Source of the DNA: Selaginella moellendorffii
Lineage: Eukaryota > Plantae > Lycopodiophyta
Direction of reading: 5' to 3'
Length of the DNA stretch: 64,000 nucleotides
NCBI RefSeq assembly: GCF_000143415.4
Contig: NW_003314297.1
Span: forward strand, 1,642,890-1,706,889
Shown: one piece after another, positions 1 through 64,000 of the stretch
Numbering within the stretch: the first letter of the stretch is position 1
How the letters are laid out: every line of letters begins with the position of its first letter
Program-made: the position numbers and the translations under genes
Notes under the pieces: generated by a model
Databases searched by the model: none
The model's input: the letters and a program-made list of their open reading frames with translations, nothing else
What the model was told of the DNA's origin: nothing

Positions 1-1184
1 CTGCCTCTGCGTCGAGATGGTTTGTTGGTTCGTCCAGAAGTAAAATATCCGGACTCTAGAGAAGAACATAGCCTTTTTTGAGTTTGTGATATGATATCAA
101 ACACCATACTTCTACCTGGAGAAGGAGACGACATAAAGCCACACGACGTAGCTCTCCACCGCTCAAGTTGGCGACAAAAGCATCTGGAGGCGGACACTTG
201 AGAGCACTAAGTGCCCGCTGCGAGAAACCAAACCACATTTGTCACCAAAAGAGCTGCAAAAACAGACCAGTACCTCCAGCCGACGATCGAGTTCCCATCC
301 GTTGCATGCATCCAGTGCATCTTGCAGTTTTTCCATCCTTGACATGAGCTTTTCCATACCACCAGTGCCGGTTGCCATATCTGCACTCACCTGGCATTCA
401 GTATGATGGTAAAAACAAGAAAGCTTCGAAGACACCACGGATTTTACCTGCTCGAAGTCCGAAAGTAGTTTCCTAGTTTCGGAGAGAGCAGGCTAGAAAA
501 TAAAAAACATCAAGACGAAGTTCACGCAAAGTCGCAGAGAAAAGACAGCGAACCTCTATGTTTTCCATCACTGTTGCTCCATCGTCTAGCAATGGTTCCT
601 GCGCTCATCACATGCAAGAGGAGACAACTGGGAAAACAGAAAATGAGTGTGCGCGCACCTGAGGCAAGTAGCCGAGTTTGAGGTTGCGATCGACAGAGAC
701 ATCACCGTCGTAATTTTTATCGACTCCCGCTAAGAGCTTGAGTAGCGAGCTCTTGCCTGAGCCATTGGAGCCCAGGATACCAATCTTAGCACCCATGTAC
801 ATTCCCAGGTTGATGTTTTTCAGTATTTGTTTTCCCATTGGCGTCACCTGGACGGATTCAACATACCATTTGGCAAGAACAAATAAGAGAAAGCAAGCGT
901 ACCTTGCCCACGTTCTGGAGGCTGAAAACCACTCGTCGCGTCTCTTTGGCATACGCAGACGAGGATGGCGACTGTGGTGACGATTTGGCGTCATTGCCCT
1001 TTGTGCCGCTGCTGCTACTTCGCTTGGATTTCTTTGCCATGCACCACACCCTCCTGCGAGTTTCATCAACTGACCTCCATCGCCGCCGCCACGTGACGCT
1101 GCTCCTGTTTGGCATGGTCCGAACGGGATTGAAAATGGGAATGCAGGAGCTCTCATTCCCGTAAATTCTAAACACTAGCGGCAT
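1..1184 (-). CDS. ettA: EttA/ChvD-type ABC-F ATPase with an N-terminal organellar transit-like extension; multi-exon, 3' part runs off the window
   Basis: Joined exons read VVFSLQNVGK-VTPMGKQILKNINLGMYMGAKIGILGSNGSGKSSLLK...KLGYLPQEP...[36 protein letters not shown] (Walker A, signature, Walker B), closely following bacterial EttA. The leader is Ser/Arg-rich and the start codon is uncertain. Confidence 0.85.
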
Positions 1185-1267
1185 GGCCTCCCAGCACAAC
1201 CTATCTTACACGATATTTTTATTTTTATTTTCGTGGCTCGAACCTCAAGCTTATTTGTAGAATTTAA

Positions 1268-4056
1268 CTAGCCACCACAGCCGCCACAGCCACCGCAGCC
1301 ACCGCAACCCCCTCCATCGCCACCATCACCACCACCCCCACCATCCCCGTCACCATAGCTGCTAGACGTATCCCACACTCCTAAGCCTGTGTAGTGCACG
1401 TTTGAGGCCCGAGTACGCTGGAAGCCTGGCAAAAAAAATCATGCATTAGTTGCTCTGCCTTAGATCGATCATGTGTACCATTGTCATAATATGTGGTCTT
1501 GTGCTTCAACTTGAGTCCTAGCTCTTTGAGTGAGATGGATACAGTCGTCGACAGAAGCAACACCAGGAGCACATTCTCGTACGATCAATCTGCACCATGC
1601 AACAACCCAAATACTGAGATCGATAAGTCAGGTTGCATAATAAGCACTCGCCTGCATGTGACCCACGTCCAAGTCGAAAAGAGCGGTTGCAATGCCTTCG
1701 GGCTCGTCTCGTGTATATCTCACCATCGTCATAAAGCCCGGATCATACAAAAAACCAAGTTGAGGCTTACGACCTGGTACTAGAACAAAGTCCTGTTCGC
1801 GACAAGACACTCTTCCACTCGAATCAGACTCTGTTTGGTACACTCACTTACCGGACAATCTAATCTTGTCCTCACATCAAACTGCGGCCACCACTTCGAT
1901 TCCTTTCGATATCTGGAGATGGTCAGAGTTACTGCACCATCTAGCAGAGACCAGCTCCTGGAGTTTGCTGTTTTCTCAAGCGGAAACGCTGATCCGATGA
2001 CCTCACCTTACGATTGACAGCATACAACATGAAAGCTTGCAGCTGTAAGTTGCTTCTTACCAGAAACGTCTGGAACATAAAGACTGTTTCGATCATGGAC
2101 GTGCACAAACTTCCGGACACCATGATGAACGTGAACAAACCTCTGTGCTCTGGGTGGTTTTCTCTTTATCAGAGACGACGCTTGACCGTGCCTGGGACAC
2201 GAGCAGCAAACTGGTCAGGATCAGGGACGCAACTTCATTTAAAAAATCCTTACTTGTAGCGGACAACATACGACTCACAGTTTGTATGATCAAGGATACA
2301 CTTTGTCAACCATATGTCTCCTCTGTCATCTTTGGTATCTCTGGTTTTCACACTTCTCAGGAAAAATTGGCCAGTCACAGGGGGAGTCATAGAAGCCACG
2401 AGTTGCAGAGATGTTGGCTTCCTTGTGTTTTGTAGAGGAAACCAACCACTGATCGAGTGCATCTCCGACATCATAACCTGTTGCCAAGTTATTCTCAGAT
2501 GTCCCAGCACCGTATAGGAGCCGCTGTAAGGCTTGAGCTCCAGGATAACACCTTGGGTTGATAAATCAGTTTCAAAGTCCCAGATTTTCTTTGAAGAGTT
2601 GAAATCGTGAAATTTGAACGATGATGCTAATAGAGAATTTAGTGGTGAAATGGCAAGCAAATGGTTGAACTCTCTGGGTTCTGCGTAACTCTCAACTTCC
2701 CGGACAGACATGTGCACCTGCAGTCAATATACATTTTACCAGAGGAAGAAAAAGAGAAGAGAAATGTCACCTGAAAAATCTTTCTCTTGGCCAGCGTTGC
2801 TTGAAGATGAGCCCAGGACCTCGAGCACTCGGCAAGGCTTGATCCTAAGACACGGACGGAGGTGGTACTTATGAGCGTTAGGGGTAACGGTGGTTCACCT
2901 CTGTACATGCAACCTGCTTTCTCATACGTAAGTCCATACGTCTCTTCCCACAGAGAACGAGTTTGTGTATATCCCACGTCGAGCTTTCCTCCAACTTCTC
3001 TGTTGTTGACAGAATCGTCGTGTTCCAAATCTCTTCCCAGCACTCTCACCATGTCGCACTCATACTTGACGGAACAAAGTTGATGCGTGTGCCACATCAA
3101 GTCGATGTCATAAGTAGGAACGAAAAACTTATCCTCTCCCTGAGTTCTTTTCAGATGCAGAAACCCTTTATAACGCTTCTCTGCGTCGCGCAAGAATCCT
3201 CTGTCCTGATAATGTGGTGCAGAGACCTGAAACGAAGAAAGGTGTTTGCCTGGATAGAAAAAGTGATAAAACATCAAAACCTGGTAAATAAATGATTTCT
3301 GTCTTTTAACTGCATCCACAAGGTTGTACGAAATCATTGATTTCCCGGATGAGTAGCTTGAGCTGCCTGTGGACATGAGTTCACGAAAATTATAAGGTTC
3401 ATCCGGATATAATGATGTCCAAGCATCCCTGCTTTTACGATAGTGCTCCATAGAGTTTTTACGTTTAAGACGTGCATCGATAACTTTTCCAAACAGCTTT
3501 CTGCAGTCGCTAGCATACTGAACCTGTTCACTAGAAACTTTTAAAAACAACAAGCTGGTGACAGGGATGATGCTTACAGGTTTCAGTCGATGGCAATGCC
3601 AGATTAACGCACAATCGAGAGGCGGGATCAGCTCTGACGAAGAATTTGCCAATGGAAGCCAACAATACTCGTACCTGTACAGACAGAAAGGTAGCTAGAC
3701 AAGAGATGAAGGAAGTCTACCTTTCGATTGCTCGCCTCAGAATCTGTGTACTGAATAGCCAAGGATTGGAGTGTACCTTGGCTACGAATCCTAAGTGATA
3801 CTCAGCCTCGGAAACCAGATCGAGGCTGAATTGAACATTCTGAGCCTCGAGCCAGTTTCTTTTTTGAACCTCCTGCAGAGACAGCATTGTTGTATCTCTG
3901 AGCGCTCCCAAGTTGATGGATATAATGAGGAAAGTAGCTCACCTCAAGAACACGCCTTGCCAGCCGGACAAAGTTCAGCACTTTCTGTTCTACTTCGCTC
4001 AAGTCAACACGAAGTTTGGAAAAAATCAAATGCACGGAAAGGTCCTGGCTTCCCAT
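1268..4056 (-). CDS. Glycine-rich domain-containing protein (GRDP1/2-like, DUF1399), multi-exon
   Basis: Motifs PPLDCALIWHCHRLKP and VPTYDIDLMWHTHQL. C-terminal GGCGGCGGCGG ends at TAG 1270-1268. Start uncertain. Confidence 0.85.
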
Positions 4057-4112
4057 TTCAACACTTCATATATAGAGTAGAGTAGTCCCAATCAAAACAC
4101 ACTGCATAGCTA

Positions 4113-5508
4113 TCAATGACGGGCAGCTCCAGGTTGAGCCCAGTCCATGCTCTGTAGAAACACCACAATGGTTACAAAGAACAAGACAATGTACAAGACG
4201 TTCTGTCCAATGAAGCCCATCAGTTGTTCCATGAATGAAGGCTGTTTAATGATACTTCTCTTGACTTTGTTGTTTTTGAAATCCTCCACCAAAGCCGATA
4301 TCTGCCCACCCATTTCCACTTCATTCTCCGATACCTCCGCATGCAAGCGCTGCTTAAAGGACATTGGCTAAGTTTTTGAAACAGCGTACGCAAATAACAT
4401 ACCGTGTAGAAATACGTCTTGCCGTCCCAAACAAGCACTTTTGATGCGTAAAAGATGTCAGCGAGAGGAGAGGAAGAGTTGAGCAGTGCAAAAAGCATCT
4501 CGGGGTGCTCCCGAGCCAGTTCTTTCATGTGGTTGAAAACTCCAGCACCTGTAACAATGGCCAAGACAACTGGCCTCCCATCCGCCTTAACAAGCTCCAA
4601 GTTGTCATACGTCAAGGTTGTCACCGGAGGCAAGAGGTTATGCCTCACGAACGAGGCCAAGCCCTCCCCTGCTAGAAAAGAGCGTCCAGGGAGGGTCAAA
4701 GGTCGCAGAAACAGAAGGCTCGTACCTTGGAAAGGCCCGTGGAACACAGCTTGTTCGTTCATGGAGGCGTGCTGAACAAGCAAAGCTGGAAGCACCGTCA
4801 GCCCGTAGTCACTTGAAAGCAAATCCAACTCTGATGCCGAGCTTTCTTGATCAACTGTAGCAAACCATGCTCTCAGTCTGTGTTCTTGTGCTAGCTCAGC
4901 CAGTGTAGGAACCTCCACTCCAAAGCCGACGAAGACAGGGAGCTTATCGCCCGCCCGCTCCAAAAACTGCTTGACAGCTGATGGAGACTGTAGAGTCGAG
5001 AGAGGAGGTGCCAGCATCCTTCTCAGGTGCGCCACCATGAGCTCGGCTTTGTGTGGGCCTCGGTAGTCCGTGTGAATTCCATCCACGAAGAGCTTCAGAG
5101 TTGGATACTCACTGCGTCCACCACACACTCCTAGTAAGTAGAAGAAGGAAGCTCGCTCGCACAATTACTTGATCTTGTATCTGGATGCGATGGCCGTGAA
5201 CTTGTCGACGTTGATCTTGGCGAGCGTCAGCTCCTCGGGCTCACTCGCCAGCTGCGAGGCCGCCTCGTCCAGCTGATGGTAGCATTGTGTGAGAGGCAAA
5301 AGGAGCAAGGCAGGGGTACCTGGGGAGAGAGTGCATTGCAATGCGAGCACCAGGGTGCGTAGAAATCGACGAGGATGTTGCGGCACTCGGAGATGGCTGC
5401 ATCGAAGTTGGATCCGTCCAGCTCCACCACTGCTCCCCGCCGGCACAGCCGCCCCTCGTCGTGCTCCGCCGCCACCAGCAGCAGCAGTGACAAGATCGCC
5501 CACAACAT
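4113..5508 (-). CDS. Membrane-anchored protein disulfide isomerase-like protein (PDIL5-2 type)
   Basis: Signal peptide MLWAILSLLLLVAA, thioredoxin site DFYAPWCSHC, YPTLKLF, and a C-terminal hydrophobic helix VLYIVLFFVTIVVFL. Confidence 0.85.
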
Positions 5509-5520
5509 TGCCCTAAACAA

Positions 5521-6563
5521 ATGGAAATGGAGGAACCATCACCTCCTCCTGCCTACTATGCCGGTGGTGACTATGGCGGCGACGAGACGCTGGGGATGCG
5601 GCTGGTGGACACCATGGCAGGCTTTGCGAGGCGGCTGTGGACGTCGTCCTACACGGTGCTTACCGTGGATCTCAGGAGGGCCTCCATCACCTACGACGGC
5701 CCCCCTCTCCTCAGGAGGCGCCGCCGCCAAGTAACACGAAGCAGGAGCTCGTCGCCGCCACCGTCTCACCGCCGCCTGGTGTCGTCCGGGCATGGCTACC
5801 TCGTCAACGAACGAGACGCAGAGAGCAGCGGCGGATGGGCTGACGGGGTGGAGGCAACCAGGGCTCAAGCTCGTCTCAAGGTGATGCAGGTAGGATTTGG
5901 ATGAAGATGCCACCACATTTTGTTTTACTGCGGTCGTGGATTCACCAGGTGTGGGAGCTGAGCACGCGTAAAGAGACTCCGGATCCCTGGCGGCTCAACC
6001 TGGGGATCGGCGGGGAGTTTGAGGTGGACAAGGGAGAGGTGAAGCCCAAGCTCAGGCTGCGAGCCAAGCATGCATCGCTACACCTCCTCCCGCTGCCCGC
6101 GATTGAGCTGCGCCGCAAATGGCCTCTGCCACCCTCCTCCTACACACACCTCGGGATCGATGTTCGCTGCAGGTGTGTGTTGTCGCATCGCATGCACATC
6201 TAACTCCCCTCTGGAGCGCAGAATACCCCTCGCTAGCCCCGACAAAATGCTGGACCCGGCCTCCGGCCCTCGCCTCATGGTGAACGTCTACAACATCGGC
6301 GGCACTGGCATTCACTTCACTCCAGGGGGTACGTTTACGACATGCCTCTCCATTTCCTGCTCGACCAACCTGTTTGCTTCCCTGTTTCCTCTGAACTTTG
6401 CCAAGGTCTCTTGTTCGAGGACAACGTCATAGAGCTGGGCAGATTCACGAAGATGCGCGTGGCGGCGGCCCTCGAGTTCCCACGGGAATTGCCATGGAGT
6501 GAGGAGGAGAGGCCCTTCAAGTTGGAAGTTCGTCGAGTAGGGATCAAAGCTAGAACACTCTGA
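5521..6563 (+). CDS. Uncharacterised multi-exon protein with a beta-strand-rich C-terminal half
   Basis: ORFs 5521-5904, 5901-6203, 6070-6432 and 6342-6563 can be joined at GT-AG introns. No family recognised. Confidence 0.6.
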
Positions 6564-6648
6564 AACGAAACCGGGACTGTAAAAAACAGCGGAATAAAAT
6601 AAGAAGGAAAAAAAAAAAAAGAAAAATTGCCATCAAAATGGAAATTTT

Positions 6649-8315
6649 CTAGGCGCACGCCATAGCTGGCACAGCTTCCGTTTGAGTCTTCTTGGCAGCG
6701 CCGTGTTTCTTGGTGACAAACCTGAAACACAAGCAGATTAATGACAGTCTAGACTACTCGCGACTCAAAAAGGAACAGGCTTACCTGAAGAAATCCCTCC
6801 AGAGCAATTCAAAGACAAGCCACTGCATTCCGGAGTCACCGCTAGCTGCTGAAGATGGCGCTATAGATGTTGGTGTTGGCTTTGGTACCAATCTGCACAT
6901 TTCCAAGTGATAAGTCGCTCGCACTACTTGCAACCAGGCTATCAAGGACGAACCTGCTAGTTGTCTTTTTCAAGTCCTCAAACATCTTCCGGGGGGAGAG
7001 GCAGCCCATTGCCAACCATGGCGATATCTTAGAGGAGAAGTTGGCCCCGTAAATGCTGTTCTCCTTACCGCCCTTGGATGGTGGCGGTGAAACCAAGGAG
7101 AAACTCTTTAATCTCTTGAGTGCCTCCACCTCACCGCCGATCATTCGATTTCGCTTGTGCTTCTCCTGCTTTCACCACAAAGTTTTGGCACACAATCAAT
7201 CAAACACGGTGTCATACCTGCCCTGCAGCAGAAACGGGGCTGAGCCCAAGCTCTTGCAGGCTGGGAATGTCTCCTGCTTTCACGTCACCCTGCGATGGAA
7301 GTCCCTTGAGCTGCTTGGGAGCCTCAGTCGCCGCTCGAACCTGGACGTCCTTGACCTTGTCGCGGAAGCCTCCATAGTTGGAAGGCATGTCCTCCACCTT
7401 GAAGGGCAGGTCATCGACGTGAAAGAGCGTGCTTCCCCAGAAGAACTTGACGTCTACATTCTGGTCCTTGAGTGCAGACGTAACTTTGTCTTCCATGCCC
7501 AGCTCCTCGCTCGACACCTCCTGATGTGCGTACAGCCCGTCGGCTCCCACAGCTTTGGCGATGGTGGACAAGACCTCCACCGGGTTGCCAATCCTCACCA
7601 CCAGTTCCGAGCCCCGCTCCCTCAGGTTGTCCCGCAAGTTGGCAACGCACTCGACGAGAAACTTGGCCCTGTATGGCCCCGTCTTATCGAAACCGGACGC
7701 GGACTTGCCATAGTCCTTGGGGTCGAAGCAGTAGACGGGGATGACAGACAGTGACTCCTTGTTTGCGGCGGCCAGAGCTTCATTGTCGTGGACGCGAAGG
7801 TCGTTCCTAAACCACACAATGGACGCACGTCTCATGCCGGCACCAGCTGCCGGGTTGCCATACCTCCTGCCCGACCTCGGCAGCATCTGGTAATCCGGAA
7901 ACGCGGTGGCGGAGCTGCAAATCTTGCTGGCGCTGCTCTGCTGCTGCTGCTGCGGCTCCACATCCAACCCAAACTTGAGCTTCGAAGATGGCACCACGGG
8001 AATTGGCGAGTTGGCCTTCTTCTGCGAAGGGAGATTGGCAGGAGGCTTAGCGAGCAGCTTGCGAGGTAAAACCCCAACTTTGGAGGAGAGCGGCATCAGC
8101 GTGTTGAGCGCCAGGGACAGCGAGGCTAGGTTGCCGCAAGGAATGAAATGCCGCTGCGCCGGCCTGTCTACTACCTCGCTGTGCAGCTCCACCTCCAGCT
8201 CCTCCGGTGGGGGCGCGGCACCCAATGTGGCATGAGCAATGGAGCTGGAGGAGAGATTGGCGTCCATGATGAGCTCCAGATCCACGAGGCCATCGCCATC
8301 CGCAGCGTTCGCCAT
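6649..8315 (-). CDS. PHR2: PHR2-like photolyase/cryptochrome family protein
   Basis: IVWFRNDLRVHDNEAL, GANFSSKISPWLAMGCLSPR and ELLWRDFFR, with a long N-terminal extension and the short FAD region typical of PHR2. Start uncertain. Confidence 0.85.
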
Positions 8316-8807
8316 TCCTCCACCACAAAGCAACCACTGCGGGCTTTTGCGATAAACCCTAGAACCGTACGCGAAGTAGTGGATAGAGTGGTGTGGCCAC
8401 TTGTGAATATCGGCCATGAGTCCCATGGCCACCATTCTTTTTTCTTCTTAATTTCTCCATAAAATTATAAAATTAGGGCACACGGAGGAGAGCGTCGCGT
8501 CTGTCCCTTGAGCGCTCAAGGGCCGCGCCCGCGCCATTCTTTCCTTTCTTCTCTCGCGACTCGCTTCTCGGAATTGGGTTGGATCCATCCCCATGGCGAC
8601 TGGCGACAACATGACTGTAGGAATCAAGTGCTTGTGCGTGGGCTAGCTAATAAGTCAGTAGAAGCTCTGTAGAGCAGCAGCGTGCGCGGGTAAGATTGTG
8701 GTAGCTAGTTCGTCAATGAGTCGAGCAGGAATGATGGAATGTCAGCTGGGAATGGTCAATTGTTGGGGCAAAGCAATAGTGACACTGCTGCTGCCCTCTC
8801 ATGCTAG

Positions 8808-11183
8808 ATGAAGCCTCCGCCTGATTCTCTCCCCTCCAAGACCAAAATGCCGGCGTCCGCGGTGTGCACCAAGCCCGAAGATCTGGTGGAGAGCCTCAGC
8901 TCGCTCGACACCAGCGCGCGGCTCAAGGCGCTCCGGGACGTGAAGAACCAGATAATTGGCAACAAGACCAAGAAGCTGTCCTACATAAAGCTGGGAGCTG
9001 TTCCAAGAGTTGTGGAGATCCTTGCCAGTGACACCGACATTCCACTCCTGGTCCAGTCGGCTGCCGCGGTTGGGAGCTTCGCATGTGGAACTGACGCTGG
9101 CGTCAAGGCTGTGCTCGACAGTGGAGTACTCCCCCACTTGCTCAGGATGCTCTCCAATGGCAACAACAAGGTAGCAGTGCCACTCCACCGTCGCCTGCCA
9201 CTGTCCTCTAAAACTAACTCTCTTTCTCTTTGCTTACGTTCCAGGTCGTCGAGGCCAGCGCCCGGTCTCTCAAGATGATATTCCAATCCACGCTCGCCCC
9301 CAAAAATGACATGTTCCAAGGCCGGAGGATCGACCTCATTCTAGCACTCTTGAACAGTGGCAACGAGAACGTGTCCGAGGTTGCTGCCAGTGTGTTAGCC
9401 CGATGCTGCGAGACCAGCGAGCACCAGAAAGCACTGGCCGACGCCGGCTGCCTGCAGAGCCTGGTTTTCCTTTTGTCCGGGAGTCCCAAGAGAAAAGAGG
9501 CCGCTCTGGATGCATTGGCAGCACTTACAAGAGGTAACCCGGACACTTCTGCTGCATTGGCCGCCACTGGTGCCGTCTCCACCATCATCAGGACGATGAA
9601 GGACAAGTCACCCAGGGCACGCCTGCTAGCCTGCATGTGTCTTTCGAATATCGGCAGAGCTTGCCATAACAACTATCAGCAAGAGTGGGACATTCGAAAG
9701 AGTATTCTCTCGACGGTTGGCAAACTTATTGACGAGAACGGCCAAGTAGGTGAAGAAGCACCGGGAGTTTTGGCAGATTTGGTTGCGAACAACGAGGAGC
9801 TTCAGAAGACAGCCTTCGATTTTAACATCATCGAAAGACTTGCCGAGGTTCTTCAAAGAAGCTGTGTTCCAGAGAAACAGCTGGAAGGAGTTCTCATGGC
9901 ACTCGCCGAGTTGTGCTCTCGGCTGGAGGATAGTCGGAGAAAGCTCCTCGAGCTCCAGGCATGCTGTTTTTTACTTTCCAGTGAACAATGTATCTAACTT
10001 ACCTTTCCTGGCAGGCACAGTGCTCCATTGCAATGGCTTTGGGACATGAATCAGAAGGAGTTCGAATAGCTGCCTGCGCTTGCATCAAGAGCATCTCTCG
10101 GTCTGTCAAGGTACTCATCCTTTCCTCTCCTTTTTGCTCTCTTGTTTATGGTAATTGTACTGAACTAAATTCACTCGCAGAATTTACGTACAACTTTGAC
10201 CGATGAGCGATTGGTGTGGCCTCTCTTCAGGCTGCTCAATGATCCGTCCCCGGCAGTCCAGGCATCTGCTCTAAGTGCCGTGAGCAACGTTGTGCTCGAC
10301 TTCACACCACATAAAGCAGTGTTTTTTCAATGCGGTGGTGTTAGCCAACTTATCCAGCTAGCGTTATCCATGGAGCCGATGCTCAGGCTGAATGCAGTTT
10401 GGGCTCTGAGGAACCTTCTTTACTTGGCAGACATGAGCGTCAAGGAGAAAGTAATGAGGGAATTGACCGTGTCAACACTAGTCGACCTGGTTTGTGGTAC
10501 TCCACACGCCGTCGTACCCGTATTGAAGCTGTCATACTGATTACTTGCCTTTTCTGCTTACAGATTCCGAGGAGATGGTACAAGAGCAAGCACTGGCCTT
10601 CGTTCGGAACTTAGTGTATGGCAGTGTCGCCTCCGTGCAACAGATATTTGCGGCTGACGCTGCTATATTGCATGCCGTGGAGAGACAGCTTTGTGTTGCA
10701 ACTCGACCCGAAATATGCACACAGGTCCTGTTCATACTTGCTTGACTTCTCTGTGCTAAGATTTCCATGGGTGTTGACAGGCACTATATGTCCTGAGTAA
10801 CGTTGCTGCAGGCAACGAATACCACAAGGATGCTGTTATGGACTTTGTTGCTCCAGCTTTGACTGGCGACCGCAGTGTATCGATCCTTATCAAATTTTTG
10901 CTGGACATGAGCAACCCGCAACTTCGTGTTGCCGCAGTCTGGTGTATATCAAACTTGAGCTTCCCCGAGAGTCCTGGGGTTGGCACTCGAGTGGCAAGGC
11001 TTCGGGATGCTGGCATTCAGCTGCAACTGCAGAAAATGTTTGACGATCCATGCACAGATGTGAAGGTAATCGTTTTTTTTTTTTTTTTTGTTTTCCTTTC
11101 TCGGCTGACTTTGAGTTTTTCCAATCCAGGATCGCGTAAAAACAACAATGGAGCAGTTTTTATGTACTGACCAAATGACGTGA
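8808..11183 (+). CDS. ARMC8: Armadillo repeat-containing protein 8 (GID5/Vid28-like CTLH subunit), multi-exon
   Basis: N-terminal LKALRDVKNQIIGNKTKKLSYIKLGAVP, successive ARM repeats, and last exon DRVKTTMEQF ending at TGA 11183. Confidence 0.85.
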
Positions 11184-11475
11184 TTGCAACATCTGTATGA
11201 CACAGCCGGAACAAGAGAAGCTGCTGCATCGTGTAAAATAGCCGTCGCAATAAACTTTGATGGTGCAGCTCGAACACCGGGCAAAGTGTAAGCTGCCGAC
11301 TTCACCCCAGTGCGGTAAGCATAGCCAATGAGTTTCGAGCGAAATTGGTATCACGCTCGCTTTTGATCGCAGGTTGTTAATTTTTTTTCGCACGGTTTTC
11401 TTACAATATATTTGTTACTGCCTCGATCAATGGACAGAGTTCAGGTTTTTCTGTATCATATAGAACTGAGTAGGG

Positions 11476-12469
11476 ATGATTCAGGCGCTGACTTTAAGCC
11501 ATAGCTCATGGCGCTCAGTGTTGGCGGCAAGGCGCAAGCTTTACTGCTGCTCTAACGGAGCGGCAAACAGGGATGCCAAGGTAACTGGCTGAACCTCTGC
11601 AATTGGGCTGATAAGAAGTTTTTGAGATGTAGGTGAAACTGCGGGCTGCTCCATGGAGTTGTGGCGTGGTGGGTAGCACGATGATAATCTACTTGGGTGG
11701 ATTACACGTTCCGCTCAGCTACAGTGGCCTTTCTATCGTCTCAACTATGCTAAGCAGCGACTGTGGGCTTGATCCCCAGGTGAAGGTAAACATGAACTGC
11801 TGTGTTTCCAACTTTCATAGCGCGTGCTCTCTTCTGTTTTGTTTTGTACAGGCAATTTCCTTGGTCGTGTTGCAGAGTGCTGAATTGTGCGGGGCGGTCT
11901 GGCTTATTGAGTCGAGCATCAGGCAGTTTGATACTAGACTGACGTGTATGAGCTTTGATCAGATGCTAAGCGGACGTAGAGGCTGTCTCCTTGCAGCCGT
12001 GATTGCTCTCTCTAGCGTCATCCTTTCGGCTCTAGCTAAGCCTGGCACGTCGGTGAGTCTAGCATGTGATTGATTTCCTTCTCACACACACCATGGAATC
12101 ATGGAGCAGGTATATCTCGAAAATAACCACTACGATCCGGCACTGAAGGAGCTTCTGGCCAGTGGTGGCGTCTCTCTATGTGCCACCGTCGCTGTCTGTT
12201 GTGGCATCACCCCTTTGCTCGAGGAATTCGTATACCGGGGATTTGTCCTCACGTCTCTGGCTGCGTATGCATCTCCTCCGTGGGCCATTATCACCAGCTC
12301 GTTGATTTTCTCTCTGGTTCACTTCAAGGCACCTGAAGAGACGCTAGTGCTGTTTGTTTTCGGCTGCATTCTGGGAACCGTGTATGCAAAGACTGGAGAC
12401 TTGGGTGCTTGCCTGGGAATTCACTCGCTCTACAATTTATTCATCGTATATTACACACTAGTGGCGTGA
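11476..12469 (+). CDS. CAAX amino-terminal protease (CPBP/Abi family), probably organellar
   Basis: PLLEEFVYRG, FSLVH and HSLYN motifs, with multiple hydrophobic helices. Confidence 0.85.
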
Positions 12470-12730
12470 TCAACTTGTGTCCCTGGCGCACCTGGTGATG
12501 ACGGAGCAGCCCCGGGCCGAAGGTACCACAGCCGTCTGGTTGCTGCTGTTGATGCTGATGCTGCTGCAGTTGTTGTTGTAGTAGGAAAGGCCGCTCTGTG
12601 GCGGGCAGGGGACACTGTCGGCCACCAGAGATGCGTAGCTTATGTAGAGGGGCTGGGATGCCTGCTGCTGCTGTGCTCCCAGCTGCTGCACAAGGAGGGC
12701 AAGAACAAGAGAACATACTAGCGCCTTCAT
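12470..12730 (-). CDS. RALFL: RALF-like secreted Cys-rich peptide precursor
   Basis: Signal peptide MKALVCSLVLALLV, YISY motif, VPC...SYYNNNC and RGCSVITRCAR. Confidence 0.85.
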   Translation of the reverse strand: MKALVCSLVLALLVQQLGAQQQQASQPLYISYASLVADSVPCPPQSGLSYYNNNCSSISINSSNQTAVVPSARGCSVITRCARDTS

Positions 12731-12914
12731 GTTGCAAAGAGATCTTGCTCTCAGTGCCTTCGGGAGACGGCTACTTAAATCGTCGGGTGGAAGTGATCGT
12801 GCATCGACATGCGACGCGACTACGCTGGGAGGAAAAAGAGGAAGCACACGTCTTTATTTGTAAATTCTGTAGTGTAGAGAGGGTGGTGGTAGTGGTGGGT
12901 ATAAACAAAGGTAA

Positions 12915-13652
12915 TTATAAAACATGAGCGCTTGTAAGGGTCCAACCGGTGTCGCCACGGTGGAGTTTCGCGTTGACGTGCTCCTCCCGAGAACCTCGCT
13001 TCACCTTAAGCACGAGATCCAGAGCATTCGTTCCCTGCAGCGGCGAGAGAAACAGTGAAAGCACATTAGAACCTTATCGGATGGTCGGTGTGTGTCAATT
13101 TCAACCTCCTCCGCCTGAGCTTTGACGACATGGTCAAGCTCGTAGGGGATGAGAGAGTTGGATCTCTGCTGAAGACCCTTCAAAGCATGCTCGGCTGCCT
13201 CGTTGATCACCACGGGATCATCGAGGGCAATGGCAGCACCGGCAGTCTCTGGAGAGCAACAAGAGAAGCAGCTCGACACACACACGCAAGGAAGAACAAG
13301 TCCGAACCTTGTTTGGAAGGCTTGAACTCCTCGAGCTTCTTGAAGCTCTCCCATGGTTTTGTCCACACCTTGGCGTCGTAGACGCCGGTACCATGCTGCT
13401 CAGAGTGAGCTTCGATGCTCAAGTGGAACATGGTCCCAGACACCACTTGTGTCTGAGCAGACACCACCCTCTTGAAGCACAGATTCGCCTCTGGGTTCTG
13501 CAAAGCCACACAATGAATGAGATTATCCCCCAACCGGACACAAAAAAAAGTACCTGGCGATTGTGCTCCTCCACAGCAAACTTGGCGTGCTCTTCAGCCT
13601 CCAAGCTGTTTGCTTCCTTGAGCGGCTTGGGAGCTCCAACCAGTGTCGTCAT
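12915..13652 (-). CDS. C-terminally extended phytocystatin
   Basis: AKFAVEEHN, QVVSG and KPW motifs, plus a second domain carrying the SNSL legumain-inhibitor motif. Confidence 0.9.
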
Positions 13653-13798
13653 GGAGTCGATCTAGCTTAGAAGCGCTGCGTTGCTTGTGGCTTGACACGA
13701 GAAAACAACAAAACCCTTGCTCTATTTGCGGCTGCCACGTGGTCTTTTTATTTAGGTGCCCTACCTAGGGTTGTTGCAGAGCATCCAATTTCGATTTC

Positions 13799-14687
13799 AT
13801 GGCTGCCGCAGCCGCCCAGTTTCAGGTGCGCTATCATCCTCATCACAATTGCGCACCGCTCCGCCCCTCCTTTCCCTCCTCCTCCGCCTCCTCCTCCTCC
13901 TCTCCCCCCTCCTCCTCCTCCTCCTCCTCCTTGTGCCGCGCGGGTTTGCAAGCCAGCGGACGCCTGCCCAGACGGTCCAATTCTCGTGTAAGTAAATTTC
14001 ATCATCCCGTCACCATTACAGCAGTAGCAACCGCGTTCGCTCAAAGAGGCGGTCGGACAAGATCAGGTAATTGACGAATGAGCGGCCCGTGTCATATACA
14101 TATACATGTATCTATCTTGGCAGAGGTGCGAGCTGCTGTGGCAACGCAAGAGACGGCGGCCACGGACGATGGCCTGGCACTGACGGAGGAGAATGTGGAG
14201 ATGGTGCTGGACGAAGTCCGGCCGTACTTGATGTCCGACGGGGGAAACGTGGCGCTGGAGGAGATTGACGGGTTGGTGGTCAAGTTGAAGCTGCAAGGGG
14301 CGTGCGGATCCTGTCCCAGCTCGCTCATGACCATGAAGATGGGGATCGAAGCCCGGCTCAAGGAGAAGATCCCGGAGATAATCGGCGTGGAGCAGGTGCA
14401 AGACACGGAGACGGGGCTTGAGCTGACAGAGGAAAACGTTGACAAGGTAAGCTTCCGGGGGCTCTCCATGCTTTGGTGTCACACACCCTCGTGCGCAGAT
14501 ACTGTCGGAGATACGGCCTTACTTGGTGGGAACTGGCGGAGGGGAGCTGACGCTTGTCAAGATCGATGGGCCGGTGGTGAAGATACGCATCGAGGGTCCT
14601 GCAGCCGGGGTCATGACTGTTCGTGTGGCCGTGACGCAGAAGCTGCGGGAGAAGATCCCCATGATCGCCGCCGTGCAGCTCCTCTAG
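13799..14687 (+). CDS. NFU: Chloroplast NifU-like Fe-S carrier (NFU2/3 type)
   Basis: Poly-Ser transit peptide, [25 protein letters not shown] and a second degenerate NFU domain. Confidence 0.9.
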
Positions 14688-14779
14688 TCAGCCAGCCAAC
14701 ACTCTTACGTTAAGATTGTTGGACCTAAACATTGTTTTATCCGACGGCGTGTAAATATACACTGCACTTTGGTCCGGCC

Positions 14780-15576
14780 ATGGCGGCTGTGTGGGGAGGC
14801 GCAGCAGCTTCCACATTCCTGAGAGGCACCGGGAGTGACAGGTGCTTGGCACCGTGGAGGGCGCCGAGCAGGGCCCATGGTGGCGGCGGCCGGGGACGGC
14901 TGGGCGGCGGGGTTGGAGTCCAGGTGTTTGCCATGGCGCCTCCCAAGCCATCCGGCAAGGCCAAAAAGGGTATGGCAGCTTGAACGAGTGATGTGCGTTA
15001 TAACTAGCTAGTGCAGTGACGGGCATGGTGAAGCTGGCATTGCAAGCGGGCAAGGCGACGCCGGCTCCTCCGGTCGGCCCTGCTCTGGGTTCCAAGGGCG
15101 TTAACATCATGGCCTTCTGCAAGGAATACAACGCCAGGACGGCCGACAAGGCCGGCTACATTATCCCCGTGGAGATTACAGTCTTCGACGTGAGCTACCT
15201 CTCTCCTCCTAGTCGAGTGACTGAAATGTCGCCAAATGCAGGATAAGAGCTTCACCTTCATCCTCAAGACACCTCCGGCGTCAGTGCTACTCCTTAAAGC
15301 CGCAGGTTTGGTCATCCCTCTTCCCCTGCGCGGCCATATGCTTATTATGTGTGACAATTCGCTCCAGGCGCCGAGAAGGGTTCCAACGAGCCCAAGCGGG
15401 TCAAAGTGGGCAAGGTGACGGCGGATCAAGTGAGAGACATAGCCAAGGAAAAGCTCCCCGACCTCAACTGCACGTCCATCGACTCGGCTATGCGAATCAT
15501 TGCGGGGACCGCTGCCAACATGGGCATAGATATCGAGCCGCCGATACTTGTCCCCAAGAAGAAAGCCGTCTTGTAG
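14780..15576 (+). CDS. RPL11: Plastid 50S ribosomal protein L11
   Basis: [37 protein letters not shown] and [15 protein letters not shown], with a transit peptide. Confidence 0.95.
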
Positions 15577-15778
15577 TGCTTTGCTTTTTGAAAATCTTGC
15601 ACAGTTTTGTAACCCGTCAAGCCATGTGTCCATCCAAATTTCCCTCCTCCATCCCCTTGCCCTACTAGCTGGAAAACAACCCCGACGCCACCAGCAGCAG
15701 CAGCAGCGCAGCCTCCAACTGGTGGTAAGTAAATGCTCGCCATTCTTTTTGCTTCGTCTAGCGTAGCTTTCGCAGGCG

Positions 15779-17948
15779 ATGGAAATCTTGGACTTCTTGG
15801 AAGACCAAGAAAACGATAATTGGCGCTGCCGGAGCCACGGGTGCAAGGGCAGTGGTGAAGAACGGGTCACCCTTCCCCTGACAGAAACCACAAACCATGA
15901 CGAGGACTACTCCAAGATCCCCCTCGCTGACTACTGCAACACAGCCATATTGCAGCAGGTGAAGAGGCTACAGGGTGACGCTCTAGAGCTACGCCGGACC
16001 AACAAGGAGCTGCAGCTTCAAAAGCGTGACCTTAACGTCAAGTTGGCGGCGGCCCAAGCCCACATTTCCACCCTCCTCGCCAAGGTATACATGTATGTAC
16101 GTACTTAACACCGGTCATGGCTTTGGCTGCCTTAGAAGGACATGGCGGAGGCGGAAGCAGCGTTACTGAGGCCAGCAAACCAAGAATTGCGCAGGCAGGT
16201 AGAGGGGCTGCAGAACCAGCGCTTCAGCGAGGTGGAGGAGTTGGTCTACCTGCGCTGGGTCAATGCTTGCCTGCGCTACGAGCTACGCAATATCATGATG
16301 GACAGCACCGTCAACTGCCAGGCCATGCAGCTCAGCAAGGTCTTGAGCCCAAACTCTGGCCAGAGAGCCAAGCGACTTGTGCTCGAATATGCGGGGGCCG
16401 AGCTTGCTACGTCTCGCACTGATAGCAACGACGACGGCGATGGCGACACAACCTCCAAGTCATCAGAGTCTAGCTGTGGCTTCCCGGCGCTTGAACAGCG
16501 ACAGAATGGCAACAAGCCGAGCTTCATCAGGAAGCTGAGCCGGACGTGGTCGAGGAAAAGAAACAACTCCTTCGGATATGTTGCCAGACCGCCAGCCGAC
16601 GATAGGCGCGATACGTACAACAGCACCAGCATAGCAGAGTCTTTCCAGATTATGTCCCGCTCCATGGTGGCAGACAAGTATCCAGCTTTCAAGGACAGGC
16701 ACAAGCTGGCTGTGGACAGTGCACCTGATGCGTCCTCGTCCTCATCGTCGGCGGTGGCGGCGGCAGCAACAGCAAGTCTTTCAGCGCGTCCTCCGCCTCC
16801 TCCACCGCCACTACCAACGCCTCGTCCAGCTGTTGTGTCGTCGTCGTCCCCTCTGGCAAGCTCAAGTGATAACAAGCTCCGGTTCCAGAGAGCGCCACAG
16901 GTGATTGAGCTCTACCATGCAATGACGAAGCGTGACATCAAGAAAGATGTACCATCAACTGCGACCGCAGCAGCACGAGTCAGTGTCGATGAAGCACGGA
17001 GCAGCATTATCGGGGAAATCGAAAACAGGTCGTCTCATCTGCTGGCGGTACGTAATTTAACTACTGGGAAACTTATATCATGGCGAACAGATTAAAGCGG
17101 ACGTAGAGAACCAGCGTGAACTTGTCGTGTCCCTGGCGGCGGAAGTCCGTGCCGCAGACTACACTGAGATGGAAGACGTGCTTGCATTTGTGACCTGGTT
17201 GGATGGAGAGCTCGCTTTGCTGGTACGTGGTTGCTAGCCAGGAGCCATGCATGCTGGCTATTATAAGCTTCATTGTGCAGGTGGACGAGCGTGCCGTTCT
17301 CAAGCACTTTAACTGGCCAGAAGCGAAAGCGGATGCTCTGCGCGAATCTGCATTTCAGTACCGAGACTTGAGGAAGCTGGAGCGCGACCTGGCTTCCTTT
17401 GAGGATGACTACGGGATGAAACGCGATCCCGCTTTAAACCGAATGCAAACCGTGATGGAGAGGTACATTTCAAGGCGAGGAAGAGTCTGAAGTAAGCCCT
17501 CTCTCTGACTTGGCAGGACAGAGCACAGCATCTATTGTTTTCTACGTACGCGAGACAAAGCTGCTATTCGCTACAAAGAGTCTGGCATTCCTACGAACTG
17601 GATGCTGGATGGTGGACTCGTTGGAAAGGTAAAGCGCTTTGCTGCACCTCAAGTCCATGAATGTTTCGATCAGATGAAGGAGTCATCGGTAAAGCTGGCG
17701 GAGAAGTTTATGAAGCGAGTGGTACTCGGGCTAGATGGCGCAGGCAGCGATGAGCTTGTGGAGGAGTTTCTGCTGCTGCAAGGAGTACGCTTTGCGTTTC
17801 GTGTTCACCAGGTACTTCTTTCGTCTTATTTGAGCATATCATCTTCTTGCCCATACAGTTCGCCGGTGGTTTCGACGACAAGACCATGCAAGCATTTGAG
17901 GAGCTCCGAAGTCGCGCGCGAAAGACCACCCCTTCATGCATGTTGTAA
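15779..17948 (+). CDS. CHUP1-like protein (coiled coil, polyproline tract, CHUP1 C-terminal domain)
   Basis: RFSEVEELVYLRWVNACLRYELRN, KYPAFKDRHKLA, PPPPPPP, IIGEIENRSSHLLA, VDERAVLKHFNWPE and QGVRFAFRVHQFAGGFD. The 5' end is uncertain. Confidence 0.85.
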
Positions 17949-18036
17949 CAAGGAAATTTTCAAGCTACATAATTTACTTGTTCTCCCTATTGTCGATTAG
18001 GGTGCTTGTCCCCGTCCTGATCCCAGAGCGCCAGCA

Positions 18037-20175
18037 ATGGCGGGGGGAGCAATGCTGACAATGGGTGCCAAGGCGTCGTCGTTACACAACGAGGTTGTTA
18101 CCAGCGGGGAGACGATCGCGCTTCCTGCAGCTCACATTCGGCTCCCCCGAGGCCCTTGGACGCAGGTAAGTTATTCTTGTTTACCTTCACATCACTGCTT
18201 ACTCGCACTTGGGAGTCTCTAGATTCCAGGCGGTGTCGCTGGACCTTGCGGCTTTCGGGCTGCTGGCTTGTATGGCGGACTGAGAGCACTTGGCACCAAA
18301 CCAGACCTCGCCCTGGTTGTCTCGGATGTGGACGCCGTCTGTGCCGGTGGGTCGCTTCTTTTCCTCCTTGCCCTGTGTGTCTTCTTCTTACATGGCACAC
18401 GCAGGAACCTTCACAACAAACGTCGTGGCTGCTGCGCCCGTCTTGTACTGCAAGCGCATTCTCGCGGCCTCTACCAAGGTTGGCACGATTCTCCGCTTTG
18501 TTACTGGTAAAGTTTTGGTGTGTATCCAGGCGCGTGCAGTTCTTATCAATGCGGGTCAAGCGAATGCTGCAACTGTGAGCACGTTTCTCCATGCATGCAC
18601 GCGTCACTGACGGCTTTGATCAGGGTGATGCAGGTTACCAAGACGCCCTCGACTGCGCAACTGCTGTTGCAAAGGTAGACGTCGCTTGCTCCTGCGCGGG
18701 ACTTCAGTTATTTGTTTCTGTAGCTCCTCGGCACTCAACCGGAACGTGTTCTTCTCCAGTCCACCGGTGTAATTGGCAAACGCATCAAGAAGGTAAGGCC
18801 GCATTGTCTGCTTTGGAAATTCATAATCATTAACCGATTATTTCTAGGATGCTCTATTAGCGTCTCTTCCTCGGCTGGTGGGAGCACTTTCTTACACTGC
18901 TGACAGGTGTGCACGTTTTTCTCTTTTGTTTTCTTTTCTCATCGGACCATGGAAGTGGTGATGCTGCTGCAACTGCGATCACCACCACCGATCTTGTTAC
19001 CAAGAGTGTTGCCATCGAGACTGAGGTGAGGCTTCAGATGCATGAGTGCCTTACAAAAGCTAGTGCTGTAGGTGGGAGGAACGACCGTTAAGATCGGTGG
19101 CATGGCGAAAGGATCTGGGATGATCCATCCAAACATGGCGACGATGCTTAGTGTAATCCTTATTTGATTATCAAGAATGTCTCCAAATCTTGAGTTTATT
19201 CGCAGGTTGTAACATGCGATGCTCACGTTTCATCGGATGTGTGGCAAGATCTGGTCAAAACCGCTGTTGGCCGGAGCTTCAACCAGATCACGGTATGCCA
19301 TTCTTTTCAACAGTGAGATAAGGAGGGTAAACTCTCAGGTGGATGGAGACACGAGCACCAACGATACCGTCCTAGCACTAGCCAGCGGTGCCTCTCGTGG
19401 ACGTCTGCTCGACAATATGCAAGACCGTGATGCACAGCAACTCCAAGCCGCACTGGATGCAGTGAGCATGTTACTGCCTTGTGTTCGTGTTGACAAGCTA
19501 TTCATTGTATCTTGGCTATACAGGTGTTCCAAGGCCTGGCAATGTCTATTGCATCCGATGGGGAAGGTGCTACATGTCTTGTCGAGGTTTGTAGGCTCCG
19601 CTGCATGCACCTTTCTCACAGTCTGCTTTGATGTAGGTGGAAGTCACAGGCGCTCACTCCGACGATGCTGCAGCTGTTGTCGCTCGTTCAGTTGCTCGAT
19701 CGTCCCTGGTCAAGGTTGCGTGTTACTTTCTCTTTTTATCTTTCACTTGAGCGTTGGTGTGAACTAGGCTGCTGTCTATGGAAGGGATCCGAATTGGGGG
19801 CGTGTAGCATGCGCAGCAGGTTACTCGGGCGTTGACTTCGACCCTCAGGAGCTGGAAATCCGGCTCGGGAGTTTTGTGCTGATGCAGAAGGGGCAGCCAT
19901 TGGAGTTTGACCGGTGAGTCATCAGTTGTATGTATCTATCCAGACCTGATCCGAGGGACGCAATGCAGCGCAGCAGCGAAAGACTACTTACGTGCGGCTG
20001 GAGAAGTTCACGGCGTCGTTGCCATCACAATCTCAATCGGTCTGGATGCTGTTGTGTGACAAGTGACCAACGGAGGTGGTGCCATGTTTCAGGTGGCGGA
20101 ACAGGACGGTCCACTGCGTGGGGCTGCGACTTGAGTTACGACTATGTGAAGATCAATGCTGATTACACAACTTAA
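18037..20175 (+). CDS. argJ: Arginine biosynthesis bifunctional protein ArgJ (ornithine acetyltransferase), many short exons
   Basis: [54 protein letters not shown] and [18 protein letters not shown]. Confidence 0.95.
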
Positions 20176-20278
20176 TAACTCGCTTTGGTGGTACTTTTAA
20201 AGTAGGGTTCTTGGTGATGTACACTTCAACAAAAAAAATTTAAATTTTTTTATTTAATTTTTTATTTATTTCTGTTCC

Positions 20279-20368
<90 letters not shown>

Positions 20369-20382
20369 CTATGTATATATAT
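20279..20382. repeat. Compound (GT)n/(AT)n microsatellite
   Basis: Alternating GT and AT runs that directly abut LTR element A. Confidence 0.95.
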
Positions 20383-23300
20383 TGTGAGTGCTTGGAATAT
20401 AGAAGGGGAATACAAAAAATATCAATTAGCATATCAATTAGCCTAAAAACCCTAACTTATATACAAGAGCGAGTGGTCCAGATTGAAACTAATCTGATAG
20501 TTACCAAAATCTCACTACGCTAATATTAGTATACGGCATCATAGCTGTACACTTGGCTCTCACATCATCCCCTCCTCTCGGAATAATGGAAGACCATCAG
20601 GGTTCTCTTGTAGATGGGCCAGGATCGAGAGGAATGTCAGGAGGAGGCATTGGCAGATCTGTAGGTGGTATTAACTGCTCTTGATCCCTTTGTATAAAGC
20701 ATTTCAATCGTTACACATGCACAATCTCTGGAGGATCGGTCTGCTAAATGTCATGCCAAACCTCATAAACTTGTGGTCCAACTTGCTGCAACACCCGATA
20801 CGGTCCTTTCCACTGCACAAGGAGCCCCTTAGATAAACCATGCACCGTAAGATGGGAAAACTGACTAACACCAAATCATCCACTTTGTACTCCGCAAGTG
20901 GACGATGATGGGAGTTGTACCGCCGTTGTCGTCCCACTTGTACCCGGCCTAAGTGTTCGGCAGACTCCGTTTGCACAAGTGGAAGAATGCTCGTCAAATA
21001 CTGATCCCATGACCTAGCATCCGCAGCTCGTGGCAATTGCAAAGGTAAACTCAGCTCCGTTGGTAATATTGGATCATGACTATATAGGAGTTTATATGGT
21101 GAAGCACCAATAGAACTTTGCACCCCTGTGACATATGCATACCGAAAAGACGGCAAATAACCATCCCAATCCGAATGCTGAAAGTTCACATACTTTGCAA
21201 TCATCCCTTTGAATGTCTGAACAAGCTGTTCCACTAGACCGTCTGATTGTGAATGATAAACACTCATGAAAGTGTGGCGTATCCCCAACCGAGATGTCAA
21301 AACATGAAATGCCTCGGCCATAAATGTGGGACCATTATCTGAAAGAATCCGCTCTAGACAAGAATGCGGGAACACCACTTGATTGAGGAGGAAGTATCCA
21401 ACAGCAATTGCAGAGGCGCTAGCAAGAGCACCAACTTCTACCCAATGAATCAAGTAGTCACAAGCAATAATAACATACTCTTTGCCAACAGTCAACTGTG
21501 GAAAAGGTCCCATAAGATCAAACACCACAACTCAAATGGATGGGAAACTAAAATTGACTCCAACCGTCCTTCCACAGCCCGAGGGGGAGTATTACGAGCT
21601 TAGCATCAAATGCAGCTACATACATACCGGATAATATCACATCGCATCTTCAGCCAATAAAAAGACCTACGTAGCTTCTCGGTTACACGCAATGTCCCAT
21701 ATGCCCACCTAAAACAAGAGAATCATGGTAGGCATGGAGAAACCGCGGAATAAAGATAGAAGGCACCACCAGCCATAAATGATCATCAAAATCCATCCCC
21801 ACAAAATAAAGAAGGCCATCTTCAAGGCAAAATTGAGAATGTAAATGCTAGAAAGGCAAGTCATCAGCAAATGATGTAGGATTCTCAAACCTATCTCGAA
21901 GCCTTCGAATCCACGGCTCAATCTTTTGAGCCTCACGAACTTCATCAAGAGAAGGTAGATCTTGCTCTGCACCTTGTGGACACTAAACATCAAGTACAGC
22001 AACCGCCGATGGCACAGAATCTTTGTCTAGAAAATCCATAGAGGCTGGAACAACAAGCTCGTCAGAAACATGAGAAGAGAGTGGAGAAGGAAGAGGAGCT
22101 CGAGAAAGGGAATTAGCATCAGCCATAGAACTCCCTGGGCGATGAACAACATCAAAATCATATATCTAAAGCTTCAAAACCCACTAAGCAATAGGACCAA
22201 CCAGGTTCTTCTGTTTCAATAATGAAGTAACGATAGCATGGTCACCTTCAAGTAACATCCAAGAACCATGTAGATATGCATGAAGGTTCTCGAAATCCCA
22301 AACTGATGCTAAACACTTCTTCTATGTTGTGGAGTAGTTCATCTCTGCTGGTTGTAATGTATGGCTTATATATGCAATAGGATGATGTTGACCATGCACA
22401 CTCAGGCTTTCTTGCATCAACACACCTCCAAGACTGATATCAAAAGCATCTACGCGCAAAATAAAAGGTTGAGTGTAGTCAGGATATGCCAAAACCGGAG
22501 GAGTCATCAACAACTCTTTGAGATCTACAAATGCCCACTCACAATCTGAAGACCAAATAAAAGATGATGTTGATGACTTCAGCAATGCTTGCAACAATGT
22601 AGTGTGATCAGAAAGATGATCCATAAAACGACCGAGATACTGCACCTTGCCCAGGAAGCGCTACACATCATTCACACATTTCGGAGTAGGGAACTTTAGA
22701 ATAGTCACAAGTTTATTAGGATCAACTTGCAAGCCCTCACGAGAAATACAGTACCCAAGATAAGTTGTGTCCTTAGACCCAAACATGCATTTTAACCGCT
22801 TCAGCTTTAAACTAACGTCCCGTAGCCGATCCAACACTTTACACACATCACGAATGTGCTCCTCCCACATCCCCTCCGAGTGAATCAAGACATCATCAAT
22901 GAAGTCAGCAGTCACCTCTGGCATATCACAAAGAACCTTGTCCATCATTCGCTGGAATGTTGCTGGAGCATTGTTCAAACCAAATGGCATCACCAAAAAC
23001 TTGTATAAACCAAATGGTGTATGAAAAGTTGTTTTAGGAATATTTTCTTCAGCCATTGGTACTTGCCAATACCCAGAAGCAAGATCTAGCTTGGTGAATT
23101 AACGACTTCGCCCCAGACGATCCAAGAGATTAGCAATGTGAGAAAGAAGGTACACATCTGGGATTGTCACATCGTTTAACGGACGATAGTCAATGCAAAA
23201 ACGAATACTCCCATCAGGCTTCATCACAAGATGAGGTTCACATGCCCAAGGACTCCGCGACTTCCGAATAGCACCCTTCTTCAACATCTCTTTGACTTTT

Positions 23301-24549
23301 GCACGTAAAATCTTGATCTCCTTGGGTGACCAGCGATGAACAGGAACCTTGATTGGACGAGCATCCCTGGTTGGAATCAGATGATGTGTCGCAATCTTGG
23401 CCCCAAACGATAACTCAAATTCAAAGAGATCAGAATACTCCTTCATGAGCCAGTCAACCGCTACAACACAAAGACTGTCAGAGGGATTGGAAAAGGGAAG
23501 AGAAGAACAAGATAGAAACATAGGAGGAAATAGTGGGGGAACAAAAGTAATGAAAGCAGAGGTAAAAATAGAGGGACGAAAAGATACAGAAGTGAGAGGA
23601 ATGGATGAAACATAAGAAAGTATGAGAAAAGGGGGAAAAGCTTTAAAGTCACACTTAGCATGATTGCGCTACAACTAATCCATACAAAGAATGAGGTCAA
23701 AAGCTTGACTCGGCACCACCCGCAATGACTGCAACTCAAGCTCGAGATTGCCCACACGCACAACCAGGTCCGCCTCATCCCGTGCACATGCATGTGTACG
23801 GCCATTGCCATAAAGAATGAAAACAGATTCCACCGCACGACACAAGTGTAAACAACAACATGTGGCAATAGGTCAAGCAATAGAAGATAAACTCGAACCT
23901 GTATAACCAACATGGAGAAAATAATAGGAGACCTCTTGTTATAAAAACGAACTTGGAAAGTAAACACTAGATGAACCAGTGCTGAGTGAACCCCTTGATG
24001 ATACTCCCGAAAGAAAGATGGAGGCGTCACTGACTTATTCGCGCAAGGTCCCTTCGTTACTCGTGCGACTCCTCGTTTCCCAGATGCATCTCAGTGTCTA
24101 AACCTTCCACTACGGCAGCACCAACAGGACGTTGCTGATGCGAAGGTCTCCACTCAGAAAATGCAGGTCGCCAATCCGGAAAATGCCGATACCGCCGATA
24201 AGTATGACCAACTTCATCACATGCCCAACAGCGAACATCACGGCCACGACCACGTCTTCGCCCTTGTCCTTGGACTTGAGCAGTAGCAGTAGCATCAACC
24301 TCCATTGGAACAGGACCATGTGAGACACAAAATCCCTAGGATCCAAAGTGGAGCCGAAAGGGTGCCATGTGGTAGTGGCCAAAACGAAAGCCAAACAAGC
24401 ATAACACGTTTGGACTAAAAGCTCCAACTTGAAAAGTCAAGAGCGAGAGTGGAACTCCTAACAAAGTGCTCAAGGAACGAGCATGAAGCGAGTGATAAGC
24501 AAGGCTCCAAAAAAGGACCCAAAAGGACCAACACATGACATGTGGAAGT

Positions 24550-25000
24550 TTCCGAGATGGAGTCTGAGATGGACTCGAGTTGGAGTTTGAGATGGACCCG
24601 AGCTAGAGTCCGAGATGGACCTGAGTTGGAGTCCGAAATGGAGTCTGAGATGGACCCGAGTTGGAGTCCGAGTTGGAGTCCGAGATGGACCCGAGTTGGA
24701 GTCCGAGGTGGACCCGGGTTGGAGTCCGAGGTGGACCCGAGATGGAGTCCGAGATGGACCCGAGATGGAGTCCGAGATGGACTCGAGATGGAGTCCGAAA
24801 TGGAATCTGAGATGGAGTCCAAGAAGGAGCCGAGATGGAGTCCAAGGTCGAGACCGAGACCGGAACCGAGACTGAAACCGGGACCGAGACCGAGATCGGG
24901 ACCAAAACCGAGGCCGAGGCCGAGGCCGAGACCGAGCCCGAGCCTGAGCCCGAATCTGAGTCCAAGTCCGAGTCCGAGTCTGAATCCGAGTCCGAGTTCA
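24550..25000 (+). repeat. Tandem array of 6/11/12-mers (GGAGTCCGAGAT, GGACCCGAGAT, CCGAGT) inside the B left LTR
   Basis: Directly visible. Homologous arrays lie at about 39395-39980 and, inverted, at 27141-27338 plus 34585-35057. Confidence 0.95.
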
Positions 25001-26136
25001 AATCTGAGAGGGTGAAAGCCCAAAGTGTTCGTCTCCTAGACCCTACGGGGTTTGGTGAGCTCCAAAAGTATAATGAGGGGGAGGATTGCAGTGGAGCCAG
25101 TTTGGCCAGGAAAGGCCAGTTTGGCCCAGGAAGGCTGTACCCACTGTTGGGTGATGAGCTGCCCACTGGGAAGTCCAAGACTAGAGTGAACACAGACCGA
25201 CAAGTGGGGTAATTTGGTGAAGTGTTCAAGAGCTGGCTCTAGTTCCCCCAAGAGATCGACTGGCTGATGCTCCCAGTCCAAGTGTGGATGGCACTACCTA
25301 CTTGGATACTTGGCATGGTTCAATGGAACCTCACTCTAAGCCCCTGGCTAGAGCACCTAAAGGCGGAAGGCAGGGAGAGTACCCATGAGGCCCGTATAGG
25401 GCCACGGTATTTCGAAATGTTGTCCCAAAAGTCCTAGAATGTGGAAAGGAAGGGGAATAGCCCTCTGGTGTGGTGACCAAGGACACAATCACACAGTGAA
25501 GAAGTCTTAGAGGACAATGGGACTTAGTGGTCGGGCCCGTGGGCCTTGATCCAATGGCGGTGTTGGCAAACACGGCCAAGGACAAAAAGGGATTTGGTGG
25601 GGACCGGAACGGAGATATTGGGGAAGGGTATTCCCCATGTCTGTGGGCATCCTAAGGATGCTAAGGAGTGGATTTAGGATGACCACTCATGGATGAATGG
25701 CCCAGTCTTGGAGAGACGGGATTGCAATGCAAGTGGTGTTAAACCACTGATGTAACCAAGGTAAATGAGCGTGGCCTAGCGTAACGGGCTCATATGTCGG
25801 TGATACCTTGGGGTGTTGGTCATGGGATTGGACACGTGGAGCACTTGGACCAGGTTGAGTGGCATGGATGCCATTCTCTGAGCTAGCAAGCCCCAAGTCC
25901 TGAATGGGACTTATGGAGGTTGTGAATGAGACTCCTCCAAGTGGTTAGAGTTGTGGTTAAGTGACTAAAGTAGAATGGAAAAATTAGTCGCTTACAACTT
26001 GATATTGGAGCTGTTCCTTAGTCCAACTTTTATTGGTGCTCAAGTATATCACCATTAATATTGGCATCGAAAAGTCCTAGGAGTGGACCTATCCTTGAGG
26101 AGTACCATGTCGAGAGGACATGGCTCTCCACTCAAA

Positions 26137-27268
26137 TGTAAGCGACTAAATTTTCCATTCTACTTTAGTCACTTAACCACACCTCTGACCACTTGGAGGA
26201 GTCTTATTCACAACCTCCATAAGTCCAATCCAGGACTTGGGACTTGCTAACCCCGAGAATGGCATCCATGCCACTCAACATTTGCACTTGGTCCAAGTGC
26301 TCCACGTGTCCGATCCCATGACCGACACTCAAAGGTACCACCGACATAGCAGCCCGTTACGCTAAGGCCATGCCCAATCACCTTTGCCACACTGGTAGTC
26401 CAATACCACTTGCATCACCGTCTTGGCTCTCCAAGACTAGGCAAACCATCCGTGAGTGGTCATCTCAGATCCACTCCTTAGCATCCTTAGGATGCCCACC
26501 GACAAGGGGAATAGCCTTCCCCAATATCCCTCTGTCAGTCCCCACTAAGTCCCTTTCTGCCCCTGGCCGTGTTTGCCAACACTGCCACTAGATCGAGACC
26601 CACAGGCCCGATCACTAAGTCCCACGGTCCTCTGGAACTTCCTCACCATACGACTGTGTCCTTGGTCACTACCCCAGAGGACTGCTCCTCTTCCTTTCCA
26701 CAATCTGGGCCTTTGGGACAACATTTCGGAACACCGTGGCCTTACGCGAGCCACCTGGGTACTCTCCTCGCCTTCTGCCCTTGGGTGCTCTAGCCATGGG
26801 CTTAGAGCAGGTTCCGTTGAGCCACACCAGGTATCCAAGTAGTTAGTGCCACCCACACTTGGACTGGGAGCATCGGCCAGTCGATCTCCCGGGGGAACTA
26901 GAGCCGGCTCTTATACACTTCACCAAGCTACCCCGCTTGTCGGTCTGTGTTCACTCTAGTCTTGGACTTCCCAGTGGGCAGCTCATCACCCAACACTGGG
27001 TCCGGCCTTCCTGGGCCAAACTGGCCTTTCCTGGCCAAACTGGCTCCACTACAGTCCTCCCCCTACTATACTTTTGGAGCTCACCAAACCCCCCAGGGTC
27101 TGGGAGACGAACGCTTTGGGCTTTCACCCTCTCAGGCTCCAGACTCGGACTCGGACTCGGACTCGGACTCGGACTCGGACTCGGACTCGGACTCGGATTC
27201 GGACTCGGACTCGGACTCGGGCTCGGGCTCGGTCTTGGCCTCGGCCTCGGTCTCGGTCTCGGTTCTGA

Positions 27269-27306
<38 letters not shown>

Positions 27307-30300
27307 CCAGTCTCGGTCTCAACTTCGGACTCCATCTCTGTCGCGCATGTGACTTCGGGTATCGAAAGTTACCTGTCGACCTGTCCTTACGGACACTCTT
27401 ACCTTACTGCCACGATGGCAGGAGGTCGGTATTGCTGGACCCGTTATCAGTCTCCGCCTAAGCTAGTTGAGAAACTGGTCTTCGCATGTGCACTTGACCA
27501 GATGAGCATAAGGAAGGAATTCCTAAGTGTCTATTTAGTCAAGCATACTTGACCTGGTTAGAGAAACTCATTCGTTTGACTTGCACTTGCTAGTGTTGGG
27601 AACCCCCGTGATATTGAGCTTGGTCCCTCAATATCGCAAGATGATAGCTTACCGTGTCTGCCAAACACCCTCGCTATCATGCCCTTTGTGTTAGTCTCAT
27701 TTCGGTCCCAAATGCTATTTATGGAAAGTGTCCAGATTTGCTCATTTGGCATATCTACGGAATGTAGAGATCGTCCTGAACACAATGGTGTTCGTCCCAT
27801 GTCCAAATTCGCAATCTAAGGACATTCCATATTTAGTAAGTTTCGAGCTTGTCCCAGAGACTAACTCCTAATACTAAGGGAGGCTTGGGGTGAAAGCCCA
27901 AAGCGTGTGTTCCTCAAGGGGGGGGGGCTGTGGGGGGTTCCAAATGTATAGTAGGGATAGTGGGTAGGTCGGGCATGGCCGACCAACCTGAGGCATAGTC
28001 TAGCTCCCGCTTGCGTGCCTGTCCTTGTTCTGCGTCCGGCTTGGGTCTAAGCCCAAGTTCCATTCCATGCTAGTTGGTGGAGTACCCATATCCTCGCGTT
28101 AGGCCACCGGTATGCTGAAATAGCGCCAGACTCCGTTTGGCTCCGTTTTGCGTGCTGGTCCTGGCATTGGGATGCTGGTTACTCTAGGACTGTTCCAAGT
28201 CGCTCCGGGCTCCTGTCCCCTCGGTCCTTGGGCTTCATGCTCGGGAGTTGCTCCGTGGTTCGGTTCTGTCACTCCTCGGCTCCATGCTTGGGAGTTTGGC
28301 ACCGTTCCTTCGTTCAGTGGCCCAAGGCCTTGAACCTCGGGTCCTGTGGACACGTGGCATGGACACGTGGCATGTGACACGTGGCATCTGTCACGTGGCA
28401 CAAAGAGGGTTTAGGTTCCGCTTCGTGGTGTTATCCTATGGTAAATCACCATAGGATAAAAGGTCAAAACCACGTGCGCTACATTTGGTATCAGAGGATG
28501 AGTCTCAGCGAGTACTGTACAATGAGATTGGGCAACTAGTCTCGTTGCATACGCAGAGATGAAAACGATGATCCGAGTGGGTACACGTTTGGTGCAAAGG
28601 GTTCACGTTCGTTCCTTGGGTATGGTTTTTGTTACCTTGTTGTACCTTATGATGTGAGCTTGCTCTTGGGCTCATAGGATGGATTTGAGATGCTCCGTTA
28701 GCACGAGTTTACGCTTGGGCTCGTGAGTGAGGCACATTAGCAACTCGAGATTAAACTTTGAGTTGGCAGGATTAATGTTACCCTATCGGTGGTTCCATGA
28801 GTTGTTCCATGTACCGTGAGTGAAAGTAAACCTTCCCTGAGTTTGCTATGAGTGGCAAATAGGCTGGTCCGTAGCTGTTTAGCACGGCACTAGTGGATCC
28901 TTCCTAGGCATGGTTACAAGTGGATCAGTCAAGACTGTAGGGATTAGTCTATTGGTTCAAATAATCATTGCCGTGCTCTCTCATAAACTTCTCTTGGATT
29001 AGACTGAAAGCAGTGCGAAAGCAAGCTTGAGGTTTAGTCAAAGATGAGACCGGAAAGAGAGTCGTCGGGGACGAAGGATCAAACACGTAAATCATCTTCT
29101 CTTCTTGGAGGGATGATTTGCAACGAGGGGTGACTCATTGCTCGTGTTCACATCATGCAATCAAGAGTCCCTACCTTGATGCATCTTGGAGATGATGGTC
29201 TTACAAATGGTCAGTTATGGGATGGATAGCAGTGAAGCGCTATACCATTTTGTCTAGGCTTGCTATTGGAAGACTTGAATTGCAATGCTCAATTCTTTTC
29301 CGGAGAACCTTGCTATTGCTCCTTGAGTAGCTTGGTGTTAAATTAGTTTTGAGTTTGGTCGGAAAGAGAGTGGCATGAGTTTGTCCATGTTGTGAACAAA
29401 AGTTAGTGATGTTGAGTGTTATAAGTCTTTATCGGTGGAGTGTGGCATTTATGTTGCATTTTGTCGAATTGAGTTGGCACTTGATATTCACATAAACCTT
29501 TGAAGTAATGACATTGGCATTGCTAGTGGTGTTGCTCAATTGATGATCAAGTCATTGTAATTTCTATATCATATCCATGTGATAATGAGCAATGTGTTTA
29601 TGAAGTTGCTTGGTTAAATGATGATCAACCCCAAAGTGGTTGATAGTGAAGCTGGTCTACTTGCACGAAGTAGCATTGTAGTAGCTTTGACGGGATTCTC
29701 GATAGTGGTCCATTATGCTAAGCTTAAGTTGGTATGTTGTTCCTTTGAGAGTTGGCCCATAAGGTGTTGGAAAAGGGTTGTAGCATTCATTTGCTATAGC
29801 TCATAAGTTGATTCGTTAACACTTGGAGTAGATTGTTGGATGGAGAAGGTGTGTAGTTGAGGCATTGACATCGCTAACACTTGTGTTAGTGGAAGTGGCA
29901 TTGTTATTTCAAGTGATAAGGATTTTCCTTAGAGCTTGATTTTCTATGTCATTTTTCTTGTTAGTGTTTTAGCTTCACATTGGATCTTGAAGGTGGTTGA
30001 AGAAGAGTGTTAGTGCAATGTGGATATCCGAAGATGTGGTCTTCGTGATCAAGCCTTGGATGTTCACTTTGCATTTTACGGATGTCGGTGTTGGATATTG
30101 GAAAAATGGGCAGAAAGATGTTCGAGGCTTAAGCATACTATGGGTCATGAGAATTTGTGTTAAGGTGAACCTATGTGAAGTTGTTGGTAGGAGGAAGTTG
30201 GTTGAGTCTTGAAAGTTTGAATTCCTGGACTGAGAGTCATTCTTTCTCTAGGATGGAAAATTTTTTCTTAGACTTTTCCAATGGCTGATCTGTTATCACT

Positions 30301-33300
30301 TTATCCGAAAACCATTCCGTTTTCGTAAGCCAATACAAACTAGTGAAGGGGTTGGAGTTGACTTCGGTTAGCTTAAACCTTAGTAGATAGTTTGTATGAT
30401 GCGGCCCGAAAGGGATGCTAACTTTTGGGGCTAAGGCAATTGAGTTGGATAGAGTCTGGAGTTAGTGTAGAAAAGTGGCCGTTGCACTTTTCTAGAAAGG
30501 TGACTCTTGTGCCTTTCTTTTGTAGCGTTATGCTTGGTAGCAGGTTGCACTTTGCATTTCGTTAGACTCTATGAGAGTAGTGAGCTCTCACTGATCTTGA
30601 TTTGGTCTTGGTGGCTTTGCGCTTTGGCTGAGGATGGTGATGTCCAACTTAGTTGTTTGCAAGTTGAAATGTTGGCACCCGTACTGTAGCTTTGTCTATG
30701 AGGAGGTTGTGTACCGAAATGATCCATCTCATGGTCTTCACTTTAGTTTCGACTGAGTGTTGATCATGCATAGCTAGCCTCTTCAAGGCATACTCAGAGC
30801 TAGTGGCTAAATGCATTGGTGAGCTTATCGCAGTTGAGTTGGATTCGAGTGGTCATTTAGTTTGTGCTTGTCCATGAACATTTATCTCAACCTGGGGTAT
30901 CACGTTCATGTTGGACAAGTATATGACTCAATGGCATGAGTTTAGTGTTTGAGTCTTGTGAAGGCAAGTTGAGGGGTGATTGTTAGTTGCTTTGTGACTA
31001 GTGATTACTTGTAAACTTTGTCGAAAGACTATGACACTTGCTTCACTCGATGATGATTTAGTAGTGACGGGCTTGCTTTGCCGGATGGTGTTGCGGAGGA
31101 TCGTGTCATTAAACTTACATGGGTTTTCCATGTTAGCATGTCGACTCTACCTCTGTTAATATCATTTGGTTGCGTTTAGTTCGTGGTGTTGGATTTCATG
31201 GAGTCTTGGATGTGGTGATTCACTCCTTGAGGAAGTGTTATCTGTGACTGAGTATTGTTGAGAGATTGGTCTCGGATACTGAGTAAAGTATCTTCGACCT
31301 TGGTTAGCTTGGTTGTTAGAGAGTTTTGAGTGGTGATACACTTGTGCTTTCTTTTAGCTTTGTTCTAGTGTTGATGGCATTGAAGCGATGCCTTTTCATT
31401 GACATTGTTGAAGTTGATATTCAAGTGAAATGAGATATCTCTCCATAGGATTGATATTGAGTGTCATTAGTCTCAATGAAGATAGTGTTGATGATTTGGC
31501 TATGGCTTTGTGTTATTGGCATTCGTACATTTGCTAGTTAGCAACTATGTTAGCATTCAAACAAGCTGAGTGGCAAGTTTGAGTTAGTTGTGTTCTAGAC
31601 GAGATTATTTAGTAGGGGTTGAGCTTTGGCTTTTCCTTGAAAAGTGATTTAGTTGTGGATAACACTAACTTTACGAGATGAAGAGTTAGTGATTGATATT
31701 GGAATATTTGAATCCTTATTGGATTTGAGTTGGAATATATCGATCATTGATGATTCTTCTTGTGCTTGTTATGATGTGAGTTACGTCTTGCTATAGATGG
31801 ATTCATGGAGGATCGCTTGATGATCACTTGTCAAGCATAGCTTCGTTATGTTTAGCTTTTGGATTGATGCAGACATGCTCTTCATTAGCTTTGCATTATG
31901 AAGTTTAGCTTATAGATGTGTTGAGGAGGATATTGTGGGTTGTACCATGATTTCTTCTTTAGCATTGACGTTAGTCCATGCGAGACTCGTGATCATTATT
32001 AGGCAAGACTTGGCTATAGACTTCTTCGAGCTTTTGGTTCTTTGAGTTTTATGCTCATTGTTCCATTTGTTAGAAGTTGTTGGGGAAGACATTTTGGCTT
32101 GTTAGCTTCGATATTGATGTTAGTATTTGCGTCTAGCAATCATTGGCGATGATTGACTATCATCTAAGATAGTTGATTATCCTTGTCAAGGGTTTTGCTT
32201 GATTATTGTTGGTATAGAATGATTTGCTATTCTTCGGGATGGTAGATTCTTTCTTCAATGATGATTATGCATTTCTTTATTGATAGGATGATTGATGATC
32301 TTTTATGATGGTTAGTTGTTCTCTTTGATGGCTTTTGGCTTTTCGCAATACCACATATTCTTTGTGGTTTGCTCTGAATTGGTCTCTTGGGTTTGAGACA
32401 TCAGTAGGATGTTGCTGACACTTGTTTAGGCAACTTGAGTTCCTTGGTATTGTTGGTTGGGATCTATTCAGATTGGCTTTTGTGATAATTAGCAAGAATG
32501 AGTGTTTGTTGGTCTTACCACATTCATTCTCTTCTGTTGATTGTTGCTCGAGTTAGTTTTGATAGATTCGGATGTTATTTCCTTTGGGTGATACATTCGC
32601 GAGCATTTTGCTTGTCAGTCAATGATACTTTGTGTTCTTTGAGTTATCTTTCGTAAGTTGTTTGGCATTCTGTCTACAATCTTTAATAGTTAAACTTTAT
32701 CATTGAGTTTATTTGATGATATCCTTGCTATTGACCTTTGTTTGATGGTGAATCCTATGTTTACCAATTATGATGATCTTGGTGGTTCCTGCACTATAAT
32801 ACTAGTTTATCGGATGATAACTTGCTTAGAATACTTTTGTGTTCTACTCTATCATTGGGTTTAGATATCATTGTCTATGACTTTGATATTGTCCATCTAT
32901 TGATCTTTGAGTTTGGGCCAGTAATAGGCAGACTGGCTTCGGCACTTCGTGTGCATGTTGAAATCTCTAGTCATGGGGTAGCTACTGTCGACTGGTCACA
33001 TAACCCGCCTCTCTGTCGATGTTCCTTATTTCGTTGAAAGGGCGTGACCGTGTAAACAACTCTAACTGCCTGTTTACAGTAGTCTATCTAAACCTTACCG
33101 ACGGGTTTGGTTTCTTTGCTCAGGAGGGTTGGGGCCTCTAGCTTCTCTCTCTATGTCTCTGCGGGCAGGGCATATCACACTTTTGTAAGCTGGGTGACTC
33201 CCAGAGCAGCAGGGGTGGCTGACTCCGTTGGTTATTTCCTTGTCGGCGACGGCCGGAAGGTGTCTGAGCTGGTAGCGCATCCGCGTTAGACAAAGAGGTT

Positions 33301-35289
33301 GCCCCCTAACTCATTTAAGTTGGTGCATTTCTCACATAGTGTGAGTACCGTGAACTTTTTCTGGAGTTGTTTCCTTGGCGGTATTCTAGACTCGAGTATG
33401 CATCGACGAGGACGTCGATCTTCCCAAGGGGGGGAGAGTGTCGCGCATGTGACTTCGGGTATCGAAAGTTACCTGTCGACCTGTCCTTACGGACACTCTT
33501 ACCTTACTGCCACGATGGCAGGAGGTCGGTATTGCTGGACCCGTTATCAGTCTCCGCCTAAGCTAGTTGAGAAACTGGTCTTCGCGTGTGCACTTGACCA
33601 GATGAGCATAAGGAAGGAATTCCTAAGTGTCTATTTAGTCAAGCATACTTGACCTGGTTAGAGAAACTCATTCGTTTGACTTGCACTTGCTAGTGTTGGG
33701 AACCCCCGTGATATTGAGCTTGGTCCCTCAATATCGCAAGATGATAGCTTACCGTGTCTGCCAAACACCCTCGCTATCATGCCCTTTGTGTTAGTCTCAT
33801 TTCGGTCCCAAATGCTATTTATGGAAAGTGTCCAGATTTGCTCATTTGGCATATCTACGGAATGTAGAGATCGTCCTGAACACAATGGTGTTCGTCCCAT
33901 GTCCAAATTCGCAATCTAAGGACATTCCATATTTAGTAAGTTTCGAGCTTGTCCCAGAGACTAACTCCTAATACTAAGGGAGGCTTGGGGTGAAAGCCCA
34001 AAGCGTGTGTTCCTCAAGGGGGGGGGGGCTGTGGGGGGTTCCAAATGTATAGTAGGGATAGTGGGTAGGTCGGGCATGGCCGACCAACCTGAGGCATAGT
34101 CTAGCTCCCGCTTGCGTGCCTGTCCTTGTTCTGCGTCCGGCTTGGGTCTAAGCCCAAGTTCCATTCCATGCTAGTTGGTGGAGTACCCATATCCTCGCGT
34201 TAGGCCACCGGTATGCTGAAATAGCGCCAGACTCCGTTTGGCTCCGTTTTGCGTGCTGGTCCTGGCATTGGGATGCTGGTTACTCTAGGACTGTTCCAAG
34301 TCGCTCCGGGCTCCTGTCCCTTCGCTCCTTGGGCTTCATGCTCGGGAGTTGCTCCGTGGTTCGGTTCTGTCACTCCTCGGCTCCATGCTTGGGAGTTTGG
34401 CACCGTTCCTTCGTTCAGTGGCCCAAGGCCTTGAACCTCGGGTCCTGTGGACACGTGGCATGGACACGTGGCATGTGACACGTGGCATCTGTCACGTGGC
34501 ACAAAGAGGGTTTAGGTTCCGCTTCGTGGTGTTATCCTATGGTAAATCACCATAGGATAAAAGGTCAAAACCACATGCGCTACAATCTCGGACTCCATCT
34601 CGGACTCCATCTCGGACTCCATCTCGGGTCCATCTCGGGTCCATCTCGGACTCCATCTCGGACTCCATCTCGGGTCCATCTCGGACTCCATCTCGGACTC
34701 CATTTTGGGTCCATCTCGGGTCCACCTCGAACTCCATCTCGGACTCCATCTCGGACTCCATCTCGGACTCCATCTCGGGTCCATCTCGGGTCCATCTCGG
34801 ACTCCATCTCGGACTCCATCTCGGGTCCATCTCGGACTCCATCTCGGACTCCATTTCGGGTCCATCTCGGGTCCACCTCAGACTCCATCTTGGACTCCAT
34901 CTCGGACTCCATCTCGGGTCCATCTTAGACTCCACTTCGGACTCCAACTCGGGTCCATCTCGGGTCCACCTCGGACTCCACTTCGGACTCCATCTCGGAC
35001 TCCATCTCGGGTCCATCTCGGACTCCACTTCGGACTCCAACTCGAGTCCATCTCGGACACTCCCACGTGTCATGTGTTGGTCCTTTTGGGTCCCTTTTTG
35101 GAGCCTCACCTTGTGCTCGCTTCGTGCTCGTTCCTCGAGCACTTCGTTGGGAGTTCCACTCCCGCTCTTGACTTTTCAAGTCGGAGCTTTTGGTCCAAAC
35201 GTGTTACGCTCGTTTGGCTCTCACTTTGGCCACTACCATGTGGCGCCCTTCCGGCTCCACTTTGGGGCCTAGGGATTTTGTGTCTCACA
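26137..35289 (-). mobile_element. Element C: inverted solo LTR of the B family, split by element D
   Basis: 26137-27338 plus 34585-35289 is the reverse complement of the B LTR. TSD TCAAA on both sides. Confidence 0.9.
27339..34584 (+). mobile_element. Element D: young non-autonomous LTR element (LARD-like)
   Basis: Near-identical LTRs at 27339-28483 and 33439-34584, TSD ATCTC, PBS TGGTATCAGAG (28486-28496) and PPT AAGGGGGGGAGAG. The ~4.95 kb interior has no long ORF. Confidence 0.92.
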
Positions 35290-38200
35290 TCAAATTCATG
35301 CGTGAACTTAGGCGTGATGTGGTGGATAGAAAAGGGCCAATAAGGGAACAACTTTGGGATCTTGGGAACAGTATAAGGGTTTCCTCATAGAGTTGAGGAT
35401 GTGATTCAAATGAGCATTTGATCGTGGTAAACAACTATAGTTGGGATCACGGGAAAAATAGAGACTCTAAAGTGATAAAGGAGTCACAAGATTACCCTCA
35501 TATAGTTGAGGCTAGTGCTCATGAATTTGAGACCAAAATTTATGACCATGGGAGGTCAAATACGGAAAAGGACACAAGTCCTTGAAATAGTAACCAAGGC
35601 TACCTTTAATAAATGCTAGAACAACCCAAGGAGTTGGGGGTGTACTTAGAGGATGAGGGTGTATTCTCATCACACAGACAAGTGGCCATAAGGGGCAAAA
35701 GGTTGCCCCTAGAGAACAAATCGAGTGTTGGAGTAACACTTGCAAAGATGGTCCTTGTGAGTAGGACATGAATACAAGGAGTTATATTCTAGTGAGCTAG
35801 CACCTCAAAAGTAGGACCTCATAGGTCGTCGGATTAACAAAGTCGAAAAAGTCTGATGACTCTAATAGAGTCAAGAAATAATCCTAAGGGATTGATGGAA
35901 GAATTTGGATTAAGGTGTGTGGTACCCCACGAAGGATGGGGAGGATCTTGAGATCCAAGCATGAGAACAGTGTGTATCTCATTAATGGCAGAAGGTGCCA
36001 TGCTAAAGTCGTGGGAAAGAGTTTCCCAGAAGAAAACAACTTTGACGCAAAGTTGTGCGTGAACTCTATGGTGTAGTGCTAATGGATAATTGGCATAAGA
36101 GACAACCATATTGGTCTTGGCAAAAAGACTTAGACACAAGTAAAAAGTGTCATAAAGGTAGGTTCATGGAGCCAATGGTGTGGAGACACCGAATGTGCCA
36201 AGGCATGCTACCTTGAGGTCAAGTTGGTGGGTTCGTGAGAACCCCTTCCAAAGGAATCCCAATAGAAATGGGAATGGCATAACCTAAGTTAAAAGGCATG
36301 CAGTTAGAGTGTGGTGACCCAGATAATGATGGAGGTGTGGAATCACCAGCAATGAGTTGTAGGACTTGACAATTATGAGACAACTAAAGCAAAAGGTGCA
36401 TAATAATTCGTTAAATTAGTAGGAGGCAACTACCTAAGACTTGTTATTGGGATAAGGAAGTTAGATATACCCTTATGGGGGATAAATTGCTTATGTTGCG
36501 ACATAGTAAGTCAATGTCGAAAAGGGAATGCTCATTGTCAAAAAGGTCATCATTGCGACACCCAAACACTCTAGAACACCAAAAGGTGGTGTTTGGTGTC
36601 ATGAGGGTAATGAATAATGCCCAAGGGACAAAGTCCTTAACGAATGATAAATAGAAGGTGTTATCCAAATATCCAAAGTTGCGGAGATGGGAAAAGTCCG
36701 TCTACCTAAATCAGACAAAGCCAAAAAGGGGATTTTGGCAAGGCTAGTGATGGGTATATGAAGGCCCATAAGTAGCAATAGTAATCCTAGTGTGTGGGAT
36801 TACAAGGTGAGCAAACCCGGATTGAGGAACCACTCCCTAAACTGTCATGTAGGTTCATCCTTATGAATATTTGCTAAGGCATCGTAAAAAGTGCAAAGCT
36901 ATTTTCCTAATTTGGAGGAGAATAACCGAAGGACATGTATGAGGCCAAAAGGCAAGTAGTAAAGGGATAGAACCAAACCATAGAAATTGACAGGCATGAC
37001 CAAAGGTGGTTATGCAAGTTGGGAGTGGAGAATCAAATGGGGCGACCGGGATGCCATGGAGAGTCTAAAGCATGGGATTATCCATGTTAGACTATATGGT
37101 AATTGGAAAGCTTGCCAAAGGAGAAACCTTAGTAAGCTAAGGAACAAAGTTTCTTGAAAGTTTTCCTAGGTAGATAAGTACCTAGTTAGCCAAATGTAAA
37201 TGGTTCATAGAATGCGAGAAATCAGAATGGCGTAGCAAAAGTGTGGCCTTGAAGCTTGCCATGAGGTGAAGTTATTAAGGTTGGGAAAGTAATTCCCGAG
37301 TGTTCAAAGAAGAGGGCTTTGAAAGAAAGTCGATGGTTAAGGACTTTCACGCTTATACATGACGGTGGCCGGATGACTTGCTAAGTAAGATTAGCAAGTC
37401 GGGGGAACGAATACCCTAGTTGAAGGAGCCAACTCCAAAGGGGTGGCTCATGAGGCCGAGCATGAAGGAGTCCATGCATGATCACAGACATGTCAAGGGA
37501 GAGGACTTGGTAGTGCGGAGGAACTAGGTTCCTAAGCTGTGATTTGTAACGCGCTTTAAATACATGTTGGTGCACCGGCGTGGGAAGTCACGCCAAGCAT
37601 CTTGTGCGGTGCCATCCGTAGATACATATACGGAGGTTGGGTTCGAGTCCCGACCCTTTAGTGCTTGGGTTTGAATCCTAAATCACTAGGGCGTGATAAT
37701 AGTTTGGAAAATGAGGACACTCAATTTTCGGTGGTCATGGACTCTCAGTGAGGAGATTAGTTTAGGCACACCACCAAGCAAGGGATGCCTCGGAGTCATG
37801 ATGCACAGTTAGATTGCTTAGTGTGGCTCGGCATATCTAACTTGAACGCTTGGTGCGAGTGGCACCAAAGATGTGGTGAATGAAATGGGGACACCCAATC
37901 TCAATTGCTATAGGCCCTTAGCTAAAAGGGTTAGCTTGGGTGCACCGCCAAGTGTGGGGGATGCCCCCGGGGTCATGGTGAACAATTTAAAGGTTGAGAA
38001 GACTTAGTACCTATTGGCAAACCTATCAAGGTGCCAAAATGAGATCACTCGGTGATCTTGTGGCTAAATAGGGATAAGGTCCTTATTTAGGTAAGAAATA
38101 AGGTTCTTAGTTCAAATTATAGTTCAAAGTGTTAATTTGAACAATTGATAATCATGTGGCTTGGTCAAGGTGACCAAGTGGGAAGAACACCTAAGGGAAA

Positions 38201-41200
38201 TGAGCTATGCCAATGCAATAGCATAGTAAGTCCAAGGAAAGTAGTCTCTATAACAGATCTATGGGAAGGTCTCAAAATTAAGCCGTGGATAAAGCCTACA
38301 ACAAAAAATGTTAAAGAGACGTACTAGAGGTGAACACCCTTTGGACTTGGCAAAGCAAAGTGTTTGCTATAGAACTAAAAGGATACCTCAAGAATGGAGG
38401 TAGCGATCCTATATTGCTAGGTGCAACAATCAAGGATAGGAGCAAAAGACTAATGGCTAAGAAAGAGCCATGGGAATCAGGGGAAAGAATCCAAATGGCA
38501 AAATTAAGCCGAGAACATTAATGTATTGGGTGCTAACGGATTATGGGAAAGACAATGTTTTCCCAAGGATGGAGTCCCAACCTCTCCGATTTGGCAAAAG
38601 TGGAAACTCCAAGGGGGGGAGCAGTAAAGTAGCCAAATAATAGGGCCGTGGGCAGCCCTAGCACAAATTATGATAACTGAAACCTAGTGCCAAAGATGGC
38701 ACGATATCGAAGAGAGGATGATAGTGCCTTCAAGTAAAGAACTTCCTAGGATGGGGAAGTGGAGTTGCACCATGTGCAACGTAAGGTGTCGGAGACATCT
38801 AGAAAATTGACTCTGAGAAGTCAAAATTAAAAGTTCCAAAGTGCAAAGGTTATGTTAATGGAATCTGAGACTTCTCGAGAATGAGTAGTGGAATTGAGTT
38901 AGAGAAGGTGTCTCTAACAAGTTTAGCAAGAACTGAACTAATAAAAGGGAGCAAACCACCCTAGGTGGCTGAATGAGTCTCTATGTTGGAGAGACTATGC
39001 TCCTTAGAAGATGGACAAGGCATGGTGAGCCTTTAGTGCCAAACTATAGACAAATATTGGCTAGGTGCCAAGGATGGAAATGGTAACTCATGTGGGTGTT
39101 ACTTTATAAAAAGGGTTTACTGTTCAATGAGGACATCGAACTTCGCATATGGGTGGTGGAGTTGTGAGACACAAAATCCCTAGGCCCCAAAGTGGAGCCG
39201 AAAGGGTGCCACGTGGTAGTGGCCAAAACAAAAGCTAAATGAGTATAACACGTTTGGACTAAAAGCTCCAACTTGAAAAGTCAAGACCGGGAGTGGAACT
39301 CCCAACAAAGTGCTCAAGGAATGAGCACGAAGTGAATGATAAGTGAGGCTCCAAAAAGGGACCCAAAAGGACCAACACATGACATGTGGAAGTGTCTGAG
39401 ATGGAGTCCGAGATGGAGTCTGAGATGGACCTGAGGTGGAGTCCGAGATGGAGTCCGAGATGGACCCGAGCTGGAGTCCGAGATGGAACTGAGTTGGAGT
39501 CCGAGATGGAGTCTGAGATGGACCCGAGTTGGAGTCTAAGTTGGAGTCCAAGATGGACCCGAGTTGGAGTCTGAGATGGAGTCCGAGATGGACCCGAGTT
39601 GGAGTCCGAGATGGAGTCCGAGATGGACCCAAGTTGGAGTCCGAGGTGGAGTCCAAGATGGAGTCCGAGATGGATCCGAGTTAGAGTCTGAGGTGGACCC
39701 AATATGGAGTCCGAGATGGACCCGAGATGGAGTCCGAGATGGAATCCGAGATGGAGTCCGAGATGGACCCGAGATGGAGTCCGAGATGGAATCCGAGATG
39801 GAGTCCGAGAAGGACCCGAGATGGAGTCCGAGGTCAAGACCAAGACCGGGACCGAGACCGAGACCAGGACCGGGACCGAGACCGAGACTGAGGCCGAGGC
39901 CGAGACCGAGCCCGAGGCCGAGTCCAAGTCCGAGTCCGAGTCCGAGTCCGAGTCCGAGTCCGAGTCCGAGTTTGAGTCTGAGAGGGTGAAAGCCCAAAGC
40001 ATTCGTCTCCTAAACCCTTGGGGGTTTGGTGAGCTCCAAAAGTATAGTGAGGGGGAGGATTGCAATGGAGCCAGTTTGGCCAAGAAAGGCTAGTTTGGCC
40101 TAGGAAAGCTGTACCCAGTGTTGGGTGATGAGCTTCCCACTAGGAAGTCCAAGACTAGAGTGAACACGGATTGACAAGTGGGGTAGCTTAGTGAAGTGTT
40201 CAAAAGCCGGCTCTAGTTCCCTTGGGAGATCGACTGGCCAATGCTCCTAGTCCAAGTGTGGATGGCACTACCTACTTGGATACCTGGCGTGGCTCAATGG
40301 AACCTCGCTCTAAGCCTCTGGCTAGAGCACCTAAAGGCGGAAGGCGGGGAGAGTACCCATGAGGCCTGCGTAGGGCCACGGTATTTCAAAATGTTGTCCC
40401 AAAAGTCCCAGACTATGGAAAGGAAGGGGAGTAGCCCTCTGGTGTGGTGACCAAAGACACAGTCACACAGTGAAGAAGTCCTAGAGGACAATAGGACTTA
40501 GTGGTTGGGCCTGTGGGCCTCTATCCAATGGCGGTGTTGGCAAACACAGCCAAGGACAAAAAGGGATTTGGTGGGGACTAGAACGGAGATATTGGGGAAG
40601 GCTATTCCCCATGTTTGTGGGCATCCTAAGGATGCTAAGGAGTGGATTTAGGATGACCACTCATGGACGAATGGCCCAGTCTTGGAGAGATGAGATTGCA
40701 ATGCAGGTGGTGTTAAACTAACGATGTGACCAAGGTGAATGAGCGTGGCCTATCGTAACGGACTCATATGTTGGTGGTACCTTGGGGTGTTGGTCATGGG
40801 ATTGGACACGTGGAGCACTTGGACCAAGTGCAAAGGTTGAGTGGCATGGATGCCATTCTCCGTGCTAGCAAGCCCCAAGTTTTGAATGGGACTTATGGAG
40901 ATTGTGAATGAGACTCCTTCAAGTGGTCGGAGGTGTGGTTAAGTGACTAAAGTAAAATGGAAAAATTAGTCACTTACAGACCATCACCCATAGGAAGGGG
41001 AGCTAAAGGATGAGTAGCAAGAAGTGGAAGAGGCGACGTCTCATAACGTTGTGTCAAGCAAAGAGCATCATCAAGGGTGGCAGGAGCAAGTGCATGCACA
41101 AGTCCGACAAGATCTTGACGAAGTGCTGGCCACAACATTCCTAGCTTGACCGCTCGGACATATTTGGCTCCGCACGAAGCAAAAAGCTTCGACAACAAAC

Positions 41201-42129
41201 ACCAAATTGCATCACTGACTCAGATGGCCCTTGGCGAAGACGATGTAATTGTTAAAAAGCATCATCATAATCGTCGGCATGTTCAAAGGCGCGTTTGAAG
41301 ATGTCCGGGAGAATACTCCAATCCCCACGAGTGGCTGTGCTCAGACCATTGTACCATTGCAATGGCGTCCCTTGGAGACATGTGGGAAACTCACGCAAAC
41401 GTCGAGCATCATCCTAAGAATGATATGTGGCAATCACCGTGAAGTGATCGAACCAATGGTACATATCATCCAAAGGATTCCCGCAAAAGAACTCCGGCCG
41501 AACGCGAGGATTAGCACCAAGAGCAGGAGGAGTTGTGCCACGTGCTACGAATGCCACCATCAACTGAGTTTGGTTGTTCAATTGCAAGCGCATAGTATCA
41601 AGCAATTGTACCAACTGCTGCTCCAGAGTCAAAGGAGGAGATTGTTTATCTGCCATGAAGACAGACAAAGAAAGAGCAAAAGAAGAGAAACAACAAAAAG
41701 CGAAAAGGAAATGGGAGATCTAAACAATGCAAGAAAGTTAAATGTAAACCAAAATCCTGAAAGGGAAGAACAAAAGAAAGGGAATGGAAAAAGCTAAATT
41801 TAGACAATGCAAAAGCTAGATCTAAACCAAAATCCCAAATTCAAACACTCCTCAGGAAAAATAAAAAATGCCCCTCACCTCCACCAATGTGAGTGCTTAG
41901 AATATGGAAAGGGAATATAGAAAATGTGCATATCAATTAGCCCAAAAACCTTAGCTTATATACAGAAGCGAGTGGTCCGGATTGAAACCAATCTAATGCC
42001 TACCAAAATCCCACTATGCTAATATTAGTATACAGCATTGTAGCCGTACACTTGGCCCTCCCATAAACATTATATTTTTTATTTAATTTTTGTTTTCTAT
42101 TTTTTTTAGTTTAATTTTTAATTTTAGAC

Positions 42130-44312
42130 TAGATAAAAGATCACATTGATGACTTCAGCAACACTCACAATGGTGCAGTGCGATCAGAAAGATGATCCAC
42201 AAAACAAACGAGATATTGCACATTGCCAAGGAAGCGCTGCACATCATTCACACACTTTAAAGTAAGGAACTTTAGAATAGCCACAAATTTGTTAGGATCA
42301 ACTTGCAAACCCCCACGAGAAATATGGTACCTAAGATAAATTGTGTCTTTGGACCTAAACACGCATTGCGACCGCTTTAGCTTTAAACCAACGTTGCGTA
42401 GCCGATCCAACACTTTACAAACATCACGAACGTACTCCTCCCATGTCCCCTTCGAGTGGATCAAGACATCATCAATGAAGTCAATAGTCACCTCTGGTAT
42501 ATCACAAAGAACTTCGTCCATCATCCATTGGAAAGTTGTTGAAGCATTGTTCAAACCAAATGGCATCACTAAGTTCTATGGCTTATGCTAATTCCCTTTC
42601 TTGAGCTCCTCTTCCTTCTCCACTCTCTTCTCATGTTTCTGATGAGCCTATTGTTCCAGCCTTTATGGATTTTCTAAATGAGAATTTTCTGCCATTGGCA
42701 GTTGCTATACTTGATGTTTAATGTCCACAAGGCGCAGAGTAAGATCTACCTTCTCTTGATGAGGTTTACGAGGCTCATAAGCTTGAGCCGTAGATTCAAA
42801 GGCTTCGAGAAGGGTTTGAGAATCTTGCATCACTTGCTGATGACTTGCCTTTCCGGCATTTATATTTTCAATATCGCCTTGAAGACGGCTTTCTTTATTT
42901 TGTGGGGACAAATCTTAATAATCATTTATGGTTGATAGTGCCTTCTGTCTTTATTCTACGGTTTTTCCATACCTACCATGATTCTTTTGTTTTAGGTGGG
43001 TATATGGGACATCATCATGTAACTGAGAAGCTACACTGGTCTTTCTATTGGCCAAAGATGTGACATGATGTTATTTGATCTGTGCATAGCTATGTTTGGT
43101 GCCAAGCTCATAATACTCTCCTTCATACCACGGAAGGACAGTTGGAGTCAATTATAGTTTCCCGTCCATTTGAGTTGGTGGTGTTTGATCTTATGGGACC
43201 TTTTCCACGGTCGACTGCTGGCAATGAGTATGTTATTATTCCTTCTGACTACTTGATTTGTTGGGTGGAAGTTGGTGCTTTTGTTAACACCTCTGCAATT
43301 GTTGTTGGATACTTCCTCCTTAATCAAGTGGTGTTCCAGCATTCTTGTCCAAAGCGGATTCTTTCGAATAATGGCCCCACATTTATGGCTGAGGCATTTC
43401 ATGTTTTGATGTCTCGGTTGGGGATACGCCACACTTTTATGAATGCTTATCATCCATAATCAGACGTTTTGGTGGAACGGCTCATTCAGACATTCAAAGG
43501 GATGATTACGAAGTATGTGAACTTTCAGCATTCGGATTGAAATGGTTATTTGCCATCTTGTCGGTATGTATATGTCACAGAAGTGCAGAGTTTTATTAGT
43601 GCTTCATTATATAAATTTCTATATGATCATAATCCAATATTACTAACAGAGCTAGGTTTACCTTCGCAATTGCCACAAGCTGCTAATGCTAGGTCATGGG
43701 ATAAGTATTTGATGAGCATTCTTCCACTTGTCTAAGTAGAATTTGCAAAACATTTAAGTCACATACAAATGGGACAACAATGGCGCTACAACTCCCATCA
43801 TCGTTCACCTGCGGAGTACAAAGTGGATGATTTGGTATTAGTCCGTTTTCCCCATCTTACAGTATATGGTTTATCTAAGGGGTTTCTTCCGCAGTGGAAA
43901 GGACCGTATCAGGTGTTACGGCAAGTTGGACCACAAGTTTATGAGTTTATGAGGTTTGGCATGACATTCAACAAGCTAATCCTCCAGAGATTGTGTATGT
44001 GCAGTGGTTGAAATGCTTCATACAAAAGGATCAAAAGCAATTAATACCACCTATAGATCCGCCAATGCCTTCTCCTAACATTCCTTCAGATCCCGGCCCA
44101 TTTACAAAAGAACCCTAATGGTCTTTTATTATTCCAAGAGGAGGGGATGATGTGAGGGCCAAATGTATGGCTACAATACTATATACTAATATTAGTGTAG
44201 TAGAATTTTAGTAGTCGTCAGATTGGTTTCAATTCGGACCACTTGCTCTTGTATATAAGCTAGGTTTTTAGGCTAATTGATATGCACATTTTTTATATTC
44301 CCTTTCCACACA
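42130..44312 (+). mobile_element. Truncated, rearranged second copy of the A family (inverted RT fragment followed by INT, PPT and 3' LTR)
   Basis: 42130-42569 is RT on the minus strand (MPFGLNNA, FIDDVLI). About 42575-44150 is integrase on the plus strand (SNNGPTF, WKGPYQVL), followed by PPT GAGGAGGGGATGA and an LTR at 44151-44312. Confidence 0.85.
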
Positions 44313-44974
44313 ATGCTTTTAATGTTTTTTTTTATGATTAAAATATGATTCTAAAATAGTTGTATATTCACTATAAGTTGTATAATTCCAATTAACATAT
44401 TCCATATTGTAAATTTCACCGAGTTCAAACTCACATGACTAAAAATTTTAATAAAGAAACTTACCAAAGGTAGTTGTGAGGAAAATGAAAAATAAAATTA
44501 ACTATGAATAGCCATTAAAATTTTAATAAATTTTATTATCTACTCTTAATAATAATTAAGAGTATTTTCGCCCCACAGATGGATTTCCAGATAGGTACAT
44601 TGCCTATCTGGAGGGCAGTAGGCCCCGATCCAGAGAGGAGCTGGCAATAAATAATGGGTTTTAGTTAGAAATCTTTAAGGTTTCGAAAATTAAAAGCTTT
44701 AAACATACTTATCTTTTCACTTTTTTTTTCACCACTATATTCAATTTTCGACACCTCTTTTTCACCATTAGATTCAATCTTTGACACAATATTTAGTGCC
44801 AAACATGCTTAACAATAAATTGAAATAATTGATGTTAACCACCCACAAAATGTCTATAAGATTCTCTTTGTAGAAGCTATTAAATGTATTTTTCATGCCT
44901 TCAATCTATTACAAACGACTAAAAAATGCTGGCAGTCAAGATATAAATTGCAAAAAGAGTCAACAAACACATAA

Positions 44975-45900
44975 TCTCACTTTGACCATTGTTGTTTCCC
45001 CATTTTCCAACATCAGCCAAAATCCACAAGCAAAACCTTAACTTTGAGAACATTACCTTGAGGAATCCACAATAACTGCACCGAGTTCCAGAGTGACTGG
45101 CGTCAGATTCTTTGCGGCCTCAGCCATGACAATTTGGCCGCCTCGTTTATTACCTGAAGGTTTCATCGATAACGTACACTGCCGTGTAGAAAATCTTATC
45201 CCACTTTTGATGGAGAAGAGCAGTGGTTTCCGAAATTCCTCCCTCGACCACGCGAATCGCAGATTTATCCAAGTACAAAGGGAGCAGCCGTGTGATCAAC
45301 GCCGATGTCGCTGGTGCCATCTCGACGGCTTCAACACCACGGCATTGCCCGCGGCAATGGCTCCAACCATCGGGTCCAGGGAAAGGACTGCATTAAAGAA
45401 CCACAAGGAGAGAACCTCGTCACGAAAAAAGAACGAGCGCTAGAACCAACAGACTTACGAAATGGTAAATTCCAGGCGGAGATTATCAGCACGACAGCGA
45501 AAGGCTCGGGCTTCATGGCGGCCGACGCCGGGAGCGTCGAAGCAGAGCTGGAAGCTGGAAAAGAAGATTTCCAAGAAAATGAGCAGAGAGAGCGAGGTTT
45601 TCGATGGCAAGCTGGCACACACTCTTGACGGGAAAGATCTGCGAGGAAAAGATCCACACAGAATCAGCGGGATTTCGATCCAAGAACCAAAAAAGATCCG
45701 GGAGGAAGCAAGCAATCAAAAGAAAAGGTGCCATAGCATCGCCTCTCACCTCACTGGTGAGGCACTCCGAGGGCGATGTCCTCCTCGTGCTTTTGGATCA
45801 AACCCACGATGCTCTTGAGCTGCGCGAGCCGCCAATCCAAGCTCCTCCGAAATCGCTGCGGACCTCGCCACACAGCCGCGATTACGGCGCTCTCCGTCAA
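44975..45900 (-). pseudogene. Truncated aldehyde dehydrogenase family 3 pseudogene
   Basis: RSLDWRLAQLKSI, PEPFAVVLIISAWNLPF, AIAAGNAVVLKPS with a 1-bp frameshift before EMAP, WDKIFYTG, AAKNLTPVTLELG lacking GKCP, and GKW.NNGQ, after which homology is lost. Confidence 0.8.
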
Positions 45901-46431
45901 TTCTTGGCGGCGATCGGACTCCATTGCTCGCTCGCTCGCTCCCAGGAAGAAAACCCTGACAGGCCCTGCTCATTCGAAATCGTCGAAGAAGTCGGCGTGG
46001 TGGAGTAGCGCCACCGCCGGCACACGGTTGCCGCCTGGGCATTGCGCCGCGCCTCGACGAGAATGGAGGAGACGATGCTGTCCGGGATCACGTCGATGCT
46101 GGCGCCGCCTCTCCGCCATAGCTGCGAGCTCCCCCTGACCTGGCGCCAAGAGCACGTGACGTGGAATAAACATTACGGTGGCCCGGGACTTGACCGGTTA
46201 GATTAAACGGGATGGGGATGACGTCCGGAGGGGGTTCTTGATGAGCGCGGGACGTGATGAATAGAGTGGAGGCAGGCTTAAGGGGCTCTGCGCACACGGG
46301 GTGTTCACACTCGATCTAAGGCTTGAAGTTAGATTCTTGGATTGAGGAGTCTACGGTCCATTATTAATCGTTACAATGTAAACGCCACGTGGGAAGATTA
46401 GGGCTAATTAGGCGTGCAATGCTAGGGCAAA

Positions 46432-49119
46432 ATGGCGATCCGACAAAAGTCGAGCGTTCCTCCAGCCGGCATCGTCCGGTAAATCGATCGTGGCCGGTGG
46501 CGGCGGCAAAGATTGCAGCTCGTCCGCGTCTGTGAGCGCGAGATCGAGCACCTCGGAAGTGGCGGGGACCGTGGCAGCGCCCGGGATCGGGATTGGGGTA
46601 AGGGAGTGGAGCAGCGGGTTAAGGGAGCAGCAGGGACGATTTGGCGTGGAAGCTGGCGATGAGAATTTTGCCGTGCCAGCGAGATCTTCCGACAACAAGT
46701 TTGAAGCTGTGCGATGCCATTACTGGGATACTTGCAGGTGAGAAATCACGAGTGAAGAGTTCGATCTTCGATTTCTCGGCAAGAATTTTTTGTTCTCTTT
46801 TCTTCGCCTCGAGTAAGAGCTCTTTTGGTTTTTAGCAGCTGTGGTTTCCATTATTTGGAGCCACGAGAGCCTGGAGCAACGACCAAGGCGTCAAGAACAC
46901 CGAAGATGGACTAGATTTTTTTGGTTTGATGATAGAAAACGATGAAAAAACTTTGTTGCAGTGAGGACGCGGTGACCTCTCTCTCTGCTCAAAGTGGAGT
47001 CTTCCTGCGAATCAAGTCATGGTGGTAAGCATTTTCATCTCATTTCGCTGCTAGAGTTTACAAAATTCACTGTTTCATAGGATCTAATCGCAAAACTCGT
47101 GAATCCTGCCGGAATCTTCCAGTGCCGCGTGACCGACGCCAAAAATGTTGCTGCTGCCGAGGGAAATCTTGAGGAAATCGCAAGATTGTTCCGGAAGAAA
47201 CTCACAGATTTCCAGCAGATATCTCCCGAGCCAGTTCTTCGCCCAGGAAACCATTTCAATGCGCATTACAGCGTGAAGGACATGGACGAGCTCAAATGGC
47301 TGTTCGTGGAATCTCTTACAGGCAGTTAGTTACGGCGTTTTTAGGGTCGTGCCAAATGCCGGGACGGGGCATAATATTCTGATTCCAGGACAGGGGGATG
47401 TGCAGATATGTGGCGAGCGCCATGGAGTCGACTGCAGCGGGAGCAGCAACAACAAGTAGAAAGCTTAAGCGGGAGGCGGCCCAGCGGCGCAAGGCGCAGG
47501 CTAGATCGCTCAAACTTCGGGCCGAGGAACAGGAACGCTTGCAGCGCCTGGTACACTTCTCTTGTGCCTGTTGAGTTCCCGTTTTGTGAGAATAAATGCT
47601 GGTGCTTGTGCTGAGAGCAGGAGATTGATGCACTGGTGGAGCAACAGAGGGTGCAGCGCCTTGAACGACACCGTCGCAAAGAAGACGCTGAGAAGCTCGC
47701 TCGAGAGGCATCAGGGCTGGGTTTGAGCAACAGCTGCTGCTCGCAGGGAGGCGCGCAGCAGACGAGGAGCAGCGATGCGCGGCAGCAGCAACAGCAGAGT
47801 GGAACAGGGGAGAGCAGGTCGTCGTCGTCCTCGTCGAGCTCTGCAGTGCCTTCTTGGCCCGTTGTTTATAAGGACCACCAACAAGCTACAGCACAAGATG
47901 CAGCAGAGCAGCCAGCCACCTCTCAGCAAGTGCAACAGGCGAGAGCTCTTGTGGACAACCGGAGAAAACTGGCGAGGGGCCCTCGCTCGGGAAACGGGAC
48001 TGTGGGCTTGGCATTGACGCAAGTAACCAACTTTGCTGCTTCTAAGAGCTCCGACTTGGCGCTGGAAGATCACCGGGTTGTGAGCACAGAGTACCAAGCA
48101 GCGGGAACGCAAGCTCTGATGCGGGTCACACTTTTAGCAGCGGGTTTTGTCATTGGCGCTCGGGGCATCTCCGCGAGGCTCATCGGTCAGGTGACAGGTG
48201 CCATCATCCAGTCGTGGACGGAATCGTCTGCATGCCGGCACAGCAACAGCGCCACGGGGGTGCCAATGAGACTCTTCAGGATTCAGGGCAAGAAGGCTGT
48301 AGTCCAGGCAGCGGTGGCCCTGGTAGAGCAGGCTGTGGCCAAGTACAGGGAACTGTGCGAGTGCAAGAGAAGGGGTGAATTTGTTCAGCGTGAACATGTC
48401 ATCAACGGGGTTGAGTTTTACTATCAGCCACCACCTCGAAAGGCATTCTCTGACCAACTCGCGTCGTCCAGGACTCCGTCTTCCTCCTCCTCCCCTTCAC
48501 CGGCTTCTGTGGCTGCCGCGGCCACCAGCACCAGCAACTGCAACAGCGGCAGCCGGGCTGACGTCCCCTTTCCCCCGCACCATGCCTGGCTCCGTCACCT
48601 CCAGGCTGCCGGAGCGTCGTCGAGGGATGGAAGGGAGGCACAGCCTGATGGCCATGGCAGAGCGAAGCAAGTCGCCAGCCACGCCAGCCAGCATTCACTT
48701 CAGGTGGAATCCAGCTTGTTTAGTGTCTTTGGCAACGGGGGATTGCCACTGCCACTGTCAATAGCGCAGGAAAGCGCTCCCTCCCTCAAGACCTCCTCCC
48801 TGGACGTGTCCACCACGCCTTTTGACTTTCCAAAGTACGATTTCTTCCGGGAGATTTTGCCTGCGCTGCCGCAGCAGCAGCAGGGGGGAGAGCACAACCT
48901 CTTTGGAGACGAGCTCTGCATGCTGTGTGTTGAGAGGCCGCGTGCGCGTGGTGGCGCTACTCGTCTCACGGTAAGCAAACTCACGCCCCCTCTCGAGTGA
49001 TTTAAATGTGTGTGTTTTGACAGGATTGCGGCCACGCATCGTTTTGTTCGTCGTGCGTCCGGGCACGGGGCCACTGTCCAGTCTGCCATGCAAAGCTTGT
49101 GGGCTGGGGTCTTATGTGA
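46432..49119 (+). CDS. KH-domain plus C-terminal RING-HC protein (MEX3-like architecture)
   Basis: KH motif AAGFVIGARGISARLIGQVTGAII...FRIQG...VQAAVALV. A phase-0 intron at 48971-49023 completes CMLC...DCGHASFCSSC...CPVC. The 5' exons are uncertain. Confidence 0.75.
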
Positions 49120-49191
49120 TGTTGTGTACATTTGTTTCCCCCTGTTGAGAAATAAGTATGAATCAAAACCCTGACCTGATCCTAGGGAGCT

Positions 49192-50771
49192 ATGTCCTTC
49201 ATTTTTTTCAAGCCATTCAGACCTAAGAGCGCAGCTGAGCTCGTCAAGTCGACGCGGGACGCGCTCGCTGCCCTGGATGACAAGACCGTGGCGGATGTGC
49301 GGCTGCTGGACAAGGTAAACAAAAAAGAGCTGTTCTCATGCCACTCTCACTCTCTCCCCTCCAGGCGCTCGAGGAAGTGGACAAGAACCTCTTGGCCATG
49401 AAACACATGATCCTCGGCGATGGCGAGGCAGAGCCCAGCCCAGATCTGGTTGTGCAGCTTGTAGCCGAGGTGTGCAAGGATGACTTTCTGGAAATTCTCA
49501 TCCACAAGCTCCCTAATCTAGGCTGGGAGGTAACGAGCGTGTGTGTGTGCATTTCGCCAGCTCATTGATTGATCGGCAGGCAAGGAAGGATACAGTCCAG
49601 GTATGGTGCATTCTTCTGCGCCAAAAGGGTGGCCTCGCGGTACACTGCCTGGAAAATCACCCCGAGCTTCTAGATTTCCTCATCTCGTGGTAAGTAGGCA
49701 AACAACGGGCTGTCGCGCTATTATGAAAGCCTGGCTGAGGGTGCAGCTATCAGAACAAGGACACTGCTCTCAACTGTGGCGTCATGCTAAGGGAGTGCTC
49801 CCGCTTTGCAAGCCTAGCAGCGTGAGTGAAATCGCCCATGCAACGCATTCGTTGCATTACTAGCTGTCGCCCGCTTTCCAGATACATGCTCGAGTCGGCC
49901 AGCTTCGAGCTGTTTTTCAAACTCGTGGAGCTTCCCAACTTCGATATTGCCTCGGATGCCTTCACCACGTTTAAGGTAGCCCTCTGCGCTGTTTTCTCTG
50001 TTACGTTTACGTTTGGCGCAGGAGCTTCTCACCAGGCATGGGAGCGTTGTAAATAACTACCTTAACTCGCACTATGACCAGGTAAGCGTCGCCACAGCTC
50101 AAATGTTTCACTTGGGTGTCGTGATCAGTTTTTTGAGCTGTACGAGAGGCTGCTAAGCTCCAGCAACTATGTCACAAAACGGCAATCTCTCAAGGTGGGT
50201 GTCTGTGTGTGTGTGTATATCGTCGTGTGTGCCCTTTTTTTTTTTTTTTTTAATACTCTTCTCCCTCTTTATTCTCCAGTTGCTCGGGGATTTTCTCCTG
50301 GACAGATCTAACACGCAAGTCATGCTACGGTACATTTCGGACAAGCGCAATTTGCTGATAGTCATGACGCTTCTCAAGGTCCGTTGCTTGCTTCTACGTA
50401 TGCCAATGTAAGTAAAAGCTTATTCTGGCCCAGGACCCAAGCAAGAGCATCCAGTCGTCTGCGTTCCATATATTCAAGGTGCGCCTCGTCGATCAGCAAA
50501 TGGCGAGCTCTCTTGTCCTTGTGCAGGTATTTGTTGCAAACCCGAAGAAGCCAGCCCCCATCGTGCACGTCTTGGCAAAGAACAGAGACAGACTGCTGCG
50601 CTTTCTGGACAAGTTCCACCTTGACAAGGGTACGTATATTCTCACAAACCTTTGCTGCTGCTCCACCATACGTGCATGTGGACGTGTGCATGTTCACCTC
50701 CAGAGGACGAGCAGTTTGAGGAAGAAAAGGAGCTGCTGGTCAAGGAGATCGAGGCGCTGGCCACACGCTGA
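49192..50771 (+). CDS. MO25: MO25/CAB39-like protein
   Basis: LIHKLPNLGWEARKD, LPNFDIASDAFTTFKELLTRH, NYVTKRQSLKLLG and VFVANPKKP. Confidence 0.92.
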
Positions 50772-50822
50772 TGGAGTGTTTATTTGTGCCCCCCACCCAC
50801 ACTAAGAGGTAGCTAGCTATGG

Positions 50823-51486
50823 TCACTCCCCAGTGACGACGACGAGGCATCCACACATGGTGGAGAGCGCGCTGCTTGTCGGCTGGTATAAACAGGCGTC
50901 CACCTTCACACCTTCCCCCTCCTGTTGTTGCTGCTGCTGCTGCTGTTCCTGCCCGTGTTCCTCGTACATGACATTGACGCACACTTGCCGCTCCTCTCCT
51001 CCGCCTCCTCCACTTCGGGACGATCTCTCCAAGGCCAGGATCTCACCCAAGGAAGGTGGAGCAACACTGTCCGCCAGCAGCGTCGCGTTACTCCCCGTCT
51101 CGTCGCTGCTGTTGCCGTTGCTGCGGCAGCCTAGCAGCGCCCACACCATGCCCCCCCTGCCGTGGCGTGCCTGCTCCCTCCTCCGCCCCGCCGACCGGAT
51201 TCCAATCAGGCTCCCCAGCGTCATGCCCGCCACTCCCGTCTCCGGGAGAAGCGACACAGTGGACTGCACAGCAATGCACATTGCAGTGCGCTCTTGGCGT
51301 GACAAAACATACCTGGGTGTCCAGATCCGAAGACAAGGACGAGGAGAAGCTCAAGCTGGGTGACAAGGACGAGGCTGCGGCGGCGGCAGAGCTGGCGGCG
51401 GCGTGCTCCAGCCACGACTCCGCCAGATGCACCCGCACGTTGACGGGTTGCAATCCAAGCGGCCACCCCCGCATCGTCTCCTCCAT
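50823..51486 (-). CDS. Plant uncharacterised protein, At3g17950-like
   Basis: GWPLGLQPVNVR, SSDLDTQST, TLGSLIGI and PPSLGEILALER motifs; one intron. Confidence 0.75.
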
Positions 51487-51534
51487 GGCCAGATGAATGA
51501 ATTGTCCAATTCAGCTTAGGGTTAGCCCACCGCG

Positions 51535-52314
51535 ATGGAGATGGAGGAGGAGGGGTGGCCGAGGCGGCGGCGGCGGCGGCTGGACGTGGCGGTGTGGAGC
51601 GACGCAGCGGTGCGAATGCTGGTGCTAGTGATGCGCATCCTCAGGTACTCCCGCTCCCTCCAAGACGATCCACAAGACGACGGCGGCGGCGGCGGCAAGA
51701 GCACACAGGTGTGGAAGCGCGTCGCTCGAGCGCTGCAGCTCCGCGGCCACCCCTTGGATGGCGTCCAATGCAAGACCAAGTTCAAGGCACTCAAGGCGGA
51801 CTACCACGCAGCTGTGGCCTCCGCGCACTGCGACCGGTTTAAGTTCTTGGATGACATGCGCCACTACTTTGCCGGCGTTCCTGTGGCCGAGGCTGAATTC
51901 CAGGCTCTCTTTGACGGAGGCCACACCCTGCAAGATTTCTCCCGCATGCTCCTGAGCAGCGATGCTGACGACGCCAGCGATCGTCGCCACCACGCTGCCA
52001 AGAGGCGGCGGAGCGAGGCTTGTCAGCAATCGCGCGAGGAGGACGAGTACAGGGCCGCAAAGCTGCGCCTGCTGGACAAGGAGGTCCAGCTGCAAGAGCA
52101 GCGGCTTGAGCTGGAGGTGGTGAGGGCAGACAACGAGCGGCAGCGGCTGGCCAACGAGTCCCGCCGGATTTGTGTCGAGGAGAGGAGGCTCAAGCACGAC
52201 GAGGAGCAGCTGCACATGTTGAACACGCTCGTGGCGTTGCTGTCCGCGCTGACTGATGGGAGCCAGCTGGGCGCCACAGGATCGCCGCGTTATCCGACGG
52301 CTCGCCCACAGTAG
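51535..52314 (+). CDS. Single-exon trihelix/Myb-SANT-like DNA-binding protein with a C-terminal coiled coil
   Basis: WSDAAVRML...WKRVARAL...QCKTKFKALKADY...FKFLDDM, followed by a heptad-rich tail. Confidence 0.8.
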   Translation: MEMEEEGWPRRRRRRLDVAVWSDAAVRMLVLVMRILRYSRSLQDDPQDDGGGGGKSTQVWKRVARALQLRGHPLDGVQCKTKFKALKADYHAAVASAHCDRFKFLDDMRHYFAGVPVAEAEFQALFDGGHTLQDFSRMLLSSDADDASDRRHHAAKRRRSEACQQSREEDEYRAAKLRLLDKEVQLQEQRLELEVVRADNERQRLANESRRICVEERRLKHDEEQLHMLNTLVALLSALTDGSQLGATGSPRYPTARPQ

Positions 52315-52365
52315 CTCTTCGTGTCTCGCCTCCATTTCGTGGCCTTGATGTCGCACCACCCTAGG

Positions 52366-55300
52366 ATGGCGGAGATGAAGTATGTTGTCGTTACCGGTGG
52401 CGTGGTGAGCGGCCTCGGTAAGGGGGTAACAGCTAGCAGCATTGGCCTGCTGCTCAAGTCATGTGGCCTTCGCGTCACCTCCATCAAGATCGGTACGTGC
52501 GTGCTACTTACTCGTGTGCTGGAATGGCCCGGCCCCGCATTTTCCAGATCCCTACCTCAACATGGACGCGGGAACCATGTCACCCTTCGAGCACGGGGAG
52601 GTGTTTGTTCTTGACGACGGAGGGGAGGTAAGCGTCTGCCGCGCGCTGCATGCATGCTAACCACTGCTGGGAGCGTTTTATGGCTAGGTAGATCTGGATC
52701 TTGGCAACTATGAGCGGTTCCTGGACGTCACTCTCACAAGGGAGAATAACATCACGTCTGGGAAAATATACCAGGTGCCATCCCTTCTCCCGTTGCTCCA
52801 AGTCTCTCGTCTCATTCTTCGTCCCCGCAGGCTGTTCTGGAGAATGAGCGGAGAGGGGACTATCTGGGAAAGACTGTGCAGGTTCAACTCTCGAATTGCT
52901 TGGATTGCCCTCCCTTTCTTACGTCTTCCCTCGCAGATTGTTCCCCATTTGACTGATGTCATCCAAGATCGAATCCAATCGGTGGCCAAGGTTCCAGTGG
53001 ACGGAACTCCTAACCCTCCAGACGTATGCGTTATCGAGCTTGGAGGAGTTGTTGGTACTCTTTCGCATTCTTTATTTCAAGCTCTTCTCACCTTGGGTTC
53101 TCCTCCTCCTCAGGGGACATTGAATCCATGCCATTTATTGAGGCTTTACGACAGCTCCAGTTTTACGTTGGTGAGTTTTATGCGCCCAGTTAACCTATGT
53201 ATGTAACAAGAGTGGAAGTGGTGTATATGGATTAGGTGCTGAAAACTTTTGCCACATTCACGTCAGCCTTGTCCCAGTTCTTGGTGTTGTCGGTGAACAG
53301 GCTAGTATGCATTGTTTTTCTGTCACATGTAGCGGTTGAGCTCACTCTTCTTACTACAGAAGACAAAGCCTGCTCAGCAAAGCATTCGTGAAGTTCGCGC
53401 CTTCGGTTTGGTACCGCACTTACTGGTTTGCAGGAGCGCTCAAGTAAGCGACTAAGCTGTTATTGCCTTGGTTTTCACCTCTTACCTGTTAGAAACTCGA
53501 GGACTACACCAAAGAGAAGTTGTCCCAGTATTGCGATGTCTTGGTATGCATGTGTTTTTGGGGCTTCAGTGTCAAAGACCATTTCTCCTTGCATTCAGAC
53601 TTCCGACATTTTGAACATTTACGATGTCTCAAATATTTGGCACGTGCCCTTGATATTGAGGGTACTCTAGCTCCTATATCATGTAATCTGTTTTAACAGG
53701 TTCTCACTTAGGATCAAGAAGCGCACTATGCAGTCTTAAGCCGTTTGAACCTGAGGTAGATCTGTATTGTGCTTCTGTTTGTTCCTACCTAATGCGCTGT
53801 CTACAGTCCTGCCGAACCTTGTGTCGAGAAATGGTCGGCCATGGCACGGTCTTGCGAGAACTTAACCGTTCCGGTTAGTGTTACGTAATTGGTTTTCTTG
53901 TCCCCATTTAGTTCTGTTCCAGGTTCGGATAGCAGTTGTTGGAAAATACACTGGTCTTGCAGATTCGTACCTCTCCGTTTTAAAGGTAAGCGTTTTGGTG
54001 GCTAGGCTGTAATATTTCCTCTGGGAATGCAGGGTTTACAGCATGCGTGTATTGCATGCTCGAGACGGCTACTTGTTGACTGGGTTGCATCATCCTCTTT
54101 AGAAGATGCTAAGCGTCACGATGTATGCTTACACTTCCATTTGCTAGCTTGTAAATGGAAGTTGTCTTGCAGATGGCTGAGGAATATGAATCAGCTTGGA
54201 GTATGCTAAAGGTACTGGTAATTGTGGTGCTGCACTAGTGTTTGTATTTCTCTTTCTCTTGTGTTGTGTGTGTCAGGATGCTGACGGTATTTTAATTCCC
54301 GGGGGCTTTGGTGCTCGGGGTGTTCAAGGAATGATATTAGCTGCAAAATATGCTCGTGAAAACAATGTTCCCTTTTTGGGCCTCTGTCTTGGCATGCAAG
54401 TCGCGGTCATTGAGTTTTCTCGATCGGTAAGCTTGTGCTTTATGGTTCCGGTTCCCGTGGCATACATCGCAAAACGCAGGTCCTCAATTTGGAGAACGCA
54501 AATAGTACCGAGTTTGACCCGGCCACGCCGTATCCCTGTGTTGTTTTTATGCCCGAGGTAACACGTGTGGTTACGCGAGCTTCACTCGTTCTTTGTTTCG
54601 ATAGGTTTCTGATACGCACAAGGGTGGGACGATGAGGCTAGGATCCCGCGCCACTCTAATTCAGACACCACACTGCATAACCGCAAAGCTGTAAGCTGCC
54701 TCCATCTATCCATAAAGACGTGTGCGAATGACGTGGGTGCAGATACCAGAAGGAGACGCATATTTACGAACGGCACAGGCACAGATATGAGGTGTTTTTA
54801 TGTGCAATGAGCACTAAACGATGGCAGGCTTCCAGGTGAATCCGCAAATGGTTGAAGCGTTGGAAGGCGCTGGATTGTGTTTCGTTGCTAGGGATGAGAC
54901 TGGAAGACGGATGGAGGTGCTCTACGTTGTGGCCTTGTATAATGTATCTCTCTCTATTGTAGCAGATCATGGAGCTGCCAAGCCATCCGTTTTACGTGGG
55001 AGTTCAGTTCCATCCAGAATTCAAATCTCGACCTGGGAAACCGTCTCCTCTGTTCATAGGTAGTAAAATCTTGTGTGCCCGCAAAACAAATTCTGTGCAG
55101 CTCATGGTGCTTCCACTTGGATGGGTCCAGGTTTTATACAGGCCGCTTCGGGACAAATGAATGGCTACATAAAAGGTGACCCGGGCACAGCGGTGAAAGC
55201 CAAGATTGTGGTAACAAAGAGGGGGTATAGGAGCAAGCCTCCAAAGAGACCGGAGACGGGGGTGGGCTACAAGCCCCGGGGCACGGGGCCCAGGCGTCCA

Positions 55301-55450
55301 CCGCCTTCGTCAGCTGGAGCTACAGCTAGTGTTCCCAAGCCGTCAGTGCCCGCAGCTTACGAATACGCGAGTGTAGGAAGGAGACCGTCGTGGCTTCCAA
55401 GGGCGTCTCTCCTCAGGCTGCAAGCTGTAGAGCGCCCGGCCTTTCGGTGA
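52366..55450 (+). CDS. CTPS: CTP synthase, many short exons
   Basis: [59 protein letters not shown] and QFHPEF. Confidence 0.95.
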
Positions 55451-56725
55451 TATAAAAGAAAAAGGAGGAGGGAGGGAGGGAGGGGACATGTTATCTCCGA
55501 GCGGTGGCAGAGGTCAGAGCAAGCTGAGGTGCCGTGCCTGACGCCGACTCCCTTGTTTCCCGCAAATACCCTGCTTGTCTAACGCCAGGATCGGCCATCG
55601 GCTCAGAGATTGGGATTTGAGCGAGTGTGAATGCCATGCCATGAAACGTCAGATTCCTTGAAAGGCCTCCAGGAGCCGTGTCAGGAACGGTGCACGTGTG
55701 CTCTCTCACTCTGCTTGCCAAAGGGCATGTGAACAAGTGGTTTGCTCTTTGCTTAAATGTGCCCCAACCTCCAAGCAAACACAATGCAAATCCAAGCCTT
55801 TGGCTTGACTCGCGGGTCTCTAGTCGGTGGTTTGTTTATATTATCTGCAGCATAGCACACTCTGGCTCTCGCCCCACTACTTGGTTCGACTTTAGTAGTT
55901 GAGGGCACGAGCACCAGTTGGACTCGAGCGCATTGCCAGCCAATGGCCGTGCCAGCACACGCAAATCCGGAGCAAGAGAAACAAGGGCGAGGAGGTACGG
56001 CCAGCATCGTTCCGTAGGTGTTACGAGCGGACAAGCCTATAAGCTGGACGACGGGGCTGAGTGGACGTTTTGTTCCGAGATTAAAAGGCATCTGTCAAGC
56101 TGCAAGCAGCTGCTTGACAGTCGAGTGTCTTTTCCTTTTTCTTTTGTATCGGATTTTCTACGACACTTCTCTACCAAAGTCTTTCTTGGGATTGACGTCG
56201 CCCCCGTACACGATGCGATGGTGTGTGCCTTATATGTTAGATTGCATTCAATCCTGCGCCCTGTCCACCCGTCCGTCGCATCCTGCATGGCCCGGCCCAT
56301 GTATACATTTTTCCATTCCATCGTATAGGCTCCAAAACACCATATGACATGTCAAGAGTGAGGACGAGTAAAGCCCACCCCCACCGCCTCCGGAAGAATC
56401 AAGCAGCTACCAGTGCTGCACAAGCAAACATGACATCCTGGCCTGCAGTCCCTGCAGCAGGGTAATATACAGCTCGGTTGGTATATTGTGTATATACAGC
56501 GCGCGCATGAACATGTATAAGGACCTCCCTCTCTACTTATTGGCTTGTGAGTCCTGAGCAGGCAGCAGCAGTCTGTTCTTGAGATCTTCTCCGTCTGCGC
56601 TCAAGCCCCTCCCCACACAGCCTTTTGGCATTCATCTGCTTCTCAGCTTCAACTGTCTTGTAGCTGCCGGTCTTTAAGTTCCCTCAGTGAATTACTGTGA
56701 AGTATCTAAGCTGCGACTGAGAAGG

Positions 56726-57223
56726 ATGGTTAATGCCGCTTCAACAGCCCTTGCTCTTGGATGTTGCTGTTGCCTCTTGGCGGCCGCATGTCTTTTATGT
56801 TCCGCGGATGCCTCCCGGGCAACAGCGGGTAAGGTTTGCAGAATTTGCTATCTGATTATGACGGCAATGGTCCTCTAACACAGAGCCGCATTCTCTACGG
56901 CCTCCTGTAGGAGCAAGGAAACAAGCCTCGCGGCGAATGTTGACAGGTAAGGTCTAGATTGCTGGCATGCTGATCGTGACTCGTGTCCAGAAGGAGCGAG
57001 AGGCCAAGCAAGAAGAGTTTTAAAAGCGCTCGACTTCGAACAAGCGCCTCCTCCTGCGCAGGGGCCACTGGGATACTCGTCCTCTTTCACTAGCAAAAGC
57101 CACATTCCAAGCGACTCGGACGAGCTGATGAGTATGGACTACACTCCCGTTCACAGAAAACCGCCAATCAATAACAGAATCCCCTACTTACCCGTCCACT
57201 ACAGCCCTGGCAGAGGCCAATGA
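56726..57223 (+). CDS. RGF: RGF/GOLVEN/CLEL sulfated peptide precursor, 3 exons
   Basis: Exons 56726-56828, 56884-56946 and 56991-57223 join in frame. Signal peptide, RRML and RRVL sites, and DYTPVHRKPPINN at 57137-57175. Confidence 0.85.
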
Positions 57224-57589
57224 GCGATGCCCCTGTAAAGGCGGTCGGGCGAGTAAATTTGTTTTCTTGGTCACCATAGCCTCAACAGCCTATTGATGGT
57301 GGTGCCTATTGTGCATGCCAACGCAGGGGGTAGTGGACGTGTGTTTTGTGAATTGAGCGAGTGCTAGTGAAGTCGATGATTCATGTAGATATATGCTGCC
57401 CAGGTAGCTTTTCGTGTGGCCCGGCGTTTACACTGCGATGCCTAGCGCAGCTGACGTCGTTCATGGCACACTTCTACGACACGGGATGAAATAACCACCA
57501 CGTTGTGCGTTCCATCGTAGTGTCCAGCTTAACAACTAGGTGACAATACCGGTTCTTCTTTATACACACAAGATTAAAAATCCATGAAA

Positions 57590-58338
57590 TCAAGGAGGAA
57601 TCCAGTCCAGGTGACCACACCCATTAGCAATGAGCCGCCTGCTTCTTCTTCTGCTTCTGCCTCTTCTTCTTCGTCTCGTTGTTGCTGCTTTCATCTTGTG
57701 GTGAGGATGATGCAGCGGCGTGTGTTGATCTCTTCCTACTAGTGTGATCGGGATTTGGCACCACACCAGTATCAGCAGCGTCACAAGGTTGACAAGGCAA
57801 CTCAAGTCGCGTGACAGGAATTCCAACGGCAGGGAACCTGAAGCCACGAAGCGCACAGTCACGAGCCAAGCAGAACGATAAACCTTACCCTTGACGAGCA
57901 CGGCAGGCTCTGCCACGCCACTCTTGGCGGCCTTGTTCAACCTCGACACCTCCTGCCGAAGCACCACATTCTCCGTAGAAACAAAGCGCACCGACTGCTC
58001 CAATTGGGTGCAGCGGCCCTCCAAAAGGCGGCACTTTGCCTCGAGACCTGTCACGTACCACTTTTTTCTCTGCCGGGACTGCCAGGCCGACTGCCGGTTG
58101 CGTTGGAGCCTGTAGGGAGGGCGTCCAAAGTGTGAGCAGTGTGTGTGTGTGTGTGTGCTTACCTCGACTGCCGCTTCACCTCTTCCTCGTCGTGCTGCCG
58201 CTGCTGCTGCTGCTGCTGCTGCTGCTCGTCATCCGGATCCGAGCAGCTCAACAGCACCTCGTCCACAAACCTCCCCCATGAATCATCGTCCACGCCCACA
58301 AACAGATCCGAGAGCTCCACATCCGAGAGGACCGTCAT
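57590..58338 (-). CDS. bZIP60: bZIP60-like membrane-tethered bZIP transcription factor
   Basis: RLQRNRQSAWQSRQRKK basic region and leucine zipper, EPAVL...SLPL, then a hydrophobic segment. Introns at 58110-58162 and 57838-57888. Confidence 0.88.
57820..57910 (-). other. IRE1-type unconventional splice signal: twin stem-loops bracketing 23 nt
   Basis: The spliced mRNA reads GAGC-CUG^CCGU-GCUC...UUCC-CUG^CCGUU-GGAA, with 23 nt between the predicted cuts. Confidence 0.85.
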
Positions 58339-58382
58339 GGCGCCGCACCCTGGCCCCAAACCCTAGCTTCGCCCTTGAATGA

Positions 58383-60029
58383 ATGAAGAAGCTTCCAGGC
58401 AACCTGTTGATCGAGGCGGCGTCGAGGCGGGGCAGCGTGGCTGATGCGCAGCGCGCCTTTGACACCATTCCCGCCCCCAACCTCTACTCGTGGAACCTGC
58501 TGCTGGCCGCATATGCCCAGAATGGGCACCTGTGGCAGGCGCGCCGCGTCTTGGCCTGCATGCCCGCACCCAACGTCGTCTCGTGGAATGTGCTGCTGTC
58601 CGCCTGCTCCCGCCGCGGCCGCCCAGATGAGGCGCGGCAGCTCTTCCACTGGATGCCGCAGCACGACACGGTGAGCTGGAACACGGTGGAGCATATGTTC
58701 GCGGCCAGTGGCCACTGCCGCGACGCGCGGCAGACGTTCGACGCCATGCCCCAGCGCAGCGTCCTGTCGTGGAACACCCTCGTCTCCGCCTACGCCTTCC
58801 AGCGCCAGCTGCGGGACGCCCGCCTTGTCCTCGACCTCATGCCCGCTCGCAACTCAATCTCCGTCAACACTATGATCAAGGGCTACGCGTCTGCCGGCGC
58901 ACTGCACGCCGCGGCGCTGCTCTTCTCTGCCATGCCCAATCGCGACCTTGTGTCGTGGAACTCGATGCTCACCGCCGCCAGCTGCTGGCAGCAGCACCAG
59001 CGGCTGTGGCATCGGATGCCGCGGTGGGACGTGGTGTCGTGCAACGCGCGGATCCAGGCGTGCTTGGGCAGCAGCCTTCACGCGGACGAGGGGGCGGCCA
59101 CCTTCTGGGCCATGCCTGGCAGGGACGTGGTGAGCTGGAACACGGCGGCGGCGGGCTACGCGCGGCTGGGCCGCCCCCGCCACGCCCGCCGACTGCTGGA
59201 GCTGATGCCGCAGCGGGACCTTGTGTCCGCCAACTGCTGGCTGCATTACTGCTGCCACACACCCGGCGCCACCAAGCTCGGCTTCGATGCCATGCCCCAG
59301 CGCGACAGCGCGTCGTGGAACTCGATGCTCGCCAGCTGCGAGCTGCCGGTCGCCGACGAGCTCTTCTGGCGGCGGATGCCTGCTTGGGACGTGATCTCGT
59401 GCACGCTCATGGTGGCGGCCTATGGCAGGAGCCTGGGTGGCATGGACGCCGCGGGCCGCGCGTTTGCCGCCATGCAGCACAGGGACGTTGCGGCGTGGAC
59501 CGCCATCATCTCGGCGTATGCCACGCACGGGGACTGCGCCCGTGCGGTGGCGCAGTCGTGGGGCATGGCATTGGACGGGCTGGAACCCAACTACGTCACT
59601 TACACTGTCCTTCTCCACGCGTGTGCACAGGCGGGGTTGCTGGAGCAAGGCGCTGCATGCTTGGCCGCCGCCGGTGTCACCGTTGCGGACGAGCAGCACT
59701 ACTCGTGCTGCGTCGACATGCTGGCCCGTGCTAAGCAGCTGGCTGCCGCCGAGGAGCTCATCGCCGCCATGCCCGTCCCTCCCACCGCTGTCACCTGGAC
59801 GGCCATGCTGTCTGCATGTCGTGTCCAGGGCGATGTGCAGCGGGCCGACACCGCCGCAGCACAACTCCTCGACCTCGACCCCGCCAGTGCGCTGCCATAC
59901 GTGCTACTCCTCAGCGTCTACACCGAGGCAGGCCGGACGGAGGAAGCAACGGCATTGAGACGGCTCATGAGCCGCAGGGGAGTGATGAAGATGGAGCCCG
60001 GCACCACTATGATCCTCCTCGACACGTAA
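58383..60029 (+). CDS. PLS-class pentatricopeptide repeat protein with an E domain and no visible DYW
   Basis: Repeated MP.RD.VSWN units, HYSCCVDMLARA, TWTAMLSACRVQGD and MKMEPGTTMI. Confidence 0.92.
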   Translation: MKKLPGNLLIEAASRRGSVADAQRAFDTIPAPNLYSWNLLLAAYAQNGHLWQARRVLACMPAPNVVSWNVLLSACSRRGRPDEARQLFHWMPQHDTVSWNTVEHMFAASGHCRDARQTFDAMPQRSVLSWNTLVSAYAFQRQLRDARLVLDLMPARNSISVNTMIKGYASAGALHAAALLFSAMPNRDLVSWNSMLTAASCWQQHQRLWHRMPRWDVVSCNARIQACLGSSLHADEGAATFWAMPGRDVVSWNTAAAGYARLGRPRHARRLLELMPQRDLVSANCWLHYCCHTPGATKLGFDAMPQRDSASWNSMLASCELPVADELFWRRMPAWDVISCTLMVAAYGRSLGGMDAAGRAFAAMQHRDVAAWTAIISAYATHGDCARAVAQSWGMALDGLEPNYVTYTVLLHACAQAGLLEQGAACLAAAGVTVADEQHYSCCVDMLARAKQLAAAEELIAAMPVPPTAVTWTAMLSACRVQGDVQRADTAAAQLLDLDPASALPYVLLLSVYTEAGRTEEATALRRLMSRRGVMKMEPGTTMILLDT

Positions 60030-60110
60030 GTAACGACTACCCTCCGAAACAGGCGCGGTTTATTGTTTGCGGCCCATAACTGACTCCAGTACTAGGGACA
60101 AGGTCGTCGG

Positions 60111-62435
60111 CATGGCCAGCTCTGTGCAAGGTCAAGTCCTGGGGTGAGTCACGACACTTTATATGCACATGCATACGTCTCGTATTGCAGGCAACCTTGC
60201 TGCTCCCCCAGTCTTATCACTCACGTTCGAGCAGCAGTTCTCTCCCACTTGGGTGTTGATCCCGTGGACGCGCTCGCCAAGGTACTAGTAGCGCTCCGCC
60301 TCTCTAACTATACACGTGACGCCTCACGCCTGCTCAGGGAACCCTCCAGCAAAACTCCGTGGAGCTGCACGTTCACCACCACCACCACGTCTACGTGGAC
60401 CAAAACCCCCGAATGCACGACGCGTCCCGGAAGGAGTACGAAGAGCTTGCCAACACCACTCTCCTGGATATGCTATGGGCTAAAAACAAGCCATGCTACG
60501 GCAAAGTTAACATCACGTCTCCCACGCTTGAGCAACAGACTCCTGCAGAAGGAGCTCAAGCCAATAACAAGGGCACTGCAACTAAACAAGTGCGGCCTCA
60601 CAAGCTGAAGAGGCTCTTCCCTGGGAACAAGTCATCGCAGGGAGTAGACAAGGCTAACTTATGCGCAACCACCAAGTCTAAAGTCCGCTGCCTCGAAGCA
60701 GCAGCGCAGGAGAGAATTAAGAAGCTCTCTGACCTTGGAACACTGATTGCAAGGGGATTTCAGACAGACACCAAAGAAACCTTTTGCCAAACGCAACCAA
60801 ATGCTCCTCATACTTCACAACAGCACAAGAAACATACACTCAATGAACGTTTCCAGGCTGCCGAGGCAAGCTTTGTAGCTGCTCTCAACGTACTGACCAA
60901 CTAACCAGTGCTCGACCCTCAGGCGGCTAGAGACAGGCTACGTGAACTCGTGAAGGCATGCGTAAGACAATATCCGCGAAAGTTTGTGCCAGAGGAGATT
61001 CTCAGGAAGCAGAAAGAGTTGCAAGCACTGGAACGAATTCAGAACCTTTTTAATAACCAGAATGACAACTCTACAGGGATTTCTCTAATGTCCACCTCTG
61101 TGGCAAGTCTACAAGAGAAATCCCCTTCGCATGGCTCGTTTGATGTAAGTGGTTGCACTGTTGATGAAATTGGTGCGCATGCAGATCCTAACCACGAACT
61201 GTCGAAAAATCGTGCTGAGCCGTCACGCTCCGGGAGGAAGCCCATTCCTTCCGAAGAGGCGCCTGTGTGGCTGTCGGAACAAGGATGGTGTGATGTTTAT
61301 GCTTCGCCTGCCGTGTTGGCTAATGGCATATCAAGTCCACTGGAGTACTTGACGCTGTTTCAAATGCACCAGTCGAGAACCGCTTGTAATCCATGGCTTA
61401 AGTTGCTGGAGACTGAGCTTGCCAAGCTTGTATCAGCGCTGGGCTTTCAGCAAATTGAAGATGGCCTTGAGAATCTAGACAAGAAGCTGGGTAACGTGGA
61501 ACAGGCGGCAGAAACTCTTAGAGAGAAAGAAGTTAAGCGTTCAGAACAACAACCACAGCGGTCACTCTCCGACAGTATTACTTCTTGCTGCGCAGTGAAA
61601 AACACACAGGTACCGACTGGCGTCAGTTTCTAGATTTCGTAATGACGATGTTTAATACACGCAGCTTGAACACATTCTTTCATTTCTAATCTCAACGTCA
61701 GAGAAGTTCCAATCGTTTGTAAAGGTCACAAAAGAAGCACTGTTAGATGAGGACCGGAAAAACACTCTTTTCAAACAATGCGCTGGAGACAAGCGATTAC
61801 ATCTGGAAGTACTAGACTCTGGATTTGAGCTCAATTCTGAACTCCTTGACATCCTCAATCGAATGGAGAGTGCACTAACACATTTTGCGAGGTTTAGCAC
61901 CGAGTTACTGCCTTTTCTCAGTGAGCATCTATCTGTGACGAAAAAGCTTGTAAGTGTTTCTTTTGTTATTATGGCTGTTGACGTGAATGAGCTATTGCTA
62001 GCGGGATGCCACATCCACCTCAGCAATAAGAAAGGTACAACATCGGGCATCGTGGCCAGAGAATGAGATGCAAAAGACGGTCTCTCTCTCTCCCTCTCCC
62101 TCTCTGTGTGTTGCCTGCGTGATTTACCATATTTTTCTGTGCAGTCGTCTGCTATAGATGGTGCATTCGAGAATTTCATGTTGATCAAGGATATAGAAAA
62201 AACCAAGAAGCATTCTGAAGAGATGGTACAGATAATGGGCTCCTTAGAGCACCAATACAACATTCTGAAAACGAAGTTTGAGCAATTGTCTACATTTGAC
62301 GAAGGACATTCTCGGGAATCTCGTGAAAACGTGCCTAACAATCAGCAAATGGAGTCCTTAAGCAACCAAAAGCTGGAGAATGGAATCCGAAATGTGTCCT
62401 CTGCGATTCCAGAAGCAGGAAATTTTTTCACTTGA
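60111..62435 (+). CDS. Uncharacterised multi-exon protein with coiled-coil segments; gene model uncertain
   Basis: Successive plus-strand ORFs (60359-60904, 60908-61633, 62106-62435) with splice-like junctions. Confidence 0.45.
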
Positions 62436-62482
62436 TTGGACGCTAACGAACAGTGAAACAACTATAGGGACGTCTATTAAAC

Positions 62483-63295
62483 TCAGTTGAGCCTCTTGCA
62501 GTACTTTTCAATGATAATGTAATTTTTTAGAACGAGGTTGCACCTAACCCTGAAGTTAAACGGAGGAGATTTTAGCGTCCCAATTGTTGACATAGTGCCT
62601 TTCATAACAAGGTCTGCACCAAAAAAGGTCCGTTTTCCGGAACTGCTTAACATGGTGTAGTACACGTTGAGTGGAATGGGTAGCAGTTTCTGCGAGACAA
62701 ACAGCTTGAACGACTGAGAGCTGCTTCTGGGTTGTGTAAAGGGCATGCTTTTTGTGGCTCCAAACCTGAAGCCATTGTAGAAGACAGTGAGTTCAATGCT
62801 CTCTACGAACATGTCCACTTTCTTGTTGGAATTGGTAAAGAGAATTGTGTACGAGGCATTAAAGGTGAAATAAGCAGCAAAATAGTTTCCGGAGCCTGAA
62901 CTTGTTTGTTCCGCAATCTGTGCAGGGGTGAGAGCGGTAATGGCAAGGGAAACAAATCCTGCTCCCGTGACTTCAAAATCCGGTGCTACTGGCTGGAGAT
63001 GTATGTACATTGCGAGCATGATCAGGCACAGAATAAAAATTACGCAAGAGAAGGCTACCAGACCACCAAAGAGCTCTTCTCCAAGTGCCTTGAGCTGTTG
63101 CTCCCGCTGCAGTTCTCTCTCGGCAGCATCAAAATGACTTTTGTTAAAAATCCTGCTGAGATTTTGCGAGTTTGGGATTCCCTCGTCTTCATCCACGACA
63201 AGACTGATCCTGGTAAACTTGCCTCCAGCTTGGGCCACTTTCCCAGCTTCTTCATCACCTTCAGCATCACCGCCAAAGCGTACTCCTCGTGGCAT
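62483..63295 (-). CDS. LEA_2 / NDR1-HIN1-like membrane protein
   Basis: Single TM helix followed by P..PDFEV, NSNKKVDMFVESIELTVFYNG and PFTQP. Confidence 0.8.
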   Translation of the reverse strand: MPRGVRFGGDAEGDEEAGKVAQAGGKFTRISLVVDEDEGIPNSQNLSRIFNKSHFDAAERELQREQQLKALGEELFGGLVAFSCVIFILCLIMLAMYIHLQPVAPDFEVTGAGFVSLAITALTPAQIAEQTSSGSGNYFAAYFTFNASYTILFTNSNKKVDMFVESIELTVFYNGFRFGATKSMPFTQPRSSSQSFKLFVSQKLLPIPLNVYYTMLSSSGKRTFFGADLVMKGTMSTIGTLKSPPFNFRVRCNLVLKNYIIIEKYCKRLN

Positions 63296-63408
63296 TTCAT
63301 GTCCACGCACAGACACACACTCGCGGATACCGCATCCTTCCTTGGATCACAAGCGGTTACGTTTGAAATTTAACGCGCGCAGAAGCTGCCGTGGATATCA
63401 TCCAACGG

Positions 63409-64000
63409 TTAATTTTGAAACGTGCATAGCCTGTGAGGAATAACAAAGTCTCCTACCACAGTCACCTGACACTTGACCATCAGAAAGAAGTTAGGTGACT
63501 TTATGCAACCCACATTCGGGCCTTTACAGTCAGCATGAGAACATAAGTTGCTTTGCCTAGCTTCATGTCGTTGACAATCGTATAGTACACGTCTAGGGGA
63601 AGTGGCAGATTGTTTTCACGAATTCGTACAATATAAGTCTTGAGCCACGCCTGGCCTGCACGAAGGGGCTGTTCTCGCGGTTCCCAGTTTGAATCCATTG
63701 TAGTAGGGCAGTACTCGTTGAATTGTTGAATGTATCCACTTTCCTGTTGTTGTTGCTGTTGTCATATTGCACCTCGTATGTAGTCCCAAACTGGAAATAC
63801 GCAGCGTAGTAGTTACCTTCGCCTGCAGCCTGCTGCCACGCTATCTGTGCTGGAGTAACAGGCGTCATCGTTAAGTAGTCAGAGCGTGCGGCCGTCACTT
63901 CGAAAGTAGGACTTTTCGGCCAAAGGTGCAAGTACGCCACAAAAAATCAAAGACAGGCACCCCACATTAGGACCTTTCTCCGCCTGTAGTCTCTAGTGAT
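63409..64000 (-). pseudogene. Frameshifted tandem paralog of the LEA_2/NHL gene; 5' end outside the window
   Basis: PTFEVT, TPAQIA, GNYYAAYF, LPLPLDVYYT and KSPNF..VKC are spread over three reading frames. Confidence 0.7.

Follow-up and report, generated by a model that had tools for sequence, protein, structure and literature searches.

In a stretch of 64,000 nucleotides of the Selaginella moellendorffii genome (hereafter, the window), a preliminary description proposed a hidden plant gene in which a KH domain and a RING-HC finger are combined, as they are in the animal MEX3 proteins. In the literature, MEX3 proteins are characterized as E3 ligases that bind RNA (PMC10850505, PMC8151450). 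The locus raises two questions: whether the window encodes such a protein, and whether its resemblance to MEX3 reflects kinship. The explanation we favor, with a probability of about 0.72, is a three-exon KH-RING gene whose KH core belongs to the green lineage, whose RING was added by fusion in land plants, and whose product is a putative RNA-binding E3 ligase.

Exon structure of LOC112349159

The locus corresponds to S. moellendorffii LOC112349159 (window positions 47398-49119, plus strand), for which the NCBI gene call gives exactly these coordinates, three coding exons, and a 532-amino-acid "uncharacterized protein." The public protein, P0001, is 100% identical to the locus and is the shortest among its orthologues. 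The gene and the stretch upstream of it are divided as follows (all on the plus strand).

46432..47397, +, upstream stretch, unsupported as coding sequence of LOC112349159 and without an NCBI gene call
47398..47550, +, coding exon 1 (residues 1-51), with the start codon and the beginning of the basic N-terminal helix
47551..47620, +, intron 1, 70 nt, GT..AG
47621..48970, +, coding exon 2 (residues 52-501)
48971..49023, +, intron 2, 53 nt, GTAAGC..TGACAG, phase 0, interrupting the RING
49024..49119, +, coding exon 3 (residues 502-532 and TGA), with the remaining RING ligands (C-x-H, C-x2-C, C-x2-C; to 49086) followed by a 10-residue tail

An exon-by-exon comparison showed that the translations equal residues 1-51, 52-501, and 502-532 of P0001, with the flanking exons matching without a gap. 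After this identity check, P0001 was used as a proxy for the spliced protein, and the exons of the window were searched singly. Exon 2 completes the helix and goes on to encode RRKLARGPRSG, the extended KH domain, the disordered linker, a pair of conserved short motifs, and, within the RING, the first C-x2-C.

The GT-AG intron at 48971-49023, with its in-frame join, had been proposed in the preliminary description and is present in the RefSeq model. Its removal (donor ACG/GTAAGC, acceptor TGACAG/GAT) links ...CMLCVERPRARGGATRLT in phase 0 to DCGHASFCSSCVRARGHCPVCHAKLVGWGLM and the stop codon. An intron of the same position and phase is found in Diphasiastrum (L002; donor 5799, acceptor before 6016), and another gene model, P0042, is interrupted there as well. 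In tblastn searches, exon 3 (49027-49104) had 56 to 58% identity to the Sphagnum and Riccia orthologues. The gene can hardly be called hidden, however, as the RefSeq model already has both the junction and PF13920, and the exon that had been read as ending at CMLCVERPR continues to ...ARGGATRLT.

The preliminary description further placed the start at 46432 and recognized N-terminal exons near 47080-47320 that would add a domain it could not name. This upstream stretch sits in a 1355-bp gap between LOC112349159 and a divergent minus-strand gene (ATG 46042). An ORF at 47081-47326 is indeed open for 82 codons, and enumeration of splice sites yields in-frame GT-AG paths into the acceptor at 47388/47389 (for instance, from donors after 47272 or 47305), which exist on paper only. 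Open frames of similar length are, however, common on both strands of this GC-rich stretch, which carries no NCBI CDS. The ORF is closed by its own TAG at 47327, and an in-frame TGA at 47380 precedes the ATG at 47398, the position to which the starts of the Diphasiastrum, moss, and liverwort orthologues align. No homologue of the ORF was found among proteins of 45 to 143 amino acids or in the Atlas (best score, 0.79), and comparison of the upstream region with the Diphasiastrum locus by tblastx gave noise only. An extension of the gene by upstream exons is thus very improbable, and the unnamed domain lies outside the gene on present evidence. LOC112349159 itself, as delimited by NCBI, is a real, correctly annotated, and unstudied gene, which is an ordinary result for this Selaginella locus.

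Domains of the predicted protein

Five parts can be distinguished in the product: a basic helix at the N terminus, a single extended type I KH domain, a disordered linker, two short motifs conserved in land plants, and a C-terminal RING-HC. Except for the linker, their positions, together with those of two smaller elements, are as follows.

47446..47716, +, long basic helix (residues 17-83), a probable coiled coil, spanning intron 1
47960..47992, +, RRKLARGPRSG motif (residues 165-175)
48077..48421, +, extended type I KH domain (residues 204-318), from AlphaFold, Foldseek, VIA-align, and Pfam KH_1
48155..48166, +, GARG, the GxxG loop of the KH domain (residues 230-233)
48713..48757, +, SLFSVFGNGGLPLPL motif (residues 416-430)
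48818..48859, +, PFDFPKYDFFREIL motif (residues 451-464)
48917..48970, +, first part of the RING-HC (residues 484-501), CMLC and loop 1

The full-length AlphaFold model, made from 14 sequences, was poor overall (pLDDT 52.3) and is uninformative on contact between KH and RING; it placed the helix at residues 17-83 with a pLDDT of 88 to 98. The sequence of this helix, KKLKREAAQRRKAQAR..EIDALVEQQRLQRLERQ, is conserved in the alignment of land-plant orthologues, and ARGPRSG is near-invariant across 14 land-plant sequences (PSGPR in the family consensus). Between KH and RING lies a disordered linker of ∼135 residues, in which Ala is enriched along with the Ser and Gln noted earlier. In the SLFSVFGNGGLPLPL motif, S416, F418, F421, and L426-P429 are invariant in bryophytes, lycophytes, ferns, and Cryptomeria, and for the PFDFPKYDFFREIL motif, bryophytes, Diphasiastrum, and ferns share the conserved form FDFPxCDFLRESL.

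The KH domain is real but divergent, its fold being taken from the model. Its GARG loop had been recognized in the preliminary description, and G230, R232, and G233 are invariant in the land-plant orthologues. In the profile check that had been suggested, Pfam KH_1 scores 17 bits in the Selaginella protein, below the 21.5-bit cut-off (15 to 17 bits across Selaginella and the bryophyte proteins), and 24 to 36 bits in the Cryptomeria, Chlorokybus, and algal members of the extended-KH family. Structure prediction gave a KH fold. In the model of the core (AlphaFold, 48053-48502, 138-sequence alignment; pLDDT 84.9), the beta-alpha-alpha-beta-beta-alpha arrangement is preceded by an additional strand on the N-terminal side, has a long third helix, and is followed on the C-terminal side by a beta-hairpin that ends in YYQPPP. 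In the numbering of the core, strands were modeled at 20-26, 51-56, and 72-78, whereas helices occupy 27-34, 36-48, and 81-106; the GARG loop connects the first helix to the second. Only one KH domain had been evident before, and the searches agree: P0001 and all orthologues have a single Pfam KH stretch, and the AlphaFold models have one KH core, outside of which they are helical or disordered.

The best matches to this domain, by both profile (E values of 1e-13 to 1e-5) and fold (Z of 9 to 11), were the type I KH domains of Nova, FUBP/KSRP, PCBP, and hnRNP K, with which it shares GxxG. In searches of the PDB, the family profile found Nova-1 and FUBP at an E value of 1e-13 (54 bits) and TDRKH at 35 bits. 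Foldseek placed Nova-2 KH3, FUBP1, and PCBP2 first (TM scores of 0.73 to 0.86, normalized to the target), and VIA-align gave a Z of 11.3 against Nova-2 KH3. The Selaginella domain differs from these in its N-terminal strand (EDHRVV..), a third helix of 26 residues, and a conserved hairpin (RRGEFVQRE..GVEFYYQPPP); moreover, those proteins have several KH domains and no RING, whereas the Selaginella protein has a single KH and a RING.

The fold matches at the top of both the Foldseek and the VIA-align results were all type I KH domains, many solved with RNA or single-stranded DNA (ssDNA). Several of them (FUBP, hnRNP K KH3, PCBP2) bind ssDNA, and the extra strand and hairpin, as modeled, could make a protein-binding surface. 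The core might thus be a protein-interaction or ssDNA-binding module within an ordinary substrate-specific E3 that has no guidance by RNA. We consider this improbable, given that the GxxG loop, with its basic residue, is near-universal in the family and that the closest matches in sequence and fold are nucleic-acid-bound KH domains.

As had been predicted, splicing yields a complete C3HC4 RING, with eight zinc ligands in a cross-brace pattern, in the order C-x2-C-x15-C-x-H-x3-C-x2-C-x6-C-x2-C. The zf-C3HC4_3 profile (PF13920) scores just above its cut-off in P0001 (27.9 bits versus 27; residues 481-525), compared to 39 to 44 bits in the bryophyte orthologues; the exon 3 half alone scores 23 bits. 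Loop 1 has a 4-residue insertion relative to the orthologues, and the protein is without their post-RING tail (..WNWxPGASV) and their central FDWQ and SLEQALQQVRLEQ motifs. Because of the marginal RING score, the insertion, and the loss of the tail and the SLEQALQQVRLEQ motif, the C-terminal half may be under relaxed constraint.

These features could also be read as a RING in decay, as in ferns, leaving a KH-type RNA-binding protein only, similar to the algal and conifer relatives; ferns and Cryptomeria show that the family is functional without a RING. We regard this as unlikely but somewhat less so than a KH core that does not bind RNA. All eight zinc ligands are present at canonical spacing, the proline of CP-x-C is retained, neither the reading frame nor the splice sites are disrupted, the length of loop 1 falls inside the range of RINGs, and a standard RING persists in Diphasiastrum, the sister lycophyte.

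An extended-KH family of the green lineage

A phmmer search of 1.84 billion proteins returned 250 representatives of the extended-KH family at an E value of ≤1e-3, most of the matches spanning positions 5-135 of the 150-residue core. The family core, ..RVTLLAAGFVIGxxGxS..G..SW....R.F.I.G...YK.LCE..RGEFV.R....GVEF.YQPPP, is present in the Selaginella protein; GFVIGxxG was found in 166 of 188 family proteins and F.Y.PPP in 170. Members came from algae (prasinophytes, chlorophytes, and Chlorokybus) and from land plants as far as a conifer (Cryptomeria), and all that are named belong to Viridiplantae. No angiosperm was found among the named members in a word-based search or in 20 sampled clusters, in agreement with the earlier impression that flowering plants have no equivalent. 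The KH core family is, as seen so far, one of green algae and land plants only.

The presence of the RING across the family was determined from a RING pattern search of the 188 retrieved proteins and from Pfam scans of selected proteins. The pattern occurred in 8 of the 188, all from bryophytes or Selaginella; Diphasiastrum also bears a RING once its model is read correctly. No algal or uncultured member among the retrieved proteins had the pattern. In ferns, for which only protein models were used, a cysteine-less relic of the RING was found, and the RING is absent from the Cryptomeria copies. The layout of KH plus RING is common to mosses, liverworts, and lycophytes, with orthologues in Physcomitrium (P0004/P0005), Sphagnum (P0002), Ceratodon (P0003), Riccia (P0007/P0044), Calypogeia (P0043), and Diphasiastrum (P0006). 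These have the same order of helix, RRRLARGPRSG, extended KH, GLPLP and FDFP motifs, and RING, and their cores are 77 to 86% identical to that of Selaginella. In the algal relatives the KH core stands without a RING, which indicates that the fusion arose within plants. Judging from the sequences, the RING appears to have joined the KH core within the land-plant line, to have been kept in mosses, liverworts, and lycophytes, and to have decayed in ferns.

In the databases, the orthologues are named only "RING-type domain-containing protein" or "hypothetical." Public annotation gives only the RING because the KH domain falls under the Pfam threshold in exactly those members that bear a RING, so that domain surveys can overlook the architecture. 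We found no description of a plant KH-RING family in the literature, including the plant RING catalogue (PMC6118397).

A link to cilia, raised by a Chlorokybus model that joins CFAP298 to the KH core, was rejected. Of the 97 profile positions of CFAP298, the model has no more than the first 44, which suggests merged neighboring genes. Further, members of the extended-KH family are present in Chlorella, Prototheca, and Cryptomeria, none of which is known to have flagellate cells.

Resemblance to MEX3 and proposed role

The comparison with MEX3 drawn in the preliminary description holds for layout. MEX3/RKHD (MEX3A-D) and the Selaginella protein both have a KH region, then a disordered stretch, and at the C terminus a RING-HC of one and the same Pfam type (zf-C3HC4_3). 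Kinship did not stand up equally well. A true orthologue of animal MEX3 would imply a KH-RING protein in a common eukaryotic ancestor and the loss of one KH in plants, in line with the shared order of KH and PF13920 and with the VIA-align Z values of MEX3C KH1 and KH2 against the model (10.0 and 9.8). Those Z values, however, are equaled by many unrelated KH proteins. Against the family profile, MEX3C KH2 scored 25 bits and ranked 19th, behind Nova-1, FUBP, TDRKH, KSRP, PCBP2, IGF2BP1, and hnRNP K. The nearest solved RING was that of XIAP (E value of 0.008), and no MEX3 RING appeared at an E value of ≤1 among the matches to solved RINGs. MEX3 has two tandem KH domains and the Selaginella protein one extended KH (Pfam, AlphaFold); the Selaginella protein adds the N-terminal basic helix and land-plant-specific motifs, with nothing similar to MEX3 outside the two domains; and the retrieved green-algal members have no RING. 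We therefore give descent from a common KH-RING ancestor very little credence.

The likeness to XIAP and cIAP is confined to the RING, which in these proteins, too, lies at the extreme C terminus with a short tail (10 residues in Selaginella); the Selaginella protein has no BIR or other IAP domain. Because only moss, liverwort, and lycophyte members carry the RING, the layout looks like a separate plant fusion that came to resemble MEX3 and not like shared ancestry.

We infer two activities for this plant fusion, nucleic-acid binding and ubiquitin ligation. Most likely, the KH domain would bind an element of single-stranded RNA (or DNA), and an E2 recruited by the RING would ubiquitinate proteins on the same particle or the protein itself. 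Such a protein would be an RNA-binding E3 ligase, an analogue of MEX3 with an independent origin, and this seems to us a reasonable view.

There are few RNA-binding RING ligases, and most of the work on them has been done in animals. The KH-RING family would add a plant case that evolved separately, from a KH variant that carries conserved extensions of its own. A more speculative history, which we find possible but doubtful, is that an RNA-guided E3 came into being as land plants originated, through fusion of a RING to the green-lineage extended KH protein, and was then dismantled stepwise, with decay of the RING in ferns, its absence from the conifer copies, and loss of the gene in flowering plants. 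If so, the MEX3 design would have evolved twice, and bryophytes and lycophytes would retain a module of post-transcriptional and ubiquitin control that is invisible in flowering-plant models. The family is testable in Physcomitrium and Marchantia, and its stepwise loss toward flowering plants would make it a clean case for how such modules are gained and discarded.

Gene structure and surrounding sequence

The open frame at 47636-48970 was 100% identical to P0001, the Selaginella moellendorffii RefSeq "uncharacterized protein LOC112349159" (532 aa), and on scaffold GL377601.1 NCBI annotates the gene with boundaries that coincide exactly with 47398-49119 of the window. We verified this model exon by exon against P0001 and used P0001 in place of the spliced window protein.

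Features of LOC112349159 in the window
47398-47550, + strand: exon 1, P0001 residues 1-51
between exons 1 and 2, + strand: intron 1, 70 nt, GTACAC..GAGCAG
47621-48970, + strand: exon 2, P0001 residues 52-501
48155-48166, + strand: GxxG loop (GARG), both glycines and the arginine invariant in land plants
junction 48970/49024, + strand: intron 2, 53 nt, GTAAGC..TGACAG
49024-49116, + strand: exon 3, P0001 residues 502-532
49117-49119, + strand: stop codon TGA

The match of the exon translations to P0001 confirms that the 48970/49024 junction proposed in the preliminary description is correct and in frame. The gene is not hidden, as had been claimed there, because the public model already includes this junction; PF13920 is likewise already precomputed for P0001 in the public record. 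The locus is an ordinary, correctly annotated gene. Independent support for the junction came from the second half of the RING (49027-49104; 56 to 58% identity to moss and liverwort orthologues by tblastn), from a Diphasiastrum intron in the same place and phase (between ..GVRVM and PCGHTCFC..), and from a further gene model (P0042) that breaks at this position. In Diphasiastrum complanatum (MU833968.1; region L002 5799-6234), the deposited model O6H91_Y318200 (P0006) treats the RING intron as coding and stops too soon; owing to this modelling error the public protein has no Pfam RING. The true second RING half and tail (..YDLWNWTPGASV, then a stop) lie at L002 6016-6234.

We found no support for a gene start at 46432 or for an unnamed domain encoded by exons at 47080-47320. 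The NCBI annotation has no CDS in this stretch upstream of LOC112349159. The ORF at 47081-47326 (82 codons, + strand, balanced composition) is terminated by its own TAG (to 47329) and had no homologue among proteins of 45 to 143 aa, and an Atlas look-up and comparison with the Diphasiastrum locus returned nothing for the upstream stretch. An in-frame TGA lies six codons ahead of the LOC112349159 ATG, and in the orthologues the protein begins at the corresponding point (..YV..MES...KKLKREAAQRRKAQAR). In-frame GT-AG combinations into the acceptor at 47388/47389 exist on paper; the ORF (47081-47329) could be a leader, an upstream ORF, or a chance occurrence. The stretch falls within the 1355-bp region shared with a divergent neighbor (44546-46042, - strand; ATG at 46042), whose 249-aa product has no Pfam family on record. 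Downstream, only 73 nt separate the stop codon from the ATG of a MO25 gene (PF08569, from 49192, same strand), and UTRs or promoter must overlap between the two genes.

The KH and RING domains

The Pfam KH_1 profile scored 17 bits in the Selaginella protein and 15 to 17 bits in all RING-bearing orthologues (threshold, 21.5); RING-less relatives scored 24 to 36 bits, over the threshold. A 138-member family profile matched Nova-1 and FUBP at an E value of 1e-13, and MEX3C KH2 gave just 25 bits (rank 19). The AlphaFold model of the 150-residue core (48053-48502; 138-member alignment; pLDDT, 84.9) consists of an extra strand, beta-alpha-alpha-beta-beta-alpha with a 26-residue last helix, and a beta-hairpin. 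Foldseek and VIA-align matched this model to type I KH domains only, with Nova-2 KH3 at the top (Z, 11.3); MEX3C KH1 (Z, 10.0) and KH2 (Z, 9.8) were tied with many others. The KH domain with a GARG loop noted previously is real, single, and extended. An Atlas look-up placed 48053-48502 nearest, at a score of 0.86 (short of the 0.9 level), to language-model clusters of short KH proteins labeled Nucleocytoviricota. This is no more than a lead that related KH genes may occur in giant viruses of algae.

The spliced C terminus reads C-x2-C-x15-C-x-H-x3-C-x2-C-x6-C-x2-C. With this eight-ligand pattern, and a zf-C3HC4_3 score for P0001 (27.9 bits) barely above the cutoff of 27, the proposed RING was also borne out. 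The last exon taken alone scored 23 bits, and orthologues scored 39 to 44 bits. Loop 1 of the Selaginella RING has a 4-residue insertion relative to orthologues. Among solved structures, the closest RING by sequence was XIAP (E, 0.008), and no MEX3 RING was found at an E value of ≤1.

Elsewhere in the protein, a basic helix is confidently predicted at residues 17-83, the linker is disordered and Ser/Ala/Gln rich, and conservation across land plants extends to the motifs ARGPRSG, SLFSxFGxGGLPLPI, and FDFPxCDFLRESL. The Selaginella protein is the shortest among the orthologues and lacks both their central SLEQALQQVRLEQ motif and their post-RING tail (..WNWxPGASV).

Distribution in the green lineage

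Searched exhaustively with HMMER, a set of 1.84 billion proteins yielded 250 representatives that matched the core at an E value of ≤1e-3; the majority of the matches covered the KH domain plus its C-terminal extension. All named members belong to the green lineage: prasinophytes (Cymbomonas, Pyramimonas), Trebouxiophyceae (Apatococcus, Chlorella, Micractinium, Prototheca), Chlorophyceae (Edaphochlamys, Raphidocelis, Chlamydomonas eustigma), Chlorokybus, mosses, liverworts, lycophytes, ferns, and the conifer Cryptomeria. Many unnamed members came from marine metagenomes. Because the core is 60 to 86% identical across land plants, yet no angiosperm was among the named matches, these sequences suggest, but do not prove, that the gene was lost in angiosperms.

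Of the 188 proteins retrieved, 8 carried the RING pattern, and these came without exception from bryophytes or Selaginella; Diphasiastrum joins them once its model is corrected. The protein models from the ferns Adiantum (P0008) and Ceratopteris (P0012) keep the motifs that flank the RING, but between them lies a relic devoid of cysteines, in which LVQSYPSMPLQQ is aligned to CVQGLVNCPLCH (columns about 1040 to 1060 of A1, the orthologue alignment). If these gene models are correct, this would amount to decay of the RING. A similar course for the Selaginella RING is a weaker possibility, against which its intact zinc ligands and splice sites argue.

Cryptomeria japonica has at least five RING-less paralogues (P0009, P0010, P0013, P0045, and P0046; SUGI_0627010 to 0627420). 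Their neighboring locus tags on one chromosome-scale contig suggest a tandem expansion. In a Chlorokybus model (P0014, jgi Chlat1 2309), the first 44 of the 97 CFAP298 (PF11069) profile positions are joined to the extended KH core, probably through the merging of two neighboring genes; given this partial match and probable merger, we rejected a link to cilia.

Relation to MEX3 and likely function

The LOC112349159 product shares its KH-then-RING layout with MEX3 (PMC10850505, PMC8151450). However, it has a single KH, neither its KH nor its RING shows special sequence affinity to MEX3, and its algal relatives have no RING, so the evidence points to convergence. The earlier MEX3-like reading can be kept in the sense of an analogue, not of a MEX3 member. 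The product combines a KH fold, whose GxxG loop is intact, with a complete RING, and on this basis it is most likely an RNA-binding (or single-stranded DNA-binding) RING E3 ligase.

Neither the full-text literature searched, an incomplete collection, nor the plant RING catalogue (PMC6118397) described a KH-RING family in plants, which is not proof of novelty. At the family level, we regard these proteins as a lineage-restricted KH-RING variant that has so far gone unstudied.
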